Origin: Clostridiales bacterium
GTDB taxonomy: Bacteria > Bacillota > Clostridia > Christensenellales > UBA1242
Assembly (NCBI GenBank): GCA_015055665.1
Contig: SVHX01000001.1
Coordinates: 135,365 to 199,364, forward strand
Length of the DNA: 64,000 nucleotides
Direction: 5' to 3'
Part shown: in pieces, positions 1 to 64,000 of the stretch
Numbering within the stretch: the stretch's first letter is position 1
Layout: each line of letters opens with the position of its first letter
The notes under the pieces: model-generated
What the model was told of the DNA's origin: nothing
The model's database searches: none
The model's input: only the letters and a program-made list of their open reading frames with translations
Made by a program: the position numbers and the translations under genes

Positions 1-1225
1 TGAATATTAATTGTTTAAGCTTAATTTGAGTTTCTGTCTTCTTGTATTTGTAGAAATATGTATCAAAGATATTCTCTGCAATCCATCTAAATCTAGTGAA
101 CAGATCCCTATCGGAATACTTGTTATAAAACAAATCTCTTATCTTCTTGGTATCTATCTCAACATTATTAATTGTTAAATTATCGATTGCGAAATTATTA
201 ATATAATTAGCATTAGCGTATGCCAACAAGTCATCTAGGAATCTTCCGGATGTCTTGTATCTATAATCGTCTAAATCATCTCCCGTGAGCAATCTTTCTA
301 CCTGCTCATATCTTCGCTCAATAATCAAATGCTTGCGTAATATCTTGCGTGCATAATCATCAAGTTGCAATTTCTCCACGTCATCCTCAGCAAGCTCTGG
401 CAGCACAGATGATATGTAAGACGAAAAAGCACTATTGGGAGATATAAACATTATATTGCTAGAATTAATTTTGCCTTTCATCTTATAGAGCAGATAAGCT
501 ATTCGGTGTAATGCAATTGCAGTTTTACCAGATCCAGCTACACCTTGAACAATTATTGTTTTGTTCTCTTCCCCTCGGATTATCTCGTTTTGTTCTTTTT
601 GGATAGTTTCGATAATCGTCTTCATCTTATTGTCAACACTATTAGACAAAGCTTCTTGCAGTATTTGATCCTCAATATTAACTGTTGTATCTATATAATA
701 CTGAAATTGACCTTTGTCAATACCATACTGACGCTTGTTATTAAGATAGCAATTGAGCACAGAAGAATTATTAGATATCTTGCACTCACCACTCTCATAA
801 TCATAGAATATGCTGGCAATCGGACTACGCCAATCGACAACCTTGTAATCATTTTCGCCTTTTGTTAGAGAGTGTATGCCGATATAATATTTTTCGGGAG
901 CAGCATTATCAGTTGATGATATATCAATACTAGCAAAGTAAGGCTTGTCTAGCATCTTGTTATAAGTTAATTTATCCCTCTCATAATTAACGCTATCCTT
1001 CTGCAAGTCTTCGAGCCTTGTCTGGTAATTAACCAACTCAACAACATCTTCTTCGTTTATCTTATTAGCATTTCGCTTAAGATACTCAAAGTACTCGGCG
1101 TTATCTTTGCGAAAAACACCTTCTAAATTATTAGAAGAATCTTCAAGAATATTAAGTTTGTCATGAACAATATCTAAGGTTTCGCTCAAATACTGCTTCT
1201 CTAATTCAACAATTTTCTTGTCCAC
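1..1225 (-). CDS. helD: UvrD/HelD-like superfamily-1 helicase, N-terminal part (gene continues beyond the left edge)
   Basis: Missing from the ORF track because it runs off the window. My translation from GTG at 1225 (GAGTGG 7 nt upstream) stays open to position 1. It reads ...NKTIIVQGVAGSGKTAIALHRIAYLLY..., a helicase Walker A, after a long N-terminal arm as in HelD. Confidence 0.7.
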   Translation of the reverse strand, partial: MDKKIVELEKQYLSETLDIVHDKLNILEDSSNNLEGVFRKDNAEYFEYLKRNANKINEEDVVELVNYQTRLEDLQKDSVNYERDKLTYNKMLDKPYFASIDISSTDNAAPEKYYIGIHSLTKGENDYKVVDWRSPIASIFYDYESGECKISNNSSVLNCYLNNKRQYGIDKGQFQYYIDTTVNIEDQILQEALSNSVDNKMKTIIETIQKEQNEIIRGEENKTIIVQGVAGSGKTAIALHRIAYLLYKMKGKINSSNIMFISPNSAFSSYISSVLPELAEDDVEKLQLDDYARKILRKHLIIERRYEQVERLLTGDDLDDYRYKTSGRFLDDLLAYANANYINNFAIDNLTINNVEIDTKKIRDLFYNKYSDRDLFTRFRWIAENIFDTYFYKYKKTETQIKLKQLIF

Positions 1226-1316
1226 AAATAACCACTCTAAATTATTTCGTTTAAATATTTTAACACAACATTAATATTTTTTCAATCAATAAAGGAAATT
1301 TATCACAAAAAATAAC

Positions 1317-1358
1317 AAAAAAACAACTAACATCAACCCAAACAGCGATATTAGTTGT
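1317..1358 (-). terminator. intrinsic terminator after hslU
   Basis: 8-bp stem ACAACTAA/TTAGTTGT followed by a T-run on the minus strand, just downstream of the hslU stop. Confidence 0.55.
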
Positions 1359-1365
1359 AAAATTA

Positions 1366-2676
1366 TTAAATAATATATTTGGTCAAATCATATTTTCTGG
1401 TTGTTTCCTCAAATGCTTTATCCACATAAGCCTTGTCTATAACAACCTCAACTTCTTGATGTTCGCCATTAGCATTAAACGAAATATCCTCAAGCAACTT
1501 CTCCATAATATTATGAAGCCTACGTGCTCCAAGATTCTCGCTAGTAATATTCTCCTGCTCTGCAATATTGGCAATTGCTCTAAGAGCATCATCCTTAAAG
1601 TTAAGTAGAATTTTGTCAACTTTAAGTAACTCGGAATATTGTAATGTAAGTGCATTTTTTGGCTGAGTAAGAATATTAAAGAAGTCATCAGCATCAAGAT
1701 TATTAAGCTCTACCCTAATTGGGAATCTTCCTTGGAACTCTGGTATCAAATCTTCAATCTTGCTTATATGGAAAGCTCCTGCTGCAATAAAGAGTATATA
1801 GTCTGTCTTAATTGTTCCGTACTTAGTGGTTACAGTAGAGCCCTCAACTAGTGGAAGTATATCTCTCTGCACACCTTCCCTACTAACATCTGGACCTTTG
1901 GATGCACCTTTGCCAGCAATCTTATCTATCTCATCAATAAATATAATACCATCTTGCTCAGCACGCCTAATTGCCTCAGCGTTAACACTTTCTGTATCAA
2001 TTAACTTATCACACTCTTCTTGTAGCATGAATTCGTACGCTTTGCCAACACTTAATTTCTTTTTCTTTCTTTGTGCTGGGAATATACTGCCTAGCACATT
2101 ACTAAGATCCATATCTGGTCCCATGCCTGGCATAACTCCAATTGCCTTAGGTTGCTCGTTAATCATTACCTCGATAATATCATTATCTAACTTGCCAGAC
2201 TGAAGATCTTCCAATATCTTAGCCTTAAGCTCAGCAGCATCAACATCAGGATTCTGTTCCTTCTTTACAGGATAAATAACCTCAACAAGCTTATTCTCAA
2301 CATTTACTTTTGCCTTGCTCTTGACGTCGTTCATCTTCTCTTCTTTGACAAGTCTTACAGAATACTCAACAAGATCTCGTATCATACTTTCGCAATCTCT
2401 ACCAACATATCCGACTTCCGTAAACTTAGTAGCCTCAACCTTAATAAAAGGTGCTTTCACAAGCTTGGCAAGACGTCTAGCAATCTCTGTCTTACCAACG
2501 CCAGTTGGTCCTTGCATAATAATATTTTTTGGGGTTATTTCATCTCTTAATTCCTTAGAGAGTTGACTACGTCTATATCTATTTCTAAGAGCGATAGCAA
2601 CAGCTTTCTTAGCCTCTGCTTGTCCAATAATATATTTATCTAATTCTCTAACAATCTCTTTAGGTGACAAATTCAT
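1366..2676 (-). CDS. hslU: ATP-dependent protease ATPase subunit HslU
   Basis: 436 aa. N-terminus LSPKEIVRELDKYIIGQAEAKKAVAIALRNRYRR, Walker A GPTGVGKTEIARRLA, adjacent to hslV. Confidence 0.95.
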   Translation of the reverse strand: MNLSPKEIVRELDKYIIGQAEAKKAVAIALRNRYRRSQLSKELRDEITPKNIIMQGPTGVGKTEIARRLAKLVKAPFIKVEATKFTEVGYVGRDCESMIRDLVEYSVRLVKEEKMNDVKSKAKVNVENKLVEVIYPVKKEQNPDVDAAELKAKILEDLQSGKLDNDIIEVMINEQPKAIGVMPGMGPDMDLSNVLGSIFPAQRKKKKLSVGKAYEFMLQEECDKLIDTESVNAEAIRRAEQDGIIFIDEIDKIAGKGASKGPDVSREGVQRDILPLVEGSTVTTKYGTIKTDYILFIAAGAFHISKIEDLIPEFQGRFPIRVELNNLDADDFFNILTQPKNALTLQYSELLKVDKILLNFKDDALRAIANIAEQENITSENLGARRLHNIMEKLLEDISFNANGEHQEVEVVIDKAYVDKAFEETTRKYDLTKYII

Positions 2677-2680
2677 TAAC

Positions 2681-3214
2681 CTATACCTCCTCTATTGTTA
2701 AATTATGGTTAGTGTATACACACATATCACCAGCAATCTTCATAGCTTTCTTAACAATTTCCATAGCATCAAGATCAGTATTTTCCATTAACGCACGTGC
2801 AGCTGCCATTGCATATAGACTACCACTACCAATCGAGCAAACGTTACTTTCTGGCTCAATTACTTCGCCAGTACCAGATATAATTAACATCTGAGATTTG
2901 TCTGCGACAATCATCTGAGCATCAAGTCTTCTTGGATATTTGTCATCACGGAATCCAAGAGCAAGCTCTACCGCACTTCTTAGCAAGTTACCGCTAAACT
3001 TCTGCAGTAACTCTTCAAATCTTGCCTCTAGAGCAAAAGCGTCAGCCACAGAGCCAGCGAATCCAATAACAACTTTGTCGTTGTATACACGCCTAACCTT
3101 CTTAGAATTACTCTTCATTATAACGTGCTCACCAAGTGTTGCCTGTCCATCTCCCGCTATAATAATTTTACCATCTTTCTTAACACCTATAATAGTAGTT
3201 CCTCTTAGTTCCAT
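2681..3214 (-). CDS. hslV: ATP-dependent protease subunit HslV
   Basis: 177 aa. The sequence after Met begins ...GTTIIGVKKDGKIIIAGDGQATLG with the catalytic Thr context, immediately upstream of hslU. Confidence 0.95.
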   Translation of the reverse strand: MELRGTTIIGVKKDGKIIIAGDGQATLGEHVIMKSNSKKVRRVYNDKVVIGFAGSVADAFALEARFEELLQKFSGNLLRSAVELALGFRDDKYPRRLDAQMIVADKSQMLIISGTGEVIEPESNVCSIGSGSLYAMAAARALMENTDLDAMEIVKKAMKIAGDMCVYTNHNLTIEEV

Positions 3215-3217
3215 TGT

Positions 3218-4525
3218 TTATAGTTTCTCCTTTATAATCAATTCATTAATCAAAGATAATGATTTGTCAGCAAGCAATTTGTTTTTTGCCTTCTTATCCT
3301 TCATCCTTATCTCTTCGTAATTAATTAGTCCCATATTAGCACTCATTGGCTCAAAGTCGCCAACTTTGTTAGCAATATATTTACATAATGCACCAATAAT
3401 AGTGTGCTTGTCAAACAAAATCGGCTCAGCACCGCTAAGATGCCTATACATATTAAGTCCAGCCACAAGTCCGGACGAGATACTCTCGATGTACCCCTCA
3501 ACTCCGCTTATTTGACCAGCAAAGAATATGTTAGGATAATTAATCATCTGATAAGTTTCTTTTAAAACTCCTGGCGACTTAATGTATGTGTTCTTGTGCA
3601 TTGTTCCTAATCTTAAGAACTCTGCATCCTCTAACCCCGGAATCATACGAAATATTCGTTTCTGCTCCGGATAAATTAGATTAGTCTGGAATCCAACAAT
3701 ATTGTAATACTCGTTGCCAAAAGTTTCTTTGCGTAATTGTACTACAGCATATGGAGTCTGATTAGTTCTTGGATCTCTAAGACCTACTGGCTTAAGAGGG
3801 CCAAATCTAATACTATCCTCACCTCGTGATGCAAGAATTTCAATGGGCATACAACCTTCGTAAACTTTGTGTTTCTCGAAATCCTTTAATACAACAGTTT
3901 CGCCATTAATAAGTTCGTTATAGAATCTTAGATACTGCTCTTTGGTAAAAGGACAATTAATATAATCACCATCACCCTTATCGTATCTATCCTTAATGTA
4001 CGCGATATCGAAATTAATGCTATCATATGATACAATTGGAGCAATTGCATCAAAGAAATACAATTCCTCCGAGCCTACAAGCTTCATAATTTGAGTAGAA
4101 AGTGCATCCGAGGTAAGAGGGCCCGATGCAATTATTGTTGGAATATTAGTATCAATATCGCATACCTCTTGCCTAATAATTTCTATATTAGGCATATTGG
4201 ATAATATCTCAGTCACCCTTGCACTAAACTTCTCTCTATCTACCGATAGACTAGCTCCAGCTGGCACACGAGTTTCGTCAGCAACCTTAATAAGTAGACT
4301 ATCAAGTTGTCTTAACTCTTCCTTTAGTAATCCACCAGCAGTAGTTATTTCGTTACTTTTGAGCGAATTCGAGCAGACAAGCTCTGCTAGATTCTCGTTA
4401 TGATGGGCAGGTGTAAACTTAGGCTTCATATCATATAGCTTAACTTTCACACCACGCTTTGCAAGCTGATACGCACACTCACAACCAGCAAGACCACCAC
4501 CAATAATTTTAACTATTTTCTCCAT
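3218..4525 (-). CDS. trmFO: methylenetetrahydrofolate--tRNA-(uracil-5)-methyltransferase TrmFO
   Basis: FAD motif IIGGGLAGCECAYQLA and full-length similarity to Gid/TrmFO. The track ORF begins at TTG 4531; ATG 4525 is the more likely start. Overlaps the topA stop. Confidence 0.92.
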   Translation of the reverse strand: MEKIVKIIGGGLAGCECAYQLAKRGVKVKLYDMKPKFTPAHHNENLAELVCSNSLKSNEITTAGGLLKEELRQLDSLLIKVADETRVPAGASLSVDREKFSARVTEILSNMPNIEIIRQEVCDIDTNIPTIIASGPLTSDALSTQIMKLVGSEELYFFDAIAPIVSYDSINFDIAYIKDRYDKGDGDYINCPFTKEQYLRFYNELINGETVVLKDFEKHKVYEGCMPIEILASRGEDSIRFGPLKPVGLRDPRTNQTPYAVVQLRKETFGNEYYNIVGFQTNLIYPEQKRIFRMIPGLEDAEFLRLGTMHKNTYIKSPGVLKETYQMINYPNIFFAGQISGVEGYIESISSGLVAGLNMYRHLSGAEPILFDKHTIIGALCKYIANKVGDFEPMSANMGLINYEEIRMKDKKAKNKLLADKSLSLINELIIKEKL

Positions 4526-6608
4526 TGTCAACCACTTTATTACTTATACTTTCGCTATGACCACACTCGGCATTACTACACTTCTTTCTTGGTTTGCCAT
4601 AGAACTCCTTCTGAGTCATATAACTGCCACACTTAGGACACTTCTCGTCAAGAGGTATCTCCCAAGATATAAAGTCACACTTAGGGTATTCTTTGCAACC
4701 ATAGAATATTTTGCCATTTTTTGACCTACGTTCTATAACGTCACCACCACATTTAGGGCACTTTGCCACAACTTTATATATGTTCTGAATATTCTTACAA
4801 GCAGGATAATTACTACAAGCAAGGAATTCTCCGTACTTACTAACACGCTTAACCATCTTGTGTCCGCATTTATCACAATCAATATCAGTCATTTCTGGCT
4901 CTACTGGCTGTCCAACGAGCTTCTCTAAGTAATCATTAAATTTCTTCATAACACCTAGATAATCAAGACCTTCGTTAGCAATCTTATCAAGTTTTCCTTC
5001 CATATCAGCAGTAAAGTGTACATTAAATAGCCCCTCATAACCTTTGATAAGGAACGCTATTAATTTCTCGCCAATTTCGGTAGGTTTTAGGAATTTGCCT
5101 TCCTTCTCCACATACTTACGACTTGTAAGCAAAGTAATTGTAGGCGTATAAGTAGCCGGACGACCAATACCCTTTTCTTCCATCTCTTTAACTAAAGACG
5201 CTTCTGTGTATCTTGGGTTAGGTTTTGTAAATTTTTGCTTAGTTTCGATATCTTTGCACGAAACCTCATCCCCTTCCTTAAGTTCAGGTAATTTATTGTT
5301 TTCGCTCTCAGCTTCGTCATCAGAATCTTCTTTGACTTTCTCTTTCTTATTACTAGCAGATAGCTTCATAAATCCGTCAAATACAGGCGTTTTACCCGAA
5401 CACTTAAATGTGTAATCCCCATTGTCAATTTCAACTACAACCGAGTTAAATGTAGCCTCGCTCATTTGGCTAGCCAAGAATTTATTATATATTAACTTAT
5501 ACAACTTATAATTCTCGTTACTAAGATACTGCTTGACAGACTCAGGTGTACGATCTAAGGATATAGGTCTTATAGCTTCGTGGGCGTCTTGAGCAGAGTT
5601 CTTAACCTTGAATACATTAGGAGTCTTAGGCACATACTGACTACCAAAATTATTAATAATATAGTCTTTTGCCATAGCCTGTGCCTCTGGAGCAACACGC
5701 ACACTATCTGTTCTTATATAAGTGATAAGTGCTACCTTACCCTCACTACCAAGTGTAACACCTTCGTACAATTCTTGGGCACAAGATGTTACTTTCTTAA
5801 GTGATAATCCAAGCTTATTAAGAGCGTCTTGCTGCATTGTACTAGTAGTAAATGGAGCAGAAGGCTTAACTTTGCTAAGAGACTTCTTAACATTTTTTAC
5901 GATATATTTGTTAGATGCCAAAGCAGCCAAAACATTATCAACATCATCTCTGCAAGACGGAACGTACTTTTTGCCCTTAAATTTTGCTAAACTTGCTCTA
6001 AATAAATCGCTATCGCCTTTGAACAAATTAGCTATCATTGACCAGTATTCTTGAGGAACGAAGTTTCTTATCTCATTTTCTCTATCCACAACCAATCTAA
6101 GGGCAACACTCTGCACTCTTCCAGCACTCATATTAGGGCTAATTGCCTTGCACGCTTTGGGAGATACTCTATAACCAACCAACCTATCAATAACACGCCT
6201 AGTCTGCTGAGCGTTAACAAGATTAAGATCAATTGCTCTTGGATTTGCAAGACCCTTAGCAATGGCGTTCTTAGTTATTTCGTTAAATTCTATCCTTATA
6301 GGAGCTCCTGGATCAAGATTAAGTATATTACATAAATGCCAACTAATAGCTTCACCTTCTCTATCCGGGTCGGTTGCAAGATAAATCTGTTCGGCTTGAG
6401 AACTCTTATCTCTTAGCATCTTAACTATCTCTTGCTTGTCTGGCATTATAGTATACTGCATTTCAAAGTTATTACGAACATTAACACCAATAGTCTTCTG
6501 AGGAAGATCTCTCACGTGTCCCTTGGTCGCAACAACCTCGTATTCGCTCCCCAAATATTTCTTAATAGTATCTCTTTTACCAATACCTTCTATAATTACT
6601 AATTTCAT
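4509..6608 (-). CDS. topA: DNA topoisomerase I
   Basis: 699 aa. Toprim N-terminus (KLVIIEGIGKRDTIKKYLG), the active-site region, and three or four C-terminal CxxC zinc ribbons. Confidence 0.96.
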   Translation of the reverse strand: MKLVIIEGIGKRDTIKKYLGSEYEVVATKGHVRDLPQKTIGVNVRNNFEMQYTIMPDKQEIVKMLRDKSSQAEQIYLATDPDREGEAISWHLCNILNLDPGAPIRIEFNEITKNAIAKGLANPRAIDLNLVNAQQTRRVIDRLVGYRVSPKACKAISPNMSAGRVQSVALRLVVDRENEIRNFVPQEYWSMIANLFKGDSDLFRASLAKFKGKKYVPSCRDDVDNVLAALASNKYIVKNVKKSLSKVKPSAPFTTSTMQQDALNKLGLSLKKVTSCAQELYEGVTLGSEGKVALITYIRTDSVRVAPEAQAMAKDYIINNFGSQYVPKTPNVFKVKNSAQDAHEAIRPISLDRTPESVKQYLSNENYKLYKLIYNKFLASQMSEATFNSVVVEIDNGDYTFKCSGKTPVFDGFMKLSASNKKEKVKEDSDDEAESENNKLPELKEGDEVSCKDIETKQKFTKPNPRYTEASLVKEMEEKGIGRPATYTPTITLLTSRKYVEKEGKFLKPTEIGEKLIAFLIKGYEGLFNVHFTADMEGKLDKIANEGLDYLGVMKKFNDYLEKLVGQPVEPEMTDIDCDKCGHKMVKRVSKYGEFLACSNYPACKNIQNIYKVVAKCPKCGGDVIERRSKNGKIFYGCKEYPKCDFISWEIPLDEKCPKCGSYMTQKEFYGKPRKKCSNAECGHSESISNKVVDNGENS

Positions 6609-6628
6609 ATATCTCCTTAATCAATTAA

Positions 6629-7735
6629 TTATTCAGACTTTGGCGATACCAAAGCATAGTAGTTGTTAGGATACTTCTCAACAACACCTTTTAGTACAAG
6701 CCTAGTAAGCCAGGTCTGAGTAGTCCTAGTATCTAGACCAACTTCTTTAATTATTGTATCAAAATGCTTCTCTTCTCCAAGTAACGCATCATAAATCAGT
6801 TGCTCTTCCATAGTCAATTGAAGAATATTAGAAGTATTTTTTACCTCTTTAGATTTACCGTACCTATCAATTATATCCTTGGAACTAAGTAGCATTTCTG
6901 CCTGTCCATTACGAATAGCAAGATTGCATCCGCTACTATAAATATCATTAATTCTTGCAGGCAGAGCAAAAACATCTCTACCATAATCAATAGCATAATT
7001 CTTGGTATGCATACTACCACTCTTCTCTGTTGCCTCAACAACAAATACCGCTCTAGAAAGACCAGCAATTATTCTATTACGAATCGGAAAATGAAATGTC
7101 AGAGATTGCTCGCTTGGCTTATACTCACTAACAAGCAATCCGCCATTAGTAACAATCTCACTAGCAAGACCAATATTGCTAGCTGGATAGATATTCATAA
7201 ATCCACCACCAAGCACGGCAATAGTTTTGCCTTTAACATCAAGAGTTGCCCTATGAGCACACGCGTCAATTCCTTCGGCAAGACCACTCACAATAACAAT
7301 TCCTTCTGATGCTACATCATGAACAATCTTAGTACACATATCCCTACCGTACTTAGTTGATCTTCTAGAACCCACAACAGCCAGACACTCGGACTTAAGA
7401 AGAGAAATATCGCCTTTGCAATACAACACAATTGGAGCTGCTCCCGTTTCCTTAAGCAATTCTGGATAATCATTACTAACAATTGTTACTATTTCAATTC
7501 CTTGTTTATCGTAGTTTTCGAGCAACCTATCGATATCGACAAGACTGCGAGTTTTAAGCATTTCGTGATATTCTTCAGCAGTTACTATATTGAGCATCTC
7601 TGCCCTATAATTCTGCAGATTATCAAACAATTCCTCAATATCATCACAATCATTTATAATCGTATTTAATTTCCTATTAGTGAGAAACTCGAATTGAGTT
7701 AGCCATAATATAATTTTATCAGTTCTACTAATCAT
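6629..7735 (-). CDS. dprA: DNA-processing protein DprA
   Basis: 368 aa. Rossmann-like core VVGSRRSTKYG...GLAEGIDACAH. Conserved position upstream of topA. Confidence 0.9.
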   Translation of the reverse strand: MISRTDKIILWLTQFEFLTNRKLNTIINDCDDIEELFDNLQNYRAEMLNIVTAEEYHEMLKTRSLVDIDRLLENYDKQGIEIVTIVSNDYPELLKETGAAPIVLYCKGDISLLKSECLAVVGSRRSTKYGRDMCTKIVHDVASEGIVIVSGLAEGIDACAHRATLDVKGKTIAVLGGGFMNIYPASNIGLASEIVTNGGLLVSEYKPSEQSLTFHFPIRNRIIAGLSRAVFVVEATEKSGSMHTKNYAIDYGRDVFALPARINDIYSSGCNLAIRNGQAEMLLSSKDIIDRYGKSKEVKNTSNILQLTMEEQLIYDALLGEEKHFDTIIKEVGLDTRTTQTWLTRLVLKGVVEKYPNNYYALVSPKSE

Positions 7736-7738
7736 GAA

Positions 7739-9271
7739 TCAACCCCAGTACTTACCATCTAGCGATCTATACGAAATTGCTTCGATAATATGGTCATCAA
7801 GAATATCAGCACTTCCTTCTAGGTCTGCAATAGTCCTCGCCACCTTAAGGATACGATTATATCCTCTAGCACTTAGATTCATTTTCTCAAAGGCATACCT
7901 AAGCATCTTATCGCTTTCGTAACTAATCTTACAATATTTCTTAATCTGTATATCGTTCATCTTAGCATTGGAATATATACCAGTCGACTCGTATCTACTA
8001 AGTTGAATTTCTCTTGCCTTATCAACTCGCGACTTGATACTCGCACTATCTTCTTCAAGTTCCGAACTATTAAGTTCATCATAAGTAACACTATCAACCT
8101 CAATATGCATATCAATTCTATCCATCAGAGGCCCAGATAATTTGTTAAGATACTTATGTATAGACGCTGGAGTACATTTGCACTCTTTTTCCTTTGACCC
8201 ATAATGACCACATGGGCAAGGATTCATACTTGCAATAAGTGTAAAATTAGCGGGATATTCTATAGAATTTTCCACACGAGCTACCCTTATTACGCCATCT
8301 TCGAGAGGTTGTCTTAACGCCTCAAGAGTATTTCTGTTGTATTCGGGCATCTCATCAAGGAATAATACTCCCGTATGGGCTAGACTAATCTCTCCAGGCT
8401 TTGCCTTATGTCCACCACCAGTAAGAGCAAGCATTGTTGTCGTATGATGAGGTGACCTAATAGGTCTATTATAAACAATACCTTCCTTACTATCTAGCAC
8501 ACCAGCAACACTATGAATCTTAGTAACTTCAAGGGATTCTTCAAATGTTAACTCTGGTAAGATACTAGGAAAACACTTGGCAAGCATAGTCTTGCCACTA
8601 CCAGGAGGGCCAATCATCAATACATTATGACCACCAGCCGCAGCAATCTCTAATGCACGTTTTGCATTAGCTTGTCCTCTAACATATTTAAAGTCATAAG
8701 AGCTTTTCTTTTTGGCTCTAATGGCATCATAGTCGGAGTGTTCGGTAGGCTTAATTTCGATATTTCCACTAACAAATTCAACGGCTTCTTTTAAGCTACT
8801 AACGCCGTATATTTCCATGCCTTCGATATAACTAGCTTCGTTACAATTGCCTTTAGGAATTATTACTTTCTTGTATCCTTCTTGCCTAGCAGAGATTAAG
8901 ATTGGAAGTACGCCATTAATCTTTCTAACACTTCCATCAAGACCAAGTTCTCCTAATATTATATAGTCATCCAAGCACTTTTCTGGCAACTGCTCACTAG
9001 CGTATAAAATACCAAGTGCAACAGGTAGATCATAGAGGGGGCCTTCTTTTTTGGTATCAGCAGGTGCTAGATTAACGGTAACTTTGACTATTGGATATTT
9101 CAAGGCACTATTCTTGATAGCGGATTTCACCCTTTCCTTACTTTCCTTCATGGAAGTACCTACGAGCCCTACAATATCATAACCAGGCAAACCACTAGAA
9201 ATATCAACCTCGCACTTAATAAGGTATCCACAAATACCAGTAAGACCATAACTTTTTACAATAGACAACAT
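7739..9271 (-). CDS. comM: YifB/ComM family Mg-chelatase-like ATPase
   Basis: Lon-protease-like N-domain plus AAA+ core (MIGPPGSGKTMLAK). Start moved to ATG 9271, which has a GGAGGAGG Shine-Dalgarno 8 nt upstream; the track ORF starts at 9322. Confidence 0.9.
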   Translation of the reverse strand: MLSIVKSYGLTGICGYLIKCEVDISSGLPGYDIVGLVGTSMKESKERVKSAIKNSALKYPIVKVTVNLAPADTKKEGPLYDLPVALGILYASEQLPEKCLDDYIILGELGLDGSVRKINGVLPILISARQEGYKKVIIPKGNCNEASYIEGMEIYGVSSLKEAVEFVSGNIEIKPTEHSDYDAIRAKKKSSYDFKYVRGQANAKRALEIAAAGGHNVLMIGPPGSGKTMLAKCFPSILPELTFEESLEVTKIHSVAGVLDSKEGIVYNRPIRSPHHTTTMLALTGGGHKAKPGEISLAHTGVLFLDEMPEYNRNTLEALRQPLEDGVIRVARVENSIEYPANFTLIASMNPCPCGHYGSKEKECKCTPASIHKYLNKLSGPLMDRIDMHIEVDSVTYDELNSSELEEDSASIKSRVDKAREIQLSRYESTGIYSNAKMNDIQIKKYCKISYESDKMLRYAFEKMNLSARGYNRILKVARTIADLEGSADILDDHIIEAISYRSLDGKYWG

Positions 9272-9485
9272 GGACAGAAACCTCCTCCTATATGTCACAC
9301 AATTACTTATCATTATAACCACAAAAAAAATTAATTACAACTATTTTTGCAAAATTTTAAGAAATTTTTTCAAGTAAGTTTCCTATTAAAATATTATTTA
9401 TATATTAATATATTATATAATATATATGTAAGTTTTATTGCGTAACAAAACGACAAATACTCCTATATTCCGCAATAAATTACAC

Positions 9486-9516
9486 AAAAAGTACCAAGAG
9501 AATTTCTCTCGGTACT
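9486..9516 (-). terminator. intrinsic terminator after thrS
   Basis: 12-bp stem (AGTACCAAGAGA/TCTCTCGGTACT, one mismatch) followed by T5 on the minus strand, 6 nt past the thrS stop. Confidence 0.6.
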
Positions 9517-9521
9517 TCTAA

Positions 9522-11288
9522 TTAACCAATTACCTTACTAGTAACTTCTTGCATAATATTTTTAATAAATTCATCTAAAGCTATAGATCCTTGATCGCCT
9601 ACAAATCTCTTACGAACAGCAACACTTCCACTAGCTGCCTCGTTATCTCCTACAATAACCGAATAAGGAACTTTCTCTAGCTGAGCATCTCTTATTTTCT
9701 TACCAATCTTCTCGTTACGATCATCAAGTTCTACACGTAGACCATAAGACTCTAACTTTTCTTTTACGGATCTTGCATATTCAAGATGAGCATCAGCAAT
9801 ATTAAGAATCTTAACCTGAGTAGGTGCAAGCCATGTTGGGAACGCTCCAGCATACTTCTCAATTAAATAAGCAAGTGTACGCTCATAACAACCAATACTT
9901 GTTCTATGTATAATATATGGAGTCTTCTTAGCACCATCTTTGTCGGTATATTCCATACCAAATTTCTCAGCAAGCAATTGATCTATTTGGATTGTAATTA
10001 GAGTATCTTCCTTACCCCAGACATTTCTAATCTGAATATCTAGTTTAGGTCCATAGAAAGCAGCCTCTCCAATACCAATTGTGTATGGAATTTCGAGCTT
10101 ATCTAGTATCTTACCCATAATATCTTGAGCTTCTGCCCACTGCTCATCAGTACCAATGTACTTATCTCTGTTGTTAGGATCCCACTGCGAGAATCTATAA
10201 GACGCATCCTCATACAACCCAAGAGTCTTAAGCATATAAATTGCAAGCTCAAGACAATTCTTAAATTCGTCCTCAAGCTGTTCAGGAGTACACATTAAGT
10301 GTCCTTCGGATATTGTAAACTGTCTAACCCTTATAAGACCATGCATCTCACCGCTAGCTTCGTTACGGAAGAGTGTTGATGTTTCGTTATATCTTAAAGG
10401 TAAATCCTTATAAGAACGAGCTTCGTTAAGATATGCCTGATACTGGAACGGACAAGTCATAGGACGAAGAGCAAATACTTCCTTATCCTTGGCTTCATCA
10501 CCAAGAACAAACATACCGTCCTTATAGTGATCCCAGTGACCACTAATCTTATAAAGATCACTTTTTGCCATAAATGGAGTTTTGGTTAATAACCAGCCCC
10601 TCTTTTGCTCCTCATCCTCAACAAATCTTTGCAAAAGCTGAATAATTCTAGCACCCTTAGGAAGAAGAATAGGCAATCCTTGACCAATCGAATCAACAGT
10701 AGTAAAGATTCCTAGCTCACGACCAAGCTTGTTGTGATCACGCTTCATAGCCTCTTCCATTGCATTAATATACTTTTTTAGCTCGCTTTTATCAAGAAAA
10801 CCATAAACATATACCCTTTGCAACATTTTATTCTTCTCGCTTCCTCTCCAGTAAGCACCACTAACTCTATTAATCTTGTATGCAAAACCTCTCAAGAACT
10901 TAGTGTTCTCCACGTGAGGGCCCCTACATAGATCTACAAAGTCATCACCCAAATAATATATAGAGATAGTTTCATCTTGAGGCAATTCATTAATCAACTC
11001 AATCTTGTATGGCTCCGACTTAAACATACTAAGAGCCTCTTCTTTAGATATCTCCTTACGAACAAAGTCTTCATTTCTCTCAATGATTTCCTTCATCTTA
11101 TTCTCAATTGCGTCAAAGTCTTCATTAGTTATAGACCTGTCCACATCAAAATCATAATAGAATCCATTATCAATAGCTGGACCAATAGCAAGTTTCACAC
11201 TAGCCCCAAACAATTCCTTAATTGCCTTAGCAAGTACATGACTCATACTATGACGATACATCATTTGCTTTTCATTAATTTCACTCAT
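9522..11288 (-). CDS. thrS: threonine--tRNA ligase (short form without the N-terminal TGS domain)
   Basis: 588 aa from ATG 11288 (AAAGGAG upstream). It begins directly with the editing-domain motif HSMSHVLAKAI...GFYYDFD, then a class-II catalytic core and an anticodon-binding domain. Preceded by a T-box. Confidence 0.95.
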   Translation of the reverse strand: MSEINEKQMMYRHSMSHVLAKAIKELFGASVKLAIGPAIDNGFYYDFDVDRSITNEDFDAIENKMKEIIERNEDFVRKEISKEEALSMFKSEPYKIELINELPQDETISIYYLGDDFVDLCRGPHVENTKFLRGFAYKINRVSGAYWRGSEKNKMLQRVYVYGFLDKSELKKYINAMEEAMKRDHNKLGRELGIFTTVDSIGQGLPILLPKGARIIQLLQRFVEDEEQKRGWLLTKTPFMAKSDLYKISGHWDHYKDGMFVLGDEAKDKEVFALRPMTCPFQYQAYLNEARSYKDLPLRYNETSTLFRNEASGEMHGLIRVRQFTISEGHLMCTPEQLEDEFKNCLELAIYMLKTLGLYEDASYRFSQWDPNNRDKYIGTDEQWAEAQDIMGKILDKLEIPYTIGIGEAAFYGPKLDIQIRNVWGKEDTLITIQIDQLLAEKFGMEYTDKDGAKKTPYIIHRTSIGCYERTLAYLIEKYAGAFPTWLAPTQVKILNIADAHLEYARSVKEKLESYGLRVELDDRNEKIGKKIRDAQLEKVPYSVIVGDNEAASGSVAVRKRFVGDQGSIALDEFIKNIMQEVTSKVIG

Positions 11289-11326
11289 ATTTAATCTCCT
11301 TTTAATATACAATAAGCATTGGATAC

Positions 11327-11547
11327 AAAAAAATCCTTATGCTTTTATTTGCATAAGGACGAATTAACTCCGCGGTTCCACCTTACTTGACTACTAAGTA
11401 GCCCACCTCAAATCGCTATGAGATTGCATAGCACAAACACTAGAAAGTGGTTTCAAATGTAACCTTCTATATGTGATCTCAGCTACCACACTCTCTGTAA
11501 TAGAACTAGTTACTTCTACTTGTCTTTCAATAACGTGATTTATTATA
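11327..11547 (-). promoter_or_regulatory. T-box leader (Thr, candidate specifier ACC) with extended -10 promoter and terminator/antiterminator
   Basis: Minus strand shows TGGTATAAT (-10 at 11542-11547), the stem-I motif CAGAGAGTGTGGTAGCTGAGA, and GAA-ACC-A in the specifier-loop position. The T-box core is AAGGTGGAACCGCGG (11370-11382 on plus). The terminator is TCCTTATGC-N8-GCATAAGGA plus T7 (11327-11359). Confidence 0.88.
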
Positions 11548-11770
11548 CCATATATGTTAACACCATTATTAGACCTTGTCAAGCGAATAGAAAAATTTTT
11601 TTAATCATAATATGTATAACGAAACATAAAAACAAAAATCATAACTACTATTAATCAATATTAAATAACAGCATCAATCAACAAAAACTTCAAGCAAACA
11701 ATTATACCTTTCAATAATAATCTATTATTGATGTATATTGACTTGCAGAAAACAATTCTACAAAAGATAT

Positions 11771-12493
11771 CTAATGCATCACACAAAGAGCATTACCAAA
11801 TACATAACGAAAATCATCTATCAAATCATCATGTTTATCTTCTTTAAATTTATCTATAATAATTTTTTTTGGACACATCATAATAACAATCTCAATAACT
11901 TTTAAATAATTAATCGTAAGTACACTATAATTATCTTTCGAAGTTATATTACTGATTCTTATAGTATCATCCTCGAAAGATATTTTTACAACATCTTCAC
12001 TACCACTAATAGCATCTGCAACAAATTTAAGTGCAGACAATTGCATGTCATCTCCAAGCAAAACATATTTGTTAACATAGTCAATAAGCCTATCCCACAA
12101 TGAATATAGTTTGACCAAACGAAAGCACGCCATTGACCTCACACAAACAATACCACGAAATAAATTTTTCTTCAAGACATAATCAACTTCTTCTTTTAAT
12201 CCTATTGCAAGAAGACTATTTATAAAAAAATCAAATACATGAAAATGCATATTTTTTGCATTTAATTTTGACCTAATATATTCGTGCTTAAGCGTGGTAA
12301 TTATGCCTTCGACAACATATTTGTTGACATTATCTATATAGTTAGTGTCATTTATTGCAATGTATACACGATTACTATCGCTAAATTTTACATCTATAAA
12401 AATACCACTTTTATATGTAGGCTTTAATGTTTTTAATATATTAATATATTTTGACAATTCCGATTTTTCGACACAAAGAACCACGCTCCACAC
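11771..12493 (-). CDS. hypothetical protein, possibly YtxC-like (sporulation-associated, thrS-linked)
   Basis: 240 aa, GTG start after AAAGGGGTGGGG. The YtxC assignment rests mainly on the conserved position immediately upstream of thrS as in B. subtilis ytxC-thrS. I do not recognise a diagnostic motif. Confidence 0.4.
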   Translation of the reverse strand: MWSVVLCVEKSELSKYINILKTLKPTYKSGIFIDVKFSDSNRVYIAINDTNYIDNVNKYVVEGIITTLKHEYIRSKLNAKNMHFHVFDFFINSLLAIGLKEEVDYVLKKNLFRGIVCVRSMACFRLVKLYSLWDRLIDYVNKYVLLGDDMQLSALKFVADAISGSEDVVKISFEDDTIRISNITSKDNYSVLTINYLKVIEIVIMMCPKKIIIDKFKEDKHDDLIDDFRYVFGNALCVMH

Positions 12494-12630
12494 CCCACCC
12501 CTTTATTAATATAATATGTATTTTGAATCAATAAAATTTATATTATCTGAAAATTAAAATAAAAAAAGTTAATGTGATTAGCCTTAACAACAACTCCCAT
12601 TAACTTTGTTAATTAATAAAACATCTAATA

Positions 12631-12960
12631 CTATTTCTTATATGGATTACCTGTTACAATTATATCAACACCAAGTCCAGCGACATTGCTTAACACAACA
12701 TCCCCAATACTTACTCGAGTAGCATTTATCTTAGATATCTGATCAAGTACATCTTTAATTTTTTCTTTAGGCACATCCTTAGATGTTTTAACAGGAACAA
12801 TCATATCGTCACTCTTGACCAAAGCTGTCACTGTACGCATTGGACACGTTAACTCCTCTCTTGCATAATCCAGTCCCCTCGGGCATTGGTTACCAGTAAT
12901 ATTATCACCATCAATATCTAATTCACATCCTCTTGGACATTTAATACAAATTAATTTCAT
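12631..12960 (-). CDS. DUF1667-type small Cys-rich protein (third subunit of the glpA-like oxidoreductase trio)
   Basis: 109 aa. CxxC pairs ([14 protein letters not shown]). Overlaps the upstream oxidoreductase by 4 nt. Confidence 0.75.
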
Positions 12961-14183
12961 ATGTCCTCCTTTATAGCAATACTAATATCCTTGCTTATAA
13001 TAGCCTTGTCTATCGCAATTGATTCCATCTCACTTGGATTAATAGCCAAGAACCTTTTTGACTTTACTATTTCTCCTGCAGAATATATTACAATACTGCC
13101 ATTAACATATTTTTTATTTACCCTAAAGTAGATTTCTAGTTCGCCTGTCTTATTATCATAATAGGTACTTGGAACAGTATACCTAATACCATTGCCGGCA
13201 TAAACATTATATTCTTGACCTCGATTAAGACCCTTAGTAGCAAGCATCCCAGCATTACGCCCAGCTGTAGAACTTTCTACAGTAACATTATCAACTAAAT
13301 CATGTACGTGCAAAACATTACCACAAGCAAAAACACCTTCGCTTATTTCTCGATATTCGTTAACAACTAGCCCACCAGTACGCTTATCTATATTTGGCCT
13401 AGTAAGCACATCATATTCTGGCTGAAGCCCGACAGAGAGCACCAATAAATCACAATCTAAATACTTTTCCGTTCCATCTACAATATTCATATTGCTATCA
13501 ACAGACGCGAATTTCACACCCTTAATTCTAACCGTACCAACAACTTCAGTTATTGTTGTATTATATTGTATAGGTATATTATAATCCTCTAGGCACTGCC
13601 TAATATTTCTAGCAAGCCCACTTGATGTTGAGTTCACTTCTAATACCTGCAAGACCTTAGCCCCCTCATAGGTTAATCGTCTTGCCATGATAAGGCCAAT
13701 ATCTCCACTACCCAATATAACTACTCTTTTACCAGGCAATTTACCATAGAAATTAACAAGTTTCTGAACTTGCCCAGCAGTCATGACACCGGCAGGCCTT
13801 GTGCCACACAATTTTATATTACCAGCAGTTCTTTCTCTACATCCCATTGCAAGTATTATGGCCTTAGGCTCAATTGTTTCTGCCCCTGCTGGACTAATTA
13901 TAGATATTTTTTTGCCATCAATTTTTGTTACAAAAGTATTAAGCATAACATCTATATTAGATTTACTTACAAGTTCTACGAATCTATAAGCATACTCTGG
14001 GCCAGTTAATTCTTCTTTAAAGTAATGTAATCCAAACCCATTATGAATACATTGATTAAGAATTCCTCCTAATCTATTATCTCTTTCAATTATTAGTGTC
14101 TTTGCTCCAGTTTCAGCACTAGCAAGTGCGGCACCCATGCCAGCAGGGCCACCACCAATTACTACTACATCATATTGTTTCAT
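12957..14183 (-). CDS. NAD(P)/FAD-dependent pyridine-nucleotide-disulfide-type oxidoreductase
   Basis: 408 aa. Two dinucleotide folds ([14 protein letters not shown] and [11 protein letters not shown]). Start and stop overlap its neighbours. Confidence 0.8.
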
Positions 14184-15589
14184 ACATTGATATCTCCTAT
14201 AATTATTCGACTATCATTATTTTCTTTGATAACTGTATCTATTGGCTTGCCAGTTTCCTCAGCAATAATTTCCATTACCTTCATAAAACAGAATCCGCCT
14301 TGACAACGCCCCATACCAGCACGAGTTCTTCTCTTAATTGCATCCAAACTTCTTGGCTTTAGTGGCGAATTAATGGCGTTAATTATCTCCATTTCGCTTA
14401 TATTCTCACACCTACATACTATTTTGCCAAATCGCTTATCCAATTTAATTAAGTCGTTAATTTGCTCTTCTGTCTTTGCTTGAATAGTAGGACGCTCAAC
14501 TCTCTTTTTCATTGGTTTTTCTTGAGAATTCTCGTGAAGAATATCTGCCACATAATCCGCAATAGCAAAGCACGAACTCAACCCTGGCGAACAAATTCCT
14601 GTAACATTAAGAACGTTACTATGATTAGCATCTTTCTCAATAACGAAATCAGAGCCCACCACACATCTCACTCCAGCAAATACCCTAATATTTGATTTCA
14701 GATTCAAGTTATCAAGCATATTATCAGCCTTTAGAGCAATGTCTTGCAGTCCATCTCTGGTGGTTTTTGGAGAACTATCTTCATCAACAATTGACGTAGG
14801 GCCAACTATTACATTTCCGCTAGTAGTAGGAGATACAAGAACACCCTTACCATCCCTTTTGCTAGGTATTGGGAATATTGTCAGTCCATTAATATCTAGC
14901 GAGCCTTTATCAAGTAAATAATATTCACCACGTCTAAATACAATATCGTATTTCTTTGTATCAAAGATGCTAGCTACTTCATTGTGCGAATTACCAACCG
15001 CAAGAACAACTTGTTTACCAACAAACTTCTCATTATTCCCACTTATCTCTACCCCTTGCTCGGTATAATTCACATTATTAATTTTATAATCAAAGACAAC
15101 ATCCGCTCCATTAATTACAGCCTCTTCTGCAAGAGCAATTGTTAACTTGTATGGCGAAACAATAGCACTTGTCTTTGCATAGAGAGCATACTTTATATCT
15201 TCGTTAATATTAGGACATAGCTTGCGTAATTGAGTGTGATTGATAATCTCTAGACCATCTACTCCGTTTTTCTGTCCACGTTTGTATAGCTCTTCCATAA
15301 CACTCTTGTCATTTCCAACAACTATAGCACCATTTTTTACATAAGGTACAGACAGTTCCTTGCATCTTGCCTCAAAGACTTTAGCACCTTTTACATTAAG
15401 AGTTGCCTTTAACGTGCCCGGCATTGCATCAAAACCAGCATGGACAATTCCACTATTGGCCTTACTTGTTCCTACTGCTACATCAGAACCCTTCTCTATA
15501 AGTAGGCACTTTTTATTAAGGCGAGTAAGCTTATTAAGTATAGAACACCCTATTACTCCACCACCAACAATTATATAATCATATATCAT
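14180..15589 (-). CDS. FAD-dependent glycerol-3-phosphate dehydrogenase/oxidase-like protein with a BFD-like [2Fe-2S] domain
   Basis: 469 aa. [14 protein letters not shown] fold and a C-terminal CRCENIS...[10 protein letters not shown] motif. Divergent from glpK. Confidence 0.75.
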
Positions 15590-15769
15590 AGCAACACCAT
15601 CCTATAATTATTTTGCTAATTAAACTTCCCGATTATTTCCTTTACATAATTAATCTATTAAAAAAAGCTAATTATGTCAAATAATATCAATGTAATTGCC
15701 TAAAATCATAATAAATGATATAATTTATCATAATAAAACTACTCAAAAGAAAAAAAAGGAATTTCGCTT

Positions 15770-17245
15770 ATGAAGAGATACATTATAGGATTGGATGAAG
15801 GAACAACATCCGCAAGAACGCTAATCTATGATGCAGTTGATGACAAAATTATAAATATCACTAACGAGAAGTTTAAACAATTTTTCCCTAATCCTGGTTG
15901 GGTGGAACATGATGCTAACGAAATCTGGAGCGTTATGCAACGAACTCTTAACAAAGCTATTAAAGATTCAGATATTAGTGTTGCCGATATTATCGGCATG
16001 GGAATCACCAACCAGAGAGAAAGCATTGTCGCATGGAACAGAAGTACAGGAGAGCCCATCTGCCCATCTATCGTATGGCAATGCAGAAGAACCAAAGATT
16101 ATTGCGACAGAATAAAACCAAGTATGAGAAAGTATATTAAGAAAACTACCGGACTAATTGTTGACCCATACTTCTCTGCAACAAAGATCAAATGGATCCT
16201 CGATAATAACCGCACGGCACAGAAGTTGCTAAAGGAAAATAATCTTTGCATAGGCACAATTGATTCCTTTCTTGTATTTAAATTGACGAAAGGCAAAACA
16301 TTTATAACCGATACAAGTAACGCAAGCAGAACAATGCTTTTTAATATAAACACACTCACGTGGGACAAAAAACTACTTAAATTCTTCGGAATCCCCGAAT
16401 CAATTCTCCCAACTGTAGTCAGCAACGGACAAGAGCTTGCTGTTGCAGAGACTAAATATGGTAAGATAGCCATCGGCTCAATCCTCGGAGATCAGCAATC
16501 ATCTTTATTTGGACAAGGATGCTTTAATACAGGACTTGCCAAGGCAACATATGGCACAGGATGTTTTATTCTTAGCAATACCGGAGAAACACCTATCAAT
16601 AGCAAAAAGATGCTCACAACTGTAGCATGGACAATTAACAACAAAACCACTTATGCACAAGAAGGAAGCATTTTTAATGCTGGTACAGTTGTTAATTGGC
16701 TAATAGACAATGTTGGCATCTTATCTAGCAACAAAGAATCTAGCGAAGTAAGCTCTAAACTTGCAGATAATAATGGAGTATATTTTGTACCAGCATTTAC
16801 AGGCATGGGAGCTCCCTATTGGAACAACAATTCCACAGGAACTATTACCGGTCTTACAAGGGCAACTACCAAGGAACATATAATTAGAGCTGGACTCGAA
16901 AGCATGGCATATAATACATATGACATCATTAATTACATGGAAAATAACGGCATCAAAATAAAGGAATTGCATGTTGATGGTGGAGTTTCCAGAAATACGT
17001 TCTTGATGCAATATCAATCTGATATACTTAATAAAAACGTTATTAAAGCCGAGTCTTCCGAATGTACTGCTCTTGGAACTATTTACATGGCAGGACTTAG
17101 CCTCGGTTATTACAAATCCATTAGCGATATCCGCAAAAATATATCATTTGCAGAAGAATTTAAACCCAAAATCAAACCTGCACTAAGGCAAATATATATT
17201 AATGGTTGGCATGACGCAATTAACAAAACGCTTGGAGAAAAATAA
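15770..17245 (+). CDS. glpK: glycerol kinase
   Basis: 491 aa. YIIGLDEGTTSARTLIYD, GITNQRESIVAWN and FGQGCF are classic FGGY/GlpK motifs. Confidence 0.96.
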   Translation: MKRYIIGLDEGTTSARTLIYDAVDDKIINITNEKFKQFFPNPGWVEHDANEIWSVMQRTLNKAIKDSDISVADIIGMGITNQRESIVAWNRSTGEPICPSIVWQCRRTKDYCDRIKPSMRKYIKKTTGLIVDPYFSATKIKWILDNNRTAQKLLKENNLCIGTIDSFLVFKLTKGKTFITDTSNASRTMLFNINTLTWDKKLLKFFGIPESILPTVVSNGQELAVAETKYGKIAIGSILGDQQSSLFGQGCFNTGLAKATYGTGCFILSNTGETPINSKKMLTTVAWTINNKTTYAQEGSIFNAGTVVNWLIDNVGILSSNKESSEVSSKLADNNGVYFVPAFTGMGAPYWNNNSTGTITGLTRATTKEHIIRAGLESMAYNTYDIINYMENNGIKIKELHVDGGVSRNTFLMQYQSDILNKNVIKAESSECTALGTIYMAGLSLGYYKSISDIRKNISFAEEFKPKIKPALRQIYINGWHDAINKTLGEK

Positions 17246-18162
17246 TGAAAACACTTAAACTCGAAGGATACAACAAATTTATATCATCTTGTTATGTTTG
17301 GGACAATGTAGACAACCCTAAAGGAGTTGTTCAGATTATCCATGGTATGCAAGAACACGCCAAGAGATATTCTGATATGGCAAAGTACCTTAATTCTCAA
17401 GGATTTATAGTATTCGCCTCTGACCTTAGAGGGCACGGACAAACTGCACTAATTAATAATATGCCATTTGGATACTCCAATGGGGATTTGTTCTGGGAAG
17501 TAGTTCAAGATCAAATTATATTTACAGATTACCTAATCAAAAAATACAAACTCCCTATAAGCATTTTTGGACACTCATTTGGATCATTTGTTGCTCAAAG
17601 GTATATGGTCGAGAACGGTTTCAAGATTAAAAACATAATACTTTGTGGTTCTACATACACCAACAATCTACAATTCAAAGCAGGTAGATTACTCGCCTCT
17701 ACCCTAAAATTATTTGGCATGAAGAAAAAGAAGGCAACACTATTTGAGAATATTGGGATCAAGGCATATGGTAAGAAATTTCCTAACGGTAATTGGCTAA
17801 CACGAGATGACTCAGTTTGGTATAAATATGCTACTGACGAACTGAGCGGTAATCCATTTCCAATTAATTTCTACTGGTCTATGTTCCGCAATGGAACTCG
17901 CAATTACAAAAATCTCAAGAATATTCCATTTTATTTACCAATCCTCTTAATATCAGGAACAGAAGACCCTGTGTGTGGCAAAAACGGCTTGTTTAAATTA
18001 TTTGTAACATATGGTAAGGCTAATAAAAAAGTATTTCTTAAATCATACCTAGGTGCTAGGCACGAACTAGTTAATGAAACTTGCAAAGAAGAAGTCCTCA
18101 AAGACATATCAACTTTTTTTGAAAAAGACAAGCTTGACTATATACCTATCAGTATTTCATGA
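17245..18162 (+). CDS. alpha/beta hydrolase, lysophospholipase/monoacylglycerol-lipase family
   Basis: 305 aa. HGMQEH and the GHSFG nucleophile elbow. The start overlaps the glpK stop (ATGA-type coupling). Confidence 0.75.
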   Translation: MKTLKLEGYNKFISSCYVWDNVDNPKGVVQIIHGMQEHAKRYSDMAKYLNSQGFIVFASDLRGHGQTALINNMPFGYSNGDLFWEVVQDQIIFTDYLIKKYKLPISIFGHSFGSFVAQRYMVENGFKIKNIILCGSTYTNNLQFKAGRLLASTLKLFGMKKKKATLFENIGIKAYGKKFPNGNWLTRDDSVWYKYATDELSGNPFPINFYWSMFRNGTRNYKNLKNIPFYLPILLISGTEDPVCGKNGLFKLFVTYGKANKKVFLKSYLGARHELVNETCKEEVLKDISTFFEKDKLDYIPISIS

Positions 18163-18202
18163 TTATAAATATTTTTGTATAATTATAACTTTGTTTATAA
18201 AT

Positions 18203-18245
18203 AAAAAGATGTTAGTCCCCTTTAAGGCATATAACATCTTTTTTA
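18203..18245. terminator. bidirectional intrinsic terminator between the lipase and dCMP deaminase genes
   Basis: Stem AAGATGTTA/TAACATCTT flanked by an A-run and a T-run, between convergent genes. Confidence 0.65.
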
Positions 18246-18247
18246 CT

Positions 18248-18739
18248 TTACAAATCAATTTTTAATGATTTTGAGGCAACAAATTGTCTGTATTCAACGC
18301 CACACTCTGAGAATAGCTTTTTAGAAGCCATATTTGACTCAGAGCCGTTATATTTATCACTTTTGTATATAACAGTCTTAATTCCGCTTTGGATAATAGC
18401 CTTGGCACACTCATTACACGGAAACAAATCTACATATATCTTAGCACCTTCTAGATTACTGCCTATACCCCTGTAATTAAGTATAGCATTAAGCTCCGCA
18501 TGACACACATACATATACTTAGTGTTAAGAGGATTACCCTCTCTCTTCCATGGAAAATCATCATCATTAAATCCATTAGGCGCACCATTATAACCACATG
18601 ATAATATTCGATTATCTTTAGATACTATACAAGCCCCTACTTGCGTATTAGGATCTTTGCTACGCATTGCAGATAGCATAGCCACCGACATAAAATACTC
18701 ATCCCAACTTAAATAATCTGTTCTCTTATCCATATTCAC
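18248..18739 (-). CDS. comEB: deoxycytidylate (dCMP) deaminase, ComEB type
   Basis: 163 aa. Zinc motifs CHAELNAI and PCNECAKAI. Confidence 0.9.
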   Translation of the reverse strand: MNMDKRTDYLSWDEYFMSVAMLSAMRSKDPNTQVGACIVSKDNRILSCGYNGAPNGFNDDDFPWKREGNPLNTKYMYVCHAELNAILNYRGIGSNLEGAKIYVDLFPCNECAKAIIQSGIKTVIYKSDKYNGSESNMASKKLFSECGVEYRQFVASKSLKIDL

Positions 18740-18914
18740 CTCTTGTCTTGCTTATATTCTATCACAAAATATTTTTTTTGCAAAAAAATTTGTATATGAT
18801 ATTTCTTATTCAAGATTAAATTGTTAAATTAACATTATTTGGAACAATATAATATATAATATTAATTGTTAACGATATGTATAGTCAAAATAATATTAAG
18901 AAATTTAACACAAA

Positions 18915-18946
18915 TACTTTACTTAACGAAATTAATGTGTTATAAT
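18915..18946 (+). promoter_or_regulatory. candidate promoter of the tRNA-Cys/tRNA-Leu unit
   Basis: Extended -10 TGTTATAAT (TATAAT at 18941-18946) with TTTACT-like -35 about 17 nt upstream. It lies 18 nt before tRNA-Cys. Confidence 0.5.
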
Positions 18947-18964
18947 GATTTTGTTCTTAAGTAC

Positions 18965-19039
18965 GGCACCATAGCCAAGTGGTAAGGCCCGGGTCTGCAA
19001 AACCCTCATGCCTCAGTTCGAATCTGAGTGGTGCCTCCA
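18965..19039 (+). tRNA. tRNA-Cys (GCA), CCA encoded
   Basis: Hand-folded. Acceptor GGCACCA/TGGTGCC, anticodon loop CTGCAAA, T-arm CTCAG-TTCGAAT-CTGAG, 3' TCCA. Confidence 0.9.
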
Positions 19040-19046
19040 ATATAAA

Positions 19047-19076
19047 TAGTAGCCTATCCTGTAAGATAGGCTACTA
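19047..19076 (+). other. 12-bp perfect hairpin between tRNA-Cys and tRNA-Leu (no T-run)
   Basis: TAGTAGCCTATC-ctgtaa-GATAGGCTACTA. Confidence 0.6.
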
Positions 19077-19084
19077 ATATATTC

Positions 19085-19171
19085 GCTGGTGTGGCGAAAT
19101 CGGCAGACGCACAGGACTTAAAATCCTGCGGAGTAACATCCGTACCAGTTCAAGTCTGGTCACCAGCACCA
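19085..19171 (+). tRNA. tRNA-Leu (TAA), long variable arm, CCA encoded
   Basis: Acceptor GCTGGTG/CACCAGC, anticodon stem CAGGA/TCCTG with loop CTTAAAA, T-loop TTCAAGT, 87 nt. Confidence 0.9.
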
Positions 19172-19517
19172 CATAAAGCAAACGTTCTGTTTGCTTTTTT
19201 GTTGCTTTGTGCATAGACTTTATGTACTTACGTACATTGCGAGCTTTGCTCGCGAACTGGTACTCGTACCTGTATTGGCTTTCAGCCAAACTTGCAATTT
19301 ATTCCCAGAATCATTGCTGCGCCATGTCTGGTCACCAGCACCACATAAAGCAAACGTTCTGTTTGCTTTTTTTGTTGCTTTGTGCATAGACTTTATGTAC
19401 TTACGTACATTGCGAGCTTTGCTCGCGAACTGGTACTCGTACCTGTATTGGCTTTCAGCCAAACTTGCAATTTATTCCCAGAATTATTGCTGCGCCAAGT
19501 CTGGTCACCAGCAGCCA
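19154..19517 (+). repeat. tandem 172/173-bp repeat (2 full units plus a terminal 19-nt copy), each unit bounded by the last 18 nt of tRNA-Leu
   Basis: GTCTGGTCACCAGCACCA occurs at 19154, at 19326, and with one extra G at 19499. The sequence between copies is near identical. Each unit has a terminator (AAGCAAAC-GTTCT-GTTTGCTT plus T6/T7) followed by 4-5 short perfect hairpins. Confidence 0.9.
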
Positions 19518-19559
19518 ACTAACCTTACAACAACTAACTAATTATTTCAAAAAACAGTA

Positions 19560-19588
19560 TTGACATCATTAACGCACAATGTTAAAAT
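19560..19588 (+). promoter_or_regulatory. sigma-A-type promoter of orphan paralog 1
   Basis: TTGACA (19560-19565), 17 nt, then TGTTAAAAT (TAAAAT at 19583-19588). Confidence 0.6.
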
Positions 19589-19625
19589 ATTGTTACAAAT
19601 AAATTTCTTTAGGGGTTAATAAATT

Positions 19626-20168
19626 ATGCAAGACAACAGAAAGAAATATATAGATTTTTTGGCAAAACGCAAGAAGAATTGTTACCAATTTATTACAGAT
19701 ACATTACTTAATGAGGAATCTCAAGACAACCTTAGTGTTCAATATAAAAACTGGAACACAGATGTTAGCAGCGCATCAATTCATTTCGATTTCAAAGTAT
19801 TCAATACATCTAAGCATTTTGGCAGAATAGCTAATGGATTTGCAATTCTTAATGCTTTTAGTTGTGATATTGGGATGACATCTTATGACAAGATTGAATC
19901 ATTTACAGAACATATCCGCAAAGAATATGGACAATTTATATATAATTTAATCAAAGAGGCAGAATCACAAGGAGCTACAACTCTAAGTAGCAAACAATAT
20001 TTAGAGGACTATAACGATTTCCACCGCTTTGTTCGTGACTCGAAAGTCACCTCAGCTCAGAAAGAGTTCAAAGAAAAATACGAAAAAATTGCTAAAGATT
20101 ATTCAGATATTAAATTATCTGCAGATGCTCCTGCTGACGAAAACAACGCCAGAGAATCTACTTTATAG
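19626..20168 (+). CDS. hypothetical protein, orphan paralog 1
   Basis: 180 aa with an AGGGG RBS. Clearly paralogous to the next gene: YIDFLAKRKKNCYQFITDTLL vs YIRFLDDNKLKCKKFIAETIL, and EYGQFIYNLIKEAESQGATTLSSKQY vs EFGTFVYNLIKSDQDKGETELNSEQY. I recognise no family. Confidence 0.7.
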   Translation: MQDNRKKYIDFLAKRKKNCYQFITDTLLNEESQDNLSVQYKNWNTDVSSASIHFDFKVFNTSKHFGRIANGFAILNAFSCDIGMTSYDKIESFTEHIRKEYGQFIYNLIKEAESQGATTLSSKQYLEDYNDFHRFVRDSKVTSAQKEFKEKYEKIAKDYSDIKLSADAPADENNARESTL

Positions 20169-20186
20169 AATAGTAGATTCTTTTTC
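20153..20186 (+). terminator. intrinsic terminator overlapping the stop of paralog 1
   Basis: AGAATCTACT-N9-AGTAGATTCT followed by TTTTT. Confidence 0.65.
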
Positions 20187-20210
20187 TATAAACATTTTTT
20201 AAGAAGGGTA

Positions 20211-20239
20211 TTTACAACCGCTATAACTTATGCTATACT
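20211..20239 (+). promoter_or_regulatory. sigma-A-type promoter of orphan paralog 2
   Basis: TTTACA (20211-20216), 17 nt, then TATACT (20234-20239). A GGGAGGGA RBS precedes ATG 20277. Confidence 0.55.
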
Positions 20240-20276
20240 ACATGTACTTACATAATTATGGGAGGGACATAACACA

Positions 20277-20822
20277 ATGGAACATAGTAAGGATTATGAG
20301 CAATACATTAGATTTTTGGATGACAATAAACTTAAATGCAAGAAATTTATAGCAGAAACAATATTAGAAAACAGACCGAATAATAATCGCAAGGTGTTAT
20401 TTAGCAATTGGTCTACTAACCACAACTTAACAGACATTGCATTTGAATTTAAGATTGTTGACAATAATTACCATAGGATATCGTGTGGTTTTGGCTGTTT
20501 TACCCCAGTAGAACTTCAATTAATTTTTAGAGATGGTGATGGACCACTAACAAAGAAAGTTTATTGCTACGATAAAGAATTTGGCACTTTTGTGTACAAC
20601 CTTATTAAAAGTGATCAAGACAAGGGAGAAACAGAGCTAAATAGCGAACAATACAGAAGATTGTACAACAAAATTCAAGACGAATATTATATTAAATTAG
20701 CAGAAGAAGCAAGACAAGATTTTGAGAAAAAACTACAAGGAATTTCTTTGCGTCGTGCAAATGCTTATTTATTCCCTGATGGTCTAGAATCTCCATTTGG
20801 TCCAGAATTAAGTGATAATTGA
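20277..20822 (+). CDS. hypothetical protein, orphan paralog 2
   Basis: 181 aa with a strong RBS. Paralog of 19626-20168. Confidence 0.7.
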   Translation: MEHSKDYEQYIRFLDDNKLKCKKFIAETILENRPNNNRKVLFSNWSTNHNLTDIAFEFKIVDNNYHRISCGFGCFTPVELQLIFRDGDGPLTKKVYCYDKEFGTFVYNLIKSDQDKGETELNSEQYRRLYNKIQDEYYIKLAEEARQDFEKKLQGISLRRANAYLFPDGLESPFGPELSDN

Positions 20823-20886
20823 TATAATCCATATATGATAATGAATAAATATTAGACAACTTGTATCATTATACAATGTATTGCAT

Positions 20887-20920
20887 AAAAATAACTCACA
20901 ATATATGTGAGTTATTTTTT
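20887..20920. terminator. bidirectional terminator between paralog 2 and the acyltransferase gene
   Basis: ATAACTCACA-atata-TGTGAGTTAT flanked by an A-run and a T-run. Confidence 0.65.
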
Positions 20921-20924
20921 ATAA

Positions 20925-21677
20925 TCATATCCCCTTCTCACTCTCAACAAGCTCCTCTTCTTGTTCAAAAGAGAGTTTGCCAAGTTCATTACATCTATCA
21001 CATAGCTGTTGAGATATTTCTTCCTTGGTGAGCCCCTTAGAAAATAATTCAGAAAGCATAATAGGTTTATCTATAACATAAGTTCTAGTTGACTTCTGAT
21101 AATAAGCCACATAGATTGGAACATCCATATCCTTCTTCTGACACATATTACAAAGCAATGTAAAACCAGCATGAAAGCCCTCTAACTCATCAAGATAACC
21201 CTTGGACGAATCTTCTGGGAATATTATAATATTCTGATTATCTTCAAGTGCTGCAAGGCTTTCGTTAAGAGTAGTCCTTAATTTGCCTCCACGATATACA
21301 GGAATAAGTCTTAACCCTCTATAGAATATAAATGTTAGAGGAGTAGCAAGAAGACAGAATAATCTAGCTGCGAATAAATTCCAATGTTTCTTCTCATGAT
21401 AATATACTCTTGTCTGATATTTATATAGAGTAAATATATTAGAATTCATCTCATACGCACCCCAGAACCTTATGTTTTTGCAAGGACCGTATAACTCAAA
21501 CGCTAGAGGAGCAGATGTTCCTACATGATTACTAAGAATTATTCCTCTATCTCCAAGCTCCTCACCTAGGAAAACAAACTTACTCTTCTTAATAAATATC
21601 CGCATAATCTTTTTTAGACCCCTAAACCACGCCTTACGATAATGCTTAGGCTTATCTGTTCTTACATTTTTTGCCAT
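20925..21677 (-). CDS. lysophospholipid (PlsC-type) acyltransferase family protein
   Basis: About 250 aa from ATG 21677 (GAGGTG RBS; the track ORF starts at 21704). Has an NHVGTSAP-type HX4D-like region and FPEDSSKGY (FPEG-like box) typical of glycerolipid acyltransferases. Confidence 0.6.
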   Translation of the reverse strand: MAKNVRTDKPKHYRKAWFRGLKKIMRIFIKKSKFVFLGEELGDRGIILSNHVGTSAPLAFELYGPCKNIRFWGAYEMNSNIFTLYKYQTRVYYHEKKHWNLFAARLFCLLATPLTFIFYRGLRLIPVYRGGKLRTTLNESLAALEDNQNIIIFPEDSSKGYLDELEGFHAGFTLLCNMCQKKDMDVPIYVAYYQKSTRTYVIDKPIMLSELFSKGLTKEEISQQLCDRCNELGKLSFEQEEELVESEKGI

Positions 21678-21946
21678 AACCACAACACCTCGAATTAAAT
21701 ACACTAAATTACTAACAACATATATAGAATTACTATATACTTTATTGTAACATAGTTCGATAAAAAATCAAATAAAAGTACACTAAATTATATGATTGCA
21801 ATTAAGAATTAATAATATCAATGTAAAAATTGATGCTAGACAAACAAAGATATCTTTTTGAATAATTAAATCAACCTATATACATGACAGCCTTACAAAG
21901 CACATCAACCTAACAGTCAAACGCAAAATATAAATTTTAATTTAAT

Positions 21947-22258
21947 ATCACGCCAAGTGATGCGAACGCCCTCGCGCTTCGCACGAGTACACGCGTCGCG
22001 AGTTCCTATGTGATAACATAGACATTACGTAGTAATGGGAATCTCGTCTGCAAGCCACAAAAAAAAGCACCATACGGTGCTTAATTATTGGAGCGGAAAA
22101 CAGATTCGGTGCCGAGCATCACACCAAGTGATGCGAACGCCCTCGTGCCCCGCACGAGTACACGCGTCGCGAGTTCCTATGTGATAACATAGACATTACA
22201 TAGTAATGGGAATCTCGTCTGCAAGCTACAAAAAAAGCACCATACGGTGCTTAATTAT
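21947..22258 (-). repeat. tandem 170/171-bp repeat (2 units) directly downstream of tRNA-Gly; unit 1 ends with a degenerate copy of the tRNA-Gly 3' end
   Basis: TGGAGCGGAA (complement of the tRNA 3' end) occurs at 22259 and again at 22089, extended by a degenerate T-arm copy. Each unit, read on the minus strand, has terminator AAGCACC-GTAT-GGTGCTT plus T7/T8 and then a hairpin chain. I see about 6 substitutions and 1 indel between the units. Confidence 0.9.
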
Positions 22259-22333
22259 TGGAGCGGAAGACGAGATTCGAACTCGCGACATTCGCCTTGG
22301 CAAGGCGACGCTCTACCACTGAGCCACTCCCGC
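22259..22333 (-). tRNA. tRNA-Gly (GCC), CCA encoded
   Basis: Minus strand GCGGGAG..CTTGCCAAG..GCGAGTTCGAATCTCGT CTTCCGC T CCA. The cloverleaf folds by hand. Confidence 0.9.
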
Positions 22334-22398
22334 AAATTTAGGCTTAATAAGCCTCGTGTTATAGGAACTATTAAATCAACATGGTTAATTTAATAAAA

Positions 22399-22474
22399 TG
22401 GTGGGAGTTATAGGGCTCGAACCTATGACCTCCTGCTTGTAAGGCAGATGCTCTCCCAGCTGAGCTAAACTCCC
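22399..22474 (-). tRNA. tRNA-Val (TAC), CCA encoded
   Basis: Minus strand GGGAGTT TA GCTC AGCTGGGA GAGC .. CTTACAA .. ATAGG TTCGAGC CCTAT AACTCCC A CCA. Confidence 0.9.
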
Positions 22475-22508
22475 ACACTGCTTCGTACTTCCTATTTAGT
22501 ACTTTATT

Positions 22509-22537
22509 AATATACCAAATATTTTAGAATTTTGCAA
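22509..22537 (-). promoter_or_regulatory. sigma-A-type promoter of the tRNA-Val/tRNA-Gly unit
   Basis: Minus strand TTGCAA (22532-22537), 17 nt, then TATATT (22509-22514). It lies about 35 nt upstream of tRNA-Val. Confidence 0.55.
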
Positions 22538-22742
22538 CCCTTTTTTGCAACTTTTTTAAAAATTTTTTAATATTTTTAATTACAATATTATTTAAACACG
22601 CAATACACGCTTAATTTAGGCTTTTTACAAACATAACATACAAATAAAAAACCTTAAAAATTAAATTGTATAATGGTAAAGTCTATATATAATATCATAC
22701 AAAACAATTTTTAAGGTTAATCAAAATGTGAAACTAGGCTAA

Positions 22743-22886
22743 TTAGTTACAATTTTTTGTTCTAGAAGTCTTTTTGCTTGAAGTTCTAGAAGTTGTCTTT
22801 GCATTATCTGTACTAGCTTCTGCTTTGTTAGAAGTTCTCTTACTAGCAGTTTTCTTAGTAGTACAATCGCACTTTCTACTTGCCAT
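22743..22886 (-). CDS. candidate small basic protein (47 aa, K/S/T-rich, Cys at both ends)
   Basis: Below the track threshold. The minus strand has GGAGGTG, then 5 nt, then ATG. Translation: MASRKCDCTTKKTASKRTSNKAEASTDNAKTTSRTSSKKTSRTKNCN, ending in TAA. I recognise no homolog. Confidence 0.4.
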   Translation of the reverse strand: MASRKCDCTTKKTASKRTSNKAEASTDNAKTTSRTSSKKTSRTKNCN

Positions 22887-23046
22887 ATTTTCACCTCCTA
22901 TAATTACAAGGCTTTCATTTACCTTGTACTTATATTTTGGTTCTCTCTCGCCAAAATATTACATTATTATCTATCCAAATTATGTAAATATAGTCAACAA
23001 AAAAATCTACAGGCAACTACCTATAAAATTCTTTAAAAACTATAAA

Positions 23047-23706
23047 TTATCTTCCGTTATATTTATCAGCTATACTCTTAGCATATAGAGATGTATATAA
23101 CCAATGACATACACACCAAACTAGTAACGCCACTAGATAAATCCAGTATGTGTCCCAGAATATCTCGTTTAATACCGAAATAATCAATAATACAAATGCA
23201 ACAAATATCAACGATCTACCAGCAATAATGTGAGTCTGTCGCCAAACAATAGAGTTAGACTTTACCCATCTATATCCAAATATAGAGAAATCATCTTTGT
23301 CCTTGTTAATAGTGTAATACCCCTCTGCAATAAAGAATAGACCAAAAGGAAACAATATCATAATTGCCCAAGGCCAATCAAGAGATACGCCTAATGCATA
23401 GTTGTTGTATTGTAGTAACATTAGTACCCACATTACATATGTAGTAAATGCAAGTGCTACCCAAGAGATAAGATATCTATATTTATGCTCCTTTGGATTA
23501 TATACATCCAATAGATATATAACTAACATACAGATAACTTGCGTAATAGGAATAATCAAATTATACCATCTTGAAATGTATGTAGACGCATACAAATTAC
23601 CTGTTAAGCCAAATATTACATTGTCTGGTAAAAAGAACATAAAAACAATAGCACAAATCAAATTAATAACACTATAAATAAATATTAATCTAGAAGTTTT
23701 AGTCAT
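23047..23706 (-). CDS. SdpI/YhfL-family multi-pass membrane protein
   Basis: 219 aa with about 6 hydrophobic segments. GYRWVKSNSIVWRQTHIIAGR resembles the SdpI-family GxR..W...W..THR..G motif. Confidence 0.55.
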   Translation of the reverse strand: MTKTSRLIFIYSVINLICAIVFMFFLPDNVIFGLTGNLYASTYISRWYNLIIPITQVICMLVIYLLDVYNPKEHKYRYLISWVALAFTTYVMWVLMLLQYNNYALGVSLDWPWAIMILFPFGLFFIAEGYYTINKDKDDFSIFGYRWVKSNSIVWRQTHIIAGRSLIFVAFVLLIISVLNEIFWDTYWIYLVALLVWCVCHWLYTSLYAKSIADKYNGR

Positions 23707-23889
23707 AATATCCCTTCCCCCTTTTAAAAAGTGTCGTGTACTATTATTTTAAATTAAAATTATGTATTTGTCAATACCCAATTTTGATAAAATATTAGTT
23801 TTACATTTATACATAATTAACATATTAAATTTAAATCCAAAAAAACACTATATTAGTGCGTTAATCTAACATAGTGTTCTTATATTTTA

Positions 23890-25536
23890 TTATTCAATTG
23901 AGATAATATAATAATAAACTGGTTGCTCACCACTTATCATATTAATGTCGCAATTAGGATACTTCTGTTCTAGTTCTTCAGCAAGTAAATTAGCATCATC
24001 CTCTGCAACGTCTTTGCCATAGAACAAAGTTATATTAAGACTTTCGTCAGTAACAAGTTTATCTATTAATTGAACAGTTGTATCTTTGACAAGCGTTCCC
24101 TTAGCAATAATACCCTTATTATCAAGGCCAATAATGTCACCTGTCTGAACATCAAATCCATTAACATGTGTAGTCCTAACAGCATATGTAACCGAACCAC
24201 TTGTAACAGAATCTTTGGCATTGGCCATGTTCTCAATGTTCTCTTCAACTGTTCCGTCTGGATTAAATGCAAGAACAGCCGAAACACCCTCAGGAATAGA
24301 CTTAGTAGGAATAACATGAAGAATCTTCTTAGTAAGGGATTTTGCTTGCTCTGCAGCAAGAATAATATTCTTGTTATTAGGTAATACAATAACATTTTTG
24401 GCAGGGATACGGTCTACGGCTTTGGCAATATCTTCAGCAGAAGGATTCATTGTCTGGCCACCTTCGATCATATCATCAACTAGTAGGTCTGCAAATACAT
24501 TAGCAATACCTTGTCCAGGAGCAACAGCCACCATACCAATCTCTTTAAGATTCTGTTCTCTAGCAGTTTGAGCACGCTTAAGTTCTCTATTCTGCTCAAC
24601 CATATTCTCAATCTTGATATTGATAATCTCTCCAAGCTCAAGTGCTGCACCAAGAGCTAAATTAGGTTCGTTAGTATGAACGTGGCACTTAACAAGCTCA
24701 AGGTCACCAAAGCACACTACGCTATCACCAATCTGTGATAATCCTTCTCTAAACTTCTCGATATCACTCTCGGTAGTCTTCTTCTTCATATGTGTAATCA
24801 TGAACTCTGTACAATATGCAAATTCGATATCTGCAAGATTATCAAGATTAACATAGAAATCATTGTTGTTCATTGTCTGAGTACTAATAAGTTGCTCAAT
24901 ATTTATATCAAAGTCTTCTTCTCCAAGGATAATCTTCTCCATACCCTTGAATATGATAATAAGACCTCTACCACCAGCATCAACAACGCCAGCCTTCTTA
25001 AGTACAGGCAACATCTCAGGTGTCTGTTGAAGAATAGCTTCGCCATCATTAAGTATAGCTTCAAAGAACGGTTCAAAGTTATTAAACTTCTTACAATTCC
25101 TTTGAGCAGACTCTGCGATTACTCTAATTACGGTAAGAATTGTTCCTTCCTTAGGAGCAGCAACGGATTTATAAGCAATTGCAGCACCTTCAGACAAAGC
25201 CTTGGCAAATACCTTGGTAGTAATCTCCTTGTCACAAGTACCTATGATATTACAAATACCCTTAAGTATCTGTGACAAAATAACACCAGAATTACCTCTA
25301 GCTCCTCTAAGCGCGCCAGTTATTACTGCTCTAGTAATGCTGGCAAAGTCGTTCTCAAGACAGTTGTTAAGCTCCTTAACAACATTGTTATATGTAAGAC
25401 TCATATTAGTTCCTGTATCGCCATCTGGCACAGGGAACACGTTAAGTGAATCAACGAAAGATTTGTTATCATCTAAAATCTTAGCACTAGCAATTATCAT
25501 TTTTCTAAAACAAGTGCTATTAATTGTTTTTTGCAT
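23890..25536 (-). CDS. yloV: DAK2-domain fusion protein YloV
   Basis: 548 aa. Has the DGDTGTNM motif and a DegV-like C-terminal half. Follows the asp23-like gene as in B. subtilis. Confidence 0.88.
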   Translation of the reverse strand: MQKTINSTCFRKMIIASAKILDDNKSFVDSLNVFPVPDGDTGTNMSLTYNNVVKELNNCLENDFASITRAVITGALRGARGNSGVILSQILKGICNIIGTCDKEITTKVFAKALSEGAAIAYKSVAAPKEGTILTVIRVIAESAQRNCKKFNNFEPFFEAILNDGEAILQQTPEMLPVLKKAGVVDAGGRGLIIIFKGMEKIILGEEDFDINIEQLISTQTMNNNDFYVNLDNLADIEFAYCTEFMITHMKKKTTESDIEKFREGLSQIGDSVVCFGDLELVKCHVHTNEPNLALGAALELGEIINIKIENMVEQNRELKRAQTAREQNLKEIGMVAVAPGQGIANVFADLLVDDMIEGGQTMNPSAEDIAKAVDRIPAKNVIVLPNNKNIILAAEQAKSLTKKILHVIPTKSIPEGVSAVLAFNPDGTVEENIENMANAKDSVTSGSVTYAVRTTHVNGFDVQTGDIIGLDNKGIIAKGTLVKDTTVQLIDKLVTDESLNITLFYGKDVAEDDANLLAEELEQKYPNCDINMISGEQPVYYYIISIE

Positions 25537-25558
25537 ATCTATATCCTTTTCAAAAGAG

Positions 25559-25891
25559 TTATACTCTAACTCCTACTACATTAATATTAACACTATCGAC
25601 TATCATACCTGTAAATTGTTCTACGCCATATTTAACGGCACTCTTAAGGTTGTCGGTAACTGTCCCAATAGATACACCATACTTAAGTATAACGTTAAGG
25701 TCAATGTATATCCTATTACCTACAGTAATAATCTTAATACCCTTGGTAAGAACATTTTTCGACTTAACAGAGCCTTGTCCAACTAGGTCAACAACGCCAT
25801 AACATTCCCTTGCTATATGTCCAGTTGCACACGAAATAGCCTCGTCATTAATTGTAATATTGCCATAAGCATTACTAGTTTTAACCGACAT
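25559..25891 (-). CDS. yloU: Asp23/Gls24 family envelope-stress protein (YloU)
   Basis: 110 aa from ATG 25891 (GGAGGTG RBS). Typical Asp23 sequence (ECYGVVDL...KIITVGN...DLNVILKYGVSI). Confidence 0.85.
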   Translation of the reverse strand: MSVKTSNAYGNITINDEAISCATGHIARECYGVVDLVGQGSVKSKNVLTKGIKIITVGNRIYIDLNVILKYGVSIGTVTDNLKSAVKYGVEQFTGMIVDSVNINVVGVRV

Positions 25892-26056
25892 ATACACCTC
25901 CATGAGTATTATATTCCGACCGAAGTCAATATTTTCATACTACACAACACACCTATTGTATTATATAGTACATATTGATTTTACAACAAGATACACATTT
26001 TTGCAAGAGATTTTCAAAAAAATTATAAATAAGTTAAATAAACTTTCAAAAAAGTC

Positions 26057-26085
26057 TTGCCAACCAGCAAATTATTTGTTATAAT
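26057..26085 (+). promoter_or_regulatory. sigma-A-type promoter of rpmB
   Basis: TTGCCA (26057-26062), 17 nt, then TATAAT (26080-26085). Confidence 0.55.
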
Positions 26086-26185
26086 CTCTAATGTCAAAGT
26101 AAGCTAAAAAGCAAACTACGAGATATACAATATAAATATTGTATGTTTGATTTAAAACAAAATTACCATGGGGGTGAATTTTACA

Positions 26186-26374
26186 ATGGCAAAGGAATGT
26201 TTTATATGTAGTAAGAAAAAAGTGGCTGGAAACCAAGTAAGTCACTCTCATATCGCTACAAGAAGAACTTGGGGTGCAAACCTTCAGAAGAAGTCTATTG
26301 AAGTAGACGGCAAGATTCAAAATGAATATATTTGCACTAGATGTCTTAAGACACTAAAAAATGGCGAGAAATAA
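26186..26374 (+). CDS. rpmB: 50S ribosomal protein L28
   Basis: 62 aa from ATG 26186 (GGGGGTGA RBS). MAKECFICSKKKVAGNQVSHSHIATRRTWGANLQ is the L28 signature. Confidence 0.93.
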   Translation: MAKECFICSKKKVAGNQVSHSHIATRRTWGANLQKKSIEVDGKIQNEYICTRCLKTLKNGEK

Positions 26375-26400
26375 TCTCACCATTTTATTTTTTTAATAAG

Positions 26401-26456
26401 AAAGCACCGATAATAAAGTAATACTTATAGAGATTACTTCGTAATCGGTGCTTTTT
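26401..26456. terminator. long composite hairpin/terminator between rpmB and the convergent 74-aa ORF
   Basis: Outer stem AAAGCACCGAT/ATCGGTGCTTT and inner stem AAGTAAT/ATTACTT, followed by a T-run. Confidence 0.55.
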
Positions 26457-26680
26457 CATATTAATAGATTATCAGAAATAATTGGAATATCCTTATAATC
26501 AGAACTATTTGACATTGAGTATCCTCTGTACTTCATGTCGCAATTTAAGCTTAAATACTCAAACTGCTCCGAATTAACTGCAAAAAAGACATTATGCCCC
26601 TGGGCAATAAGTTCATTGGATAGTTTAAAATCCATATTAAATTGAGAATCGCTATAATTAACTAATATAACAATCTTCAT
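26456..26680 (-). CDS. hypothetical small protein (74 aa)
   Basis: ORF only, with a weak GGTG RBS and no recognised motif. It occupies the slot where B. subtilis has thiN/spoVM. Confidence 0.35.
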   Translation of the reverse strand: MKIVILVNYSDSQFNMDFKLSNELIAQGHNVFFAVNSEQFEYLSLNCDMKYRGYSMSNSSDYKDIPIISDNLLI

Positions 26681-26857
26681 TTGTATAACACCAATTATCT
26701 AGAACAATTTTTCCTAAACACTATCTTAAAAAGTGGCTTTAATATCCCCGGTAGCTTAAAACAATATATACGCATACTAATAACACCTTCTTTAATCACT
26801 TATACTACCAATAATATATGTGCAATTTTAAGAAAAAGTGCTAGCATCACAAAATAT

Positions 26858-27526
26858 CTATTGAGCCTTATTCTTATAATGTTTGTCTATTGTATTAAGA
26901 AGTTCTTGCCTATTACTTGCCTTATAAAAGGCATTACCCATTACCAAAAAATCAGCTCCAGCCTCAACAATTTGCTTATAATTGTCAAGATTAATACCTC
27001 CATCAACCTCGACAATAATATTTTTATTATTTGCAAGAGCTCTAGCGTCCTTAATCTTCTGAATTGAGGAATCAATAAACATCTGCCCACTCTTGCCCGG
27101 CTCAACCGACATAATCAATATAAGATCAATATATTCGGCGAGATCTATAAGATTAGATACACTCGTGTTTGGCTTAATAGACACACCAAACATAATATCT
27201 TTGGAGCGAATCAGTTTAGACAGCTTCTTTAGTTGTCTTTTATTTTTTACTGCTTCATAATGAACAGTTATAATATTAGGCTTAATAGCAAGATAATTAT
27301 TAATAATCTTATGGGGCTTGTCTACCATAAGATGTATATCGAGCAAAATGTTGCAATTATTACGAACATTAGTGATAGTTTCAAGATCAAGACAAGTACT
27401 CTTAACGAACTTGCCATCCATCACATCACAATGCAAATATTCGACACCCATATCATATATAGATTTCGCGTATTCTAGTAAATTTTCTTCCTTCTCAGGA
27501 TTAGAACTTGGCAATACTTTAATCAT
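26858..27526 (-). CDS. rpe: ribulose-phosphate 3-epimerase
   Basis: 222 aa. YLHCDVMDGKFV and MSVEPGKSGQ motifs. Overlaps the rsgA stop. Confidence 0.93.
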   Translation of the reverse strand: MIKVLPSSNPEKEENLLEYAKSIYDMGVEYLHCDVMDGKFVKSTCLDLETITNVRNNCNILLDIHLMVDKPHKIINNYLAIKPNIITVHYEAVKNKRQLKKLSKLIRSKDIMFGVSIKPNTSVSNLIDLAEYIDLILIMSVEPGKSGQMFIDSSIQKIKDARALANNKNIIVEVDGGINLDNYKQIVEAGADFLVMGNAFYKASNRQELLNTIDKHYKNKAQ

Positions 27527-28382
27527 ACTTTTTCTCCCACAACTGCTTAAGTTTTGTATACATTTCGCAGTACCTTTCGTATCTATTTTTATTTATTCCA
27601 CCAGCATTAACAGCACGTATAATAGCACAATCCTTACCTTCTTTGACATGGGCACAATCTAGATAAGTACATTTATCTTCTAAGCCCTCAAATTCAGGAT
27701 AGAAGGATGCTAGCTCCTCGTGTTCGATATTCAGCTCAAGACTACTAAACCCTGGGGTATCTGCCAACATAATATCCCCAGATATATATAGCTCGTTAAC
27801 ACGCGTAGTATGCTTTCCCCTATCGGTTTTGCGGCTAAGCCCTTGAGTTTCGAGATTAACACCAGGAATTATTGAGTTAAGTAGCGAACTCTTACCTACC
27901 GCCGATTGCCCACATACTGCGGATAAAGAACCTGATATATAGTCCTTTAGCTGAGCTACACCCTTATTGGATGTTGCACTAACAACACATGTCTTAAGGA
28001 AATAATATTGACTAGAAATATTATTTACAAAATCTTTATCGGCTATATCGCACTTGTTAATAACGATTATAGGCTCAATTTGGTTAATCATAGCATATAT
28101 AACCAACTTATCTACTAGCAATAAATCCGGCTCTGGCCTAGGAGCAACAAGTATTAGCAACTTATCAATATTGGCTAGAGGCGGTCTTGGTATAGAATTC
28201 CTCCTATCCATGACCTTTGTAATGATATACTTGCCAGTATCGTACTCATTAGGTACAATTTCCACTATATCACCTACAACTATTCTTACCTTCTTAGCAG
28301 ATGTTCTTACACTACAAGTTTGTATAACCCCGTTGTCTAATACCGAGTAAATACTTCCAACTATTTTAATTACAGTTCCGAT
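27519..28382 (-). CDS. rsgA: ribosome small-subunit-dependent GTPase A; probable non-canonical ATC start
   Basis: The track ORF (GTG 28265) lacks the OB-fold. The frame is open 39 more codons upstream and encodes IGTVIKIVGSIYSVLDNGVIQTCSVRTSAKKVRIVVGD. This matches the RsgA N-terminus (B. subtilis GKIIKALSGFYYVLD...VIQCRGRG...VGDYV). No ATG, GTG or TTG lies upstream of GTG 28265 in this frame. A GAGGAG Shine-Dalgarno sits 6 nt before ATC 28382. Confidence 0.8.
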   Translation of the reverse strand: MGTVIKIVGSIYSVLDNGVIQTCSVRTSAKKVRIVVGDIVEIVPNEYDTGKYIITKVMDRRNSIPRPPLANIDKLLILVAPRPEPDLLLVDKLVIYAMINQIEPIIVINKCDIADKDFVNNISSQYYFLKTCVVSATSNKGVAQLKDYISGSLSAVCGQSAVGKSSLLNSIIPGVNLETQGLSRKTDRGKHTTRVNELYISGDIMLADTPGFSSLELNIEHEELASFYPEFEGLEDKCTYLDCAHVKEGKDCAIIRAVNAGGINKNRYERYCEMYTKLKQLWEKKYD

Positions 28383-28384
28383 AA

Positions 28385-29593
28385 CTATCTCCTCTTTGTT
28401 TTGCCCGCATATTGTCTACGAGGCTTACCAGAAATTTCTTTTCTTTCGCTTTTATTAGAAATCAATTGCGATACATCTTTTACCTTACGCTTAGTATTAC
28501 TATTAGGCTTAGGTCTAGCAGTTACAGCAATTTTGCGTTCGACAACTTGACCATTACTTAGCTCTTTGTTCCTTAATTGTCCACATGCACCTTCGATATC
28601 ATCACCAAGTACACGTCGCATTGTTGCGGATACTCCAAATCTATTAAGCGTATCAACAAACTTCTTACAACTATCAACTGTTGGAGCTTTGAGATCTCTA
28701 CCCTCTACCTCATTAAGCTTAATAAGGTTAACATGGCAAGGAAGATCTTTAAGCACCTCAGAAAGCTCCTTAGCACACTTAAACGAGTTGTTAACCCCCT
28801 CAATCAAGGTGTACTCTATAATTATACGCCTATTTGTCATAGTGTAATAGTACTTAAGAGCATCTACTACCTCAGATATCGAATATCTTCGAGCAATAGG
28901 CATAATTTCGCGTCTGATTGCATCATTAGAAGCATGAAGGGACAAACATAATGTTACGGCATAACCAAGGTCGGCAAGCTCCTCAATCTTGCTAGGAATA
29001 CCACAAGTAGATACCGAGATATTCCTAACACTCATGTTAAGGCAATCATCACTAGTAAGCACTTTCAAGAATTTCTTAAGGTTGTCGAAATTGTCTAGAG
29101 GCTCTCCACTACCCATAAGGACAATGTTTGTTACTTCTCGATCTTTAACAGATCCTCCCAAATACCTATTAACTGCTATAACCTGCCCAAGAATCTCACC
29201 CACACTTAAGTTCCTAACGAATCCATTAAGACCGCTTGCACAGAAGGCACAGTTCATCTTGCAACCAACTTGTGTACTTACACATAATGTATTACCAAAG
29301 GCATATCTCATAAGCACGCCCTCAATAATATTACCATCAGGCAGATCATAGAGGAACTTGACTGTCTTATCCTTACCTTTGCTTTCAATAGCCTTGCGTA
29401 TCTTGATAGGTTGCAATATATATTCATAAGCTTTTAATTTGTCAAGAAAACCAGCAGGAACATTGATATTATCTTCATAGTCTTTGCCATTGTATATCGC
29501 ATTAACTAGCTGGTCAACACGAAACTTTTTCTCGCCTAAAGGTTCTAACATTGTATACAATTCGTTTTTTTCATAATCCAATAGTATATTCAT
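28385..29593 (-). CDS. rlmN: 23S rRNA/tRNA (adenine-C2)-methyltransferase RlmN with a long basic C-terminal tail
   Basis: 402 aa. Radical-SAM CxxxCxxC (GCKMNCAFCASG) and C-terminal GACGQLR, followed by a 61-aa K/R-rich extension. Confidence 0.92.
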   Translation of the reverse strand: MNILLDYEKNELYTMLEPLGEKKFRVDQLVNAIYNGKDYEDNINVPAGFLDKLKAYEYILQPIKIRKAIESKGKDKTVKFLYDLPDGNIIEGVLMRYAFGNTLCVSTQVGCKMNCAFCASGLNGFVRNLSVGEILGQVIAVNRYLGGSVKDREVTNIVLMGSGEPLDNFDNLKKFLKVLTSDDCLNMSVRNISVSTCGIPSKIEELADLGYAVTLCLSLHASNDAIRREIMPIARRYSISEVVDALKYYYTMTNRRIIIEYTLIEGVNNSFKCAKELSEVLKDLPCHVNLIKLNEVEGRDLKAPTVDSCKKFVDTLNRFGVSATMRRVLGDDIEGACGQLRNKELSNGQVVERKIAVTARPKPNSNTKRKVKDVSQLISNKSERKEISGKPRRQYAGKTKRR

Positions 29594-30870
29594 TTCTTCC
29601 TTAATCTCCCTATAAAGAACCCTTCAGTACCCGTCATATTAGGATAGAAGGTGTATTTGTTATCTTCGTTATGTATGTTAATATCGCCAAAATCAATTGG
29701 GGTTAGTTCGAATTCTGGGTGTGATTTTAGAAATTTGTCAATTACACACTTATTCTCCTTGCTAAGTATTGTGCAAGTTGAATATTGAAGGATTCCTCCA
29801 CTTACAACATAATTAGAAGCAGTTTCAAGGATTTTGAGCTGAAGCCCCGATAATGTATTCATATCTTCCTTGGTTTTGTTTAGGAATACATCTGGCTTTT
29901 TCCTACTAACTCCTATATTACTGCATGGCACGTCACACATAACATAATCAAATTTGCCAATCCATTTATCTACAAGCTTGGTTGCATCCTGAACACAAGT
30001 GCGAACCTTAACACCGACACTCTCGGCGTACTTCTTAACTAGATCAACCCTATGAGGATGTATATCACAAGCAAATACATTAATATTTCTATTATGTGCT
30101 AGATATACACTCTTGCCACCTGGTGCACTGCACACATCAAGAACGTTACCATGATCAGCTCCTAGTACATTGCAAGTAATAATACTTGGCAATCCCTGCA
30201 CCACATAATACTCCTTAAGTTCGCCACAATCAAGCAACTTGGCATAATCAACATAAAGTGTATAGTCATAATAAGATGTTTCGTAGCCTATCTCTCTGTC
30301 ATCTAACATAACCCTGAAATCATCAGCCGATACCCTATCTAGATTAACTCTTATATGTGTCTTAGTACTAAGCTCTGCCGAAACAAGCTCCTCGACAAAT
30401 TGTTCGTCATGCTCTTTAAGCAATTCTGTTATTACCCACTCAGGATAATTGTATCTAACACTTAGATACTTAATTTTGTCCTTTGGGTTAGGATATGTCA
30501 TTTGCTCACTAATTAACTTCTTGGATACTGCATTTACAAATCCAGCCTGATGAACGTCTATCTTCTTGGCAATGCTAACAATCTCGTTAACAAGAGCATA
30601 ATGTGGTATCGAATTGATATTATGTCCAACGAAAGCTGTAATTTTGAGCAAAATTAATATCGGCATACTAGGTTGTTTTTTAACAAAACGAGCAACAAAA
30701 TAGTCTAGTGCTATATCATTTTCGAGCACTCCATAAACAATCTTGGTAACAAGAGCAGAATTATACGTACCACCCTTATTAAGACACTTATTAAGTTCAA
30801 TACTAACATACGATTTGTCTATCACAACTTTAGATAGTATTTCGTATGCAAGATTTAGTTCTTTATTCAC
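29590..30870 (-). CDS. rsmB: 16S rRNA (cytosine967-C5)-methyltransferase RsmB
   Basis: 426 aa. NusB-like N-domain plus the SAM-MTase motifs DVCSAPGGKS and DVPCSNIGV. Confidence 0.9.
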   Translation of the reverse strand: MNKELNLAYEILSKVVIDKSYVSIELNKCLNKGGTYNSALVTKIVYGVLENDIALDYFVARFVKKQPSMPILILLKITAFVGHNINSIPHYALVNEIVSIAKKIDVHQAGFVNAVSKKLISEQMTYPNPKDKIKYLSVRYNYPEWVITELLKEHDEQFVEELVSAELSTKTHIRVNLDRVSADDFRVMLDDREIGYETSYYDYTLYVDYAKLLDCGELKEYYVVQGLPSIITCNVLGADHGNVLDVCSAPGGKSVYLAHNRNINVFACDIHPHRVDLVKKYAESVGVKVRTCVQDATKLVDKWIGKFDYVMCDVPCSNIGVSRKKPDVFLNKTKEDMNTLSGLQLKILETASNYVVSGGILQYSTCTILSKENKCVIDKFLKSHPEFELTPIDFGDINIHNEDNKYTFYPNMTGTEGFFIGRLRKK

Positions 30871-31802
30871 TTAACATAACTTCCTATTTTTATTTGTTTG
30901 CCATTAAGATAGCTACGAGCAGACATCTTTTTCGAATTAATAGGCAAGAACTCAGTAATCTCTATAGCTCTATCTGCACACATGATATGGAGTCCTCGCT
31001 TATTATCGGCTACTACAACCTGACCAGGCTTATAGCCCGCCACCTCTTCGATACTAGACAACTTAGCATTGTATAGTTTGAAATAAACATCATCTATAAT
31101 AATTCTTGCATTAGGCCACATTGCTAGACCTTTAATAAGTCCAACAATTTTCTTAGCAGAGAGGTTAAAATCTATATTACCCATCTCAGGACTAAGAAGA
31201 CTACACTTAGTTGCAAGACTATTATCCTGTGGTGTGTATGTTATATTTCCCCTTTCTATCTTATCAAGAACATCTACAATTACTTCTGCACTAAGATTAG
31301 ACAGCTTGTCAAATAACGATATTGCATTATCATCTTCGTCTATTACTAATTCTCGACTATGCAAAATATCCCCATCATCAAGACCTATACCGGACTTTAG
31401 AACAGTTACTCCTGTTACACTTTCGCAATTAATAAGCACACTTTGAACAGGACTTGCCCCTCGATATTTAGGAAGTAGACTTCCGTGTAGATTAATAACA
31501 CCATACTTAGTATTAAATAGCACATCTTCGCCAAGTATCTGACCATACGCACAGGTTACATATATATCAGCTGGTATAGACAATAACTGACTAATATCAT
31601 CCTTCCTTATCTTGTCTGGCTGGTATACATCTATACCATGCTCCATTGCAAGTGCCTTGACAGGAGTAGGAACAAGCTTATTACTCCTACCCTTAGGCTT
31701 GTCTGGCTGAGATACTACCGCTACTACTTCATGATTACTATTTATAATAGCCCTTAGCGCAGGCACTGCATATTCTGGAGTGCCAAAGAACACAACTTTC
31801 AT
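30867..31802 (-). CDS. fmt: methionyl-tRNA formyltransferase
   Basis: 311 aa. MKVVFFGTPEYAVPAL and HGSLLPKYRGASPVQ motifs. Confidence 0.95.
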   Translation of the reverse strand: MKVVFFGTPEYAVPALRAIINSNHEVVAVVSQPDKPKGRSNKLVPTPVKALAMEHGIDVYQPDKIRKDDISQLLSIPADIYVTCAYGQILGEDVLFNTKYGVINLHGSLLPKYRGASPVQSVLINCESVTGVTVLKSGIGLDDGDILHSRELVIDEDDNAISLFDKLSNLSAEVIVDVLDKIERGNITYTPQDNSLATKCSLLSPEMGNIDFNLSAKKIVGLIKGLAMWPNARIIIDDVYFKLYNAKLSSIEEVAGYKPGQVVVADNKRGLHIMCADRAIEITEFLPINSKKMSARSYLNGKQIKIGSYVK

Positions 31803-31824
31803 ATATTCTCCTAAATCAATTAAC

Positions 31825-32289
31825 TTATTTCTTTTTCTTCTCTTTGTAATCTTTAATTATCTTATCTACAAACAAAACACCATCCAAATGATCTATCTCA
31901 TGACAGAACGCTCTTGCAAGCAGATCAACGCCAGTAATAACAAATTCGTTGCCATATCTATCTTGCGCCTTGACGGTTACCTCTTTAGGACGTTTAACGT
32001 ATCCCCACTTCCCCTTACAACTTAGACAACCTTCTTGGTTAATCTGTTCGCCATATTGATCTATAATTGTTGGATTAACTAGTTCGAGCTTCATATTATT
32101 AACATCAAGTACAACCACACGTCTTAGTATACCTACTTGCACTGCTGCAAGACCTATGCCATCACCCTTGACCATAGTGTCCTTCATATCATCAAGAAGT
32201 TCCCATAACTTTTCATCAAAGTCGTGTACAGGTTTGCTCTTCTTACGAAGTATCTCATCTCCTTCCTGAACTATATTTCTAATTGCCAT
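31825..32289 (-). CDS. def: peptide deformylase
   Basis: 154 aa. GIGLAAVQVG, EGCLS and HEIDHLDG metal-binding motifs. Confidence 0.95.
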   Translation of the reverse strand: MAIRNIVQEGDEILRKKSKPVHDFDEKLWELLDDMKDTMVKGDGIGLAAVQVGILRRVVVLDVNNMKLELVNPTIIDQYGEQINQEGCLSCKGKWGYVKRPKEVTVKAQDRYGNEFVITGVDLLARAFCHEIDHLDGVLFVDKIIKDYKEKKKK

Positions 32290-32300
32290 ATTTTTCTCCT

Positions 32301-34493
32301 CTAACTTAGCGATATTGGATTAGTTTCCACAAATACGCTAACCTTATTAATCTTATTTTCTTCTAATAAATTATGAATTTTCGCAAGTACAGTATCATTA
32401 ATATTAGCCGAATACCTCATAACAATCTGATATCTGTGCTTGTTTTTTATTTTGTTAATTGGCGACTTCATTGCCTCAAGGAAATAAAATTCCTTACCAA
32501 ATTGCACCCTATATTCTTTAAGAGCCATAATTAACTTATGTGTTAATTTTTTAGCTAGTTCATCATCCTCGGATGTTACAAGCAACCTAATTATATTGGC
32601 ATAAGGAGGATATTTCGTTACCTCTCTTAAATTAATCTCCTTATCATAGAACTTGAGATAATCATAATTAGCACAAGTAATATATACTGGGTTCTTAGGC
32701 ACATATGTCTGAAGAACTACATATCCGTTATCTTTGCTCCTTCCTGCCCTTCCTGCAACTTGTGTCATTAGCTGAAATGTAGTTTCGCTAGCTTTGTAGC
32801 TATAATTGAATAACGATATATCCGCATCAACAATGCCAACTAGAGTGACACTTGGGAAGTCGTGTCCTTTGGTTACCATCTGAGTTCCAACTAATATAGA
32901 TGGCGAGGTTGCACCGAATTCGCCTAGTATCTTGGAATAAGCATCTTTGGTTGTAACGCTATCGTTATCTAATCTGAATATCGGGGTATTAGGAAAATGC
33001 TCTTTTAGCACTTCAACTACCTGCTGAGTACCTGTTGCACCGAGTTTAATGCTATCACTACCGCACTCTGGGCATTTGGTAAGTGCCCTAAACTTCTTAC
33101 CGCAATAGTGGCACTTAAGCACGCCTTCTGACTTGTGATAAACAAGACTAACATCACAATCGGTACACTTTGGTATGTACGAACACTCTCTACACATAAG
33201 ATAAGAGCTAAATCCACGCCTATTAATAAATAATATTGCTTGTTTGCCGTTATCGATAGTTTCGTGTAGTTTATCTAGTAATTGAGTTGATAACATAGAC
33301 ACATTGCCCAATCTAAACTGCTCACACATATCTATGATTTCAATAGGAGGCATTGGCCTGCTATTGACTCTTACTGGCATTTCAACTAGATTATACTGTC
33401 CCGACTTTGCCTTATGAAATGTTTCCACCGAAGGCGTAGCACTTCCAAGAACCAATGGACAGTTATTAATCTTAGCTCGATATTCCGCTATATTATGAGT
33501 TAGATATCTAGGATTGCTATCACTAAGATAAGAATTATCATGCTCTTCATCTATAATTATTACCCCTAGATTTTTAATTGGAGCAAAGATTGCAGATCTA
33601 GCTCCAACTACAATTCTAGCCTCACCCCTATATATCCTAAACCACTCATCATGCTTCTCGCCAACGCTTAAAGCACTATGCAACACGGCAACACTATCTC
33701 CAAATCTAGCGTTAAACACTCTAGCCATCTGGGGTGTAAGCGATATCTCGGGTACAAGCATCAACGCTGTCTTATTGCTCTCTAGCACACGCTCTATAAC
33801 GTTCATATAGACTTCTGTCTTACCACTTCCGGTTACACCAAACAACACAGTAGGCTTATCGTGATTGCTTAATATACTATTTACAGCTTTTTGCTGAAGA
33901 TCTGTCAGTTGGTGCTTGGTATCGCTTGATTGGCTATGCGACACACGATTAACTCGCTTTTTACTTTCAATTAGCACGCCATATTCAAGCATTTTATTAA
34001 TTACCGAATTGCCATATCGAGTAGATAGGGTTGTATATTTCTCGGTTGGTTGATTAGTTAGGTATTCTATTACAAGCTTAGGATTCTTAGATCTAGAGCT
34101 AAGTGTTGACATATACTCGGCTACCTTAGTATCGTCAAGCGTAATTATTCGCTCGAGCTTGTCCTTAGAATTACGAATTTGAGATGGAACTGCAAGCCTA
34201 ATACCATCAATAAGCCTTAAATACATCTTATCCTTCATGTAATGCATTAGTCCAATTAGTTCGTCTAGTATTATTGGATAGCTATCCAAGGTCGAAATTA
34301 TACTCTTAAGCTTATCCTCGGGACAGTCGGTAGTTTCTTTGATTCCAACAACATATCCTTCGATCTTCCTATTGCCAAAAGGGACTAGTACTCTATAGCC
34401 TGTAAGGTTATCTGGCAAAAAAGATGGGATATTGTAATCAAACACCCTATCAACTTCACTTGACATAACATCTACAATTACTTCCGCTATCAA
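32301..34493 (-). CDS. priA: primosomal replication-restart helicase PriA
   Basis: 730 aa. GVTGSGKTEVY Walker A, DEEHD box and a Cys4/Cys4 zinc insertion (CRECSYIPKCTDCD...CHYCG...CPECGS). Confidence 0.95.
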   Translation of the reverse strand: MIAEVIVDVMSSEVDRVFDYNIPSFLPDNLTGYRVLVPFGNRKIEGYVVGIKETTDCPEDKLKSIISTLDSYPIILDELIGLMHYMKDKMYLRLIDGIRLAVPSQIRNSKDKLERIITLDDTKVAEYMSTLSSRSKNPKLVIEYLTNQPTEKYTTLSTRYGNSVINKMLEYGVLIESKKRVNRVSHSQSSDTKHQLTDLQQKAVNSILSNHDKPTVLFGVTGSGKTEVYMNVIERVLESNKTALMLVPEISLTPQMARVFNARFGDSVAVLHSALSVGEKHDEWFRIYRGEARIVVGARSAIFAPIKNLGVIIIDEEHDNSYLSDSNPRYLTHNIAEYRAKINNCPLVLGSATPSVETFHKAKSGQYNLVEMPVRVNSRPMPPIEIIDMCEQFRLGNVSMLSTQLLDKLHETIDNGKQAILFINRRGFSSYLMCRECSYIPKCTDCDVSLVYHKSEGVLKCHYCGKKFRALTKCPECGSDSIKLGATGTQQVVEVLKEHFPNTPIFRLDNDSVTTKDAYSKILGEFGATSPSILVGTQMVTKGHDFPSVTLVGIVDADISLFNYSYKASETTFQLMTQVAGRAGRSKDNGYVVLQTYVPKNPVYITCANYDYLKFYDKEINLREVTKYPPYANIIRLLVTSEDDELAKKLTHKLIMALKEYRVQFGKEFYFLEAMKSPINKIKNKHRYQIVMRYSANINDTVLAKIHNLLEENKINKVSVFVETNPISLS

Positions 34494-34515
34494 ATCTCAG
34501 TTCCCCTAAAAAATC

Positions 34516-34549
34516 AAAAAATTCTATTGCATATTGACTTGCAATAGAA
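34516..34549 (-). terminator. intrinsic terminator after rpoZ
   Basis: 10-bp stem TTCTATTGCA/TGCAATAGAA followed by a T-run on the minus strand. Confidence 0.65.
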
Positions 34550-34588
34550 TAGAAAAAACTATCAATATCGCAAAAATACAAAATATTA

Positions 34589-34786
34589 CTATTCTGCCAT
34601 ATCGTCCGCGATAATTGAGCCTTCGTGCACTTCATCAACTGCACGTGTAACCTCAGGTCTAGCTTCCTTCTCTTCCTCGGTAAGAGTTTCGCTCAAGTAT
34701 TTAGCCCTCTTGCCAACTACTACTGCTAATCTATAAGGATTACCAACTTTATTAACAAGTTCATCAATTGGTGGCTCTAATAACAT
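34589..34786 (-). CDS. rpoZ: DNA-directed RNA polymerase subunit omega
   Basis: 65 aa. MLLEPPIDELVNKVGNPYRLAVVVGKRAKYL is the typical omega N-terminus. Confidence 0.88.
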   Translation of the reverse strand: MLLEPPIDELVNKVGNPYRLAVVVGKRAKYLSETLTEEEKEARPEVTRAVDEVHEGSIIADDMAE

Positions 34787-34949
34787 AAATATATTCTCCT
34801 CTATACTTAATAACTACTGATGCTTTATCGCACACAATAACTCATCTTTATATATTTTAATATATAAATCAGAAAAATTCAAGACTTTTGGATTAAATTA
34901 ATCAAGAATTAATATAATTTATTATCTTTTTAGAATATTTCCGATAAAA

Positions 34950-36899
<1,950 letters not shown>

Positions 36900-39263
36900 C
36901 TACTTTAATATTTGAAGTGGTGCAAAGTTAAGCGATAATGTCTTAACCCCAAGAGTACCAAAGTCGATTGATACATAGTTATTCTCTCCGCCATCTACTT
37001 TAATTATCTTGCCTACACCAAACTTAGTATGCAATACTTGAACTCCCACTTTGTACTCGGCAAACTTCGACTTTTGAGTATTAAGCTTGCTATTCATTAA
37101 GCTTTGAAGATTATTAAGCCCCGATCCACCCATACGCTTGTTATCGTAAGTATTAATCTTACTTGCATAATCATCATAAGTTGAGTATGAAGATGTCGCT
37201 TGTGATGCCTGTCTATTTGAATAAGTGGTGCTAGAAGCATACCTATCGCTATTGCTGTTACCATATCTATTGCTAGAATAACTGGAGTAACTATTATAAT
37301 TATTGCCGTATCCCTTGGAATAATTATCATAATCACTATCGTAGTAACTATTCTTTGGTTGCTGAATTGGCACTGCTAGCCCCATCTCAGACACGAATCT
37401 ACTTGGCATCTGCTTTTCCCTACTGCCATACATGAATCGAGATTTTGCCCTAGTTACGTATAACTTTTTCCTAGCACGAGTAATTGCAACATACATAAGA
37501 CGTCGCTCCTCTTCAAGTTCGTCAGAACTATCCATTGCTCTTGCAAGAGGGAATTTGCCTTCCTCACTACCAATGATAAAGACATAATCAAATTCAAGAC
37601 CTTTGCTGGCATGTACCGTCGAGATAGATACAGATGGTAGATTGTCGTCCTCTTCCTCTAGAGTATTCTGCAGTGTTACACTTTCAAGATAATCAATCAG
37701 ACTTGCATCTTCGTTAAGATGTTCATAGCTCTTAACCGATTGCAACAACTGATCTATATTCATAGTTCTGTCTACATCTTCTTCGCTATCGGTATTATAC
37801 ATACCCTTAATTCCGGCTTTGTCTACAACAAATTCAACGAAGTCATATAAGCCTTTGCTAAGATACGCAGACTTAAACTCAGTTATCATATCTCCAAATT
37901 CGGCAATCTTGGACTTAATTGCTCCACTTATATCTAATTCCCTATAATTCTCCACAAGATCAACCATTGGGACATTTTGCCTCTCGGCTTCGGCAAGAAG
38001 CTTGTCAATCGTTGCTTGACCAATTCCGCGCTTAGGGTAATTAATTATTCTTGTAATGCTACTATTATCTCTAGGATTAACAATCATTGTAAGATAAGCT
38101 AGGATGTTCTTGACCTCAAGACGCTCGAAGAACTTAAATATTCCACTAACCTTATAAGGAATATTGTAGTTAAGCAACTTCTCTTCCATCAATCTACTAA
38201 GAGCAGATACACGCATAAGTATACCAACCTCTTTAAGGTCAATTCCTCTTGTTTGAAGAGAATATATCGCTCTTGCTACATACTCAGCCTCTTCGTTCTC
38301 ATCATAGCCTTCGTAATAGGTAATCTCTTCACCTTGCTCATTTTCGGTAAACAAGGTCTTATCTAGTCTAGCACAATTGTTTTTTATCAATTCATTAGCG
38401 GACTTAATAATATTTTTGGTACTACGATAATTCTGTTCGAGTTTGTATAACTTACACTCATAATCTTTAGTAAAATTATTAATATTCTCGATATTAGCTC
38501 CACGCCAACAATATATACACTGATCCTCATCTCCAACTACAAACACATTTTTGTGTTTGGCTGATATAAGTTTGATTATCTTGTATTGAACCAAGTTAGT
38601 ATCCTGAAACTCGTCTACATGTATATAACGGAACTTGTTCTGATAATACTCAAGTGTTGTAGGACTACTATGAAATAATTCAAGTGCCTTCATAAGCAAG
38701 TCATCAAAGTCAAGTGCATTATTATTCTTTAACTGCCTTTGATATTCTGCATAGACTTTGCAATAATCATCAATATACGGCAAGTTTTTGTTATCATGCA
38801 GATACTCTGCCGGTGTTAATCCATCATTTTTTGCCTTGCTAATATGATAACTGCAATATTTGGCAACTTTCTCATCAATATTTAGTTCCTTAATAACTTT
38901 CTTGAGCAACTTGTCTTGATCACTAGTATCGTATACCGAGAAGTGACTATCAAAGCCTTCAAGATTACTAATATCTGCCCTTAGTATACCCGCACAAAAT
39001 GAGTGTAATGTCTTAATTGTAATACCGCTGGAATTGGGTACCATCTTAGCAATTCTCTCTTTCATTTCGTTAGTTGCTTTGTTCGTAAATGTTATAGCAA
39101 GAATATTACTAGGACTAACTGATAGATTCTCTATCAGATGACAGATTCTGTGAGTAAGGAGCCTAGTCTTACCTGATCCAGCACCAGCTGTAACAAGGAT
39201 CGCCCCCTCCGTATCCATAGCAATTTTTCTTTGATGTTCGTTAAGTGAGTCTAAAGAAAACAT
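36900..39263 (-). CDS. pcrA: ATP-dependent DNA helicase PcrA/UvrD with a Y/S/N-rich low-complexity insert before the C-terminal Tudor-like domain
   Basis: Start set at ATG 39263 (GGAG RBS; the track ORF starts at 39326). Motifs AGAGSGKT, VDEFQDT and VHASKGLEF. Upstream of ligA as in Bacillus. Confidence 0.93.
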   Translation of the reverse strand: MFSLDSLNEHQRKIAMDTEGAILVTAGAGSGKTRLLTHRICHLIENLSVSPSNILAITFTNKATNEMKERIAKMVPNSSGITIKTLHSFCAGILRADISNLEGFDSHFSVYDTSDQDKLLKKVIKELNIDEKVAKYCSYHISKAKNDGLTPAEYLHDNKNLPYIDDYCKVYAEYQRQLKNNNALDFDDLLMKALELFHSSPTTLEYYQNKFRYIHVDEFQDTNLVQYKIIKLISAKHKNVFVVGDEDQCIYCWRGANIENINNFTKDYECKLYKLEQNYRSTKNIIKSANELIKNNCARLDKTLFTENEQGEEITYYEGYDENEEAEYVARAIYSLQTRGIDLKEVGILMRVSALSRLMEEKLLNYNIPYKVSGIFKFFERLEVKNILAYLTMIVNPRDNSSITRIINYPKRGIGQATIDKLLAEAERQNVPMVDLVENYRELDISGAIKSKIAEFGDMITEFKSAYLSKGLYDFVEFVVDKAGIKGMYNTDSEEDVDRTMNIDQLLQSVKSYEHLNEDASLIDYLESVTLQNTLEEEDDNLPSVSISTVHASKGLEFDYVFIIGSEEGKFPLARAMDSSDELEEERRLMYVAITRARKKLYVTRAKSRFMYGSREKQMPSRFVSEMGLAVPIQQPKNSYYDSDYDNYSKGYGNNYNSYSSYSSNRYGNSNSDRYASSTTYSNRQASQATSSYSTYDDYASKINTYDNKRMGGSGLNNLQSLMNSKLNTQKSKFAEYKVGVQVLHTKFGVGKIIKVDGGENNYVSIDFGTLGVKTLSLNFAPLQILK

Positions 39264-39439
39264 AATATCTCCATTTTTAGTCATTTTTATATAAAGCATA
39301 GACAAGATTTCTCTATTAAAAATCAAAAAATACGCTACTTATATATCTTAATAATTTTATCACAAACAACTCAATTACGACAACTAAAAAAGGACAAGTT
39401 AATTATATTAACTTGTCCCCATATAAACTTATCCATTAA

Positions 39440-39796
39440 TTAACCTATCATAAGTTCGCTCTTGACCTTATTGTATTTTTCGCTAAGATTAAGGATATAG
39501 AACTGCTTTTGCCTATCATCAAGTGTGCTAAAGTATTCCTGATCACATAGTCTTCCAAGAGGGTTGTAACAATCAGAATCCAGTATATCACGAACTTTGT
39601 TGATAAACTCAATGTCTTCGCTATCTTTAATTGTTACATAATTCGTTTCTGCCTTTAACTTCTTTAGAGCCAATGCATTACAGATAAAATAACTACTAGC
39701 CTTATTTTTGTTGATTACTGGTTTTTCATCATAATTTTTGTTCATTAATCTTTGCTTAGCAAGATTAGCCAAGAACTTAAGCTCGTTGCTTCTCAT
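39440..39796 (-). CDS. hypothetical protein (118 aa)
   Basis: ORF with a plausible RBS. No recognised motif. Confidence 0.5.
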   Translation of the reverse strand: MRSNELKFLANLAKQRLMNKNYDEKPVINKNKASSYFICNALALKKLKAETNYVTIKDSEDIEFINKVRDILDSDCYNPLGRLCDQEYFSTLDDRQKQFYILNLSEKYNKVKSELMIG

Positions 39797-39922
39797 ATTA
39801 ATTCACCTTTTCCTTTTTTCATTTCTACAGGATTATTATAACAATATAGATGCACTCTACCAAACGAACTCAAGTTCTAAAATTGACTAGTTTTGTCGGT
39901 TTTTTTGATATTATTTTTCGAC

Positions 39923-39948
39923 AAAAAAAGAGGAGATTAATCTCCCCC
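39923..39948 (-). terminator. intrinsic terminator after rpsU
   Basis: Minus strand GGGGAGA-TTAA-TCTCCTC followed by T7. Confidence 0.7.
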
Positions 39949-39973
39949 AATAAATGCGAAATAATATAATTAA

Positions 39974-40165
39974 TTACGCTCTTTTCTTGTTTCTTTTGAT
40001 AGCAGCCTTTTGTTTTTTCTTCTTCTTAACGCTTGGCTTCTCATATTGCTCATGCTTTCTTAGATCGCCGATAATACCGTCTTTTTGGCATTTTCTTTTG
40101 AATCTTTTGATAGCATTTTCAACGCTTTCAGTTTCTCCAACTCTTACTGTTGACAAGATATTCAC
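39974..40165 (-). CDS. rpsU: 30S ribosomal protein S21
   Basis: [26 protein letters not shown]...[11 protein letters not shown] is the S21 signature. The track start is GTG 40165. TTG 40156 (GGGTGA RBS, giving MSTVRV...) is an equally plausible start. Confidence 0.88.
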
Positions 40166-40268
40166 CCACTTTTGTTCTAAATTCTCTAATATTATAGCTT
40201 AATTTTCTTATTTGTCAAGTGTTTTGTTGCAAATTTATGTTTTTCTTATATTTTATTACTAGTTTAAG

Positions 40269-40667
40269 CTATTTTATGCGTAATTTCTCACAAAGTGCAG
40301 ACATATCGGAATTAATTTTAGGATAATCTACCCACGACTTTCTGCCGTCATCATGCTTTCTTGGCAATATATGGTAATGCAAATGGAATACAGACTGCTC
40401 GGCATCAACACCATTAGCGTTCATAATATTAACCCCTGTATAACCGCAATTGTTTACATAATGTTGTGCTACTTTCTGAGTTGTTGCAATTACCTTTTTT
40501 AGTATCTCTACTGGAACATCAAGCGAATTCTCGTAATGTTCTTTGGGTATAACTAACGTATGCCCCTCGTAATCGTCTGCAATATCAAGAAAAGCATAAG
40601 TATGCTCATCCTCATAAATCTTATAACTAGGAATTTCTCCACTCAAAATTTTACAAAATATACACAT
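40269..40667 (-). CDS. HIT-family (Hint-like) nucleotide hydrolase
   Basis: 132 aa. Histidine triad HLHYHILP. Confidence 0.88.
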   Translation of the reverse strand: MCIFCKILSGEIPSYKIYEDEHTYAFLDIADDYEGHTLVIPKEHYENSLDVPVEILKKVIATTQKVAQHYVNNCGYTGVNIMNANGVDAEQSVFHLHYHILPRKHDDGRKSWVDYPKINSDMSALCEKLRIK

Positions 40668-40679
40668 AAAACCTACTCC

Positions 40680-41942
40680 TTAATCTTCCAATATAAGTAC
40701 TTTTATACCATCCATATATGGCTCAACAAATTTAACGTTATATTCCACACCTTGCTCCAAAGCACCACTTGCATAACACTTTATGTATTCTCTACTGAAC
40801 CCTTGCCAACAACCACACTTCTTCTCTTCAGCAAGCATAATCCCGCGTGTGCCGATATAATCTTTAAGATAATCACATCTTAATTCTTCGACCACCTTAG
40901 ATAACCTTTCTACACGCTCCTTCTTGACTGACATAGGGATATCTTCCCAATTATATGCCCTAGTCCCTTCTCTTCTCGAATACGGGAATATATGTACGAA
41001 AGAGAATTTGCACTTCTTTACAAATAGCAATGTAGTAACAAACTGCTCTTCGCTCTCTCCAGCGAAGCCAACAATAACATCTGTAGTAATATTGGCCTTA
41101 GGGAAATATTCTCTTATTAGCTCAATCTTAGCATAATACTCATTTGACGAGTAATGCCTATTCATCTTAGTAAGTATCTCGTCACACCCACTCTGTAAAG
41201 ACAAATGAAAGTGTGGAGAGAAATTTGGCATATCTTTCAGTATTTCTAGCAATTCTCGAGTTACAACATTAACCTCTAACGATCCAAGCGAAATTAATGC
41301 CGGTATATCATAGAGAGCCCTCATCAATCTACCAAGAGCAAGCTCTCCATCTATCTTATAACTACTAATATCAATGCCTGTTAATACTATCTCTTTACTA
41401 CGAGAAGCGATTACCTTAGCCTCAGCTACAATCTCTTCAAGAGCTCTACTACGAGATCTACCCCTAAGGTAAGGGATCAAACAGTACGAACAGAAGTTAT
41501 TACATCCATCCTGAATTTTCAAGTTCTCCCTAGTTGTAGTCTTGATCGGATTAACTATACTACAATATTCTTTTGGTATTTCAAATTTCGATTTTGTTGG
41601 ATTGTTAAGTATATCTAATATCTTATCCTTGCCTTCCGTACCAATAACCGATATTACATTGGATTTACCCTCAAACTGCTCAATATTACTCTCTCCCGCA
41701 CAACCACAAACAATTATTTTGCAATCCGGATTAAGTGCACAACACTTAGCAATATATTGTCTACTCTTCTTCTCTGCCTCAGAGGTTACTGCACAAGAGT
41801 TAATAATGTATATATCTGCAGGTTGCATTTTGTCATATACAGTGTAACCATTATCTAGTAGAATTCTTGCCATGCAGTCACTTTCGTATTTATTCTGCTT
41901 GCAACCAAGCGTCACAATAATTACACTGCTCATACATCCCAC
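40680..41942 (-). CDS. mtaB: tRNA threonylcarbamoyladenosine methylthiotransferase MtaB (YqeV type)
   Basis: 420 aa. UPF0004 N-domain (VTLGCKQNKYES), radical-SAM CNNFCSYC and a TRAM-like C-terminus. Downstream of rsmE as for yqeV. An alternative start is ATG 41933. Confidence 0.85.
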   Translation of the reverse strand: MGCMSSVIIVTLGCKQNKYESDCMARILLDNGYTVYDKMQPADIYIINSCAVTSEAEKKSRQYIAKCCALNPDCKIIVCGCAGESNIEQFEGKSNVISVIGTEGKDKILDILNNPTKSKFEIPKEYCSIVNPIKTTTRENLKIQDGCNNFCSYCLIPYLRGRSRSRALEEIVAEAKVIASRSKEIVLTGIDISSYKIDGELALGRLMRALYDIPALISLGSLEVNVVTRELLEILKDMPNFSPHFHLSLQSGCDEILTKMNRHYSSNEYYAKIELIREYFPKANITTDVIVGFAGESEEQFVTTLLFVKKCKFSFVHIFPYSRREGTRAYNWEDIPMSVKKERVERLSKVVEELRCDYLKDYIGTRGIMLAEEKKCGCWQGFSREYIKCYASGALEQGVEYNVKFVEPYMDGIKVLILED

Positions 41943-42655
41943 TCTCCCATTTTACTTATAACTACTGCACTTAGAGCAATAGCCGCAGTTTCCGCACGTA
42001 ATATACGCTTGCCAAGGCTTATAGATCTTACATTAGGAAGATTTAATAGCCTTATTTCGTTCTCGCTAAAACCGCCTTCGCTACCAATAATAATTGCAAC
42101 TTTGGCAGTTCTATCAATTGTAATACCGCCTAAACTCTCAACTTTCTCGCACTCATTGGCAAAGATTACAATATCATACTGGCTTAGCGATTTTACCATA
42201 TCGCCAAATGTCATAGTATTCTTAATATCCATTGGGATACTGCGTTTACATTGTTTAATAGACTGGTTGGATATATCTTGAAGCTTACCAACCTTGCCCA
42301 TCTTGTCTTTGCTAGTAATATAGTCACTTTCAAACGGCACAAATGTCTTAACACCAAGTTCGGTTAATTTCTGCACAATTAGCGACATATTATCAGACTT
42401 TACAAGTGCCTGATATACCGTTAAATCAGCAATAGGATTATAAAGATTTTGTTGTCTTTCGCTAACAAAAACCTTAGTTTCTCCTTTGCTAAGCTCAGTT
42501 ATCTTAGCCAAGTAATCGTAATCATCACCACAAACAAGAACTATCTCATCCCCAACCTTCATACGCATAACGTTCTTGATGTGATTATGCTCAATCCCCT
42601 CAATCTTAACAATACTATTAACCTGTAATTGCTCATCTACATAAAATCTTTTCAT
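41930..42655 (-). CDS. rsmE: 16S rRNA (uracil1498-N3)-methyltransferase RsmE
   Basis: 241 aa. PUA-like N-terminus plus a SPOUT core (IIIGSEGGFSENE...LGKRILRAETA). Confidence 0.9.
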   Translation of the reverse strand: MKRFYVDEQLQVNSIVKIEGIEHNHIKNVMRMKVGDEIVLVCGDDYDYLAKITELSKGETKVFVSERQQNLYNPIADLTVYQALVKSDNMSLIVQKLTELGVKTFVPFESDYITSKDKMGKVGKLQDISNQSIKQCKRSIPMDIKNTMTFGDMVKSLSQYDIVIFANECEKVESLGGITIDRTAKVAIIIGSEGGFSENEIRLLNLPNVRSISLGKRILRAETAAIALSAVVISKMGEWDV

Positions 42656-42775
42656 ACTAGTATAATATCACAAAATAAAACAAACCTCAATGATTATTTT
42701 AATATCTTAACAAATATTTTAATTAAATAGATTAAATACAAATAAAATTTATGCTCTAAAATTTTTCGCAAACCT

Positions 42776-42805
42776 ATTGAAATCGTAATTTTGATATGCT
42801 ATAAT
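42776..42805 (+). promoter_or_regulatory. sigma-A-type promoter of the orphan two-gene cassette
   Basis: TTGAAA (42776-42781), 18 nt, then TATAAT (42800-42805). Confidence 0.55.
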
Positions 42806-42971
42806 ATAGGAAGTTCAAGCAAGCAGTGCGAAGCAATATTTGAATTGAACTGACGACCATTTCACTATTGTAATAGGCAATTTATTGCCTGTGTGATGAA
42901 AATCACACAAGTTGCGTTAGCAACATTACATAATGTATACTAAGTGTACTTTGTAACTTAAGGAGTTAGAT
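42806..42971 (+). promoter_or_regulatory. about 160-nt structured 5' leader (unclassified)
   Basis: Outer pairing AGTTCAA (42812-42818) with TTGAACT (42845-42851). Three consecutive perfect hairpins follow: AGGCAA-TTTA-TTGCCT (42875-42890), GTGTGAT-GAAA-ATCACAC (42891-42908) and GTTGC-GTTA-GCAAC (42911-42924). AAGGAG RBS at 42960. Confidence 0.45.
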
Positions 42972-43364
42972 ATGAACAAAAGACAATTAGGTTGGATTAT
43001 TAACGGATGTTTAGTTGCTGGAGCCATTATTACAAGTGTTGCCTTTCCGAACCCTCTTGTAATTATGCCAGTAGTAGCTACTGCTACTATAACAGGAACA
43101 ATACAAAGTATTTTTACTATTGTAGAATCAAAAGAAGAAAGAGAAAATCGAGAAAATAAAGAGTTAATTAGAATGTCCAGCACAGAAGATTCAAAAAACA
43201 ATCCAAATCCAGAGGAGGCTTATGAGGCAATGCACACCAATCCTCATAAAGCAAAGTTCTCGGGTGACCATAGAATTTACTCTTATAATGGTAATTCTTA
43301 TGACGATGATACGAACGATAATAATACCAATGAGATTTCACAAGACGAAGAGATGTCATTTTAA
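42972..43364 (+). CDS. hypothetical small membrane protein with an acidic disordered tail
   Basis: 130 aa with a strong RBS. Hydrophobic N-terminal ~50 aa (1-2 TM segments), then an E/D/N-rich tail. Confidence 0.6.
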   Translation: MNKRQLGWIINGCLVAGAIITSVAFPNPLVIMPVVATATITGTIQSIFTIVESKEERENRENKELIRMSSTEDSKNNPNPEEAYEAMHTNPHKAKFSGDHRIYSYNGNSYDDDTNDNNTNEISQDEEMSF

Positions 43365-43387
43365 TACAACTTGACTAAGGAGTTATT

Positions 43388-44341
43388 ATGATTAAAAATT
43401 CATTACTTGGCGCATATAGAAAGTTAAATCAACTAAGAAAAAATCTTTACGAAGGTCAATATAACGAAAAATTAAAGAAAAGACTTGATTTTTATGAACA
43501 AGAAGGCATGACCAACGAGTACTATCAAACATATCGTGCACTGCAAGAATATGAACAAATTGGATACGCACTAGACCATGTTTTTGTTAAGCCGGGAGAA
43601 TCTTACATGGGAGAAAAATTTTCATGGCAAGAATATTATAGACGTGCAGACCAATTGTTATATGGAGAGCCATGTCCAGAGTATGCTAATCCAGATTACT
43701 ATGGAACAAATGATAAATTATTAAGTATTGCAGTAGAAGAACTTAATAAAAAATATCCGTCAGATAAATGGCAGTTGGGAGACCTACCTTTATATCGTTG
43801 GAACATTTTAAACTATCCGGGATATGAAACAACACCAGCCGATATTCAATATTGGAGAAGTAATCCAAATGTTACTGAAAGTGACGGTTATTTTATAGAA
43901 TCTTCTGTTCGACATGTAAAATGTATTCATTCTGCAGGTGCAAAATCAATCTTAACACATGCACAAGATGATATTAAAAAATTACGTGATGCATGTAGTG
44001 CAATAAAAGAAGCAAGAGAGGCTTATGTCGTTGAAGATGATGTGCTACTAGACCATGAGTGCTCTGGTGGTTACGATTTGGGTTTAGATGTTGTATTTAG
44101 TGATAATGCTACAACAACATTCTATGGAACAGTATTAACCCCACAAGAACAAATATTAAATTCAACAATAGTTAGAGAAATAGATACTAGACTTGAAGGA
44201 TCAAAAGATATGGCTATTGTTCATGAAAGACTAAATAGAATTTCATCTGATTTTATATCGTTTTTGGCAAACAACAAGTTTAAACTATCATCAAGTGAAG
44301 CTGCTCCTGCAAGTGCAGAAGAAACTGTTTTAGGGAAATAA
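43388..44341 (+). CDS. hypothetical protein (317 aa), no recognised domain
   Basis: AAGGAG RBS 7 nt upstream, 23 nt after the preceding gene. Y/E/W-rich soluble protein. Confidence 0.65.
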   Translation: MIKNSLLGAYRKLNQLRKNLYEGQYNEKLKKRLDFYEQEGMTNEYYQTYRALQEYEQIGYALDHVFVKPGESYMGEKFSWQEYYRRADQLLYGEPCPEYANPDYYGTNDKLLSIAVEELNKKYPSDKWQLGDLPLYRWNILNYPGYETTPADIQYWRSNPNVTESDGYFIESSVRHVKCIHSAGAKSILTHAQDDIKKLRDACSAIKEAREAYVVEDDVLLDHECSGGYDLGLDVVFSDNATTTFYGTVLTPQEQILNSTIVREIDTRLEGSKDMAIVHERLNRISSDFISFLANNKFKLSSSEAAPASAEETVLGK

Positions 44342-44346
44342 TCTTA

Positions 44347-44385
44347 AAGACATTCAAATTAAACTTTGAGTGTCTTTTCTTTTTG
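44347..44385 (+). terminator. intrinsic terminator of the orphan cassette
   Basis: AAAGACATTCAAA/TTTGAGTGTCTTT stem (one G-U pair) followed by TCTTTTT. Confidence 0.6.
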
Positions 44386-44444
44386 ACACAATAAATATCC
44401 ACCTGCTAGTGAAGTCAACCCCAGACTAACTGTGGGTTTTAGAA

Positions 44445-44475
44445 ACAACAAAAAACCTTACTATTGTAAGGTTTT
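44445..44475 (-). terminator. intrinsic terminator after dnaJ
   Basis: AACCTTAC-TATT-GTAAGGTT with runs on both sides, abutting the dnaJ stop. Confidence 0.7.
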
Positions 44476-45621
44476 TTACTTTTCAATATTCTTCATATCT
44501 TTTAGATAATCTTTGTATCTGCCAAAGTTGTCTGTCTTAATCGAGGACTTAAGAGTTTCAAGAGCCTTCTTATCTGATTTAGATAGCGATTTAGGCGTTT
44601 CTGCGATTACAGTAACGATTAGATTGCCGTAAGTTTCTCTATTAAGATACTTAATACCCTTGCCTCTTAACTTAAATGTGGTATTAGACTGAGTAAGTTC
44701 TGGAATCTTAAGAGTAGTTGTTCCCTTAGCAAGAGGAATTTCCACCTCTCCGCCTAGCAGCAACGTATAGAACGGTACATAAAGTTTAAGATTAAGGTCA
44801 AATCCGTCACGAACAAGCAACCTATGTTCTTTAACTTTAACAATAATATGTAGGTCGCCATCCTCACCGCCACGCTTACCACAATTACCCTTGCCTCGCA
44901 TTGTAAGTACTTGACCATCATCAATGCCCGCAGGTACTTTAACCGAGATTGTGGAATTAACTTTCTTGTAACCATTACCGTTACACTCTGGGCACTTCTC
45001 TTTGATCTGCTTACCAGTTCCATTACAAGCTTTACATGGACCTTGTCTAATAGTTGTTCCAAATAGACTAGCAGTCTGGTATCTTACTTGACCAGTACCA
45101 TTACACTCGCTACACTTGGTATATTCTGTACCATTTTTTGCACCAGTCTTATTACAAGCTTCGCAGGATTCGAACCTAGGAACTATAATTTCCTTAGTTA
45201 CACCAAAAACAGCCTCTTCAAACTCAAGAGTCATCTGCACTTGGATATCCTCGCCCCTTACTCCAGCATTGGCTCTAGAACTTCCTCCAAAGCCACCACC
45301 AAATATATTGCCAAATATATCTCCAAGATCGCTAAAGTCGCCAAATCCACTAAAGCCACTAAATCCGCCGGTTCCGCCACCGAAACCGCCGAATCCTTGT
45401 GGGCCAGATGCCGAGCCAAATTGGTCGTAATTAGACTTCTTCTGAGGATCGGATAGACACTCATACGCCTCATTAACCTCTTTGAACTTCTCGTCTGCAC
45501 CGGCTTCTTTATTAATATCTGGGTGATATTTTTTGGCAAGCTTTCTATATGCTGATTTTATTTCCTCAGCGCTAGCATCTTTGCCAACGCCAAGGATATC
45601 ATAATAATCTTTGTTTGCCAT
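44476..45621 (-). CDS. dnaJ: molecular chaperone DnaJ
   Basis: 381 aa. J-domain (YYDILGV...HPD), G/F-rich linker and four CxxCxGxG zinc motifs. Confidence 0.97.
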
Positions 45622-45637
45622 TATATCTTAACCTTTA

Positions 45638-47479
<1,842 letters not shown>

Positions 47480-47499
47480 TTAAAATTTCAAATTTTTTA

Positions 47500-47985
47500 T
47501 TAACTAATTTTATTTATTTGTACGACGCTATGTCGTATTACTCTTTCGTTCTTCATTATGAAGCCTTCTTGATACTCTTCGAGAATCTCTCCATCTGGTC
47601 TATCTGGATTAGATCCTGTAAGCACAGCATTGTGATATTTAGGATCAAACATAGCGCCCTTGGCATCTATCTTCGTAACACCAATCTCTTCTAGAGCCTT
47701 AATAATCTGACTATACACTAGATCTACACCCTTAAGAGTATTCTCATCCAATATACTTGCTCTTGCTTGCTTAAAGCTATCCATTGCAGGAAGCAACTTC
47801 TCAACCGTATGGGCAATTCCATTATCAAAGCTCTGCATACTAATCTCAGAATTTCGCCTCTTGTAATTCTCAAACTCTGCCTTAATACGTTGAGCAAGCT
47901 CTAGATATTCTTGCTCTTTACTTACCTCTTCTAATACCTCAGGAGCTTCTTCTGTCTTGACTGTTTTTTTCTCTTTCTTATCCAC
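47500..47985 (-). CDS. grpE: nucleotide exchange factor GrpE
   Basis: 161 aa. Coiled-coil N-terminus (AEFENYKRR) and GrpE C-terminus (FDPKYHNAV...GFIMKNERVIRHSVV). Confidence 0.93.
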   Translation of the reverse strand: MDKKEKKTVKTEEAPEVLEEVSKEQEYLELAQRIKAEFENYKRRNSEISMQSFDNGIAHTVEKLLPAMDSFKQARASILDENTLKGVDLVYSQIIKALEEIGVTKIDAKGAMFDPKYHNAVLTGSNPDRPDGEILEEYQEGFIMKNERVIRHSVVQINKIS

Positions 47986-47996
47986 AATTATCTCCT

Positions 47997-49037
47997 TTAA
48001 TCTCTCTTATCTATCTCGGCAATTTCTTCGGTTATGAATTTAAGTGCCGAAGCTATTCTATAATAATCTAATCTTTTAGGGCCAACAACACCAATAGATG
48101 CAACAACTCCGCTCTTTAAGCTATAATTAGCTTTGATTATAGAGTAATCGTCATACTCATCCTTGCCCTCTTCCCCAATACTATAAACAATATCGTTATT
48201 GCTAGTATCGTCAATCTTGGTAATTATCTTAGATATCTCTTTCTCATCTTTTACCAAACTTAAGAACTTCTTAGCAGAATCTATATCCTTATACTCATTA
48301 TTCTCTAGTAGATCAGTCACATTAGCGTGCGTCTTAATTGCCGTATTAGTCGAATACAACTTAAGTATCTCTGCTATAAACGAGAAGAACTCTTGAAAGT
48401 ATTTAATCTGATCCTTGAATAAATTATTGTAATAATCCATATTCTCTAAGATCTCTCTAATCTTCTTATTACCTAGATTAGTAGACAAGAATTTGCTAGC
48501 ATCCTTGCAGTTATCCTCAGTTACTTCGCTAGAAAGATTAATTGTATTATTTATAATACCGGCATCTGTCTGCACAAGAACTAACGCCTGACCTGTTATT
48601 AACGGAATAATATTAATGTTTCTAATAGTAAGGCTGTCATAATTATGCATCTCAATAAATGTTGGGAGCTTAAGCACGTCACTTACGTTCTTGGCTAAAC
48701 TATCAACAATATCGAGTATAAAGTTACTGCGACTAACAAACTTGCCCTTAATATCATCTACTACATCACTATCAAAATTGCTAGATTTAAGTAACATATC
48801 TACATAGAATTTGTACCCTTCGCTAGTAGGAACTCTTCCGCCAGATGTATGGAGTTGCTTCAAGAACCCCATCTCCTCTAGAGCGTTAAGTTCGTTCCTA
48901 AGAGTTGCCGAACTAAGCGTTGTGAACACTGTACTCTGTACATTACCACTAGTTATAGGCAAAGCGTTATCTATATAATTGCCTACAGCGGTTAGCAATA
49001 TTTCTTTCTTCCTATCACTAAGATTATACCCTGACAC
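47997..49037 (-). CDS. hrcA: heat-inducible transcription repressor HrcA
   Basis: 346 aa with a GTG start after a GGAGG RBS. Winged-helix N-terminus (SSATLRNELNALEEMGFLKQLHTSGGRVPT). First gene of the hrcA-grpE-dnaK-dnaJ operon. Confidence 0.93.
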   Translation of the reverse strand: MSGYNLSDRKKEILLTAVGNYIDNALPITSGNVQSTVFTTLSSATLRNELNALEEMGFLKQLHTSGGRVPTSEGYKFYVDMLLKSSNFDSDVVDDIKGKFVSRSNFILDIVDSLAKNVSDVLKLPTFIEMHNYDSLTIRNINIIPLITGQALVLVQTDAGIINNTINLSSEVTEDNCKDASKFLSTNLGNKKIREILENMDYYNNLFKDQIKYFQEFFSFIAEILKLYSTNTAIKTHANVTDLLENNEYKDIDSAKKFLSLVKDEKEISKIITKIDDTSNNDIVYSIGEEGKDEYDDYSIIKANYSLKSGVVASIGVVGPKRLDYYRIASALKFITEEIAEIDKRD

Positions 49038-49076
49038 TTAACCTCCATTAATGTTAGCACTATAAATTTTTATTTG

Positions 49077-49103
49077 TTAGCACTCTCACCTCGAGATTGC
49101 TAA
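49077..49103. promoter_or_regulatory. CIRCE operator (HrcA binding site)
   Basis: TTAGCACTC-N9-GATTGCTAA, one mismatch to TTAGCACTC-N9-GAGTGCTAA. It lies between the promoter and the hrcA start. An extra TTAGCAC half-site sits at 49054. Confidence 0.85.
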
Positions 49104-49107
49104 TTAC

Positions 49108-49136
49108 ATTTTATTATAGTTATATTCAGTTGTCAA
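49108..49136 (-). promoter_or_regulatory. sigma-A-type promoter of the hrcA operon
   Basis: Minus strand TTGACA (49131-49136), 17 nt, then TAAAAT (49108-49113), immediately upstream of CIRCE. Confidence 0.6.
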
Positions 49137-49287
49137 CACTTTTATGCCACTTTTTGAAAAATATTTTAAATTTTTTATTTTTCTACAATTTTTTGTTTAT
49201 TACAATTATAATTATTATATAGATAGAATAAAAACATAATAATAGAAAAAAACGACTGGAATACATTTTCCAATCGTTATAATATAT

Positions 49288-50430
49288 TTAGTTAACTAAT
49301 TCGAGTATTATCTTATTAAGCACGTGCATGCCTTTGTCGGTTACAATTATATAATTATCTAGAATTTGAATTAGCCCTTCGGATAGAAAATAGCTGATTT
49401 CTGCATTTTTCTTAGCTAATAGGTCAACTCCAAATTTATCTTTAATGTCTCCTATATTAATGCCATACTTTGTCCTAAGCCCTAACATTATAGTTTCTTC
49501 TAGGAGTTCCGACTTAGAAATATTCTCTTCTTCATCAATTGGCTTTTTGTTAAGCCCAATTAACTTAATATAATCTTCAATAGAGCTTACATTGCTATAT
49601 CTCTTTTTGCCCAGATACCCATGTGCTCCAGCACCAAGCCCTATATACTCATGCATTTGCCATGTATTTAGGTTATGCTTGCACTCCATATTTTCTCTAG
49701 CAAAGTTACTTACCTCGTACCTATCATACCCTTTCTCTCTAAGGTATTTTAAGGTGTAATCATACATACCTACCACTTTTTCTTCCTTAGGAAGCTTAAC
49801 CTCTCCATTACTTACCATTGCAAATAACGGGGTATCCTCCTCAAGTATTAGTGAGTACACACTAATATGACTACATCCTAACTTTGTTACAAGTCCAAGA
49901 GTCTTTCTCACATCACCTAATTTCTGCCTTGGCAATCCTATAAGGCAATCGGTATTAATATTGGTAATACCTGCATCAATAATATCCTGAACCGCATCAA
50001 TATAATCTTGTTTGGTGTGAGGACGACCAATCAGCCTAAGTAAGTTATGATTAGTTGTCTGCAATCCAACACTTACCCTATTAACACCACAATCGTGCCA
50101 CTCTATAGCCTTGGCTTTAGTTATCGAATTAGGATTAGCCTCAATGGTTATCTCTGCATCAACCAAAACATCAAAGTTCTTTCTAATTTCCGAAAGTAGC
50201 GTAGAAATACATCCCGTAAACATTATACTAGGTGTTCCGCCACCTATAAATATAGTGTCAACCTTAATATCCTTAGAGGAATACATAGATATTTCTTTAA
50301 GTAGCGACTGAAAGTACTTGAGTTGCATATCATCCTTGCCACTATAAGAATTAAAGTTGCAATACTTACACTTAGATGCACAAAAAGGAAAATGAACGTA
50401 AATTCCAACACTTTTATCCATATTAGTCAA
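49288..50430 (-). CDS. hemW: radical-SAM heme chaperone HemW (HemN-like)
   Basis: 380 aa. [16 protein letters not shown] motif. Position between lepA and hrcA as in Bacillus. Confidence 0.88.
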
Positions 50431-52219
50431 TCTTGAGGATAGATATAAACGCCTCGCTAGGAATCTCTACCGAGCCAACTCTCCTCATCCTCTTCTTTCC
50501 TCGTTTTTGTTTCTCAAGTAATTTACGCTTTCTAGTAATATCACCGCCATAACACTTAGCTAAGACATCTTTCCTCATAGCCTTGATAGTTTCTCGAGCA
50601 ATAACCTTATTGCCCACTGCGGCTTGAATAGGTATCTCAAATAACTGTCTAGGAATAACCTCTTTTAGCTTTTCGGCAATACCTCTTCCTCTTGCATAAG
50701 CCCTGTCTTTGTGAACAATAAGACTAAGTGCGTCACACACCTCGCCATTAAGTAGTATATCCAACTTAACAAGGCTACTGTCTTCGTATCCAATTATCTC
50801 ATAATCAAGACTTGCATAACCCCTTGATCTTGACTTAAGCTGATCAAAGAAATCAAAAATAATCTCATTTAAAGGCATTTTATATATTAATTGACATCTA
50901 TTGGCATCAAGGTATTGTAGGTCTAGATGTATCCCCCTCTTCTCTTGGCATAGTTTCATAAGCTCGCCAACATAATCCGGAGGAGTAAACATATTAACCT
51001 TAACCATAGGCTCTTCCATACGACCAATGCTCTGAGTATCTGGCATTTCAGCCGGATTACTAATCTCAATCACCTCACCATTTGTCTTGGTTATCCTATA
51101 ATTAACAGTTGGTGCGGTTGTAATAAGATCTAGGTCAAATTCCCTCTCCAGTCTTTCTTGAATTATCTCCATATGCAATAATCCTAGAAAACCACATCTA
51201 AAACCAAATCCAAGTGCTTGCGATACTTCTGGTACGTACTCAAGAGATGCATCATTGAGCTTAAGCTTCTCAAGAGCATCTTTTAGGTCGTTATATCTAT
51301 CACCCTCAACACAGAATATTCCACTAAATACCACAGGTTTTACTTCCTTATATCCAGGAAGAGCACTTTCGCATGGATTATCTGCAGATGTAATAGTGTC
51401 ACCAACTCTAGTTTCGCTTACATTTTTGATACTAGCGCAAATATAACCAACATCTCCAGCAAGCAGTTCGGATTTTTCAGTTGCCTTAGGTGTAAATACC
51501 CCCACTTCCGTTACATCAAAAGTATTACCTGTTGTCCAGAACTTAATCTTGCTACCCTTCTTAACGCTACCATCCACAATCCTTACCAAGCACACAGCAC
51601 CCTTAAAATTGTCATAATAACTATCGAAGATTAGAGCTTTCAAAGGCTTATTCTCCTCGCCTTTAGGACTAGGGAACGCACGAACAACTTCTCTTAAGAC
51701 ATCTGCAATATTAGTGCCACATTTAGCACTAACACAAGGAACATTATCACAAGGGATGCCTATTACGTCTTCTATCTCTTTCTTGGTCCTCTCAATATCT
51801 GCACTAGGTAGATCGATTTTATTAATAACTGGCAATATCTCAAGATCATTTTCGATTGCCAGATAGACATTGGCTAAAGTTTGAGCTTCTACGCCTTGAG
51901 TCGCGTCTACAATAAGGATAGCACCTTCGCAAGCAGCAAGAGATCTAGACACCTCGTATGTAAAGTCTACATGCCCTGGAGTGTCTATAAGATTAAGCTC
52001 ATAATTAACGCCATTTTCTTCGTATTTCATAGTGGTTGGAGTAAGCTTGATTGTAATACCTCTCTCCCTCTCTATATCCATACTATCAAGCAATTGCTCA
52101 GTCAAATCTCTCTTTGCAACTGTTCCTGTTTCCTCAAGCAACCTATCCGCTAGAGTACTCTTTCCGTGATCAATATGTGCCACGATACAAAAATTTCTAA
52201 TATTATCTTGTCTTGCCAT
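50423..52219 (-). CDS. lepA: translation elongation factor 4 (LepA)
   Basis: 598 aa. [22 protein letters not shown]1 motif, DTPGHVDF, and the LepA-specific C-terminus. Confidence 0.97.
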
Positions 52220-52454
52220 TATAATTCCTCTTTTAATTTCATATTATTATATAAGAAAATCTAGATTTTAGCAATAATTTTTAGGAATTGATTTTCATTT
52301 TATAGCAAAAATTAATAAAATCAAAAAAATTAGGTTATTTTACTTTTGAATTACGACAACTTTTGATAGAATATTAGTAGTGTAAGAATTATAAATACGC
52401 AAATATTATAAAATTTCCACTTTGCACTCTTGCAAAAGTATAAGGATTGTATAT

Positions 52455-53309
52455 ATGAAAATTATTGAAAACAAATTTAATTTTGAAGAATACAAGAATA
52501 AGATTGACGATCTAATATCCAGCAAACAACTCAAAAAATTCCGTCTTCAAGACGATTACTTTGATATATGTAATAACTTCTGGATAATAGACAAATACAT
52601 AGCAAGCGATGGAGTATTTGAAGATGGCATGACACCTAATACACTCTCATCCTATAAGGCTTGCATCAATGCAGACTATGCTATATCCATACCTGTTCAA
52701 ATGTTAGATGACGAAAGTATAGTATGCTTTTCTCATAAAAACATATCTAAAGTTTTGCCTACCGAGAGCGGATATTTGAAGACTATGAGCCTAGAACAAG
52801 TCAAAGGTCTTCAACTCAATGATAAGAAGGAAACTATCCCAACGCTAGAAGAAGCACTTGATTGTATAGAAGGCAAAACCCCTATTGTAATAGAAATAAT
52901 TAACGATGGCCTAGTAGACAAGTTTGAGAACAAAGTTATAACACTAATAAAAAAATATACAGACAAACATAACTGCCATAATCTTGTAGCCGTAATGAGC
53001 ATTAACCCATATACCCTTGAGCATTTCTTAGATAATTATCCTTATATTACAAGAATCCTCAAGAGTGGCGACTTCACCGAGAAAATGTATGGCTCAATCA
53101 AATCAAACAAGCTAAAAAAGCTTAAACTATATAAAATTACACTAGCAGATTTTATCAGTTATTCTCATAATATGCTACCATGTATCGCAGTAGAAAAGCA
53201 CAAACCAGTAGGAGTTATCGCACATGGAGTAACCACTCAGAACGAATACATCTCGGTGGCGGAACATTGCGATAATATAATATTTAGAAATTTCAAACCA
53301 ACAATCTAA
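52455..53309 (+). CDS. glycerophosphodiester-phosphodiesterase-like protein with apparently degenerate catalytic motifs
   Basis: About 284 aa from ATG 52455. IASDGVFEDGMTPNTLSSYKACI...IPTLEEALDCI...IVIEI parallels the GDPD pattern IAHRG...ENTL...IPTLEEVL...IE[IL]K. However, H, R and E are replaced (SDG for HRG, PNT for ENT). Confidence 0.5.
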   Translation: MKIIENKFNFEEYKNKIDDLISSKQLKKFRLQDDYFDICNNFWIIDKYIASDGVFEDGMTPNTLSSYKACINADYAISIPVQMLDDESIVCFSHKNISKVLPTESGYLKTMSLEQVKGLQLNDKKETIPTLEEALDCIEGKTPIVIEIINDGLVDKFENKVITLIKKYTDKHNCHNLVAVMSINPYTLEHFLDNYPYITRILKSGDFTEKMYGSIKSNKLKKLKLYKITLADFISYSHNMLPCIAVEKHKPVGVIAHGVTTQNEYISVAEHCDNIIFRNFKPTI

Positions 53310-53320
53310 GGATAATAATA

Positions 53321-53899
53321 ATGGCAACATACAACAAAGACATAATAATAATCGAAGGCCCTAGCGGAGTTGGCAAGGATACTATCATAGACGAGATAAT
53401 TAGACGTTACCCCAATATCTTCGAACGCCCTATCAATGCCACAACTAGGGAAATGCGAGAGAACGAATCTCAAGGCCACCCATACCTATTCATGACCGAA
53501 GAAGAGTTTATGAACCTTCGCAAGTCTGGCGAAATCTTCGAACACACAATAAGACATGGCACTTATCGTGGCATGAGAAAGAGTAACTTCGAAGAAATCC
53601 ACAACAAAGATATGATCGCTATTCGCGATTGCGACAAATTCGGACTTAGTGCCCTTAAGGAAGAATTTGGCGACAGAGTTCTAGGAATATTCTTAACTGT
53701 AGACAAAGAAGTTATTGAGAATCGACTACGTGGCAGAAATGAACCTGAAGAAAGCCTGCGTAACCGCCTACTCGACTACGATATCTGCGTAAAAGATGCT
53801 TATTTCTTCGATTACGTTATCGAAAATGTAGAAATCAATAGCACAATTGACCAAATCTTATATATTATCAATAAATACAACAAAACATCCATAAATTAA
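53321..53899 (+). CDS. gmk: guanylate kinase-like protein (divergent)
   Basis: 192 aa. GPSGVGKDT P-loop, ATTR...Y.F and E....G.Y.G blocks. It is not next to rpoZ, where gmk normally sits. Confidence 0.6.
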   Translation: MATYNKDIIIIEGPSGVGKDTIIDEIIRRYPNIFERPINATTREMRENESQGHPYLFMTEEEFMNLRKSGEIFEHTIRHGTYRGMRKSNFEEIHNKDMIAIRDCDKFGLSALKEEFGDRVLGIFLTVDKEVIENRLRGRNEPEESLRNRLLDYDICVKDAYFFDYVIENVEINSTIDQILYIINKYNKTSIN

Positions 53900-54018
53900 T
53901 AACATTTGCCCTCAAATATCGCGTGTTTGAGGCGTTTTTTATTAATTTCCCTTTACCTATTGAAAAACAGCAAATTATATGTTATAATTATATTGTATTC
54001 TAAACGGAGGGATATAAT

Positions 54019-54729
54019 ATGATAGACAATAGAGAACAACTTGAATTAGATTTTTCTCAAGCTTTAAACTCTCAACAATCAAGTTTCTATTCTGACTACA
54101 TGAAGGAACTTCTGACCAAAGAATTACAAGGGCTGCTAGACCTTAGCTTAATGGAAGGAAATAATATTAGTAGCATTGATGACATTGTTACATTGTCAGA
54201 CAATTCGGTAGTATTTAAGGATCAAACCAAAAGACGAATAACAATTACAAGCGTTACAAAAAGAAATAATAACGACAACGAAATTTATGTCAACAATTAC
54301 TCTTGCAATATACCAAGATCATCACACGAATTAGCAGTATTAAAGAATACAATCTCTAGACACCCTGCTGATTTAACCAACACCAAGTATAACGAACTAA
54401 CATTTAATACAATATTACCAAGTCACACCTTGATGACCGATTTGGATCCAGAATTAATATGGTTTGTCATTTTCCGTAGCATCAAACTTGGAGAACCATT
54501 AACACTAAAGAAATCTCATAGCTGGAAAAATATAGGTTTCTCCCAAGGCGAATTTGTATACGGAGATATCAGCAACCCATATAGCAACGACACTAGAGAG
54601 TTCGTTCCTCATGACAACGCACCAATAAGTACCGAAGACAAGGAAGAAATTGCTCGATTTATCCAGAACGGCATAGATTCGTCAAATATGTTGTCCAGCA
54701 CTGACACACCAGAATTAGTTGACGAATAA
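54019..54729 (+). CDS. hypothetical protein (236 aa)
   Basis: GGAGGGA RBS. No recognised motif. Confidence 0.6.
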   Translation: MIDNREQLELDFSQALNSQQSSFYSDYMKELLTKELQGLLDLSLMEGNNISSIDDIVTLSDNSVVFKDQTKRRITITSVTKRNNNDNEIYVNNYSCNIPRSSHELAVLKNTISRHPADLTNTKYNELTFNTILPSHTLMTDLDPELIWFVIFRSIKLGEPLTLKKSHSWKNIGFSQGEFVYGDISNPYSNDTREFVPHDNAPISTEDKEEIARFIQNGIDSSNMLSSTDTPELVDE

Positions 54730-54763
54730 CATATATAACTAATTATTCAATAATAAACACAAA

Positions 54764-54810
54764 CAAAAAAACAACCTTTTACACTTATAAAACGTAAAAG
54801 GTTGTTTTTT
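54764..54810. terminator. bidirectional intrinsic terminator
   Basis: AACCTTTTA-N12-TAAAAGGTT flanked by A7 and T6. Confidence 0.7.
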
Positions 54811-54814
54811 GTTA

Positions 54815-54975
54815 CTAATTAGATTTATTCTCTCCCGCATTGGAAGCTATCATTTTGTCATATTTACCAGCCTTGTCAACAAGCATTGTATATTCTTACT
54901 TAGATACTCTTACAAAATCTCTATCACTATTATTTATGATTAATTCAGAATTTTCTGCCCATAATCCTTTAATAC
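54815..54975 (-). pseudogene. remnant of a paralog of the C-terminus of the 55660-56325 membrane protein (in-frame TAA)
   Basis: Minus-strand translation ...DFVRVSK*EYTMLVDKAGKYDKMIASNAGENKSN* aligns with the end of the neighbour, ...NYVKITKEEYAMLVDKASKYDKLMANSNNNTEK*. At DNA level about 50 nt are roughly 85-90% identical (TTTGTCATATTTaCcAGCCTTGTCAACaAgCATTGtATATTCTT). There is no start codon or RBS. Confidence 0.6.
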
Positions 54976-54996
54976 AAATTTTTGCCTGCTCGATTT

Positions 54997-55488
54997 TTAC
55001 ATGGTTATTTCACTTTCATCTTGAGACCCACTCATTTCTGCTAAGATATCTTCAGTTTCCTTATTATATTTTTCTATTGCTCTTCCTGCGCTTTTATATC
55101 TAGATTCAAGCTTTTTACGACCCCGTGCTCTAAGCTCTATAAATGCTTGTAAATATTGATCTCCACAAGCTTTATGCATGAATTTCATCCATTCTGTTGT
55201 AACAACCGTTGGATGGCATTGATAAAAACTAGCTCTACCTTTTTTCGTATCATCTGAGTATGAAATAGAAAAATCGTCCAACCATATCTTCATATCATGT
55301 GTCCACCCATCACTACTGTAGCTACCATCTATATAAAACACTCCACTACCATGACTATTAATTTTAAATTGGCAGACATCTTTCCAGCCTCTATATTCTT
55401 CGGCAACCATTTCATCTATTTTGCAAATATTTCCAACTGCCTTTTTTACCAATTCAGGATTTTGTTCTAATAACTTTTCAATAAACAT
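54997..55488 (-). CDS. hypothetical protein (163 aa)
   Basis: ATG 55488 with a GGAGG RBS and its own consensus promoter. No recognised motif. Confidence 0.6.
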   Translation of the reverse strand: MFIEKLLEQNPELVKKAVGNICKIDEMVAEEYRGWKDVCQFKINSHGSGVFYIDGSYSSDGWTHDMKIWLDDFSISYSDDTKKGRASFYQCHPTVVTTEWMKFMHKACGDQYLQAFIELRARGRKKLESRYKSAGRAIEKYNKETEDILAEMSGSQDESEITM

Positions 55489-55513
55489 ATTTACCTCCAA
55501 AAAGTTTTAAAAC

Positions 55514-55541
55514 ATTATATCATATATTTACGATTTGTCAA
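55514..55541 (-). promoter_or_regulatory. consensus sigma-A promoter of the 163-aa orphan gene
   Basis: Minus strand TTGACA (55536-55541), 16 nt, then TATAAT (55514-55519). Confidence 0.6.
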
Positions 55542-55599
55542 GATATGAATTAATTTTTTATTTACCAATACAAGCTAACCTAGCAAGTTGTTTTTTGAA

Positions 55600-55637
55600 A
55601 CAAAATCCCTACCAAGATTATCTTGATAGGGATTTTT
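55600..55637 (-). terminator. intrinsic terminator after the 221-aa membrane protein gene
   Basis: 14-bp stem AATCCCTACCAAGA/TCTTGATAGGGATT (one mismatch) with flanking runs. Confidence 0.65.
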
Positions 55638-55659
55638 ATATAGATAATAAATTCAAGCA

Positions 55660-56325
55660 TTATTTTTCAGTATTATTATTTGAATTGGCCATTAATTTGT
55701 CATATTTGCTAGCCTTGTCAACTAACATTGCATATTCTTCTTTGGTAATCTTAACGTAATTCTTGTCATTTTCAACAGCATCAGAAACGCCCTTCTTTGC
55801 AAATACTTTAAGAATTACCACACCAACAATTGATAAGATTATTAGAGTCATAAACCAAGCAATAATTTTGCCTAAATCAATCGCTCCAAATATTCCTAAT
55901 GTAGCAAGCAAATCAGTAAGACCAACAACAACATATACAATAATCTGCCATACAAGCTTGCTCTTACCAAGAGATAATCCACTAGATACTATAATGTTAA
56001 ATAAGATAGATAGTAAGCCTAACGACAAAGTAATATCAAGCATCACTCCTTCTGCAAGATCTAACCAACATCCAAATATTATTAGTACTACAGATCCTGC
56101 TATTAATCCAAGCGACACATATCCAAGTACTTTATTCTTAGGAATCATGTTAAGACTATTAATAGCAAAGAACCCACCAACAGATAGACATGCAAACGTA
56201 ATCAATACATTAAGCAAACTATCTCCAAACAACTGAACATCGAAAAGTAAGAATATAAGCAATAACGAAACTATACAAGTAGCAACAATGGTAGTAATTG
56301 TTAAGATTTTCTTAGCCAACTTCAT
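55660..56325 (-). CDS. hypothetical polytopic membrane protein with a short cytosolic C-terminal helix
   Basis: 221 aa with 5-6 hydrophobic segments. C-terminal KITKEEYAMLVDKASKYDKL. Confidence 0.65.
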   Translation of the reverse strand: MKLAKKILTITTIVATCIVSLLLIFLLFDVQLFGDSLLNVLITFACLSVGGFFAINSLNMIPKNKVLGYVSLGLIAGSVVLIIFGCWLDLAEGVMLDITLSLGLLSILFNIIVSSGLSLGKSKLVWQIIVYVVVGLTDLLATLGIFGAIDLGKIIAWFMTLIILSIVGVVILKVFAKKGVSDAVENDKNYVKITKEEYAMLVDKASKYDKLMANSNNNTEK

Positions 56326-56459
56326 AACGCACCTCTTTTACTAGCTTTTCTATATTTTATCACGAATAATATATTTTTAACAACTAAATAAGCAACTTTT
56401 TCAAAATTTGCATGAAAATTTAAACATATTCCCATCCTACCTAAAACATATTTTTTACA

Positions 56460-56496
56460 CAAAAAAACCTACTAGGTTTCCCTAATAGGTTTAATT
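56460..56496 (-). terminator. intrinsic terminator after the large lipoprotein gene
   Basis: AAACCTACTAGG/CCTAATAGGTTT stem followed by T7 on the minus strand, 2 nt after the stop. Confidence 0.65.
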
Positions 56497-56497
56497 T

Positions 56498-59400
56498 TTA
56501 TTCTGCAATAACATATGTAAGATTTGTGTAATATGGTAATACTAATTGTAAATTAGGATTATTTAATTCATTCATAGGAACTGTAACGGTATCGCCAGAG
56601 CCATCGGTTGCTGTTAATGTAACATTTTCATCATACTCTAACATATAGATAAATTGCCTTAACATAAATCCGACAACAGAAGCTCCAATTTCACCATTAT
56701 CATATACATAAATTTTACCTTGTGGGTAATTATTTCCTTCCTTCATCAACCAAAACTCAGTGTAACCATTAAGAACATGTGGCTTCAATGTATAAGTTTG
56801 AATAGGTTCAGAAAAGGTTGTATCTGAACTATCATATGTTGTAACAGTTGTTCCATCTTCTGAAAATTTGAAAATTGGATTATTTGCTAAAACAAACTCT
56901 CTATAAACACTTTTTAATGCTGTTTTTGCACCTTCAACTGAACTTATCTCAGTTACACCTGTTATTTCTTTCATCAAGTCAGTATTGTAATATGCATCAA
57001 TAAATTCGCCTAATGTCATTTCAACACTATAATCTTTATTTCCATCATTATAAGTAGATGAGAAAGATTTATATTCTATCCAATCCAAATCAGCAATTTG
57101 ACCAATTACCAATGTTTCACCTGATAAATCTGCTGGTTCTGCTGTATAGAATCTTATTCCGTATCCAGTATTATGAGCAACACCATCAATAGCATCATCA
57201 CCGGAATCCTGTATAAACCACTCCATACCATCGTTAGCTGTAAAGATTATTCTCATATCATATACAAAATCATTAAATGTTGTTTCGGCTGTAAGTTTTT
57301 CATAACTACTATTTGAATATCTTATTGCCCAAGAAAATGTTCCAAATTCGCTTGTAGGCAAATTAGGAAGATAAGCTACCTCACTAAATTTTTGACCTTT
57401 TGCGAATAACAATCCACCATACTCATATGTGTCTGATTGTTCTACATAATTATCAAGTTCAAATAATGTTCCAACATAGTCATCAAGTTCAAAATATTGT
57501 TTTGGGAAAACTTGCATAGGTATATACAATACAAAATCTTCATAACATTCATCACCTGGTTTTGTAATCTTAATACAGAAAATTCCAAGTGGACTTGTTT
57601 CTGTATTTTCATCAACTTCAAAGGTAATAATATTATCTTTAAATGTTCCTTTACCTGTTGTTACAGTTTCAGTATTAGGAATTGAATTAACAACTTCTAA
57701 AATAATAGGAGATTCTGAACCATAATAATAACTATCATTATCATACTGCTTTTCCATAATAACTTTGCTTAGGTCAACAGTTTTATCGCTTCTTACTATA
57801 ACATCTATGTCATCAGATTCTTCAAGTGTAGTGTCATTGTGGTCTACAATACAAGGATTTTGCTCTGTTTTAAGAATTTCAAATAAGAATACTCTAGCAC
57901 CTGTACTTAAATCATCTTCCCAAATTGTGCTTTTTCGATTTTCTAAATCATACATAACAACATAGATGCCTGGTGTATGAGTTTGTTTCCAATCATCTGG
58001 TATAACATCATTTCTTGTATAAGAGTCTTTTTCGCCTTGTCTAATCTTTTCTATTAAGTCAGATTTATCTAACTGACCAGCCCTATACGATTCAACTTCT
58101 GCATCAGTTAATTTATAGTGATAAGAAGCAACACCATCTTCTAAATTGTGAATATAGAAGTCATAATTTCCATTTGCCTTATAACTAAGCTGAACAGGAC
58201 AATTAAATTGTTCATAGCATTTATTGTCTTCTTCGCCATAATAAGGAACACCAATTTGTTTATATTTTATTCTATAATTAAAACTAATATCTGATGAAGA
58301 AACTTTGTTATTATCATCATAATTTACCCATGCATGATTTGGATTCTTTAATCTTAAATATCCTTGATGATAACCTACTTCTGTTTCATCTGCATTGATA
58401 AATTCAAACAAATCAATATTATTGTATAGATTAAATGAGTCTTTTATTTCGTGAACAAAACTTCCACCTCTATAAGTAAATTCAAAACTATTATGACCAA
58501 CAACAATACCTTCATATGCAATATGCTCAGCTTGTGGAGTATGTTCAAGAACCCATTTGTTTAATGTAATATAAGTTTTAAATATTTTAGAACAATCATA
58601 ATGGGATTCATAAGTTGAATTTACATCTTCACTAACCATATAGTTAACAGGAATTTTAATTGAAGTTCCATCAATATATGACTGAATTTTTGTATATTCA
58701 ACATATTCAATTACTTCATCACCTGTTAAAGCTTCACCTCTTGTTCCATCAGTGTTAACTTTATACCAACCACTACCGTAATAATCAACTAATACATACT
58801 TATCAAGCTCTTTTATAGCATTAACCTTTAATGTATCAAAACTTGATTCAAAATCTACAACACCCCATTCAGAGCCATTATAAGCATAAAAATCAACTTC
58901 TGTAATGTGATTTACTAAATCAATTTCATAGTCGATACAATTATAAAAGGCACTTTCATAACTAAAATTACCAGAATCTTTTGAAAAATTATGTTCATAA
59001 GGATGAGCGTTTTGTTCAATTACGGCATCAACAATATTTATTGTAGCATAATTATAAATATAACCTTCTTCGCCATATTTATAATAATCTGAATCTGACA
59101 TCCACGCAAAGACATAATATGTGCCAGGTTCTTCTTCTAATGCTTCCCAGGTAGATGCTGACAATTGTTGAATATATTCTTTCTTTGCTTGTTCTGTTTC
59201 TAATGCATCATAGACGCTACGTTCAACATGATAGAAAAACTCAATTCCACTATATCCTTCTTCAACGCCTGAAAGCACTAGTTTGTATTGAGCGTCTGGA
59301 TTTGCCTCGTCATAATTTCTACTATTATAATGCCACTGTATTGTTGCATTACTAGTAGTTCCACCGTAAGGAGTTTGAATTTGAACACGAGTATTTGGGT

Positions 59401-59812
59401 ATTGACTTTTTCCTATATTAACATAAAACAACAAATTTGCATTATCATTTGTTAATCGAAATGTATACCCAGTAGGTAAATCATTAACCGTTGTTCTTTC
59501 TGTCCAGAAATTAGGCAATGTTGTTTGTTCTTCACTATTCTCATCATACCAAGAAACGCTTAACTCAAAATCCGTGATAGGAACAAATGCATTTTTACTA
59601 GAATCCGACCAATCACTTTTTATACGAATATCATCAGCAGTAATTGCATTATTACCATAGACAGTCTCAAAATAAGTCGTTTCTTCGCCTTTGATATATA
59701 AGGTATAACCATTTAATGTTGGTTCAGTTTCACTACCACAAGCACTAAATAAAAATGCACATGGTAAAATAAAACATAAAGATAACATAAATGTTAGAAT
59801 TTTCTTTTTCAT
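56498..59812 (-). CDS. large predicted surface lipoprotein (1104 aa), function unknown
   Basis: Signal peptide MKKKILTFMLSLCFILPCAFLFSAC-GSE with a lipobox-like FSAC. The remainder is acidic and Y/N/T-rich, with recurring PGxYxV-type beta-sandwich-like strands. No recognised catalytic motif. Confidence 0.7.
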   Translation of the reverse strand: MKKKILTFMLSLCFILPCAFLFSACGSETEPTLNGYTLYIKGEETTYFETVYGNNAITADDIRIKSDWSDSSKNAFVPITDFELSVSWYDENSEEQTTLPNFWTERTTVNDLPTGYTFRLTNDNANLLFYVNIGKSQYPNTRVQIQTPYGGTTSNATIQWHYNSRNYDEANPDAQYKLVLSGVEEGYSGIEFFYHVERSVYDALETEQAKKEYIQQLSASTWEALEEEPGTYYVFAWMSDSDYYKYGEEGYIYNYATINIVDAVIEQNAHPYEHNFSKDSGNFSYESAFYNCIDYEIDLVNHITEVDFYAYNGSEWGVVDFESSFDTLKVNAIKELDKYVLVDYYGSGWYKVNTDGTRGEALTGDEVIEYVEYTKIQSYIDGTSIKIPVNYMVSEDVNSTYESHYDCSKIFKTYITLNKWVLEHTPQAEHIAYEGIVVGHNSFEFTYRGGSFVHEIKDSFNLYNNIDLFEFINADETEVGYHQGYLRLKNPNHAWVNYDDNNKVSSSDISFNYRIKYKQIGVPYYGEEDNKCYEQFNCPVQLSYKANGNYDFYIHNLEDGVASYHYKLTDAEVESYRAGQLDKSDLIEKIRQGEKDSYTRNDVIPDDWKQTHTPGIYVVMYDLENRKSTIWEDDLSTGARVFLFEILKTEQNPCIVDHNDTTLEESDDIDVIVRSDKTVDLSKVIMEKQYDNDSYYYGSESPIILEVVNSIPNTETVTTGKGTFKDNIITFEVDENTETSPLGIFCIKITKPGDECYEDFVLYIPMQVFPKQYFELDDYVGTLFELDNYVEQSDTYEYGGLLFAKGQKFSEVAYLPNLPTSEFGTFSWAIRYSNSSYEKLTAETTFNDFVYDMRIIFTANDGMEWFIQDSGDDAIDGVAHNTGYGIRFYTAEPADLSGETLVIGQIADLDWIEYKSFSSTYNDGNKDYSVEMTLGEFIDAYYNTDLMKEITGVTEISSVEGAKTALKSVYREFVLANNPIFKFSEDGTTVTTYDSSDTTFSEPIQTYTLKPHVLNGYTEFWLMKEGNNYPQGKIYVYDNGEIGASVVGFMLRQFIYMLEYDENVTLTATDGSGDTVTVPMNELNNPNLQLVLPYYTNLTYVIAE

Positions 59813-59853
59813 AAAACCTCCAATTATTAATATTTATTTTGTTTGATACCTTT

Positions 59854-59862
59854 ATTATATCA
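59854..59862 (-). promoter_or_regulatory. extended -10 element upstream of the lipoprotein gene
   Basis: Minus strand TGATATAAT about 40 nt upstream of the GGAGG RBS. Confidence 0.4.
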
Positions 59863-60004
59863 CATTGTTTTTAATTAATATATCAAATTTACTAAATATT
59901 TTTCAATTTTATTATCTACCACAAACACACAATTTACAACAAAAACATATAAAATACAACATAAAATTATTCTATAAAATATAAAAATAAAAAAGAGACT
60001 ATAT

Positions 60005-60286
60005 TTAGCCTCTTATCCCCGACCTATCAATTTTATACTCTCTAATCTCCTCAATGTCATCAATACCATAATAATAGGCGAGCTCTTCAACCATATTCAT
60101 TACATCCGCAATTTCTTCTTTGATTGCATCATTATTAGAAAAACCACCATCAACACCAGCGTACCTCATAGCCTTACACAATTCCTTAGTAAGTTCGCTC
60201 ATCTCCTCAATGCACATACGCATCTGAGATTCAATGCCATACTTTTCTATAAAAGCAGTATAAGCTTCAATAAAATCTTCTCTCAT
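60005..60286 (-). CDS. small MazG-like all-alpha nucleotide pyrophosphohydrolase
   Basis: 93 aa from ATG 60286 (AAGGAG RBS; the track ORF starts at 60340). The pattern EEMSELTKE...EEIADVMNMVEEL resembles the MazG EExxE...ExxD helices. Confidence 0.55.
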   Translation of the reverse strand: MREDFIEAYTAFIEKYGIESQMRMCIEEMSELTKELCKAMRYAGVDGGFSNNDAIKEEIADVMNMVEELAYYYGIDDIEEIREYKIDRSGIRG

Positions 60287-60370
60287 ATAACACTCCTTAA
60301 AAAAAACAATATAGTTAAATAACAACACAATCAACCACAATAACTCAAAAATAGGTTAATCATTAAAACT

Positions 60371-61663
60371 TTACAATTTCTCAAACTTACTTTTTTTACG
60401 AACCAAGCCCTTTTCTCTACCGTTTTCCTTGGGAACATAATAAATTTTGGATTTTAATTCATCAGGCAGATACTGTTGCTTAACATATCCACCGAAGTTG
60501 TGTGGATATTTATACGCACCATGTCCATCCTTATATCCAGTTGGATGATTCTTAAGATGATTAGGAACTCTTGCATTTTTATAAGCTTCGGCATCAGCAC
60601 GAGCACTTGACATTGCTTCATATACAGAATTACTTTTCTCAGCCTCGCAAATATAAATGATTGCATGACTGAGAGTCAAATTACACTCTGGCAACCCAAG
60701 CTTTTCACAAGAAGTAAGGGCAGAAATAGCCATAAGCAGTGCATTACTATCCGCCATGCCTATATCTTCGCTTGCATGAGCTATAAGACGTCTAGCTATA
60801 ACGCAAGGATCGTAGCCAGAAACCAACAATCTCTGACAGTAGAATAACGCTGCATCAGTATCGCTACCCCTTAAACTCTTGCAGAAAGCACTTAACATAT
60901 CGTAGCTAGTATTCTCATCTAGAGCAATATTACCTCTCTGCAGACAATCATCAATAATATCATTAGTAATCACAATCTGACCATCAGAATTCTTATCAGC
61001 AATACTTACCGCAAACTCAAGAGCATTATAACAAGTACGCATATCACCAGAAGAGTTATAAGCCAAATACGACAAAGTCTCGTCATCTATAACAATATCT
61101 ATACCACCAAGACCACGTTCACGATCTTTCAGACATTTATTAAGAGCCTTGACAATATCCTTAACACTAAGTGGTTTAAATTCAAAGACCTTACACCTAC
61201 TAACAATAGCCCTAGTCATACTAATATAAGGATTCTCTGTAGTAGAACCAATAAAAATAATGTACCCCTTTTCAATCGCCTCAAGCACGCAATCACTCTG
61301 AGCCTTAGACCACCTATGACACTCATCAAGCAAAAGATAAGTCCTCGTGCCATAAAGTTCCAGATTACTTTTAGCCTCAGCAATTATCTCCTTAGCATCC
61401 CCAACACCACTACTGACTGCATTTAACTTCTTAAAAACACCATTACAAGCCTCTGCTATTATACCAGCAATTGTAGTCTTGCCACACCCCGGTGGCCCAT
61501 AAAAAATACAAGAACCGATAGCACCAGACCTAATTGCTTTAACAAGAAAACTATTACTTGATATCAAATGCTCTTGGCCAACAAACTCATCAAAATTTCT
61601 TGGACGCATCCTATCTGCAAGAGGCCTAAATTTATATGTAGACTCCTCAAACATATTACTCAT
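60371..61663 (-). CDS. rarA: replication-associated recombination protein A (RarA/MgsA AAA+ ATPase)
   Basis: RPRNFDEFVGQEHL, GPPGCGKTT and LLDECHRW motifs plus a MgsA C-terminal domain. Start placed at ATG 61663 (GGAG RBS); the track ORF starts at 61690. Confidence 0.92.
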   Translation of the reverse strand: MSNMFEESTYKFRPLADRMRPRNFDEFVGQEHLISSNSFLVKAIRSGAIGSCIFYGPPGCGKTTIAGIIAEACNGVFKKLNAVSSGVGDAKEIIAEAKSNLELYGTRTYLLLDECHRWSKAQSDCVLEAIEKGYIIFIGSTTENPYISMTRAIVSRCKVFEFKPLSVKDIVKALNKCLKDRERGLGGIDIVIDDETLSYLAYNSSGDMRTCYNALEFAVSIADKNSDGQIVITNDIIDDCLQRGNIALDENTSYDMLSAFCKSLRGSDTDAALFYCQRLLVSGYDPCVIARRLIAHASEDIGMADSNALLMAISALTSCEKLGLPECNLTLSHAIIYICEAEKSNSVYEAMSSARADAEAYKNARVPNHLKNHPTGYKDGHGAYKYPHNFGGYVKQQYLPDELKSKIYYVPKENGREKGLVRKKSKFEKL

Positions 61664-61939
61664 ATCTAACTCCATATTTTTAAATAACATTAAACACTAA
61701 TATTATATCAAAAACAATAAAAAGAATCAATAATAATACAAGAATAAAATTCAAACTCAAAAAATAAACTTAGTTTGAACAATCAAATTCTCTACTAACT
61801 CTTGTAACATTATATTACATTTGTTTTGTATTAATTTTAGACAATTTTACACTATCAATACAAATAACCGCGATAAGAATTATTGCCATAAACTGCACAC
61901 TATCTTCACACAATACGCAACACTAATGTCACAAACCAC

Positions 61940-61970
61940 AAAAAAATACCACTAAAACATTTAGCGGTAT
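61940..61970 (-). terminator. intrinsic terminator after rnpB
   Basis: ATACCACTAAA/TTTAGCGGTAT stem with a T-run on the minus strand. Confidence 0.6.
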
Positions 61971-61987
61971 TTTTAATAAAATACATT

Positions 61988-62322
61988 AGAATACACATAA
62001 GCCGAGTTCTGTTATAAATGATTATCTATCTAGCACTGTTGTCACCAACAATTTCAAGCGGTGTAAACAAGAAGCCTGCGAGTAACAGTTAAGCCTCTTA
62101 ACCTTGCATCGGATGGGGTTTACACAATCACATAGTCACCCATGTAATTAATAGTATCTTACACTATTATTCCACCTATCGCATTAGAATTAACCAATGC
62201 TGTTTCTTTTCTGTTGCACTTTCCTTAGGGTCGCCCCCAGTAGCCGTTAACTACCATCCTACTCTATGATGCTCGGACTTTCCTCACGCGACAATGTCGC
62301 CCGCAATCATTTGTATATCTAA
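61988..62322 (-). ncRNA. rnpB: RNase P RNA
   Basis: The minus strand contains GAGGAAAGTCCGAGC (P4 5' strand), AGGAAAGTGCAACAGAAA (CR-II) and ACAGAACTCGGCTTAT (P4 3' strand). P2 pairing is AAATGATT/AATCATTT. The ends are approximate, within about 10 nt. Confidence 0.88.
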
Positions 62323-62329
62323 CTAGTAT

Positions 62330-62358
62330 AGTATAACACAACTAAACATTTTAAGCAA
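62330..62358 (-). promoter_or_regulatory. sigma-A-type promoter of rnpB
   Basis: Minus strand TTGCTT (62353-62358), 17 nt, then TGTTATACT (TATACT at 62330-62335). Confidence 0.55.
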
Positions 62359-62385
62359 TACTTTTACCTAAATTAATAGACATAT

Positions 62386-63090
62386 TTAGTATCCATAGTC
62401 TTTTGGATTCAACTGCCCCCTAATTATCTCAATAGCTTTCTTTTCTAACCGAGATATATAACTCCTACTTATTCCTAGCTCAAGAGCCACTTCTCTTTGA
62501 GGCATCATTACACCACCTCGCAGGCCATAACGCATACACATAATCTTGTATTCTCTATCCGTTAAATTTTTCTTAAGAATTTTATCAAGCCGAGCAGACA
62601 CATCATCAGACTCAGCCATCATCTCCACACTATCATCTTGACTATACGAAAGATCTCCAATTGTTATCTCGTTACCTTCATCATCACTACCAAGTACATC
62701 TTCTATAGACACATTGTTTTTATGCTTCTTATTAGCTCTTATCAACATAAGAATTTCGTTCTCAATACATCTTGCAGCATATGTACTAAATTGCGTTCCT
62801 CTATCCAGAGTATATGTATTAATAGCTTTTATCAACCCCAAGCTACCTACAGAAATCAAATCATCAGCCTCTTCCGACTGACCAAACTTTTTTACAACAT
62901 GCACAACTAATCTAAGATTATGATGTATAAGTATTTCTTTAGCTTTTTCATCATGATGTAATATATACTCCTCAAGATACTTCTGCTCTTCTTCTCTAGT
63001 TAACGGCTTAGGAAAGGATGACGTACTATTGATATAAGAAGAAAACAACATAACCTTTTGCATAAACGCCATAAAAGACTCAAAAATCAT
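62386..63090 (-). CDS. sigK: sporulation-type sigma-70 family factor with a pro-sequence, closest to SigK (SigE not excluded)
   Basis: The hydrophobic pro-peptide followed by SSFPKPLTREEEQKYLEEY parallels B. subtilis pro-SigK NAFPQPLSSSEEKKYLE. Also HNLRLVVHVVKKF, ARCIENEILM and GISRSYISRLEKKA. ATG 63090 has a GAGAGGTG RBS. The gene is uninterrupted. Confidence 0.8.
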   Translation of the reverse strand: MIFESFMAFMQKVMLFSSYINSTSSFPKPLTREEEQKYLEEYILHHDEKAKEILIHHNLRLVVHVVKKFGQSEEADDLISVGSLGLIKAINTYTLDRGTQFSTYAARCIENEILMLIRANKKHKNNVSIEDVLGSDDEGNEITIGDLSYSQDDSVEMMAESDDVSARLDKILKKNLTDREYKIMCMRYGLRGGVMMPQREVALELGISRSYISRLEKKAIEIIRGQLNPKDYGY

Positions 63091-63454
63091 ACAATACACC
63101 TCTCAACGATATAATATATGTCGAAAGATGTCAACTTTTGCCTGTCCATACAAATTTTAATATTTGGTTATTTATGCAATATTTTGCATAGTTATAATTG
63201 ACCACTAATAAATATTCATTATCAACCATTTACCAACAAATATTTATATTAATTCATGGTTGCGTATATTTATAAAGCAACTATAAACATATATTTATAC
63301 ATAAAAATGTATTTTTATAATATTATAAAAACACTCAATTACACACAAGATTAAACACATCCGCCTCACAAAAACCAAGAATATAGCCACAATATCAGAA
63401 TATAATAAATCAAAAACCAACAATCTTTTATTATAACAGTATTATTTTTTTTGA

Positions 63455-63498
63455 ATAAAAAAAGATATTAAGGATAAATTACAAACCTCAATATCTTT
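63455..63498 (-). terminator. intrinsic terminator after the U32 peptidase gene
   Basis: AAAGATATTAAGG/CCTCAATATCTTT stem (one mismatch) followed by a T-run on the minus strand. Confidence 0.6.
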
Positions 63499-63504
63499 TA
63501 ATAT

Positions 63505-64000
63505 TTATTTGTCAATTTTTCTTCTAAGAATATCTCCCGCTTTCAACTTTAGGTCGGTTTTTAACTTTAATACCTGTTGAACCATACTCGCATCTGACAC
63601 ATTATTACCAGAATCATCCAGCATTTCTTCAACCACAATAACCTTATTAAATGTTTCATTAGGCGACAACACCTCGAGTTTATCTCCTACTTTAAACCTA
63701 TTTCGTTGCTCTATTACAGCCCAACCATCAACTGCATCCACCTTAACTACTGCCATAAATTCATGGGTCTGTATTGGCATACTATTCTCAATATACTCCT
63801 TATCTTTTGCACCAAAGTAGAACCCTGTTGTATACCTTCTATGACTTGTCTTCTCTAATTCTTCCAAATAGACTTTCTTAAACTTCCTACCAGCCACACA
63901 ATCATCAATAGCTCTACGATATGCATTTGTAACCGTTGCCACATAATAAGGACTCTTCATCCTACCTTCTATCTTAAAGGAGGTAACACCAGCGTTAATC
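63505..64000 (-). CDS. U32 family peptidase, C-terminal part (gene starts beyond the right edge)
   Basis: The frame stays open to the window edge. Translation reads ...INAGVTSFKIEGRMKSPYYVATVTNAYRRAID, containing the U32 signature FKIEGR.K....V. Confidence 0.85.
   Translation of the reverse strand, partial: INAGVTSFKIEGRMKSPYYVATVTNAYRRAIDDCVAGRKFKKVYLEELEKTSHRRYTTGFYFGAKDKEYIENSMPIQTHEFMAVVKVDAVDGWAVIEQRNRFKVGDKLEVLSPNETFNKVIVVEEMLDDSGNNVSDASMVQQVLKLKTDLKLKAGDILRRKIDK

Follow-up and report, generated by a model that had tools for sequence, protein, structure and literature searches.

Directly behind two tRNA genes of an uncultured Christensenellales-like clostridium of the gut, we found short tandem arrays of structured units that are probably clostridial analogues of the TLR repeats of Escherichia coli, that is RNA modules of tRNA-operon 3' trailers, partly built from tRNA sequence, and not scars of integration. 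Each unit starts with the intrinsic terminator of the operon, continues with an arm reverse-complementary to the T-stem of the tRNA and to the 3' strand of its acceptor and with four to five short stem-loops, and ends with a sense copy of the tRNA 3' end including the CCA. Across species, this fold is conserved with covariation, the hairpins keeping fixed positions while their sequences turn over. Below, "the window" refers to the whole 64-kb stretch of DNA that was analysed.

Results

By running Tandem Repeats Finder on the window, we delimited the Leu array to 19151-19513, with a period of 173, 2.1 copies and 97% matches, in agreement with the ~172-bp tandem units of the preliminary description. 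The array begins 4 nt past the end of tRNA-Leu. The last 18 nt of this tRNA (19154-19171) are copied again at the end of every Leu unit, that is at 19326-19343 in unit 1 and, with one inserted G (GCAGCCA), at 19499-19517 in unit 2. Accordingly, the 15-mer GTCTGGTCACCAGCA was recovered at 19154, 19326 and 19499, the third copy with the extra G, while 0.01 matches are expected from shuffles. In unit 1, the 5' arm complementary to the tRNA 3' end (19203-19218) is followed by five stem-loops (19222-19237, 19239-19253, 19256-19273, 19275-19289 and 19294-19317), and no terminator was found 3' of unit 2. The preliminary description had also listed three differences between the copies (T6 vs T7, ATCATT vs ATTATT and CCATG vs CCAAG), a terminator directly behind the tRNA end in each unit and a series of short palindromes. 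We found all three differences as listed, terminator-like hairpins with T-runs at both sites (19175-19197 and 19347-19369) and every palindrome, and the unit folds better than its shuffles (-50.5 kcal/mol, z -3.6). The block is also, as had been noticed, GC-richer than its surroundings (0.46-0.47 compared to 0.30-0.37 in the adjoining kilobases).

A 116-aa ORF is called at 19191-19541. We rejected a coding role for it, in line with the earlier view of a repeat artefact: the two units are read in different frames since 173 is not divisible by 3, and the homologous units of other species keep the hairpins, not the codons. Apart from the promoter-like site of the tRNA-Cys/tRNA-Leu operon (Table 1), no promoter-like site was found on the + strand from 18946 to 19560, the interior of the array included, so that this site is the sole plausible source of sense transcription for the array.

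The preliminary description was right about the array behind tRNA-Leu but missed an analogous one of the same design on the minus strand, located after tRNA-Gly(GCC) at 21947-22258. Here, Tandem Repeats Finder reports 21947-22279, with a period of 171, 1.9 copies and 94% matches. The arm of Gly unit 1 (GACGAGATTC) is the exact reverse complement of the T-loop and T-stem of tRNA-Gly, the hairpins come next, and the unit closes at 22089-22108 (..CGAATCTGTTTTCCGCTCCA) with the 3' end of tRNA-Gly in diverged form, 10 nt being exact (TTCCGCTCCA) within a diverged copy of 27-28 nt. Like the last Leu unit, the last Gly unit is not followed by a final terminator. It is truncated, and the single-unit Gly allele likewise lacks the terminal tRNA fragment. 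The Gly unit folds with a z of -2.6 compared to shuffles. Leu and Gly units each fold into a terminator and a closing helix, formed by the arm with the fragment, around a multi-hairpin core, and they have in common this overall architecture and a CTGCACC motif that does not come from the tRNA. Outside the two arrays, the window contains no further copy of the units.

Table 1. Features of the two tRNA-linked arrays in the window
Feature	Position	Strand	Evidence
Promoter-like site of the tRNA-Cys/tRNA-Leu operon (TTTACT-17-TATAAT with TG)	18918..18946	+	promoter-like site scan
tRNA-Cys(GCA)	18965..19039	+	ARAGORN, Rfam
tRNA-Leu(UAA), CCA encoded	19085..19171	+	ARAGORN, Rfam
Terminator T1, copy 1 (AAAGCAAAC-GTTCT-GTTTGCTTT + T-run)	19175..19200	+	terminator-like hairpin with T-run
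Leu unit 1 module	19201..19343	+	fold; pair list; covariance models R1/R2 match at full model length
Terminator T1, copy 2 (T7 run)	19347..19373	+	terminator-like hairpin with T-run
Leu unit 2 module	19374..19517	+	sequence; motif scan; covariance model
Gly unit 2, truncated (arm and hairpins, no terminal tRNA fragment)	21947..22058	-	partial R1 match 21926-22037
Gly terminator, second copy	22059..22082	-	sequence
Gly unit 1 module	22089..22229	-	sequence; fold; antisense match; R1 match 22088-22229 (26 bits, E 1e-6)
Terminator after tRNA-Gly (AAGCACC-GTAT-GGTGCTT + T-run)	22230..22252	-	sequence; fold
tRNA-Gly(GCC), last gene of the Val-Gly operon (tRNA-Val at 22399-22474)	22259..22333	-	ARAGORN, Rfam

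Then, we searched for signs of a mobile element or of another known identity. As stated before, the window has no integrase: none of the 48 ORFs scanned across it matched an integrase or recombinase family of Pfam. The three ORFs lying between the arrays have no match in Pfam, NCBIfam or PADLOC. A dCMP deaminase ORF is listed from an upstream GTG start. The Leu unit gave no blastn match to phages and plasmids, and no prophage attP was matched. The 21-mer of the tRNA-Leu 3' end and the Gly-unit pattern were absent from viral collections. Exact Leu-unit patterns were not found in the genome_contigs, metagenome_contigs (two patterns) and viral_contigs collections either, an absence of little weight given that JGI contigs containing the unit exist and that the organism is not in the searched collections. 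Finally, we discarded a tRNA- or tmRNA-like gene, as ARAGORN and Rfam recognise four genuine tRNAs only.

Units of the same design were detected behind tRNA-Leu, tRNA-Gly or tRNA-Ser in at least 11 related Christensenellales-like MAGs, with 1-3 copies per locus, the tRNAs involved being Leu(UAA), Gly(GCC) and Ser(UGA). Copies of the tRNA end lie 150-390 nt downstream of these tRNAs in L030, L032, L037, L038, L040, L052 and L062, and in each of these genomes the terminal fragment matches the tRNA of its own species. More units are present in L029, L036 and L041. The distribution is patchy, with no units in the close relatives L028, L033, L051 and L061. Both the arm and the terminal fragment track the tRNA sequence of each species, and copies of the fragment and terminator are identical within a species and different between species (L040, L052). 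The duplicated block often spans the whole terminator, amounting to ~78 bp in L040. A terminator is also present behind the last fragment in most species, and those of L029, L030 and L038 differ in sequence and are not copies. Also, the fragments of some species are long, covering 48 nt from the anticodon stem onward, and some species have mirror-image units upstream of the tRNA, which start with its 5' end.

The tRNA fragment starts in the T-loop, at about position 56, and the antisense copy of the tRNA is interrupted at the same T-loop position. Reverse-complement tRNA (T-arm) segments were significant in 9 out of 10 clostridial units, with a score attained by no more than 6 of 300 shuffles, and antisense similarity of at least 10 was observed downstream of 14 out of 69 tRNAs compared to 4 out of 69 upstream. 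When we folded 13 units from other species, most displayed the same pattern, with z-scores from -2.4 to -6.9 based on mononucleotide shuffles. Species differ by rearrangements in the order of the genes around these tRNAs. We rejected a cis-regulator of the downstream gene, since downstream genes vary among species, and a T-box-like UGGN sensor, since UGGN was seen only within tRNA-derived sequence.

A covariance model built from the Leu units of the window alone (R1) found the Leu units of L036 (48.6 bits) and L030 (44.9 bits) as well as Gly units, namely those of L037 (27 bits) and of the window itself (26 bits). With model R2, a search of 1.32 Mb of related genomes returned 14 matches at E < 0.1, all of them directly behind tRNA-Leu or tRNA-Gly. 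The unit does therefore occur in other genomes, in the same orientation throughout and directly behind its cognate tRNA, and no significant match of the models lay away from these tRNAs in ~1.3 Mb of related genomes. One R2 match in L034 (E 0.2) lies inside a coding region and was considered a false positive. Although the arm and the fragment form an inverted repeat, as in a MITE-like non-autonomous transposon, we rejected this candidate based on the position of the R2 matches, 14/14 being directly behind tRNA-Leu or tRNA-Gly.

Since the Gly hairpins share no sequence, MAFFT with RNAalifold misaligned them, and covariation was measured in covariance-model alignments. In these alignments, which are fitted to the model and represent about seven species, six units and two weak chance matches gave 93.7% of paired cells compared to 72.1% in shuffles (0/500 shuffles reach this value), with 29 of the 45 pairs changed on both sides. 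With 15 units, likewise fitted to the model, 88.6% of the cells were paired compared to 61.6% in shuffles, and 36 of the 45 pairs were changed on both sides. The internal hairpins were paired in 98.9%, 97.6%, 100% and 88.7% of cases in the 15 units, against 28-45% in slid controls. The closing helix was the weakest part (70-80% paired), and its double changes are automatic because both sides copy the tRNA. The stems are ~92% Watson-Crick, with 6 G-U against 4 A-C, and the opposite strand folds equally well or slightly better (mean folding energy of -58.5 kcal/mol vs -54.2 kcal/mol for the sense strand). Such nearly pure Watson-Crick stems, with both strands folding, do not single out a sense RNA over DNA or over the other strand.

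Strain alleles with two units, one unit and zero units were observed. The one-unit alleles are hybrids, as homologous recombination or assembly collapse would give, and stem from metagenome assemblies of short reads, in which tandem repeats can be collapsed. The zero-unit strain (L004) diverges from inside the tRNA-Leu 3' end onward and also differs in its terminator and in the gene downstream. An apparent 34-bp deletion in L011 turned out to be a scaffold gap of Ns. The copy number of the unit differs across species, and probably across strains too.

We then compared the units with known systems. By definition, TLRs are identical at their 3' end, over 18-19 bp, to the tRNA or 5S gene that precedes them, and are present in 1-5 copies per locus (PMC8144298). 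They include the 178-bp repeat of tyrT-tyrV with its RtT RNA (Egan & Landy 1978 and Rudd 1999, as summarised in PMC8144298), a locus in which we counted 3.1 copies of the 178-bp unit, each ending in the tRNA-Tyr 3' end. The Rfam RtT consensus consists of a closing helix (GGGGAAGGAU with AUCCUUCCCC) and an unpaired ..CCACCA tail, and the E. coli rtT unit also holds reverse-complement tRNA segments (z 6.3). Both arrays of the window lie immediately downstream of a stable-RNA gene, and their 2.1 x 173 bp and 1.9 x 171 bp fall within 1-5 copies of ~150-180 bp. Identity to the tRNA 3' end is 18/18 in Leu unit 1 and 18 nt with the inserted G in Leu unit 2, Gly unit 2 being devoid of the fragment.

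Clostridial units and TLR/RtT are therefore alike in several respects. First, both are found directly downstream of a tRNA and within its operon, as 1-5 tandem copies of ~170-180 bp. Second, their final 18-19 nt repeat exactly the 3' end of the preceding tRNA, CCA included. Third, a 5' arm complementary to this fragment closes a multi-hairpin core, and the interior holds reverse-complement tRNA segments. Fourth, related units at different loci each carry the end of their own tRNA. In contrast, there is no similarity in sequence or covariance model in either direction: the RtT model (RF00391) has no match in 18900-22550 even at E <= 10, a threshold at which Rfam yields only chance matches there beyond the tRNAs, whereas it gives four matches of 133-138 bits at the E. 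coli locus. Conversely, R1 reaches at most 7 bits on the E. coli RtT locus. The hosts differ as well (Enterobacterales in one case, uncultured Christensenellales-like Clostridia in the other), and the intrinsic terminator that opens each clostridial unit is lacking in the tyrT repeats. Moreover, the clostridial units are linked to Leu(UAA), Gly(GCC) and Ser(UGA), some with 48-nt fragments or upstream mirror-image units. Given this lack of homology in sequence and covariance model, the likeness to RtT may be due to convergence.

The E. coli repeats rrA, rrB and rrF lie between terminators T1 and T2, arise when transcription reads through T1 and are subsequently processed (Stenum et al. 2021, PMC8144298), and their mapped 3' end adjoins the repeated sequence (PMC8144298). 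In these loci, the 3' end of the gene is followed by T1, by a module of ~150 nt, by an 18-bp copy of that 3' end and by T2, an order that was also found in L029, L030, L037, L038, L040, L052 and L062. The E. coli repeats differ in being single units behind 5S rRNA, not tandem arrays behind a tRNA, and in binding Hfq and CsrA via GGA motifs, a pattern that is not evident in the clostridial units. A functional tRNA trailer is also known from the E. coli glyW-cysT-leuZ operon, where 3'ETS-leuZ acts as a sponge for sRNAs (cited in PMC8144298). This RNA is likewise cut from the 3' trailer of a tRNA operon ending in tRNA-Leu, but it is located upstream of the terminator, short, unstructured and not repeated, and does not mimic a tRNA end.

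Discussion

We favour one of the readings offered by the preliminary description, a structured RNA co-transcribed with or processed from the tRNA, based on the covariation, the fixed orientation, the absence of an own promoter and the RtT/TLR-like architecture. The checks suggested in the preliminary description also went in favour of a functional element, as the unit occurs elsewhere, varies in copy number and shows covariation, and no prophage attP was matched. Most likely, such a trailer RNA module would be made by terminator read-through. Polymerases coming from the strong tRNA promoter would pass the terminator and transcribe the module. The arm and the terminal fragment would then pair into an interrupted helix of ~12 bp with a CCA tail, mimicking the acceptor/T-stem stack of a tRNA, and the machinery that matures tRNA ends could trim the transcript to a discrete and protected RNA of ~145 nt, with 3' exonucleases stopping at the CCA and perhaps RNase P acting on the 5' side. 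The E. coli rrB repeat, located between two terminators, provides a precedent for such processing (PMC8144298). As a good terminator stands at the start of every unit, expression could be very low. The arrays might expand and contract via unequal homologous recombination between units, while gene conversion with the adjacent tRNA would keep the copies of fragment, arm and terminator matched.

The units might instead be neutral by-products at the DNA level, generated by partial duplications, both inverted and direct, of the end of the tRNA gene when replication switches template at the palindromic T-arm, followed by amplification and homogenisation via unequal crossing-over and gene conversion, with hairpins devoid of any RNA role. 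The nearly pure Watson-Crick stems without strand asymmetry, both strands folding equally well, are consistent with this possibility, as are the patchy occurrence among close relatives and the fragment and terminator copies that are the same within but different between species, a sign of concerted evolution. Likewise, the tRNA-linked members of the E. coli TLRs have no demonstrated function (PMC8144298). However, four hairpins whose positions are fixed while their sequences have fully changed are unexpected for neutral DNA at 88-92% protein identity. Direct repeats should also quickly delete a useless segment, yet the units persist behind three tRNAs in many species, and Leu and Gly units have CTGCACC and their architecture in common. 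We thus consider a neutral origin unlikely. Together, the acceptor-end-like closing helix, the compensatory changes in the hairpins and the ends taken from the own tRNA suggest that the design is either selected or repeatedly generated by a specific mechanism.

Selection could also bear on the terminator and not on the module, which would be a passenger or a spacer. Two to four stacked intrinsic terminators behind a very strong tRNA promoter would then insulate the downstream genes. In agreement with this idea, every unit contains a copy of the terminator, most species have one after the last fragment (with a non-copy sequence in L029, L030 and L038), and the rrn operons of E. coli share the T1-repeat-T2 order. 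But both arrays of the window end without a final terminator, and insulation leaves unexplained the hairpin architecture, the complementarity between arm and fragment and the copy of the tRNA 3' end, making it an improbable explanation.

Direct repeats of a tRNA 3' end are the classical footprint of att sites, and the T-loop is a known crossover sublocation of integrases that target tRNA genes. Accordingly, the units could be miniature integrative (CIME-like) elements or a decayed att remnant, recombined at the tRNA T-loop by a tyrosine integrase encoded elsewhere, close to the trans-mobilised element or collapsed island remnant proposed in the preliminary description. Indeed, as in att duplications and CIME-type elements, a DNA segment is flanked by direct repeats of the tRNA 3' end, with a fragment starting in the T-loop. 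The interruption of the antisense copy falls at this same position of the T-loop. The divergence of strain L004 begins inside the 3' end of tRNA-Leu, and gene order near these tRNAs is rearranged between species. Several observations speak against it: no integrase or recombinase was found in 48 ORFs of the window, neither the unit nor the tRNA-Leu 3' 21-mer is found in the phage, plasmid and viral collections, and there are no dispersed copies. Moreover, the intervening DNA is no foreign cargo: its sequence comes from the cognate tRNA, and different species have conserved it behind the same tRNAs. In addition, the repeated block often runs through the whole terminator (~78 bp in L040), unlike an att core, and a circle of 172 bp is implausible as a substrate. 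An integrative origin therefore seems very unlikely to us. Last, a functional product of the opposite strand, either a pseudo-tRNA-like RNA whose loops are expanded or an antisense transcript that extends into the tRNA gene, would fit the slightly better fold of that strand and the way in which the module reads there, sense-oriented and tRNA-like with hairpins inserted in the T-loop, but it is barely credible given that no promoter-like site is directed into either array from downstream, that the flanking genes point away from the Leu array or are codirectional with the Gly array, that the T-runs of the terminators are oriented for sense transcription, and that ARAGORN and the Rfam tRNA model do not recognise that strand (R1 gives it 13-16 bits vs about 180, a comparison that is trivial by construction).

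Regarding the trailer RNA modules that we favour, one practical consequence concerns annotation, as the duplication of a tRNA 3' end does not in every case stem from integration. In addition, the arrays explain why metagenome contigs of these organisms break at these tRNA loci. TLRs have been known in E. coli since 1978 and are treated in the literature consulted as an enterobacterial feature. The present arrays add to this a family unrelated in sequence that bears the TLR hallmark in a distant phylum, and that offers comparative material for finding which parts matter. A bolder and rather doubtful extension is that the units form a clade-wide tRNA-templated family, which would spread from operon to operon by swapping both tRNA-specific ends, with mirror versions at 5' ends, and whose RNAs would act on the cognate tRNA or on its maturation or charging machinery through acceptor-end mimicry and antisense complementarity. 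If this were true, TLRs would be a widespread functional class and not an E. coli curiosity, and the family would suggest a new mechanism of copying and retargeting, with the T-loop at its centre.

Two convergent arrays of units follow tRNA-Leu and tRNA-Gly

The 15-mer GTCTGGTCACCAGCA from the 3' end of tRNA-Leu(UAA) occurs three times (19154, 19326 and 19499) against 0.01 expected, and the third copy carries the inserted G that the preliminary description had reported. The other features listed there were also recovered: terminator-like hairpins with T-runs behind the tRNA and the first copy, every one of the palindromes, and a GC content of the unit (0.46-0.47) above that of the region (0.30-0.37). 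The 116-aa ORF over the array runs through its two units in differing frames and is an artefact, as had been concluded for the ORFs called there. No integrase was found in a Pfam scan of the 48 ORFs covering the 64 kb. A single Leu unit has a folding energy of -50.5 kcal/mol (z -3.6 against shuffles). The array neighbourhood consists of core housekeeping genes, including hslUV, trmFO, topA, dprA, thrS, glpK, a FakA-like gene, priA, ligA, pcrA, the dnaK operon and lepA.

A second array, overlooked in the preliminary description, lies on the minus strand behind tRNA-Gly(GCC). Its units have the layout of the Leu units: a terminator and GC-rich hairpins come before a diverged tRNA-Gly 3'-end copy (..CGAATCTGTTTTCCGCTCCA). 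The distal unit is cut short and has no such terminal fragment. The two arrays are convergent and 2.4 kb apart. Since the Val-Gly and Cys-Leu tRNA pairs vary in order and orientation among related species, the region between them is a hot spot of rearrangement. The spacing between tRNA-Cys and tRNA-Leu is only 3 nt in L030 and L036 (L handles denote fetched metagenome contigs or MAG loci of the same species or of related Christensenellales-like Clostridia).

Coordinates of tRNAs, units and neighbouring features in the window and in fetched loci
Feature	Location	Strand	Remarks
Promoter-like site of the tRNA operon	window 18918-18946
tRNA-Cys	window 18965-19039		ARAGORN and Rfam
Perfect 13-bp hairpin	window 19047-19076		occupies tRNA-Cys/tRNA-Leu spacer
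tRNA-Leu(UAA)	window 19085-19171	+	ARAGORN and Rfam
Leu array	window 19151-19513	+	period 173 bp, 2.1 copies, 97% matches (Tandem Repeats Finder)
Terminator-like hairpin with T-run	window 19175-19197	+	after tRNA
Terminator-like hairpin with T-run	window 19347-19369	+	after first copy
Three inter-array ORFs	window 19626-21704		two ~180-aa paralogues, one of 250 aa; no Pfam, NCBIfam or PADLOC match
Gly array	window 21947-22279	-	period 171 bp, 1.9 copies, 94% matches
tRNA-Gly(GCC)	window 22259-22333	-	final gene of Val-Gly operon
1104-aa ORF	window 56498-59812		no Pfam or NCBIfam match
Spacer hairpin	L037 15245-15290		equivalent tRNA-Cys/tRNA-Leu spacer site, sequence different from the window's
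Second Leu subtype	L038 2800-3110
Second Leu subtype	L040 12743-12930
Second Leu subtype	L041 14516-14620
Second Leu subtype	L052 below 11981	-
5'-linked units	L028 15890-16010
5'-linked units	L030 12300-12430
5'-linked units	L032 13090-13215
5'-linked units	L032 upstream of 19701	-
Hairpins behind tRNA-Leu	L073 16251-16399
Unit-free Leu allele	L004 1-400	reverse	99% identical upstream; C-to-T in tRNA-Leu acceptor 3' strand; terminator resembles that of L036

The units are partly built from pieces of their own tRNA

In the predicted fold of both Leu and Gly units, the terminator hairpin precedes a closing helix around four to five short stem-loops. This helix forms between the segment right behind the T-run and the terminal tRNA fragment, with the CCA left unpaired. 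This helix can form because the segment, hereafter the arm, is the reverse complement of the tRNA T-stem and acceptor 3' strand; the Gly arm GACGAGATTC is the exact reverse complement of tRNA-Gly GAATCTCGTC. The interior of the hairpin module carries more reverse-complement tRNA pieces (GTACCAGTTC in Leu, GTCGCGAGTTC in Gly), and two hairpins interrupt the antisense copy approximately between T-loop positions 57 and 56. In local alignments, the reverse complement of the module matched its own tRNA better than shuffles in nine of ten Clostridial units (at most 6 of 300 shuffles), and an E. coli rtT unit reached z 6.3 in the same test; the sense-strand control mostly did not beat shuffles.

With the FakA-like gene as protein anchor, 80 loci were retrieved from gut MAGs of uncultured Clostridia or Christensenellales (ruminant, rabbit and human hosts), and each of their 67 tRNAs was probed downstream with its own 3' end. 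Copies were found 150-390 nt downstream of the tRNA in several loci: behind tRNA-Leu in L030, L037 (two units), L038, L040 and L052, behind tRNA-Gly in L037 (three units) and L062, and behind tRNA-Ser(UGA) in L032 and L062. In the loci read in addition, Gly units turned up behind their tRNA in L029, L030 and L032, and Leu units likewise in L029, L036 and L041, while other close relatives (L028, L033, L051 and L061) have the terminator alone and no unit. In all cases arm and fragment track the species' own tRNA, with fragments such as TCCGGTCTTCGGCA (L040), ..TTTAGCA (L052) and ..TTCAGCA (L038). A terminator also stands behind the last fragment in most species (in L029, L030 and L038 a distinct one, not a copy), so that the usual order is gene end, first terminator (T1), module, gene-end copy and second terminator (T2).

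Some Leu units belong to a second subtype, whose fragment spans 48 nt from anticodon stem to CCA and whose module opens with a long hairpin of antisense and sense anticodon-arm copies (AGGATTTTAAGTCC..GGACTTAA..); the one in L038 contains a 96-nt internal triplication. Mirror-image, 5'-linked units lie upstream of tRNA genes. Before tRNA-Gly, there are two tandem 66-bp units, both of which open with the first 11 nt of the tRNA and contain its anticodon-loop region; before tRNA-Ser, units open with its first 18 nt, followed by hairpins and the D-arm reverse complement (GACCGCTC). In a more distant Christensenellaceae MAG (L073, 50% FakA identity), the sequence behind tRNA-Leu likewise has a terminator and, between antisense halves of the T-arm, two hairpins; the contig stops inside this region. 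From this locus, the unit family may be broad within the order.

The hairpins are conserved in fold and unrelated in sequence

Hairpins at equivalent positions have unrelated sequences between species, the first Gly hairpin being CATTAC-TAT-GTAATG in the window, ACATGTTC-TAGC-GAACATG in L030, TATAGAC-TAAC-GTCTATA in L037 and ATGTTGTC-AAAT-GACAACA in L062. A covariance model trained on the window's two Leu units alone (R1) matched Leu units in L036 (48.6 bits, E 8e-11) and in L030 (44.9 bits). It also matched, over the whole length of the model, Gly units in L037 (27 bits) and the window's own (22088-22229; 26 bits, E 1e-6). With a further model (R2) run over 1.32 Mb, all 14 matches at E < 0.1 lay directly behind tRNA-Leu or tRNA-Gly; a lone weaker match, in a coding region, was rejected as a false positive. 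The motif CTGCACC, which is not tRNA-derived and directly precedes the fragment, is common to Leu and Gly units, which shows that units at different tRNAs are akin despite their own-tRNA ends.

Pairing was counted in two alignments, both fitted to the model and with about seven species contributing. With six units (plus two weak chance matches), 93.7% of cells were paired against 72.1% after shuffling, with double-sided changes in 29 of 45 pairs; with 15 units, the values were 88.6%, 61.6% and 36 of 45, and none of 500 shuffles reached either result. The four main internal hairpins of the 15 units were 98.9%, 97.6%, 100% and 88.7% paired, compared to 28-45% in slid controls. The closing helix was weaker (70-80%), and its double changes arise because arm and fragment both copy the tRNA.

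Unit number probably varies between strains

Same-species metagenome contigs were obtained through exact-protein look-ups. The Leu array has two units in the window, L001, L009, L012 and L013, one in L014 and L016, and none in L004; the Gly array has two or one (one in L010, L024, L025 and L026), the one-unit Gly allele lacking any tRNA-fragment copy. Copy number thus probably differs between strains, but one-unit forms may be products of assembly collapse: they are hybrids with a unit-1-like 5' part and a unit-2-like 3' part, as expected from unequal homologous recombination but from collapse as well. L004 departs from the window within the tRNA-Leu acceptor 3' strand and continues with another terminator, another downstream gene and no unit, a pattern suggestive of unit loss, or of allelic replacement, with the tRNA as anchor. 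Many short-read metagenome contigs of this species (L001, L002, L003, L005, L006, L009, L013, L015, L017 and L022) stop in or beside the arrays, whose repeats break assemblies at both tRNA loci.

Discussion

E. coli K-12 has 22 tRNA-linked repeats at ten loci (1-5 per locus) in tRNA/rRNA operons, a class without known function whose hallmark is 18-19 bp identical to the upstream gene's 3' end; an early claim linking rtT to the stringent response was later retracted (Stenum et al. 2021, PMC8144298). The three that follow 5S rRNA are flanked by T1 and T2; they are processed products of T1 read-through and show in vitro binding to Hfq and CsrA (PMC8144298). On the sequence of tyrT-tyrV, we verified a 178-bp unit present 3.1 times downstream, the final 19 nt of tRNA-Tyr closing each copy, and the Rfam model RtT (RF00391) matches four units there. 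The fold logic of RtT is that of the window units, as its consensus closing helix pairs GGGGAAGGAU with fragment AUCCUUCCCC around internal hairpins and leaves ..CCACCA unpaired. The window units thus share the class-defining features, but homology to RtT is absent: they do not match RtT even at E <= 10, and R1 does not match the tyrT-tyrV locus. Within the literature found using the term, there is no report of tRNA-linked repeats outside Enterobacterales. We place both arrays among the tRNA-linked repeats, as a new variant unrelated in sequence to the E. coli members.

Of the readings proposed earlier, a structured RNA linked to the tRNA is the best available. That the units are neutral products of DNA rearrangement is weakened by the compensatory turnover of the hairpins and by the persistence of units although direct repeats flank them. 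Selection for stacked terminators would leave the module unexplained. The duplicated tRNA 3' end had also suggested att remnants or mini-integrative elements; this reading is not supported, being weakened by the absence of an integrase among the window's ORFs, of foreign DNA and of dispersed copies in the 1.32 Mb searched, but both break points fall in the T-loop, so that the units may still have a recombinational origin. The hairpins may act as RNA or as DNA, and on either strand: stems are ~92% Watson-Crick with 6 G-U against 4 A-C cells, and the opposite strand folds equally well or slightly better. A sense RNA is favoured by the fixed orientation behind the tRNA, by terminator T-runs oriented for sense transcription and by the finding of no promoter-like sites within the arrays or directed into them, the sole evident transcription source being that of the tRNA operon. 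An opposite-strand product has no supporting promoter.

In the most likely mechanism for a structured sense RNA, terminator read-through from the tRNA promoter would transcribe the module. Because the arm-fragment helix and its CCA tail would imitate an acceptor/T-stem stack, tRNA end-processing enzymes may release and protect an RNA of ~145 nt. Unit number would shift through unequal recombination, and gene conversion would keep unit ends matched to the tRNA. The arrays reveal no new principle; they give comparative leverage on the old question of tRNA-linked repeats.

Follow-up and report, generated by a model that had tools for sequence, protein, structure and literature searches.

Tandem structured units behind two operon-terminal tRNA genes of a Clostridiales bacterium share the design of the tRNA-linked repeats of Escherichia coli

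Two operon-terminal tRNA genes of an uncultured Clostridiales bacterium are each followed by a tandem array of units built from pieces of the upstream tRNA, an intrinsic terminator and hairpins. We consider it somewhat more probable than otherwise that these arrays are the Clostridial counterpart of the tRNA-linked repeats (TLRs) of E. coli, i.e. non-coding structured modules placed on the 3' end of operon-terminal tRNAs. The units form a TLR-like family of Clostridia with an unrelated sequence, and they are most likely structured read-through RNAs.

The window analysed is a contiguous stretch of 64,000 nucleotides (GCA_015055665.1 SVHX01000001.1:135365-199364). Array A (19172-19516, + strand) follows tRNA-Leu(taa) (19085-19171, +) and array B (22258-21947, - strand) follows tRNA-Gly(gcc) (22259-22333, -). 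Both host genes, identified with ARAGORN and Rfam like the other two tRNA genes of the region, are the last of their operons: tRNA-Leu comes after tRNA-Cys(gca) (18965-19039, +), and tRNA-Gly after tRNA-Val(tac) (22399-22474, -), the first gene of the Val-Gly unit. Repeat units are found only behind the operon-terminal tRNAs (Gly, Leu) and never behind Val or Cys. The Cys-Leu transcription unit has a promoter-like site (TTTACT-17-TATAAT, 18918-18946, +) that reads the same in the related genomes L034 and L031 and is absent in the outgroups, where the gap between tRNA-Gly and tRNA-Cys is 29-49 nt. Tandem Repeats Finder returned array A as 19151-19513 (period 173, 2.1 copies, 97% matches) and array B as 21947-22279 (period 171, 1.9 copies, 94% matches); a repeat search of the window gave spacings of 172/173 and 170/171, respectively, in agreement with the unit lengths and the copy number of two in the initial annotation. 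Further copies of either unit were not found elsewhere in the window. The units begin 1 nt after the CCA of tRNA-Leu and tRNA-Gly, on the tRNA strand, as they do in the related genomes L013, L031 and L034, and each one keeps a hairpin with a T-run, on the tRNA strand only (terminator-like sites at 19175-19197, 19347-19369, 22252-22235 and 22082-22065).

The elements of a unit follow a fixed order. It opens with an intrinsic terminator; next come degenerate antisense sequence to tRNA positions 76-57 and the hairpins hp1 and hp2. Positions 56-46 follow as an exact antisense copy and positions 46-54 as a modified sense copy, ahead of the hairpins hp3 and hp4, and the unit closes with the tRNA tail in sense orientation, from the T-loop on. 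The order described earlier (tRNA end, short spacer, terminator, hairpins, tRNA-end copy) is thereby borne out, with a spacer of 4-6 nt; the tRNA-end copy closes three of the four units, the truncated unit B2 being the exception. Unit A1 (172 nt, 19172-19343, +) consists of the spacer CAT, the terminator hairpin (19175-19197) with its T-run, the degenerate antisense of 76-57 (19200-19220), hp1 (19222-19237), hp2 (19239-19253), the exact antisense of 56-47 (GAACTGGTAC, 19254-19263), the modified sense copy CGTACCTGT (19265-19273), hp3 (19275-19289), hp4 (19294-19317), the motif TGCGCC (19318-19323) and the tail copy (19324-19343). Unit A2 (173 nt, 19344-19516, +) is 98-99% identical to A1 and shows decay in its tail copy, at the CCA end (CAGCAGCC). 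Unit B1 (170 nt, 22089-22258, -) also starts with its spacer, followed by the terminator hairpin (22252-22235) and T-run, the antisense of 76-57 (22230-22210, with AGACGAGATTC exact), hp1 (22208-22194), hp2 (22192-22177), the exact antisense of 56-46 (GAACTCGCGAC, 22176-22166), the modified sense copy GCGTGT (22165-22160), hp3 (22158-22142), hp4 (22134-22116), TCGGCACC (22115-22108) and the tail copy (22107-22089). Unit B2 (about 141 nt, 21947-22088, -) is truncated in hp4 and lacks the tail copy.

The match between unit and host tRNA is specific. In every unit type the tail copy, which repeats the last 18-20 nt of the host tRNA and has the next terminator directly behind it, starts at tRNA position 56/57; it matches the tRNA 3' end exactly over 18 nt in A1, 16 nt in C, 14 nt in D and 13 nt in E, and over 10 nt in B1, where seven more nucleotides match (17/20, one gap). 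Seven unit types have exact cognate antisense segments of 8-11 nt at matching places within the unit, compared with 4-7 nt for non-cognate tRNA controls. At least one of the two segments exceeds the shuffled maximum in six of the seven types; A1 does so with the right segment only and E1 with neither.

Predicted folds of A1, B1 and C1 have a common plan, in which the internal antisense pairs with the terminal tail copy to form a closing helix around a multibranch of hairpins; the fold of E. coli RtT has the same closing-helix plan. Helix I is formed by the antisense of the tRNA tail and the unit's own tail copy, and its CCA-proximal part is poorly paired, so it falls short of an established acceptor-stem mimic. 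Helix II pairs the antisense of 56-46 with the modified sense copy and has a conserved U-U mismatch; it is self-contained and leaves the strict retention of host-tRNA sequence unexplained. The terminator, hp1 and hp2 are perfect stems of 5-9 bp at equivalent positions with unrelated sequences in all seven unit types (from five genomes), and the same finder detected hp3 and hp4 in most types (hp3 was missed in E1 and H1, hp4 in C1). Within arrays, there is one double compensatory change (hp2 of E1 versus E2), and three changes to G-U. Nearly all pairs in the stems are perfect Watson-Crick pairs, neither strand folds better than the other, and each has few G-U pairs (about 5%); the structure signal therefore does not tell which strand is the RNA, and it would also fit a role at the level of DNA.

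Arrays A and B belong to one family, which supports the initial proposal of a single element type adapted to more than one host tRNA. The Leu-type and the Gly-type units have a common ordered architecture and the same 'edits' in their tRNA segments (A52 to T, and an extra A giving TGTAYT); both have the non-tRNA motifs GCRCC, before the tail copy, and T-run plus GTNGCTT, and 4/4 tRNA-derived segments track the cognate tRNA. In L034, the 3' halves of the Gly-type and the Leu-type unit are near-identical (z about 12). When A and B are aligned directly, the similarity exceeds that of most shuffles (global score 38 versus 18.6 +/- 5.8, reached by 7/1000; local score reached by 29/1000), but plain sequence similarity is modest, and the relationship is much clearer from architecture and relatives. 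The two blocks that had been singled out as shared are pieces of the tRNA-derived segments. The motif TTTTTTGT(T/A)GCTT is present in A1, A2 and B1, but B2 has GTGGCTT. The combination CTCGCGA-N4/5-GTACTCGT has four occurrences, all in the arrays (0 expected from shuffles). A reading of it as a single recombinase core is not supported: in A, CTCGCGA forms a hairpin arm, in B it is tRNA-antisense, and GTACTCGT represents the T-arm in its modified sense copy.

Four related metagenome genomes have the same architecture behind the same two tRNAs with completely different stem sequences; flanking genes have only about 70-80% DNA identity between genomes, and copy number ranges from 1 to 3.1. Relatives at a greater distance have the tRNA genes in one compact operon, Val-Gly-Cys-Leu, whose terminators are plain. 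One outgroup, L033, has a single decayed full-length pseudo-tRNA-Leu and a duplicated terminator behind tRNA-Leu: this unit F aligns over its full length (z 4.7 against the tRNA 5' part) and is the only unit with collinearity to the whole tRNA. No similarity to tRNA positions 1-45 was found in units A, B, C, D, E and H (z against the tRNA 5' part from -0.6 to 1.0 over the six types other than G1, with 0.2 for A1 and -0.6 for B1); G1 has a lone 10-nt sense match to positions 40-49 (z 3.8).

The initial annotation described the arrays as imperfect inverted repeats around a 2.4-kb islet, and in this genome they are indeed inverted on either side of 19517-21946. A reading of them as the inverted ends of a mobile islet is already contradicted by the relatives and we find it scarcely credible: the Cys-Leu-array block is inverted in this genome only, in comparison to L031, L034 and all outgroups, the arrays are in direct orientation in L031 and L034, and the convergent layout comes from a lineage-specific inversion. 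The arrays stay tied to their tRNAs where the islet is missing: the DNA downstream of them holds three genes here, two unrelated genes in L031 and none in L034. In addition, the two arms are barely similar in sequence. A search for tRNA-end copies with up to three mismatches in the window and in L031 found only tRNAs and arrays and no fragment at the distal boundary of the cargo, and neither the proteins of the islet and its flanks here nor the genes called in L031 and L034 include a recombinase domain. Orphan gene 1 (19626-20168, +, 180 aa) is outside the repeat family and has its own promoter-like site downstream of array A (TTGACA-17-TAAAAT, TG-extended, 19560-19588, +) and no homologue but itself among 5.8 billion proteins; orphan gene 2 (20277-20822, +, 181 aa) is its paralogue (30% identity, E=8e-22), as stated initially. 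A perfect 14-bp inverted repeat between convergent genes (20887-20919) is likely a bidirectional terminator. The third gene (20925-21704, -) encodes a conserved protein of 250-259 aa from a widespread family without Pfam assignment, a further point against a mobile islet; its start is probably at 21677, because the database homologues have 250 aa. It may be a PlsC-like acyltransferase, but the label is weak: one of 1706 homologues is named acyltransferase by a source, searches of Pfam, PDB, PHROG and PADLOC gave no match, and TIGR00530 reached E=0.19.

The units could be a non-functional by-product, decaying tandem duplicates of the 3' part of the tRNA and its terminator, with an architecture made by mutation rather than selection: template switching at hairpins would create and perfect palindromes, and unequal crossing-over would amplify them. 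In its favour are the plain pseudo-tRNA and duplicated terminator of L033, the almost purely Watson-Crick stems that fold alike on both strands, the ragged array ends, and a 32-nt stretch of array A, free of indels, in which tRNA tail, spacer and terminator arm are mirrored. We nevertheless regard it as unlikely, since ordered hairpins, exact antisense segments and short motifs (GCRCC, TGTAYT, GGCGTTCGC) persist in four genomes despite saturated neutral sites, T-runs are retained on a single strand, the Leu-type and Gly-type units carry identical 'edits' and the same design exists independently in E. coli.

Two further explanations assign the tRNA-derived segments a role in recombination or targeting. 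The units may be footprints or miniatures of an integrative element that targets tRNA genes. In this view each is an attP-like module that a tyrosine recombinase acting in trans would have placed in the T-loop, or that would have entered there as a folded single strand, as the attP of CTX phage and integron attC do; it would restore the tRNA tail, bring a terminator and let cargo arrive along with it. The start of the tail copies at T-loop position 56/57 in both tRNAs fits, the T-loop reportedly being the classical sublocation of T-loop integrases; so do the ability of sense and antisense copies to rebuild the tRNA-gene duplex 46-76, branching at the crossover point, the variable downstream DNA and the new Cys-Leu promoter that accompanies the insertion. 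Set against this are the lack of any integrase or recombinase domain in islet and flanks, of a distal tRNA fragment bounding the cargo, and of similarity to any phage or plasmid record or viral contig; moreover, the insertion point of hp1/hp2 in the antisense T-loop shifts among types (after ACTT in A, before ACTT in E, after ACTTGAA in H), and unequal crossing-over accounts more simply for identical tandem units. Altogether, this origin seems quite improbable. Even less probable, to a degree that we hardly consider it, is a trans-acting antisense or guide RNA whose 11+11-nt T-arm complement, split by two hairpins, pairs with the tRNA or its gene and, acting like a bridge RNA, an H/ACA guide or a splint, causes the T-loop to be cleaved, modified, repaired or recombined. 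Types B, C, D and G do keep 8-11 nt of exact complementarity to tRNA-Gly on each side amid changed surroundings, as A and H do for tRNA-Leu, but both halves have partners in cis (the left one the tail copy, the right one the modified sense copy), in A the left half is degenerate (6 nt), the split does not have a constant position, a mature tRNA would have to unfold before it could pair, and no effector gene is linked in five genomes. An IS110 bridge RNA or an H/ACA-like system would be expected to have a linked recombinase or modification enzyme, and guide segments that lack partners in cis.

For the TLR-like reading, the anatomy, the conserved architecture, the match to the cognate tRNA, the phylogenetic distribution and the likeness in design to E. 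coli RtT are observed, and we infer read-through transcription, processing and any cellular role of the units. Two indirect points bear on read-through: no promoter-like site was found inside the units, and the T-run terminator is present, strand-specifically, in every one of them. Polymerase would pass the terminator of the tRNA, transcribe a unit and halt at the next terminator; the unit may then fold as an independent domain, with its tRNA-like 3' end trimmed by the tRNA 3'-processing machinery, freeing a discrete RNA of about 140-170 nt. Serial terminators could insulate downstream genes. Copy number would shift via unequal crossing-over or slippage between tail copies and units, and the family probably started as a tandem duplicate of tRNA and terminator.

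Several known systems have parts of this design. Tandem tRNA pseudogenes are exactly what L033 has behind tRNA-Leu, and a pseudogene of this kind is a plausible ancestor, but the units here have no similarity to positions 1-45, apart from the 10-nt match of G1, and contain antisense copies, which are unexpected in a pseudogene. Remnants of attL/attR (partial tRNA genes, PMC9897764) likewise repeat the tRNA 3' end directly from the T-loop on, leave the tRNA gene restored and have variable downstream DNA, but the units here are 165-250 bp long, identical in tandem and internally structured, and come with no integrase, distal repeat around cargo or mobile-element homology. 3'ETS-leuZ and other sRNAs derived from tRNA trailers (PMC8144298) would be functional RNAs released from the 3' end of a tRNA operon transcript, as the units would be; the 3'ETS differs in being a short single trailer that acts as sRNA sponge, without tRNA-end copy, array or internal terminator. 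The rrA/rrB/rrF sRNAs of the E. coli rrn operons lie between the terminators T1 and T2 and are produced by read-through of T1 and processed (PMC8144298). There too, a stable-RNA gene is followed by a terminator, and a structured RNA and a repeat of the gene's 3' end come before the second terminator. Unlike the units of arrays A and B, they have 5S rRNA as host, occur as a single unit, and bind Hfq and CsrA through GGA motifs (PMC8144298).

The closest likeness is to the E. coli TLRs, which include the 178-bp repeats of tyrT with RtT RNA (rttR; Egan & Landy 1978 and Rudd 1999, as summarised in PMC8144298) and amount to 22 units at 10 loci, with 1-5 units per locus and 18-19 bp of the 3' end identical to the upstream tRNA or rRNA (PMC8144298). 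The initial annotation was not aware of a family described with this design; the E. coli TLRs have it. RF00391 (RtT) had no match in the window even at E<=10, and none in L013, L031 and L034 at the gathering threshold, while the positive control E. coli (L030) gave four matches and the E. coli units scored 133-138 bits; thus the two groups, which belong to different phyla (uncultured Clostridia for the units here), have no sequence or covariance-model similarity. They also differ in that an intrinsic terminator is part of every unit here, two hairpins interrupt the antisense copy, a second helix is made from T-arm sequence, and a tpr-like ORF is lacking. In the E. coli rrnB TLR no internal antisense to the copy of the 5S end was found, and the closing-helix design is therefore not universal among TLRs. 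What both have in common is the position directly behind a tRNA gene, in the same operon and orientation, one to five tandem units of about 170-180 nt, a unit end that copies the last 18-19 nt of the upstream tRNA from the T-loop on, and separate loci matched to separate host RNAs. The E. coli tyrT units, when checked, have the same tail copy with T-loop start and the internal antisense segments GGGGAAGGAT and GAAGCTTCGA of the T-stem/acceptor strand, which close the fold. The long-known TLR design is thus now seen in an unrelated lineage of uncultured Clostridia.

The window is ordinary chromosomal DNA from the MAG of an uncultured Clostridiales bacterium, with a G+C content of 35%, a bacterial class A RNase P RNA (61982-62322, minus strand, 234 bits) and the PriA-Def-Fmt-RsmB-RlmN-RsgA-Rpe and FakA neighbourhood. 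The two tandem arrays behind tRNAs described in the initial annotation are real: Tandem Repeats Finder places array A at 19151-19513 (period 173, 2.1 copies) and array B at 21947-22279 (period 171, 1.9 copies), and a separate repeat search agrees, with repeat spacings of 172/173 for A and 170/171 for B. Both arrays start one base past the CCA of a tRNA, array A behind tRNA-Leu(taa) (19085-19171, plus strand) and array B behind tRNA-Gly(gcc) (22259-22333, minus strand), and these two tRNAs have tRNA-Cys and tRNA-Val, respectively, immediately at their 5' side. Every unit begins with a terminator-like hairpin and a T-run on the tRNA strand; the rest of the 64-kb window has no further copies of either unit. 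The spacer between tRNA-Cys and tRNA-Leu is filled by a 13-bp near-perfect palindrome (TAGTAGCCTATC...GATAGGCTACTA, 19047-19076) with a terminator-like score on the minus strand only. Mechanically called ORFs run across array A (116 aa, 19191-19541, plus strand; 80 aa, 19220-19462, minus strand); as the unit length of 172/173 is not divisible by three, the frame shifts from unit to unit, and these ORFs are unlikely to be coding.

Comparison of each unit with its own tRNA identified four segments derived from tRNA positions 46-76. In tRNA-strand order, a unit consists of a spacer of 4-6 nt, the terminator hairpin with its T-run, a degenerate antisense of tRNA 76-57 (exact for 67-57 in B, AGACGAGATTC, and for 6 nt only in A, AGACTT), a pair of hairpins of 6 bp each (33 nt combined), an exact antisense of tRNA 56-46 (GAACTGGTAC in A, GAACTCGCGAC in B), a loop of 2-4 nt, a sense copy of 46-54 in modified form (A, CGTACCTGT; B, GCGTGT), a second hairpin pair, the motif GC(R)CC and a sense copy of tRNA 57-76. 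The two sequence blocks that had been reported as common to both arrays are present, but they are by-products of this tRNA-derived anatomy: TTTTTTGT(T/A)GCTT is where the terminator T-run passes into the ...GC(A/T)CCA antisense, altered by G-to-T changes; CTCGCGA forms the tRNA antisense in B but a hairpin arm in A; and GTACTCGT represents the T-arm in its modified sense copy, with edits (A52 to T and an inserted A) that are common to Leu-type and Gly-type units. The combination CTCGCGA-N4/5-GTACTCGT occurs four times, exclusively within the arrays, with an expectation of zero. The direct similarity between A and B is modest: the global alignment score is 38, shuffled sequences score 18.6 +/- 5.8 and 7 of 1000 shuffles reach 38.

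Scanning the genome collection for the split antisense of tRNA-Gly (11 nt, N25-45, 11 nt) gave a real match in Clostridiales bacterium UBA11490 (L008); another hit, in a Myxococcota MAG (L009), was a chance overlap with tRNA-Pro. A generic family pattern matched 20 loci in metagenome contigs, 19 of them without a tRNA and due to chance, and had no matches in viral contigs; the sole real locus (L013) is from the same species as L008. In this species, 2.7 units, each 250 nt long, lie behind the tRNA-Val and tRNA-Gly pair; their parts are ordered as in the window and their hairpins are different. In the genome-collection copy about 250 bases, exactly the first unit after tRNA-Gly, are N-masked (L008 2879-3136); this unit is readable in L013. 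The metagenome contigs with proteins identical to those of the window (L001-L007) are the same strain and show no variation.

Syntenic loci were fetched with FakA homologues as anchors. The closest (L031, FakA 92%) has Val-Gly, 3.1 units of 175 nt, two unrelated genes, a promoter, Cys-Leu and 2.3 units of 165 nt; the next (L034, FakA 90%) has Val-Gly, 2.4 units of 183 nt, a promoter, Cys-Leu and one 173-nt unit, with no intervening genes. The outgroups (L033, L035, L037 and L038-40; FakA 72-76%) have a compact Val-Gly-Cys-Leu operon with a plain terminator behind Leu. The exception is L033, with a single full-length, decayed pseudo-tRNA-Leu and a duplicated terminator directly behind tRNA-Leu (13542-13653), possibly the ancestral state of the repeat family. 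Since close relatives have arrays and outgroups the plain operon, we conclude that the arrays are a derived trait of a genus-level clade, and that they split an ancestral four-tRNA operon, with Cys-Leu gaining a new promoter. Arrays occur exclusively behind operon-terminal tRNAs and vary in copy number. A different kind of repeat, tandem units of 64-66 nt, is found between tRNA-Val and tRNA-Gly in three relatives (L008 3191-3337, two copies; L013 4167-4235, one copy; L034 11973-12116, 2.2 copies) and is absent from the window; each unit consists of a tRNA-Gly 5' pseudo-copy (1 to about 45, D-loop altered) and upstream spacer, and its boundary at about 45|46 complements the 46-76 segment of the 3' units.

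A1 and B1, the first units of the two arrays, are folded alike by RNAfold: the tail antisense pairs with the unit's own tail copy (helix I), giving a predicted closing helix around a hairpin multibranch. Possible alternative partners for the tail antisense, across the terminator, are the tRNA and the tail of the unit before it. Folding is equal on both strands and G-U pairs are rare on both, so that wobble cannot name the functional strand; the T-runs are confined to the tRNA strand. An alignment of the Gly-type units with MAFFT and RNAalifold misaligned the turned-over hairpins and its pair counts were not usable. Stems were therefore compared, unit by unit, through an explicit search for perfect stems in seven unit types from five genomes. 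The terminator and the first two hairpins are at equivalent positions in all seven types with unrelated stem sequences, and the third and fourth were found in most (the third was missed in E1 and H1, the fourth in C1). Cognate antisense segments are exact across 8-11 nt in most types, with a shuffle maximum of 7-10 nt and 4-7 nt of exact antisense for non-cognate tRNA controls; in six of the seven types, one segment or both clearly exceed the shuffles. As flanking genes have only ~70-80% DNA identity between relatives, neutral sequence should be randomised, and the preservation of the scaffold thus points to selection or to a templating process that recurs. Helix II, formed by the antisense of 56-46 and the modified sense copy, has a U-U mismatch at the identical place in types A, H, B, C and D. 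It is flanked 5' by GAA and 3' by (U)GUA(Y)U (19254-19280 and 22176-22155 in the window; also in C, D and H), and GAA opposite AGUA presumably resembles the loop-E/bulged-G consensus.

The proposal of one family fitted to different tRNAs is best supported by L034, where Gly-type and Leu-type units are almost the same in their 3' halves (score 39, z about 12), a closer match than any between-genome pair with the same tRNA except B-D (z about 9). Paralogous units thus exchange or share backbones while their tRNA-derived parts differ. The element formed by the arrays is real and conserved, and its anatomy is unusual.

The genes between the arrays had been seen as an islet bracketed by inverted repeats. 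Its two 180-aa orphan genes are indeed true paralogues and orphans. The supposed PlsC-type acyltransferase has weak acyltransferase hints, but is a 259-aa gene (20925-21704, minus strand) of a widespread family without Pfam domain: its homologues are 250 aa long (1706 proteins at E<=0.001, mostly named 'hypothetical'), and the protein is a conserved unknown, not an orphan. The islet proteins had no significant matches in Pfam, NCBIfam, PHROGs, PADLOC or PDB. The genes between the arrays of L031 are unrelated to those of the window and L034 has none. The promoter-Cys-Leu-array A block is inverted in the window relative to L031, L034 and all outgroups, with collinear outer flanks, and the two orphan genes were probably inverted together with it. 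Given this unique inversion, the variable cargo, no tRNA fragment found distal to the cargo and no recombinase domain in the islet, the inverted-repeat arrangement is an inversion product, with gene gain beside the arrays, and not transposon-like; we give a mobile inverted-repeat-flanked islet hardly any credence. In L037 the entire Val-Gly-Cys-Leu operon (9080-9610) is inverted relative to FakA, indicating that the tRNA locus is prone to inversions in several lineages. The arrays illustrate how a compact tRNA operon is split by modules and acquires a new promoter and a site of gene insertion and inversion.

Rfam searches at gathering threshold (whole window) and at E<=10 (18900-22600) returned only tRNAs and RNase P, the sub-threshold sRNA matches in 18900-22600 being noise. 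Inspection by eye found no catalytic or box motifs of a split hammerhead or of H/ACA or C/D guides, and an IS110 bridge RNA or group IIC intron was rejected, as recombinase, RT and Rfam intron domains are all absent. We lean, with reservation, towards the units being structured, read-through-made RNAs like those of the tRNA-linked repeats (TLRs) of E. coli. What the analysis shows is the anatomy of the units, how they are conserved and distributed, and the equivalence of their design to that of TLRs; we infer that units are transcribed and processed and have a role: polymerase passing the terminator of the tRNA would transcribe the unit, the next terminator would bound each unit RNA, the RNA would fold via the tRNA-derived helices I and II and its tRNA-like 3' end would be trimmed. 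Terminators in series would insulate downstream genes, unequal crossing-over would let arrays grow and shrink, and the family may have originated from a tRNA-plus-terminator duplicate, as in L033.

The units could instead be a mutational by-product of hairpin-templated duplication, which we consider unlikely; in its favour, the 32-nt arms flanking the terminator loop of array A mirror each other without indel, and the kept scaffold would then reflect recurrent templating rather than selection. An att-like miniature integrative module is less probable still: BLAST of both arrays against phage and plasmid collections gave no match. A guide acting in trans on the T-arm is very improbable. We also give little chance to an active templated process that would generate or retarget the modules by writing ~31 nt of the host tRNA (46-76), in both orientations and with stereotyped edits, into a common backbone, and so yield a small self-propagating, tRNA-programmed element, be it a single-strand att site in folded form or a copy made from an RNA template. 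If true, such an element would place new terminators and promoters, as well as sites for gene insertion, within tRNA operons, and its traces would be the near-identical Gly and Leu backbones of L034 and the same design occurring independently in E. coli.

To return to TLR-like RNAs, the TLRs of E. coli have been on record since 1978; the tRNA-linked ones are without known function, an earlier stringent-response claim having been retracted (PMC8144298). E. coli has 22 such units, spread over ten loci with one to five each, and 18-19 bp at the 3' end of every unit match the upstream tRNA or rRNA exactly; three 5S-rRNA-linked TLRs lie between dual terminators and are transcribed by read-through and processed (PMC8144298). 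The E. coli tyrT-tyrV locus carries annotated rttR (RtT RNA) and tpr. Its 178-bp units end with the last 19 nt of tRNA-Tyr, from the T-loop, and contain GGGGAAGGAT, an antisense of the T-stem's 3' strand and the beginning of the acceptor strand; GAAGCTTCGA, which has one mismatch to the antisense of the T-stem's 5' strand; and also the sense AAGGTTCGA. The suggestion that no described family has such a design is thus not borne out: arrays A and B have the position, tail copy and copy number of TLRs, and the tyrT units share the predicted closing helix with A1, B1 and C1. They differ in homology: on the E. coli units the RtT RNA model (RF00391) reaches 133-138 bits, and it has no match in the window or its relatives. 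The E. coli rrnB TLR differs in having no internal antisense of its 5S-end copy, so this feature is not universal among TLRs.

The arrays therefore add a new and, by sequence, unrelated variant to a kind already known but unexplained; as a system they are not categorically new. In the literature searched, as far as accessible, TLRs in this sense are described from E. coli only. A sequence-unrelated family of uncultured Clostridia with the same design (tRNA-tail copy starting at the T-loop, internal complement, bounding terminators and tandem copies) argues that the design is selected or mechanically recurrent and not an enterobacterial accident. Several lineages with one scaffold and fully turned-over stems give comparative leverage beyond E. 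coli and should permit a covariance model, a census of Firmicutes and targeted work on how the units are processed and what they do; this leverage on the old TLR problem is the main interest of the arrays.

Follow-up and report, generated by a model that had tools for sequence, protein, structure and literature searches.

What are the tandem repeats that directly follow the tRNA-Gly(GCC) gene of an uncultured Clostridiales bacterium, and from what are they built? The gene is located at 22259-22333 on the minus strand of the window, which is the whole stretch of 64,000 nucleotides analysed, and is the final gene of a tRNA-Val/tRNA-Gly operon (ARAGORN; Rfam tRNA, 70.8 bits). A preliminary description, made from the sequence, reported two units behind this gene, proposed that their hairpins matter as RNA, and linked the array to a similar one behind a tRNA-Leu gene. 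The array is probably a gut-Clostridia version of the tRNA-linked repeats (TLRs), first reported from E. coli in 1978.

Architecture of the array behind tRNA-Gly(GCC)

The array consists of 1.9 tandem units directly 3' of tRNA-Gly(GCC), the first of 170 nt and the second truncated to 142 nt. Tandem Repeats Finder detects it at 21947-22279 with a period of 171 and 94% matches, which confirms the two-unit array. The two units differ by 6 substitutions and one indel in a T-run, in agreement with the approximate count given before. Unit 1 begins at the first base past the CCA of tRNA-Gly, and the array behind tRNA-Leu begins likewise.

Unit 1 (22089-22258, minus strand, as are all parts of this array) is complete and derives from the adjacent tRNA: its sense and antisense copies come from the 3' third of tRNA-Gly. 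The trailer and intrinsic terminator of the tRNA operon (22230-22252; AAGCACC-GTAT-GGTGCTT followed by T7) are re-used as its head. A terminator with T7 or T8 had been described at the head of each unit, and the terminator scan indeed detects one at 22252-22235 and one at 22082-22065 on the minus strand; no promoter is found inside the unit. The terminator is followed by A' (AGACGAGATTC, 22210-22220), a perfect antisense of tRNA-Gly nt 56-66, which comprise the 3' part of the T loop, the 3' strand of the T stem and the first nucleotide of the acceptor 3' strand. In the predicted closing helix P1, A' supplies the 5' strand. Hairpins H1 (CATTAC-TAT-GTAATG) and H2 (CTATGT-TATC-ACATAG), at 22177-22208, are inserted between A' and M1 (GAACTCGCGAC, 22166-22176), which is a perfect antisense of tRNA-Gly nt 45-55; these nucleotides cover the last part of the variable region, the 5' strand of the T stem and TTC of the T loop. 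Then come the GC-rich hairpins H3-H5. H3 (CGC-GAC-GCG), a conserved UGUA (22159-22162) and H4 (CTCGTGC-GGG-GCACGAG) are located at 22142-22171, and the conserved motif GGGCGTTCGC, H5 (GCATCAC-TTGGT-GTGATGC) and the conserved GCTCGGCACC at 22109-22142; the parts of this last region are not tRNA-identical, yet they are conserved in L010 and L015. All four hairpins named in the preliminary description are present.

The unit ends with A, a degenerate sense copy of the last ~20 nt of tRNA-Gly from the T loop to CCA (CGAATCTGTTTTCCGCTCCA, 22089-22108), which is the 3' strand of P1 and is followed by the terminator again. As had been noticed, the tRNA-Gly 3' end TTCCGCTCCA (22259-22268) is present again at 22089-22098 and extends into a degenerate copy of the T arm. 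When CGAATCTGTTTTCCGCTCCA is compared with CGAATCTCGTCTTCCGCTCCA of tRNA-Gly, the copy is 1 nt shorter and matches in two blocks of 7 and 10 nt (17/21), the longest contiguous identity being 10 nt. Unit 2 (21947-22088) has the same parts as unit 1, with the terminator at 22059-22082, A' at 22039-22049 and M1 at 21995-22005, but it stops within H5 at 21947 and has neither a 3' end copy nor a third terminator; the absence of a closing copy from the distal unit had been correctly reported. Small ORFs of 20-49 amino acids are present on both strands of the units, but no reading frame is conserved across lineages, as judged by eye, because the hairpins turn over between lineages.

Antisense copy of the T arm

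Taken together, the two 11-nt segments of each unit are perfectly antisense to nt 45-66 of tRNA-Gly and cover its entire T arm, with an interruption by H1 and H2 within the T loop. A repeat search gives A' as 11 nt with 100% complementarity to 22268-22278, and M1 as 11 nt with 100% complementarity to 22279-22289. These two matches to adjacent segments of the tRNA gene, together with the fold of unit 1, which is more stable than that of its shuffles (z = -2.6), confirm that the array is beyond chance. The perfect antisense copy was overlooked in the preliminary description, and so was the membership of the array in the TLR (RtT) class described in E. coli. Against the genuine tRNA, the antisense segments pair at 11/11 positions, as compared with ~6 contiguous pairs with the 3' copy of their own unit. 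A plain role in a closing helix does not explain this better match to the genuine tRNA. The joint fold of tRNA and unit raised the possibility that the complete tRNA is the source of a degenerate antisense copy spanning the unit; for the window unit this is rejected, since the similarity beyond the T arm is not significant (p = 0.43).

The array behind tRNA-Leu(UAA) and the arrays of relatives

The link to a sister array is correct: two 173-nt units of like design (2.1 copies) are located behind tRNA-Leu(UAA) at 19172-19517 on the plus strand. Their terminators are at 19175-19200 and 19347-19372, degenerate A' segments at 19203-19220 and 19376-19393, M1 segments (GAACTGGTAC) at 19254-19263 and 19427-19436, and 3' end copies at 19326-19343 and 19499-19517. 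The 3' copy of the first unit is identical to the tRNA over 18 nt, and that of the second is degenerate. Three ORFs between the Gly and Leu arrays were considered as partners of the repeats and rejected; they have no Pfam domain and are absent at related loci.

Across about ten further genomes (species-level) of uncultured Clostridia, homologous units are present behind tRNA-Gly, tRNA-Leu(UAA) and tRNA-Ser(UGA). Each carries sense and antisense segments of its own tRNA plus a duplicated terminator. There are 1-3 copies per locus, and distal copies are frequently truncated (in the window, L016, L020, L011 and L017, and also at serX and proK of E. coli). In the Gly units of relatives, the 3' copy is identical over 11 (L015), 12 (L016), 14 (L010), 16 (L020) and 18 nt (L014). 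The Gly and Leu units of L016 have a module in common. In L031, the unit of 95 nt is just a degenerate copy of tRNA-Leu from the variable arm to the 3' end, plus a terminator. The distribution is patchy. Close relatives are without the element, and the Val-Gly-Cys-Leu operon is compact in sister lineages. A pattern scan of metagenomes gives one true locus (L020) and five chance matches.

The preliminary description had named noise specific to the assembly or strain as an outcome that would speak against a real array. The identical two-unit array is present on three independent metagenome contigs (L001, L004 and L006), and other species carry homologous arrays, which argues against noise. Contigs of the same species have either one or two units. 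The single-unit contigs (L003, L005 and L007-L009) are chimeras of the 5' part of unit 1 and the 3' part of unit 2, and may reflect either real recombinational deletion or assembly collapse.

Pairing and substitutions in the hairpins

The hairpin sequences are wholly different between lineages, but their pairing is kept in every lineage. The check for compensatory changes that the preliminary description had proposed gives ~100% pairing of H1, H2, H4 and H5 within a lineage, as compared with 36-55% when strands from different lineages are combined. These pairs were counted on hand-parsed hairpins rather than with a covariance model, because MAFFT failed to align the hairpins structurally; H2 of the L016 Leu unit is mis-parsed in this count, and its correct reading, GATGTA-TTTCA-TACATC, is fully paired. 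Of the substitutions between paralogs, counted by hand as unique events, 34 fall at unpaired positions and 19 in stems, though 64.5% of the nucleotides are paired. In addition, the non-tRNA motifs UGUA, GGGCGTTCGC and GCTCGGCACC are conserved between lineages whose intergenic DNA is otherwise unalignable.

The preservation of pairing across lineages and the avoidance of stems by substitutions bear out the proposal that the hairpins matter, but do not demonstrate that they matter at the level of RNA or on which strand. A change from T-A to T-G in one stem had been taken as a sign of pairing in RNA. A change to A-C on one strand is a change to G-U on the opposite strand. Across 8 arrays, Watson-Crick pairs change to G-U 6 times and to A-C 8 times, so that the strand-bias test gives no signal and this sign is not borne out. 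G-U accounts for only ~1% of the stem pairs, the stems being ~99% Watson-Crick, and the sense and antisense strands of the unit fold equally well. Because the strands fold alike, G-U does not exceed A-C and G-U is this rare, these data discriminate neither between the strands nor between RNA and DNA as the level at which the hairpins are maintained. Watson-Crick stems without strand asymmetry are also compatible with an origin or upkeep of the hairpins at the level of DNA.

Comparison with the TLRs and RtT RNA of E. coli

TLRs are defined by an 18-19-bp 3' end that is identical to that of the upstream tRNA or rRNA gene, and E. coli has 22 copies at 10 loci (PMC8144298, summarising Egan & Landy 1978 and Rudd 1999). 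They are located within a tRNA or rRNA operon, immediately 3' of a stable-RNA gene, in 1-5 head-to-tail copies, and the function of the tRNA-linked ones is still unknown (PMC8144298). The class was first observed behind E. coli tyrT. The window array is likewise located in a stable-RNA operon, directly downstream of the gene, and its number of head-to-tail copies is within the same range. A copy of the tRNA 3' end is present as well, but it is degenerate in the Gly unit, whose 10 contiguous identical nt, as compared with 18-19 in the E. coli definition, count against the assignment to the TLRs. An antisense T arm able to close the unit with the 3' copy is present in the window and at E. coli tyrT, serX and proK; this feature is our reading of the E. 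coli units and the Rfam consensus, and lies outside the published definition.

The TLRs of serX (rsX1-4) and proK (rpK) resemble the window array in that they are located directly behind the last tRNA of the operon, start with the intrinsic terminator of the tRNA, continue with an antisense T-arm segment, hairpins and a tRNA 3' copy with CCA, and reach the terminator again. The units are 181 or 168 nt long and tandem, the last being truncated: serX has three full 181-nt units and a fourth that is truncated, all of which begin with an intrinsic terminator, and proK has one unit and a truncated second. The antisense T arm is contiguous in these units (…GGAU-GA-GAAC…), whereas two hairpins interrupt it in the window. 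The E. coli 3' copies are exact along 18-19 nt and that of the window Leu array along 18 nt, whereas the copy in the window Gly array is degenerate. The non-tRNA cores are unrelated in sequence, and the hosts are Enterobacteria and Clostridia, respectively. A T-loop complement altered to AUGAGAA is common to the E. coli TLRs and a higher-GC Clostridial subtype.

RtT (RF00391; rttR, the 178-bp repeat of tyrT-tyrV) is similar to the window array in having units of ~170-180 nt that are located behind a tRNA and closed by the tRNA 3' end. The tyrT-tyrV locus has 3 repeats (3.14 in the 1978 title) of 178-nt units, each closed by an exact 19-nt tRNA-Tyr end, and the annotated RNA is 171 nt long. In the Rfam consensus, an antisense:sense helix closes the structure and leaves the …CCA tail, CCACCACCA, free. 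The copy number differs among strains, and an E. coli genome has 1-10 RtT places. Unlike the window units, the tyrT units have no intrinsic terminator, and RtT overlaps a small annotated ORF (tpr), whereas the window units have no conserved ORF. RF00391 gives no RtT match in the whole window at the gathering score (45 bits), and none in 21850-22350 or in L014 at E <= 10; neither the window units nor the higher-GC Clostridial subtype is detected even at this threshold. The same model matches E. coli tyrT (133-137 bits), proK (101 bits) and serX (46 bits), but not the arg TLRs of E. coli, which indicates that RF00391 is narrower than the TLR class. A search of Rfam over the whole window at the gathering score, and at E <= 10 over the locus, detects nothing other than tRNAs and RNase P; ribozymes, riboswitches and RtT are absent, and L014 gives the same outcome.

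[quoted passage not shown] Their upstream gene is 5S rRNA rather than a tRNA. They bind Hfq and CsrA through GGA motifs, whereas the CsrA-binding predictor of the same authors gives a probability below 0.01 for the 19 tRNA-linked TLRs (PMC8144298). rttR and rrA/rrB/rrF are expressed as RNAs in enterobacteria (PMC8144298 among the sources). An E. coli strain without all 22 TLRs has been constructed.

Discussion

The array is probably a TLR of an uncultured low-GC member of the gut Clostridia, in which the unit would be a read-through trailer RNA and the copies would arise by unequal recombination. RNA polymerase that passes the terminator of the tRNA operon would transcribe the unit, and the RNA would fold into a body of multiple hairpins, which A' and the 3' end copy would close by pairing with each other. 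The nucleases that mature tRNA 3' ends would then produce a defined CCA end; they are expected to act on the unit RNA because it shares its 3' end and trailer with the tRNA. The product would be a stable by-product RNA of ~140-165 nt, with a level that tracks how strongly the tRNA operon is transcribed. The proposal of read-through, processing and stability is made by analogy. The ~55-nt direct repeats of tRNA end and terminator that flank the units would promote unequal homologous recombination or replication slippage, which would account for the 1-3 copies, the strain differences and the decayed distal copies. Any function is dispensable, because close relatives are without the element and the E. 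coli strain without its TLRs could be constructed.

The units may instead be functionless by-products formed at the level of DNA, a serious though minority possibility. Template switching or fold-back at the terminator palindrome would have copied the 3' third of the tRNA in inverted and then in direct orientation, slippage would have made the arrays, and the distal copies would decay; quasi-palindrome correction against the selected tRNA gene would keep the hairpins and the perfect antisense. The sense-antisense-sense order has the layout of an inverted triplication. The first junction carries the terminator hairpin and the second carries H3, and H3 itself is antisense nt 45-50 beside a sense copy of the same nucleotides. 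The nearly pure Watson-Crick stems without strand asymmetry, the equal numbers of G-U and A-C changes, the antisense segments that follow the genuine tRNA rather than the sense copy of the unit, the truncated distal units, the patchy distribution, the reduced unit of L031 and the viable loss of all E. coli TLRs are consistent with such an origin. However, it does not readily account for an architecture that recurs in detail in E. coli and two Clostridial lineages and follows three different tRNAs: the split at T-loop nt 56/57, the two hairpins at that point, UGUA and the AUGAGAA variant. The conservation of non-tRNA motifs, the avoidance of stems by substitutions and the expression of rtT and rrn TLRs in enterobacteria also argue against it.

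It is quite improbable that the unit is a cognate anti-tRNA RNA. Such an RNA would use A' and M1 (22 nt) and its acceptor 3' copy to pair with the strands of the T arm and acceptor of the tRNA, in cis within the read-through transcript or in trans, and precursors, unfolded molecules or 3' fragments of this single tRNA would thereby be sequestered or marked. The perfect 22-nt bipartite antisense suggests such pairing, and the joint fold of tRNA-Gly and unit 1 is predicted at -114.8 kcal/mol, as compared with -87.7 kcal/mol for the separate folds (z = -7.7). A joint fold gains energy for 15/15 tRNA-unit pairs, and for 10/10 units from Clostridia and E. coli, the gain is greatest with the cognate tRNA out of 8 compared. 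These values are, however, purely thermodynamic predictions that ignore the co-transcriptional folding of the native tRNA and its stabilisation by tertiary contacts and modifications. Complementarity follows automatically from the presence of sense and antisense copies, and Leu, Ser and some E. coli units have degenerate antisense segments. Partial duplication of a tRNA 3' end, from the T loop to CCA, is the classical signature of integration into tRNA genes. The array has this signature, with a partial direct copy downstream of the intact gene, and its new or complete copies are tRNA-proximal and the decayed ones distal, as if the tRNA-end copies were the left and right attachment sites of a phage, island or integrative conjugative element, of which the array is a scar or miniature derivative made by repeated integration. 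This origin is highly improbable, since the terminator is included in the direct repeat, merely ~115 nt separate the repeats, and the antisense T arm and conserved hairpins are left unexplained. No integrase is found in the flanks in the window or at any related locus, and BLAST of the tRNA plus array against phage and plasmid collections matches only the tRNA. Pattern scans of viral contigs for the 3' copy, A' with M1 and AUGAGAA-type sequences give chance matches in coding DNA with no tRNA-Gly end nearby. The E. coli counterparts are not attachment scars either.

The TLR construction is now found in a distant phylum, behind three tRNAs and each time built from the cognate tRNA, which argues that a general mechanism makes or keeps this design and that it is not an accident of E. 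coli history. The Clostridial units are missed by RF00391 and may collapse in short-read assemblies. Their different cores, antisense arms that are either split or contiguous, and occurrence in some close relatives but not in others provide comparative material that can test whether TLRs are functional RNAs or recurrent by-products of replication. A bolder and unlikely reading is that TLRs are a phylum-spanning class rebuilt from the adjacent tRNA, with a sense 3' end, an antisense T arm and a duplicated terminator, whose RNA or single-stranded DNA pairs with the 3' third of the tRNA, or else a self-templating, retargeting DNA element. If the pairing holds, TLRs would be cognate-specific regulators, quality-control devices or sponges for tRNA precursors or 3' fragments. 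If the element is self-templating, the module common to the Gly and Leu units of L016 would be a trace of its movement between loci by copying the adjacent tRNA gene.

Tandem units downstream of tRNA-Gly

ARAGORN locates tRNA-Val (22399-22474) and tRNA-Gly(gcc) (22259-22333) on the minus strand, and Tandem Repeats Finder detects an array at 21947-22279 with a period of 171, 1.9 copies and 94% matches. The two-unit array reported behind tRNA-Gly in the preliminary description is confirmed by these two programs. Unit 1 (170 nt; 22258 down to 22089 in the tRNA direction, minus strand) starts immediately past CCA. Its head, AAGCACC-GTAT-GGTGCTT plus T7, and the second copy with T8 are both recovered by a terminator scan, in agreement with the proposal that each unit begins with a terminator. 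Unit 1 ends with CGAATCTGTTTTCCGCTCCA, a copy of tRNA-Gly CGAATCTCGTCTTCCGCTCCA preserved as two blocks of 7 and 10 nt; this is the degenerate copy of the tRNA 3' end described earlier. Unit 2 (22088-21947, minus strand) ends within hairpin H5 without a closing copy, so that the distal unit indeed lacks a third tRNA-end copy. All four hairpins named earlier are found, and the counted differences between the units, six substitutions and one T, match the earlier estimate of about six substitutions and a 1-nt T indel. Against the concern that the array is assembly- or strain-specific noise, three independent metagenome contigs contain it in identical form, with both units. A further five, shorter contigs hold a single chimeric unit that arose either by true recombination or by collapse during assembly.

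A second array, with a period of 173, is detected by Tandem Repeats Finder at 19151-19513, in the region of tRNA-Cys (18965-19039, plus strand) and tRNA-Leu(taa) (19085-19171, plus strand). The 45-nt spacer between these two genes is occupied by a 13-bp perfect hairpin at 19047-19076 (TAGTAGCCTATCC-TGTA-…GGCTACTA), which the terminator scan reports on the minus strand. This hairpin looks like a separate insertion, because tRNA-Cys and tRNA-Leu are only 3 nt apart in the related locus L016. Three ORFs are located in the interval between the two converging tRNA operons with their arrays: two paralogues of ~180 aa (19626-20168 and 20277-20822, both plus strand) and one of 250 aa (20925-21677, minus strand). 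No Pfam domain is found in these ORFs, and no counterparts are found in the related loci L010-L020. In L016 and L036, tRNA-Cys and tRNA-Leu directly follow the Gly array, so that the window holds a rearrangement or insertion between the arrays. The host is an uncultured clostridial bacterium of low GC, a placement based on its RNase P RNA, on source names (Clostridiales or Clostridia bacterium) and on the herbivore-gut origin of the samples. A class A RNase P RNA (61982-62322, minus strand; 234 bits), ~32% GC and a Firmicute-like gene order fit Clostridia, rather than Bacilli or Mollicutes.

Antisense T arm and predicted fold

Each unit contains antisense T-arm segments, which the preliminary description overlooked. 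Both our match listing and an independent repeat search give two 11-nt segments per unit, each matching the reverse complement of the tRNA-Gly gene without a mismatch; the two matched stretches of the gene are adjacent. On the minus strand, segment A' (AGACGAGATTC, 22210-22220) pairs with nt 56-66 of tRNA-Gly, and segment M1 (GAACTCGCGAC, 22166-22176) pairs with nt 45-55. Jointly, they are the exact antisense of the full T arm plus the first acceptor nucleotide. This antisense copy is interrupted at a point corresponding to the T loop (standard positions 56/57), where hairpins H1 and H2 are inserted. The order of the unit is trailer and terminator, A', H1 and H2, M1, H3-UGUA-H4, GGGCGTTCGC-H5-GCTCGGCACC, and A, the sense copy of the tRNA 3' end. 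The unit is predicted to fold into a multi-hairpin body closed by pairing of A' with A. The same fold is predicted for the tRNA-Leu units, in which the same split is seen (…AGACTT, H1 and H2, then GAACTGGTAC, the reverse complement of GTACCAGTTC). The antisense segments in the window fit the genuine tRNA-Gly better than the unit's own 3' copy.

When tRNA-Gly and unit 1 are folded as one read-through transcript, the predicted energy is -114.8 kcal/mol (z = -7.7), compared with -29.2 and -58.5 kcal/mol for tRNA-Gly and unit 1 folded separately. In the joint fold, A' and M1 are base-paired to the 3' third of the tRNA, and A to its 5' acceptor strand. The gain is 7-30 kcal/mol in all 15 tRNA-unit pairs, and when eight tRNAs are compared, 10 of 10 units from Clostridia and E. 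coli gain most with their cognate tRNA, these values being thermodynamic predictions that ignore tRNA tertiary structure and modification. The complementarity is partly automatic, because the units carry both sense and antisense copies.

Conservation of the hairpins

H1 and H2 are present in all five low-GC lineages with unrelated sequences. H1, H2, H4 and H5, parsed by hand with one parse error, show ~100% pairing within a lineage and 36-55% pairing when strands of different lineages are combined. The hairpins are therefore maintained. Among the substitutions between tandem copies of eight arrays, 34 unique ones fall at unpaired positions and only 19 in stems, although 64.5% of the nucleotides are paired in the structure, which was predicted from one of the compared copies. 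Watson-Crick pairs change to G-U in six cases and to A-C in eight, G-U accounts for about 1% of stem pairs, and the sense and antisense cores fold alike (summed -884 vs -887 kcal/mol). Thus, no strand signal is detected by G-U versus A-C changes or by strand folding. The earlier suggestion that the hairpins matter is supported by their maintenance, but its inference that they are maintained as RNA of the tRNA strand is not borne out by these comparisons.

Distribution in related genomes

When one genome per species is scanned for a tRNA-Gly end with GACGAGAT at a distance of 25-55 nt downstream, ten metagenome-assembled Clostridia genomes match. The units number three (all complete) in L010, at least two in L015, two and a fragment in L016 (same species as L036), one in L018 and 2.4 in its relative L020. 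In L018 (3149-3399) and the L020 units, an AT-rich insertion of ~100 nt in H4 gives 250-nt units, and the third L020 unit ends within this insertion. The higher-GC group (L013, L014 and L019; L011 and L017 are truncated) has one unit of a different subtype, with an uninterrupted antisense T arm (GACGAGAT-GA-GAACGAGC) and a 3' copy that matches exactly over 18 nt. In all complete cases a further terminator copy comes after the closing copy, so that direct repeats of ~55 nt lie on both sides of the core. Units built to this design, each carrying cognate sense and antisense segments, are also present behind tRNA-Leu(UAA) (two in L010, one each in L016 and L036) and tRNA-Ser(UGA) (one in L018); none is found behind tRNA-Lys in L013. 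The Gly and Leu units of L016 have a common lineage-specific 55-nt module, indicating exchange between loci. In L020, a fragment of the tRNA-Gly 5' half (GCGGGAGTGGCGGCAGAAAGCGCGGTAGAGCGTCGACTTGCCAAGGCGACC; ~4170-4220, plus strand) lies immediately upstream of intact tRNA-Gly, so that partial tRNA duplications occur on the 5' side too in this lineage.

The order FakA, SdpI-like gene, tRNA-Val and tRNA-Gly is conserved. In a comparison of L018 and L020 with the window (23047-23706), FakA is ~90% identical, whereas the neighbouring SdpI-like membrane protein is only 29% identical and seems to be replaced or very fast evolving. Relatives with 72-76% identical FakA have a compact Val-Gly-Cys-Leu operon without units, except L031 (76%). 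The 95-nt unit of L031 behind tRNA-Leu (9542-9653) is a plain degenerate copy from the variable arm through the T arm to the acceptor 3' strand, in sense orientation, with a duplicated terminator. No clear antisense T arm is seen in this unit, which could represent the element in a simpler or earlier state.

Comparison with E. coli tRNA-linked repeats

Stenum et al. (PMC8144298) use the class name tRNA-linked repeats (TLRs) and describe 22 copies at ten loci of E. coli K-12, with 1-5 per locus. [quoted passage not shown] An early claim of a function for rtT has been retracted, leaving it with no known function, and a strain from which all 22 TLRs are absent is listed in the supplement (PMC8144298). 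At K-12 tyrT-tyrV, where rttR is annotated as a 171-nt sRNA, three 178-nt units follow tyrV and one more lies between the two genes, and every unit closes with the exact 19-nt tRNA-Tyr end. The Rfam family RtT (RF00391) scores them at 133-137 bits; in its consensus, antisense GgGaaGGAU pairs with sense AUCCuuCcC, leaving …CCACCACCA free. The serX locus has three 181-nt units and a truncated fourth, each unit comprising an intrinsic terminator, GGGGGGAT-GA-GAAGCCCC (antisense T arm), GGGGTTCGA (sense), hairpins and AATCCCCCCCTCACCGCCA; this design agrees point for point with that of the window array. The proK locus has a single unit followed by a truncated one, and its terminator is duplicated. 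The arg TLRs, which lie between and after the tRNA genes of argV-argY-argZ-argQ, are shorter (~134 nt) and have a core (AACGTTGC…GCAACGGCCCGAAGGGCGA) in common with RtT. In both E. coli TLRs and the higher-GC Clostridial subtype, the T-loop complement reads AUGAGAA instead of AUUCGAA. RtT copy number varies from 1 to 10 per E. coli genome, in parallel with the copy variation of the Clostridial units.

RF00391 recovers proK at 101 bits and serX at 46 bits, against a cut-off of 45, but misses the arg TLRs at the gathering score, indicating that its coverage of E. coli TLRs is incomplete. Neither the window units nor the other tested Clostridial units are detected by this model. Thus, the window element is a TLR by construction that lies outside the Rfam family.

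Origin and significance of the units

The unit construction, cognate matching, structure conservation, copy-number variation, distal decay and design equivalence with E. coli TLRs are all observed. The window array is probably a TLR-type element; that it also follows the full read-through RNA mechanism is less probable, though more likely than not. By this mechanism, the unit would be transcribed by read-through of the tRNA terminator, since no promoter is found inside the unit; its RNA would fold with A':A as the closing helix; tRNA maturation nucleases would give it a tRNA-like CCA 3' end; and the arrays would expand and contract by unequal recombination between the ~55-nt repeats.

The main alternative, to which we give a minor but real chance, is that the units are by-products of replication, generated when synthesis switches template at the terminator palindrome and later returns, and kept regular by quasi-palindrome correction. 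This explanation is consistent with stems that are purely Watson-Crick, with the absence of a strand signal, with truncation of distal copies and with units that are dispensable, but it is strained by identical architecture behind three tRNAs and in two phyla and by conserved non-tRNA motifs. An anti-tRNA function of the unit is less likely than such a by-product and is improbable, and an attachment-site scar is very improbable.

Elements of this kind are already known. What is new about the Clostridial units is that their core differs, two hairpins split their antisense arm, their 3' copies are degenerate and RF00391 does not detect them. In the searchable literature, TLRs are treated only for E. 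coli and its relatives; an older description may exist elsewhere. The Clostridial units reveal no new mechanism, but they open an E. coli peculiarity of 45 years' standing to comparison across phyla.
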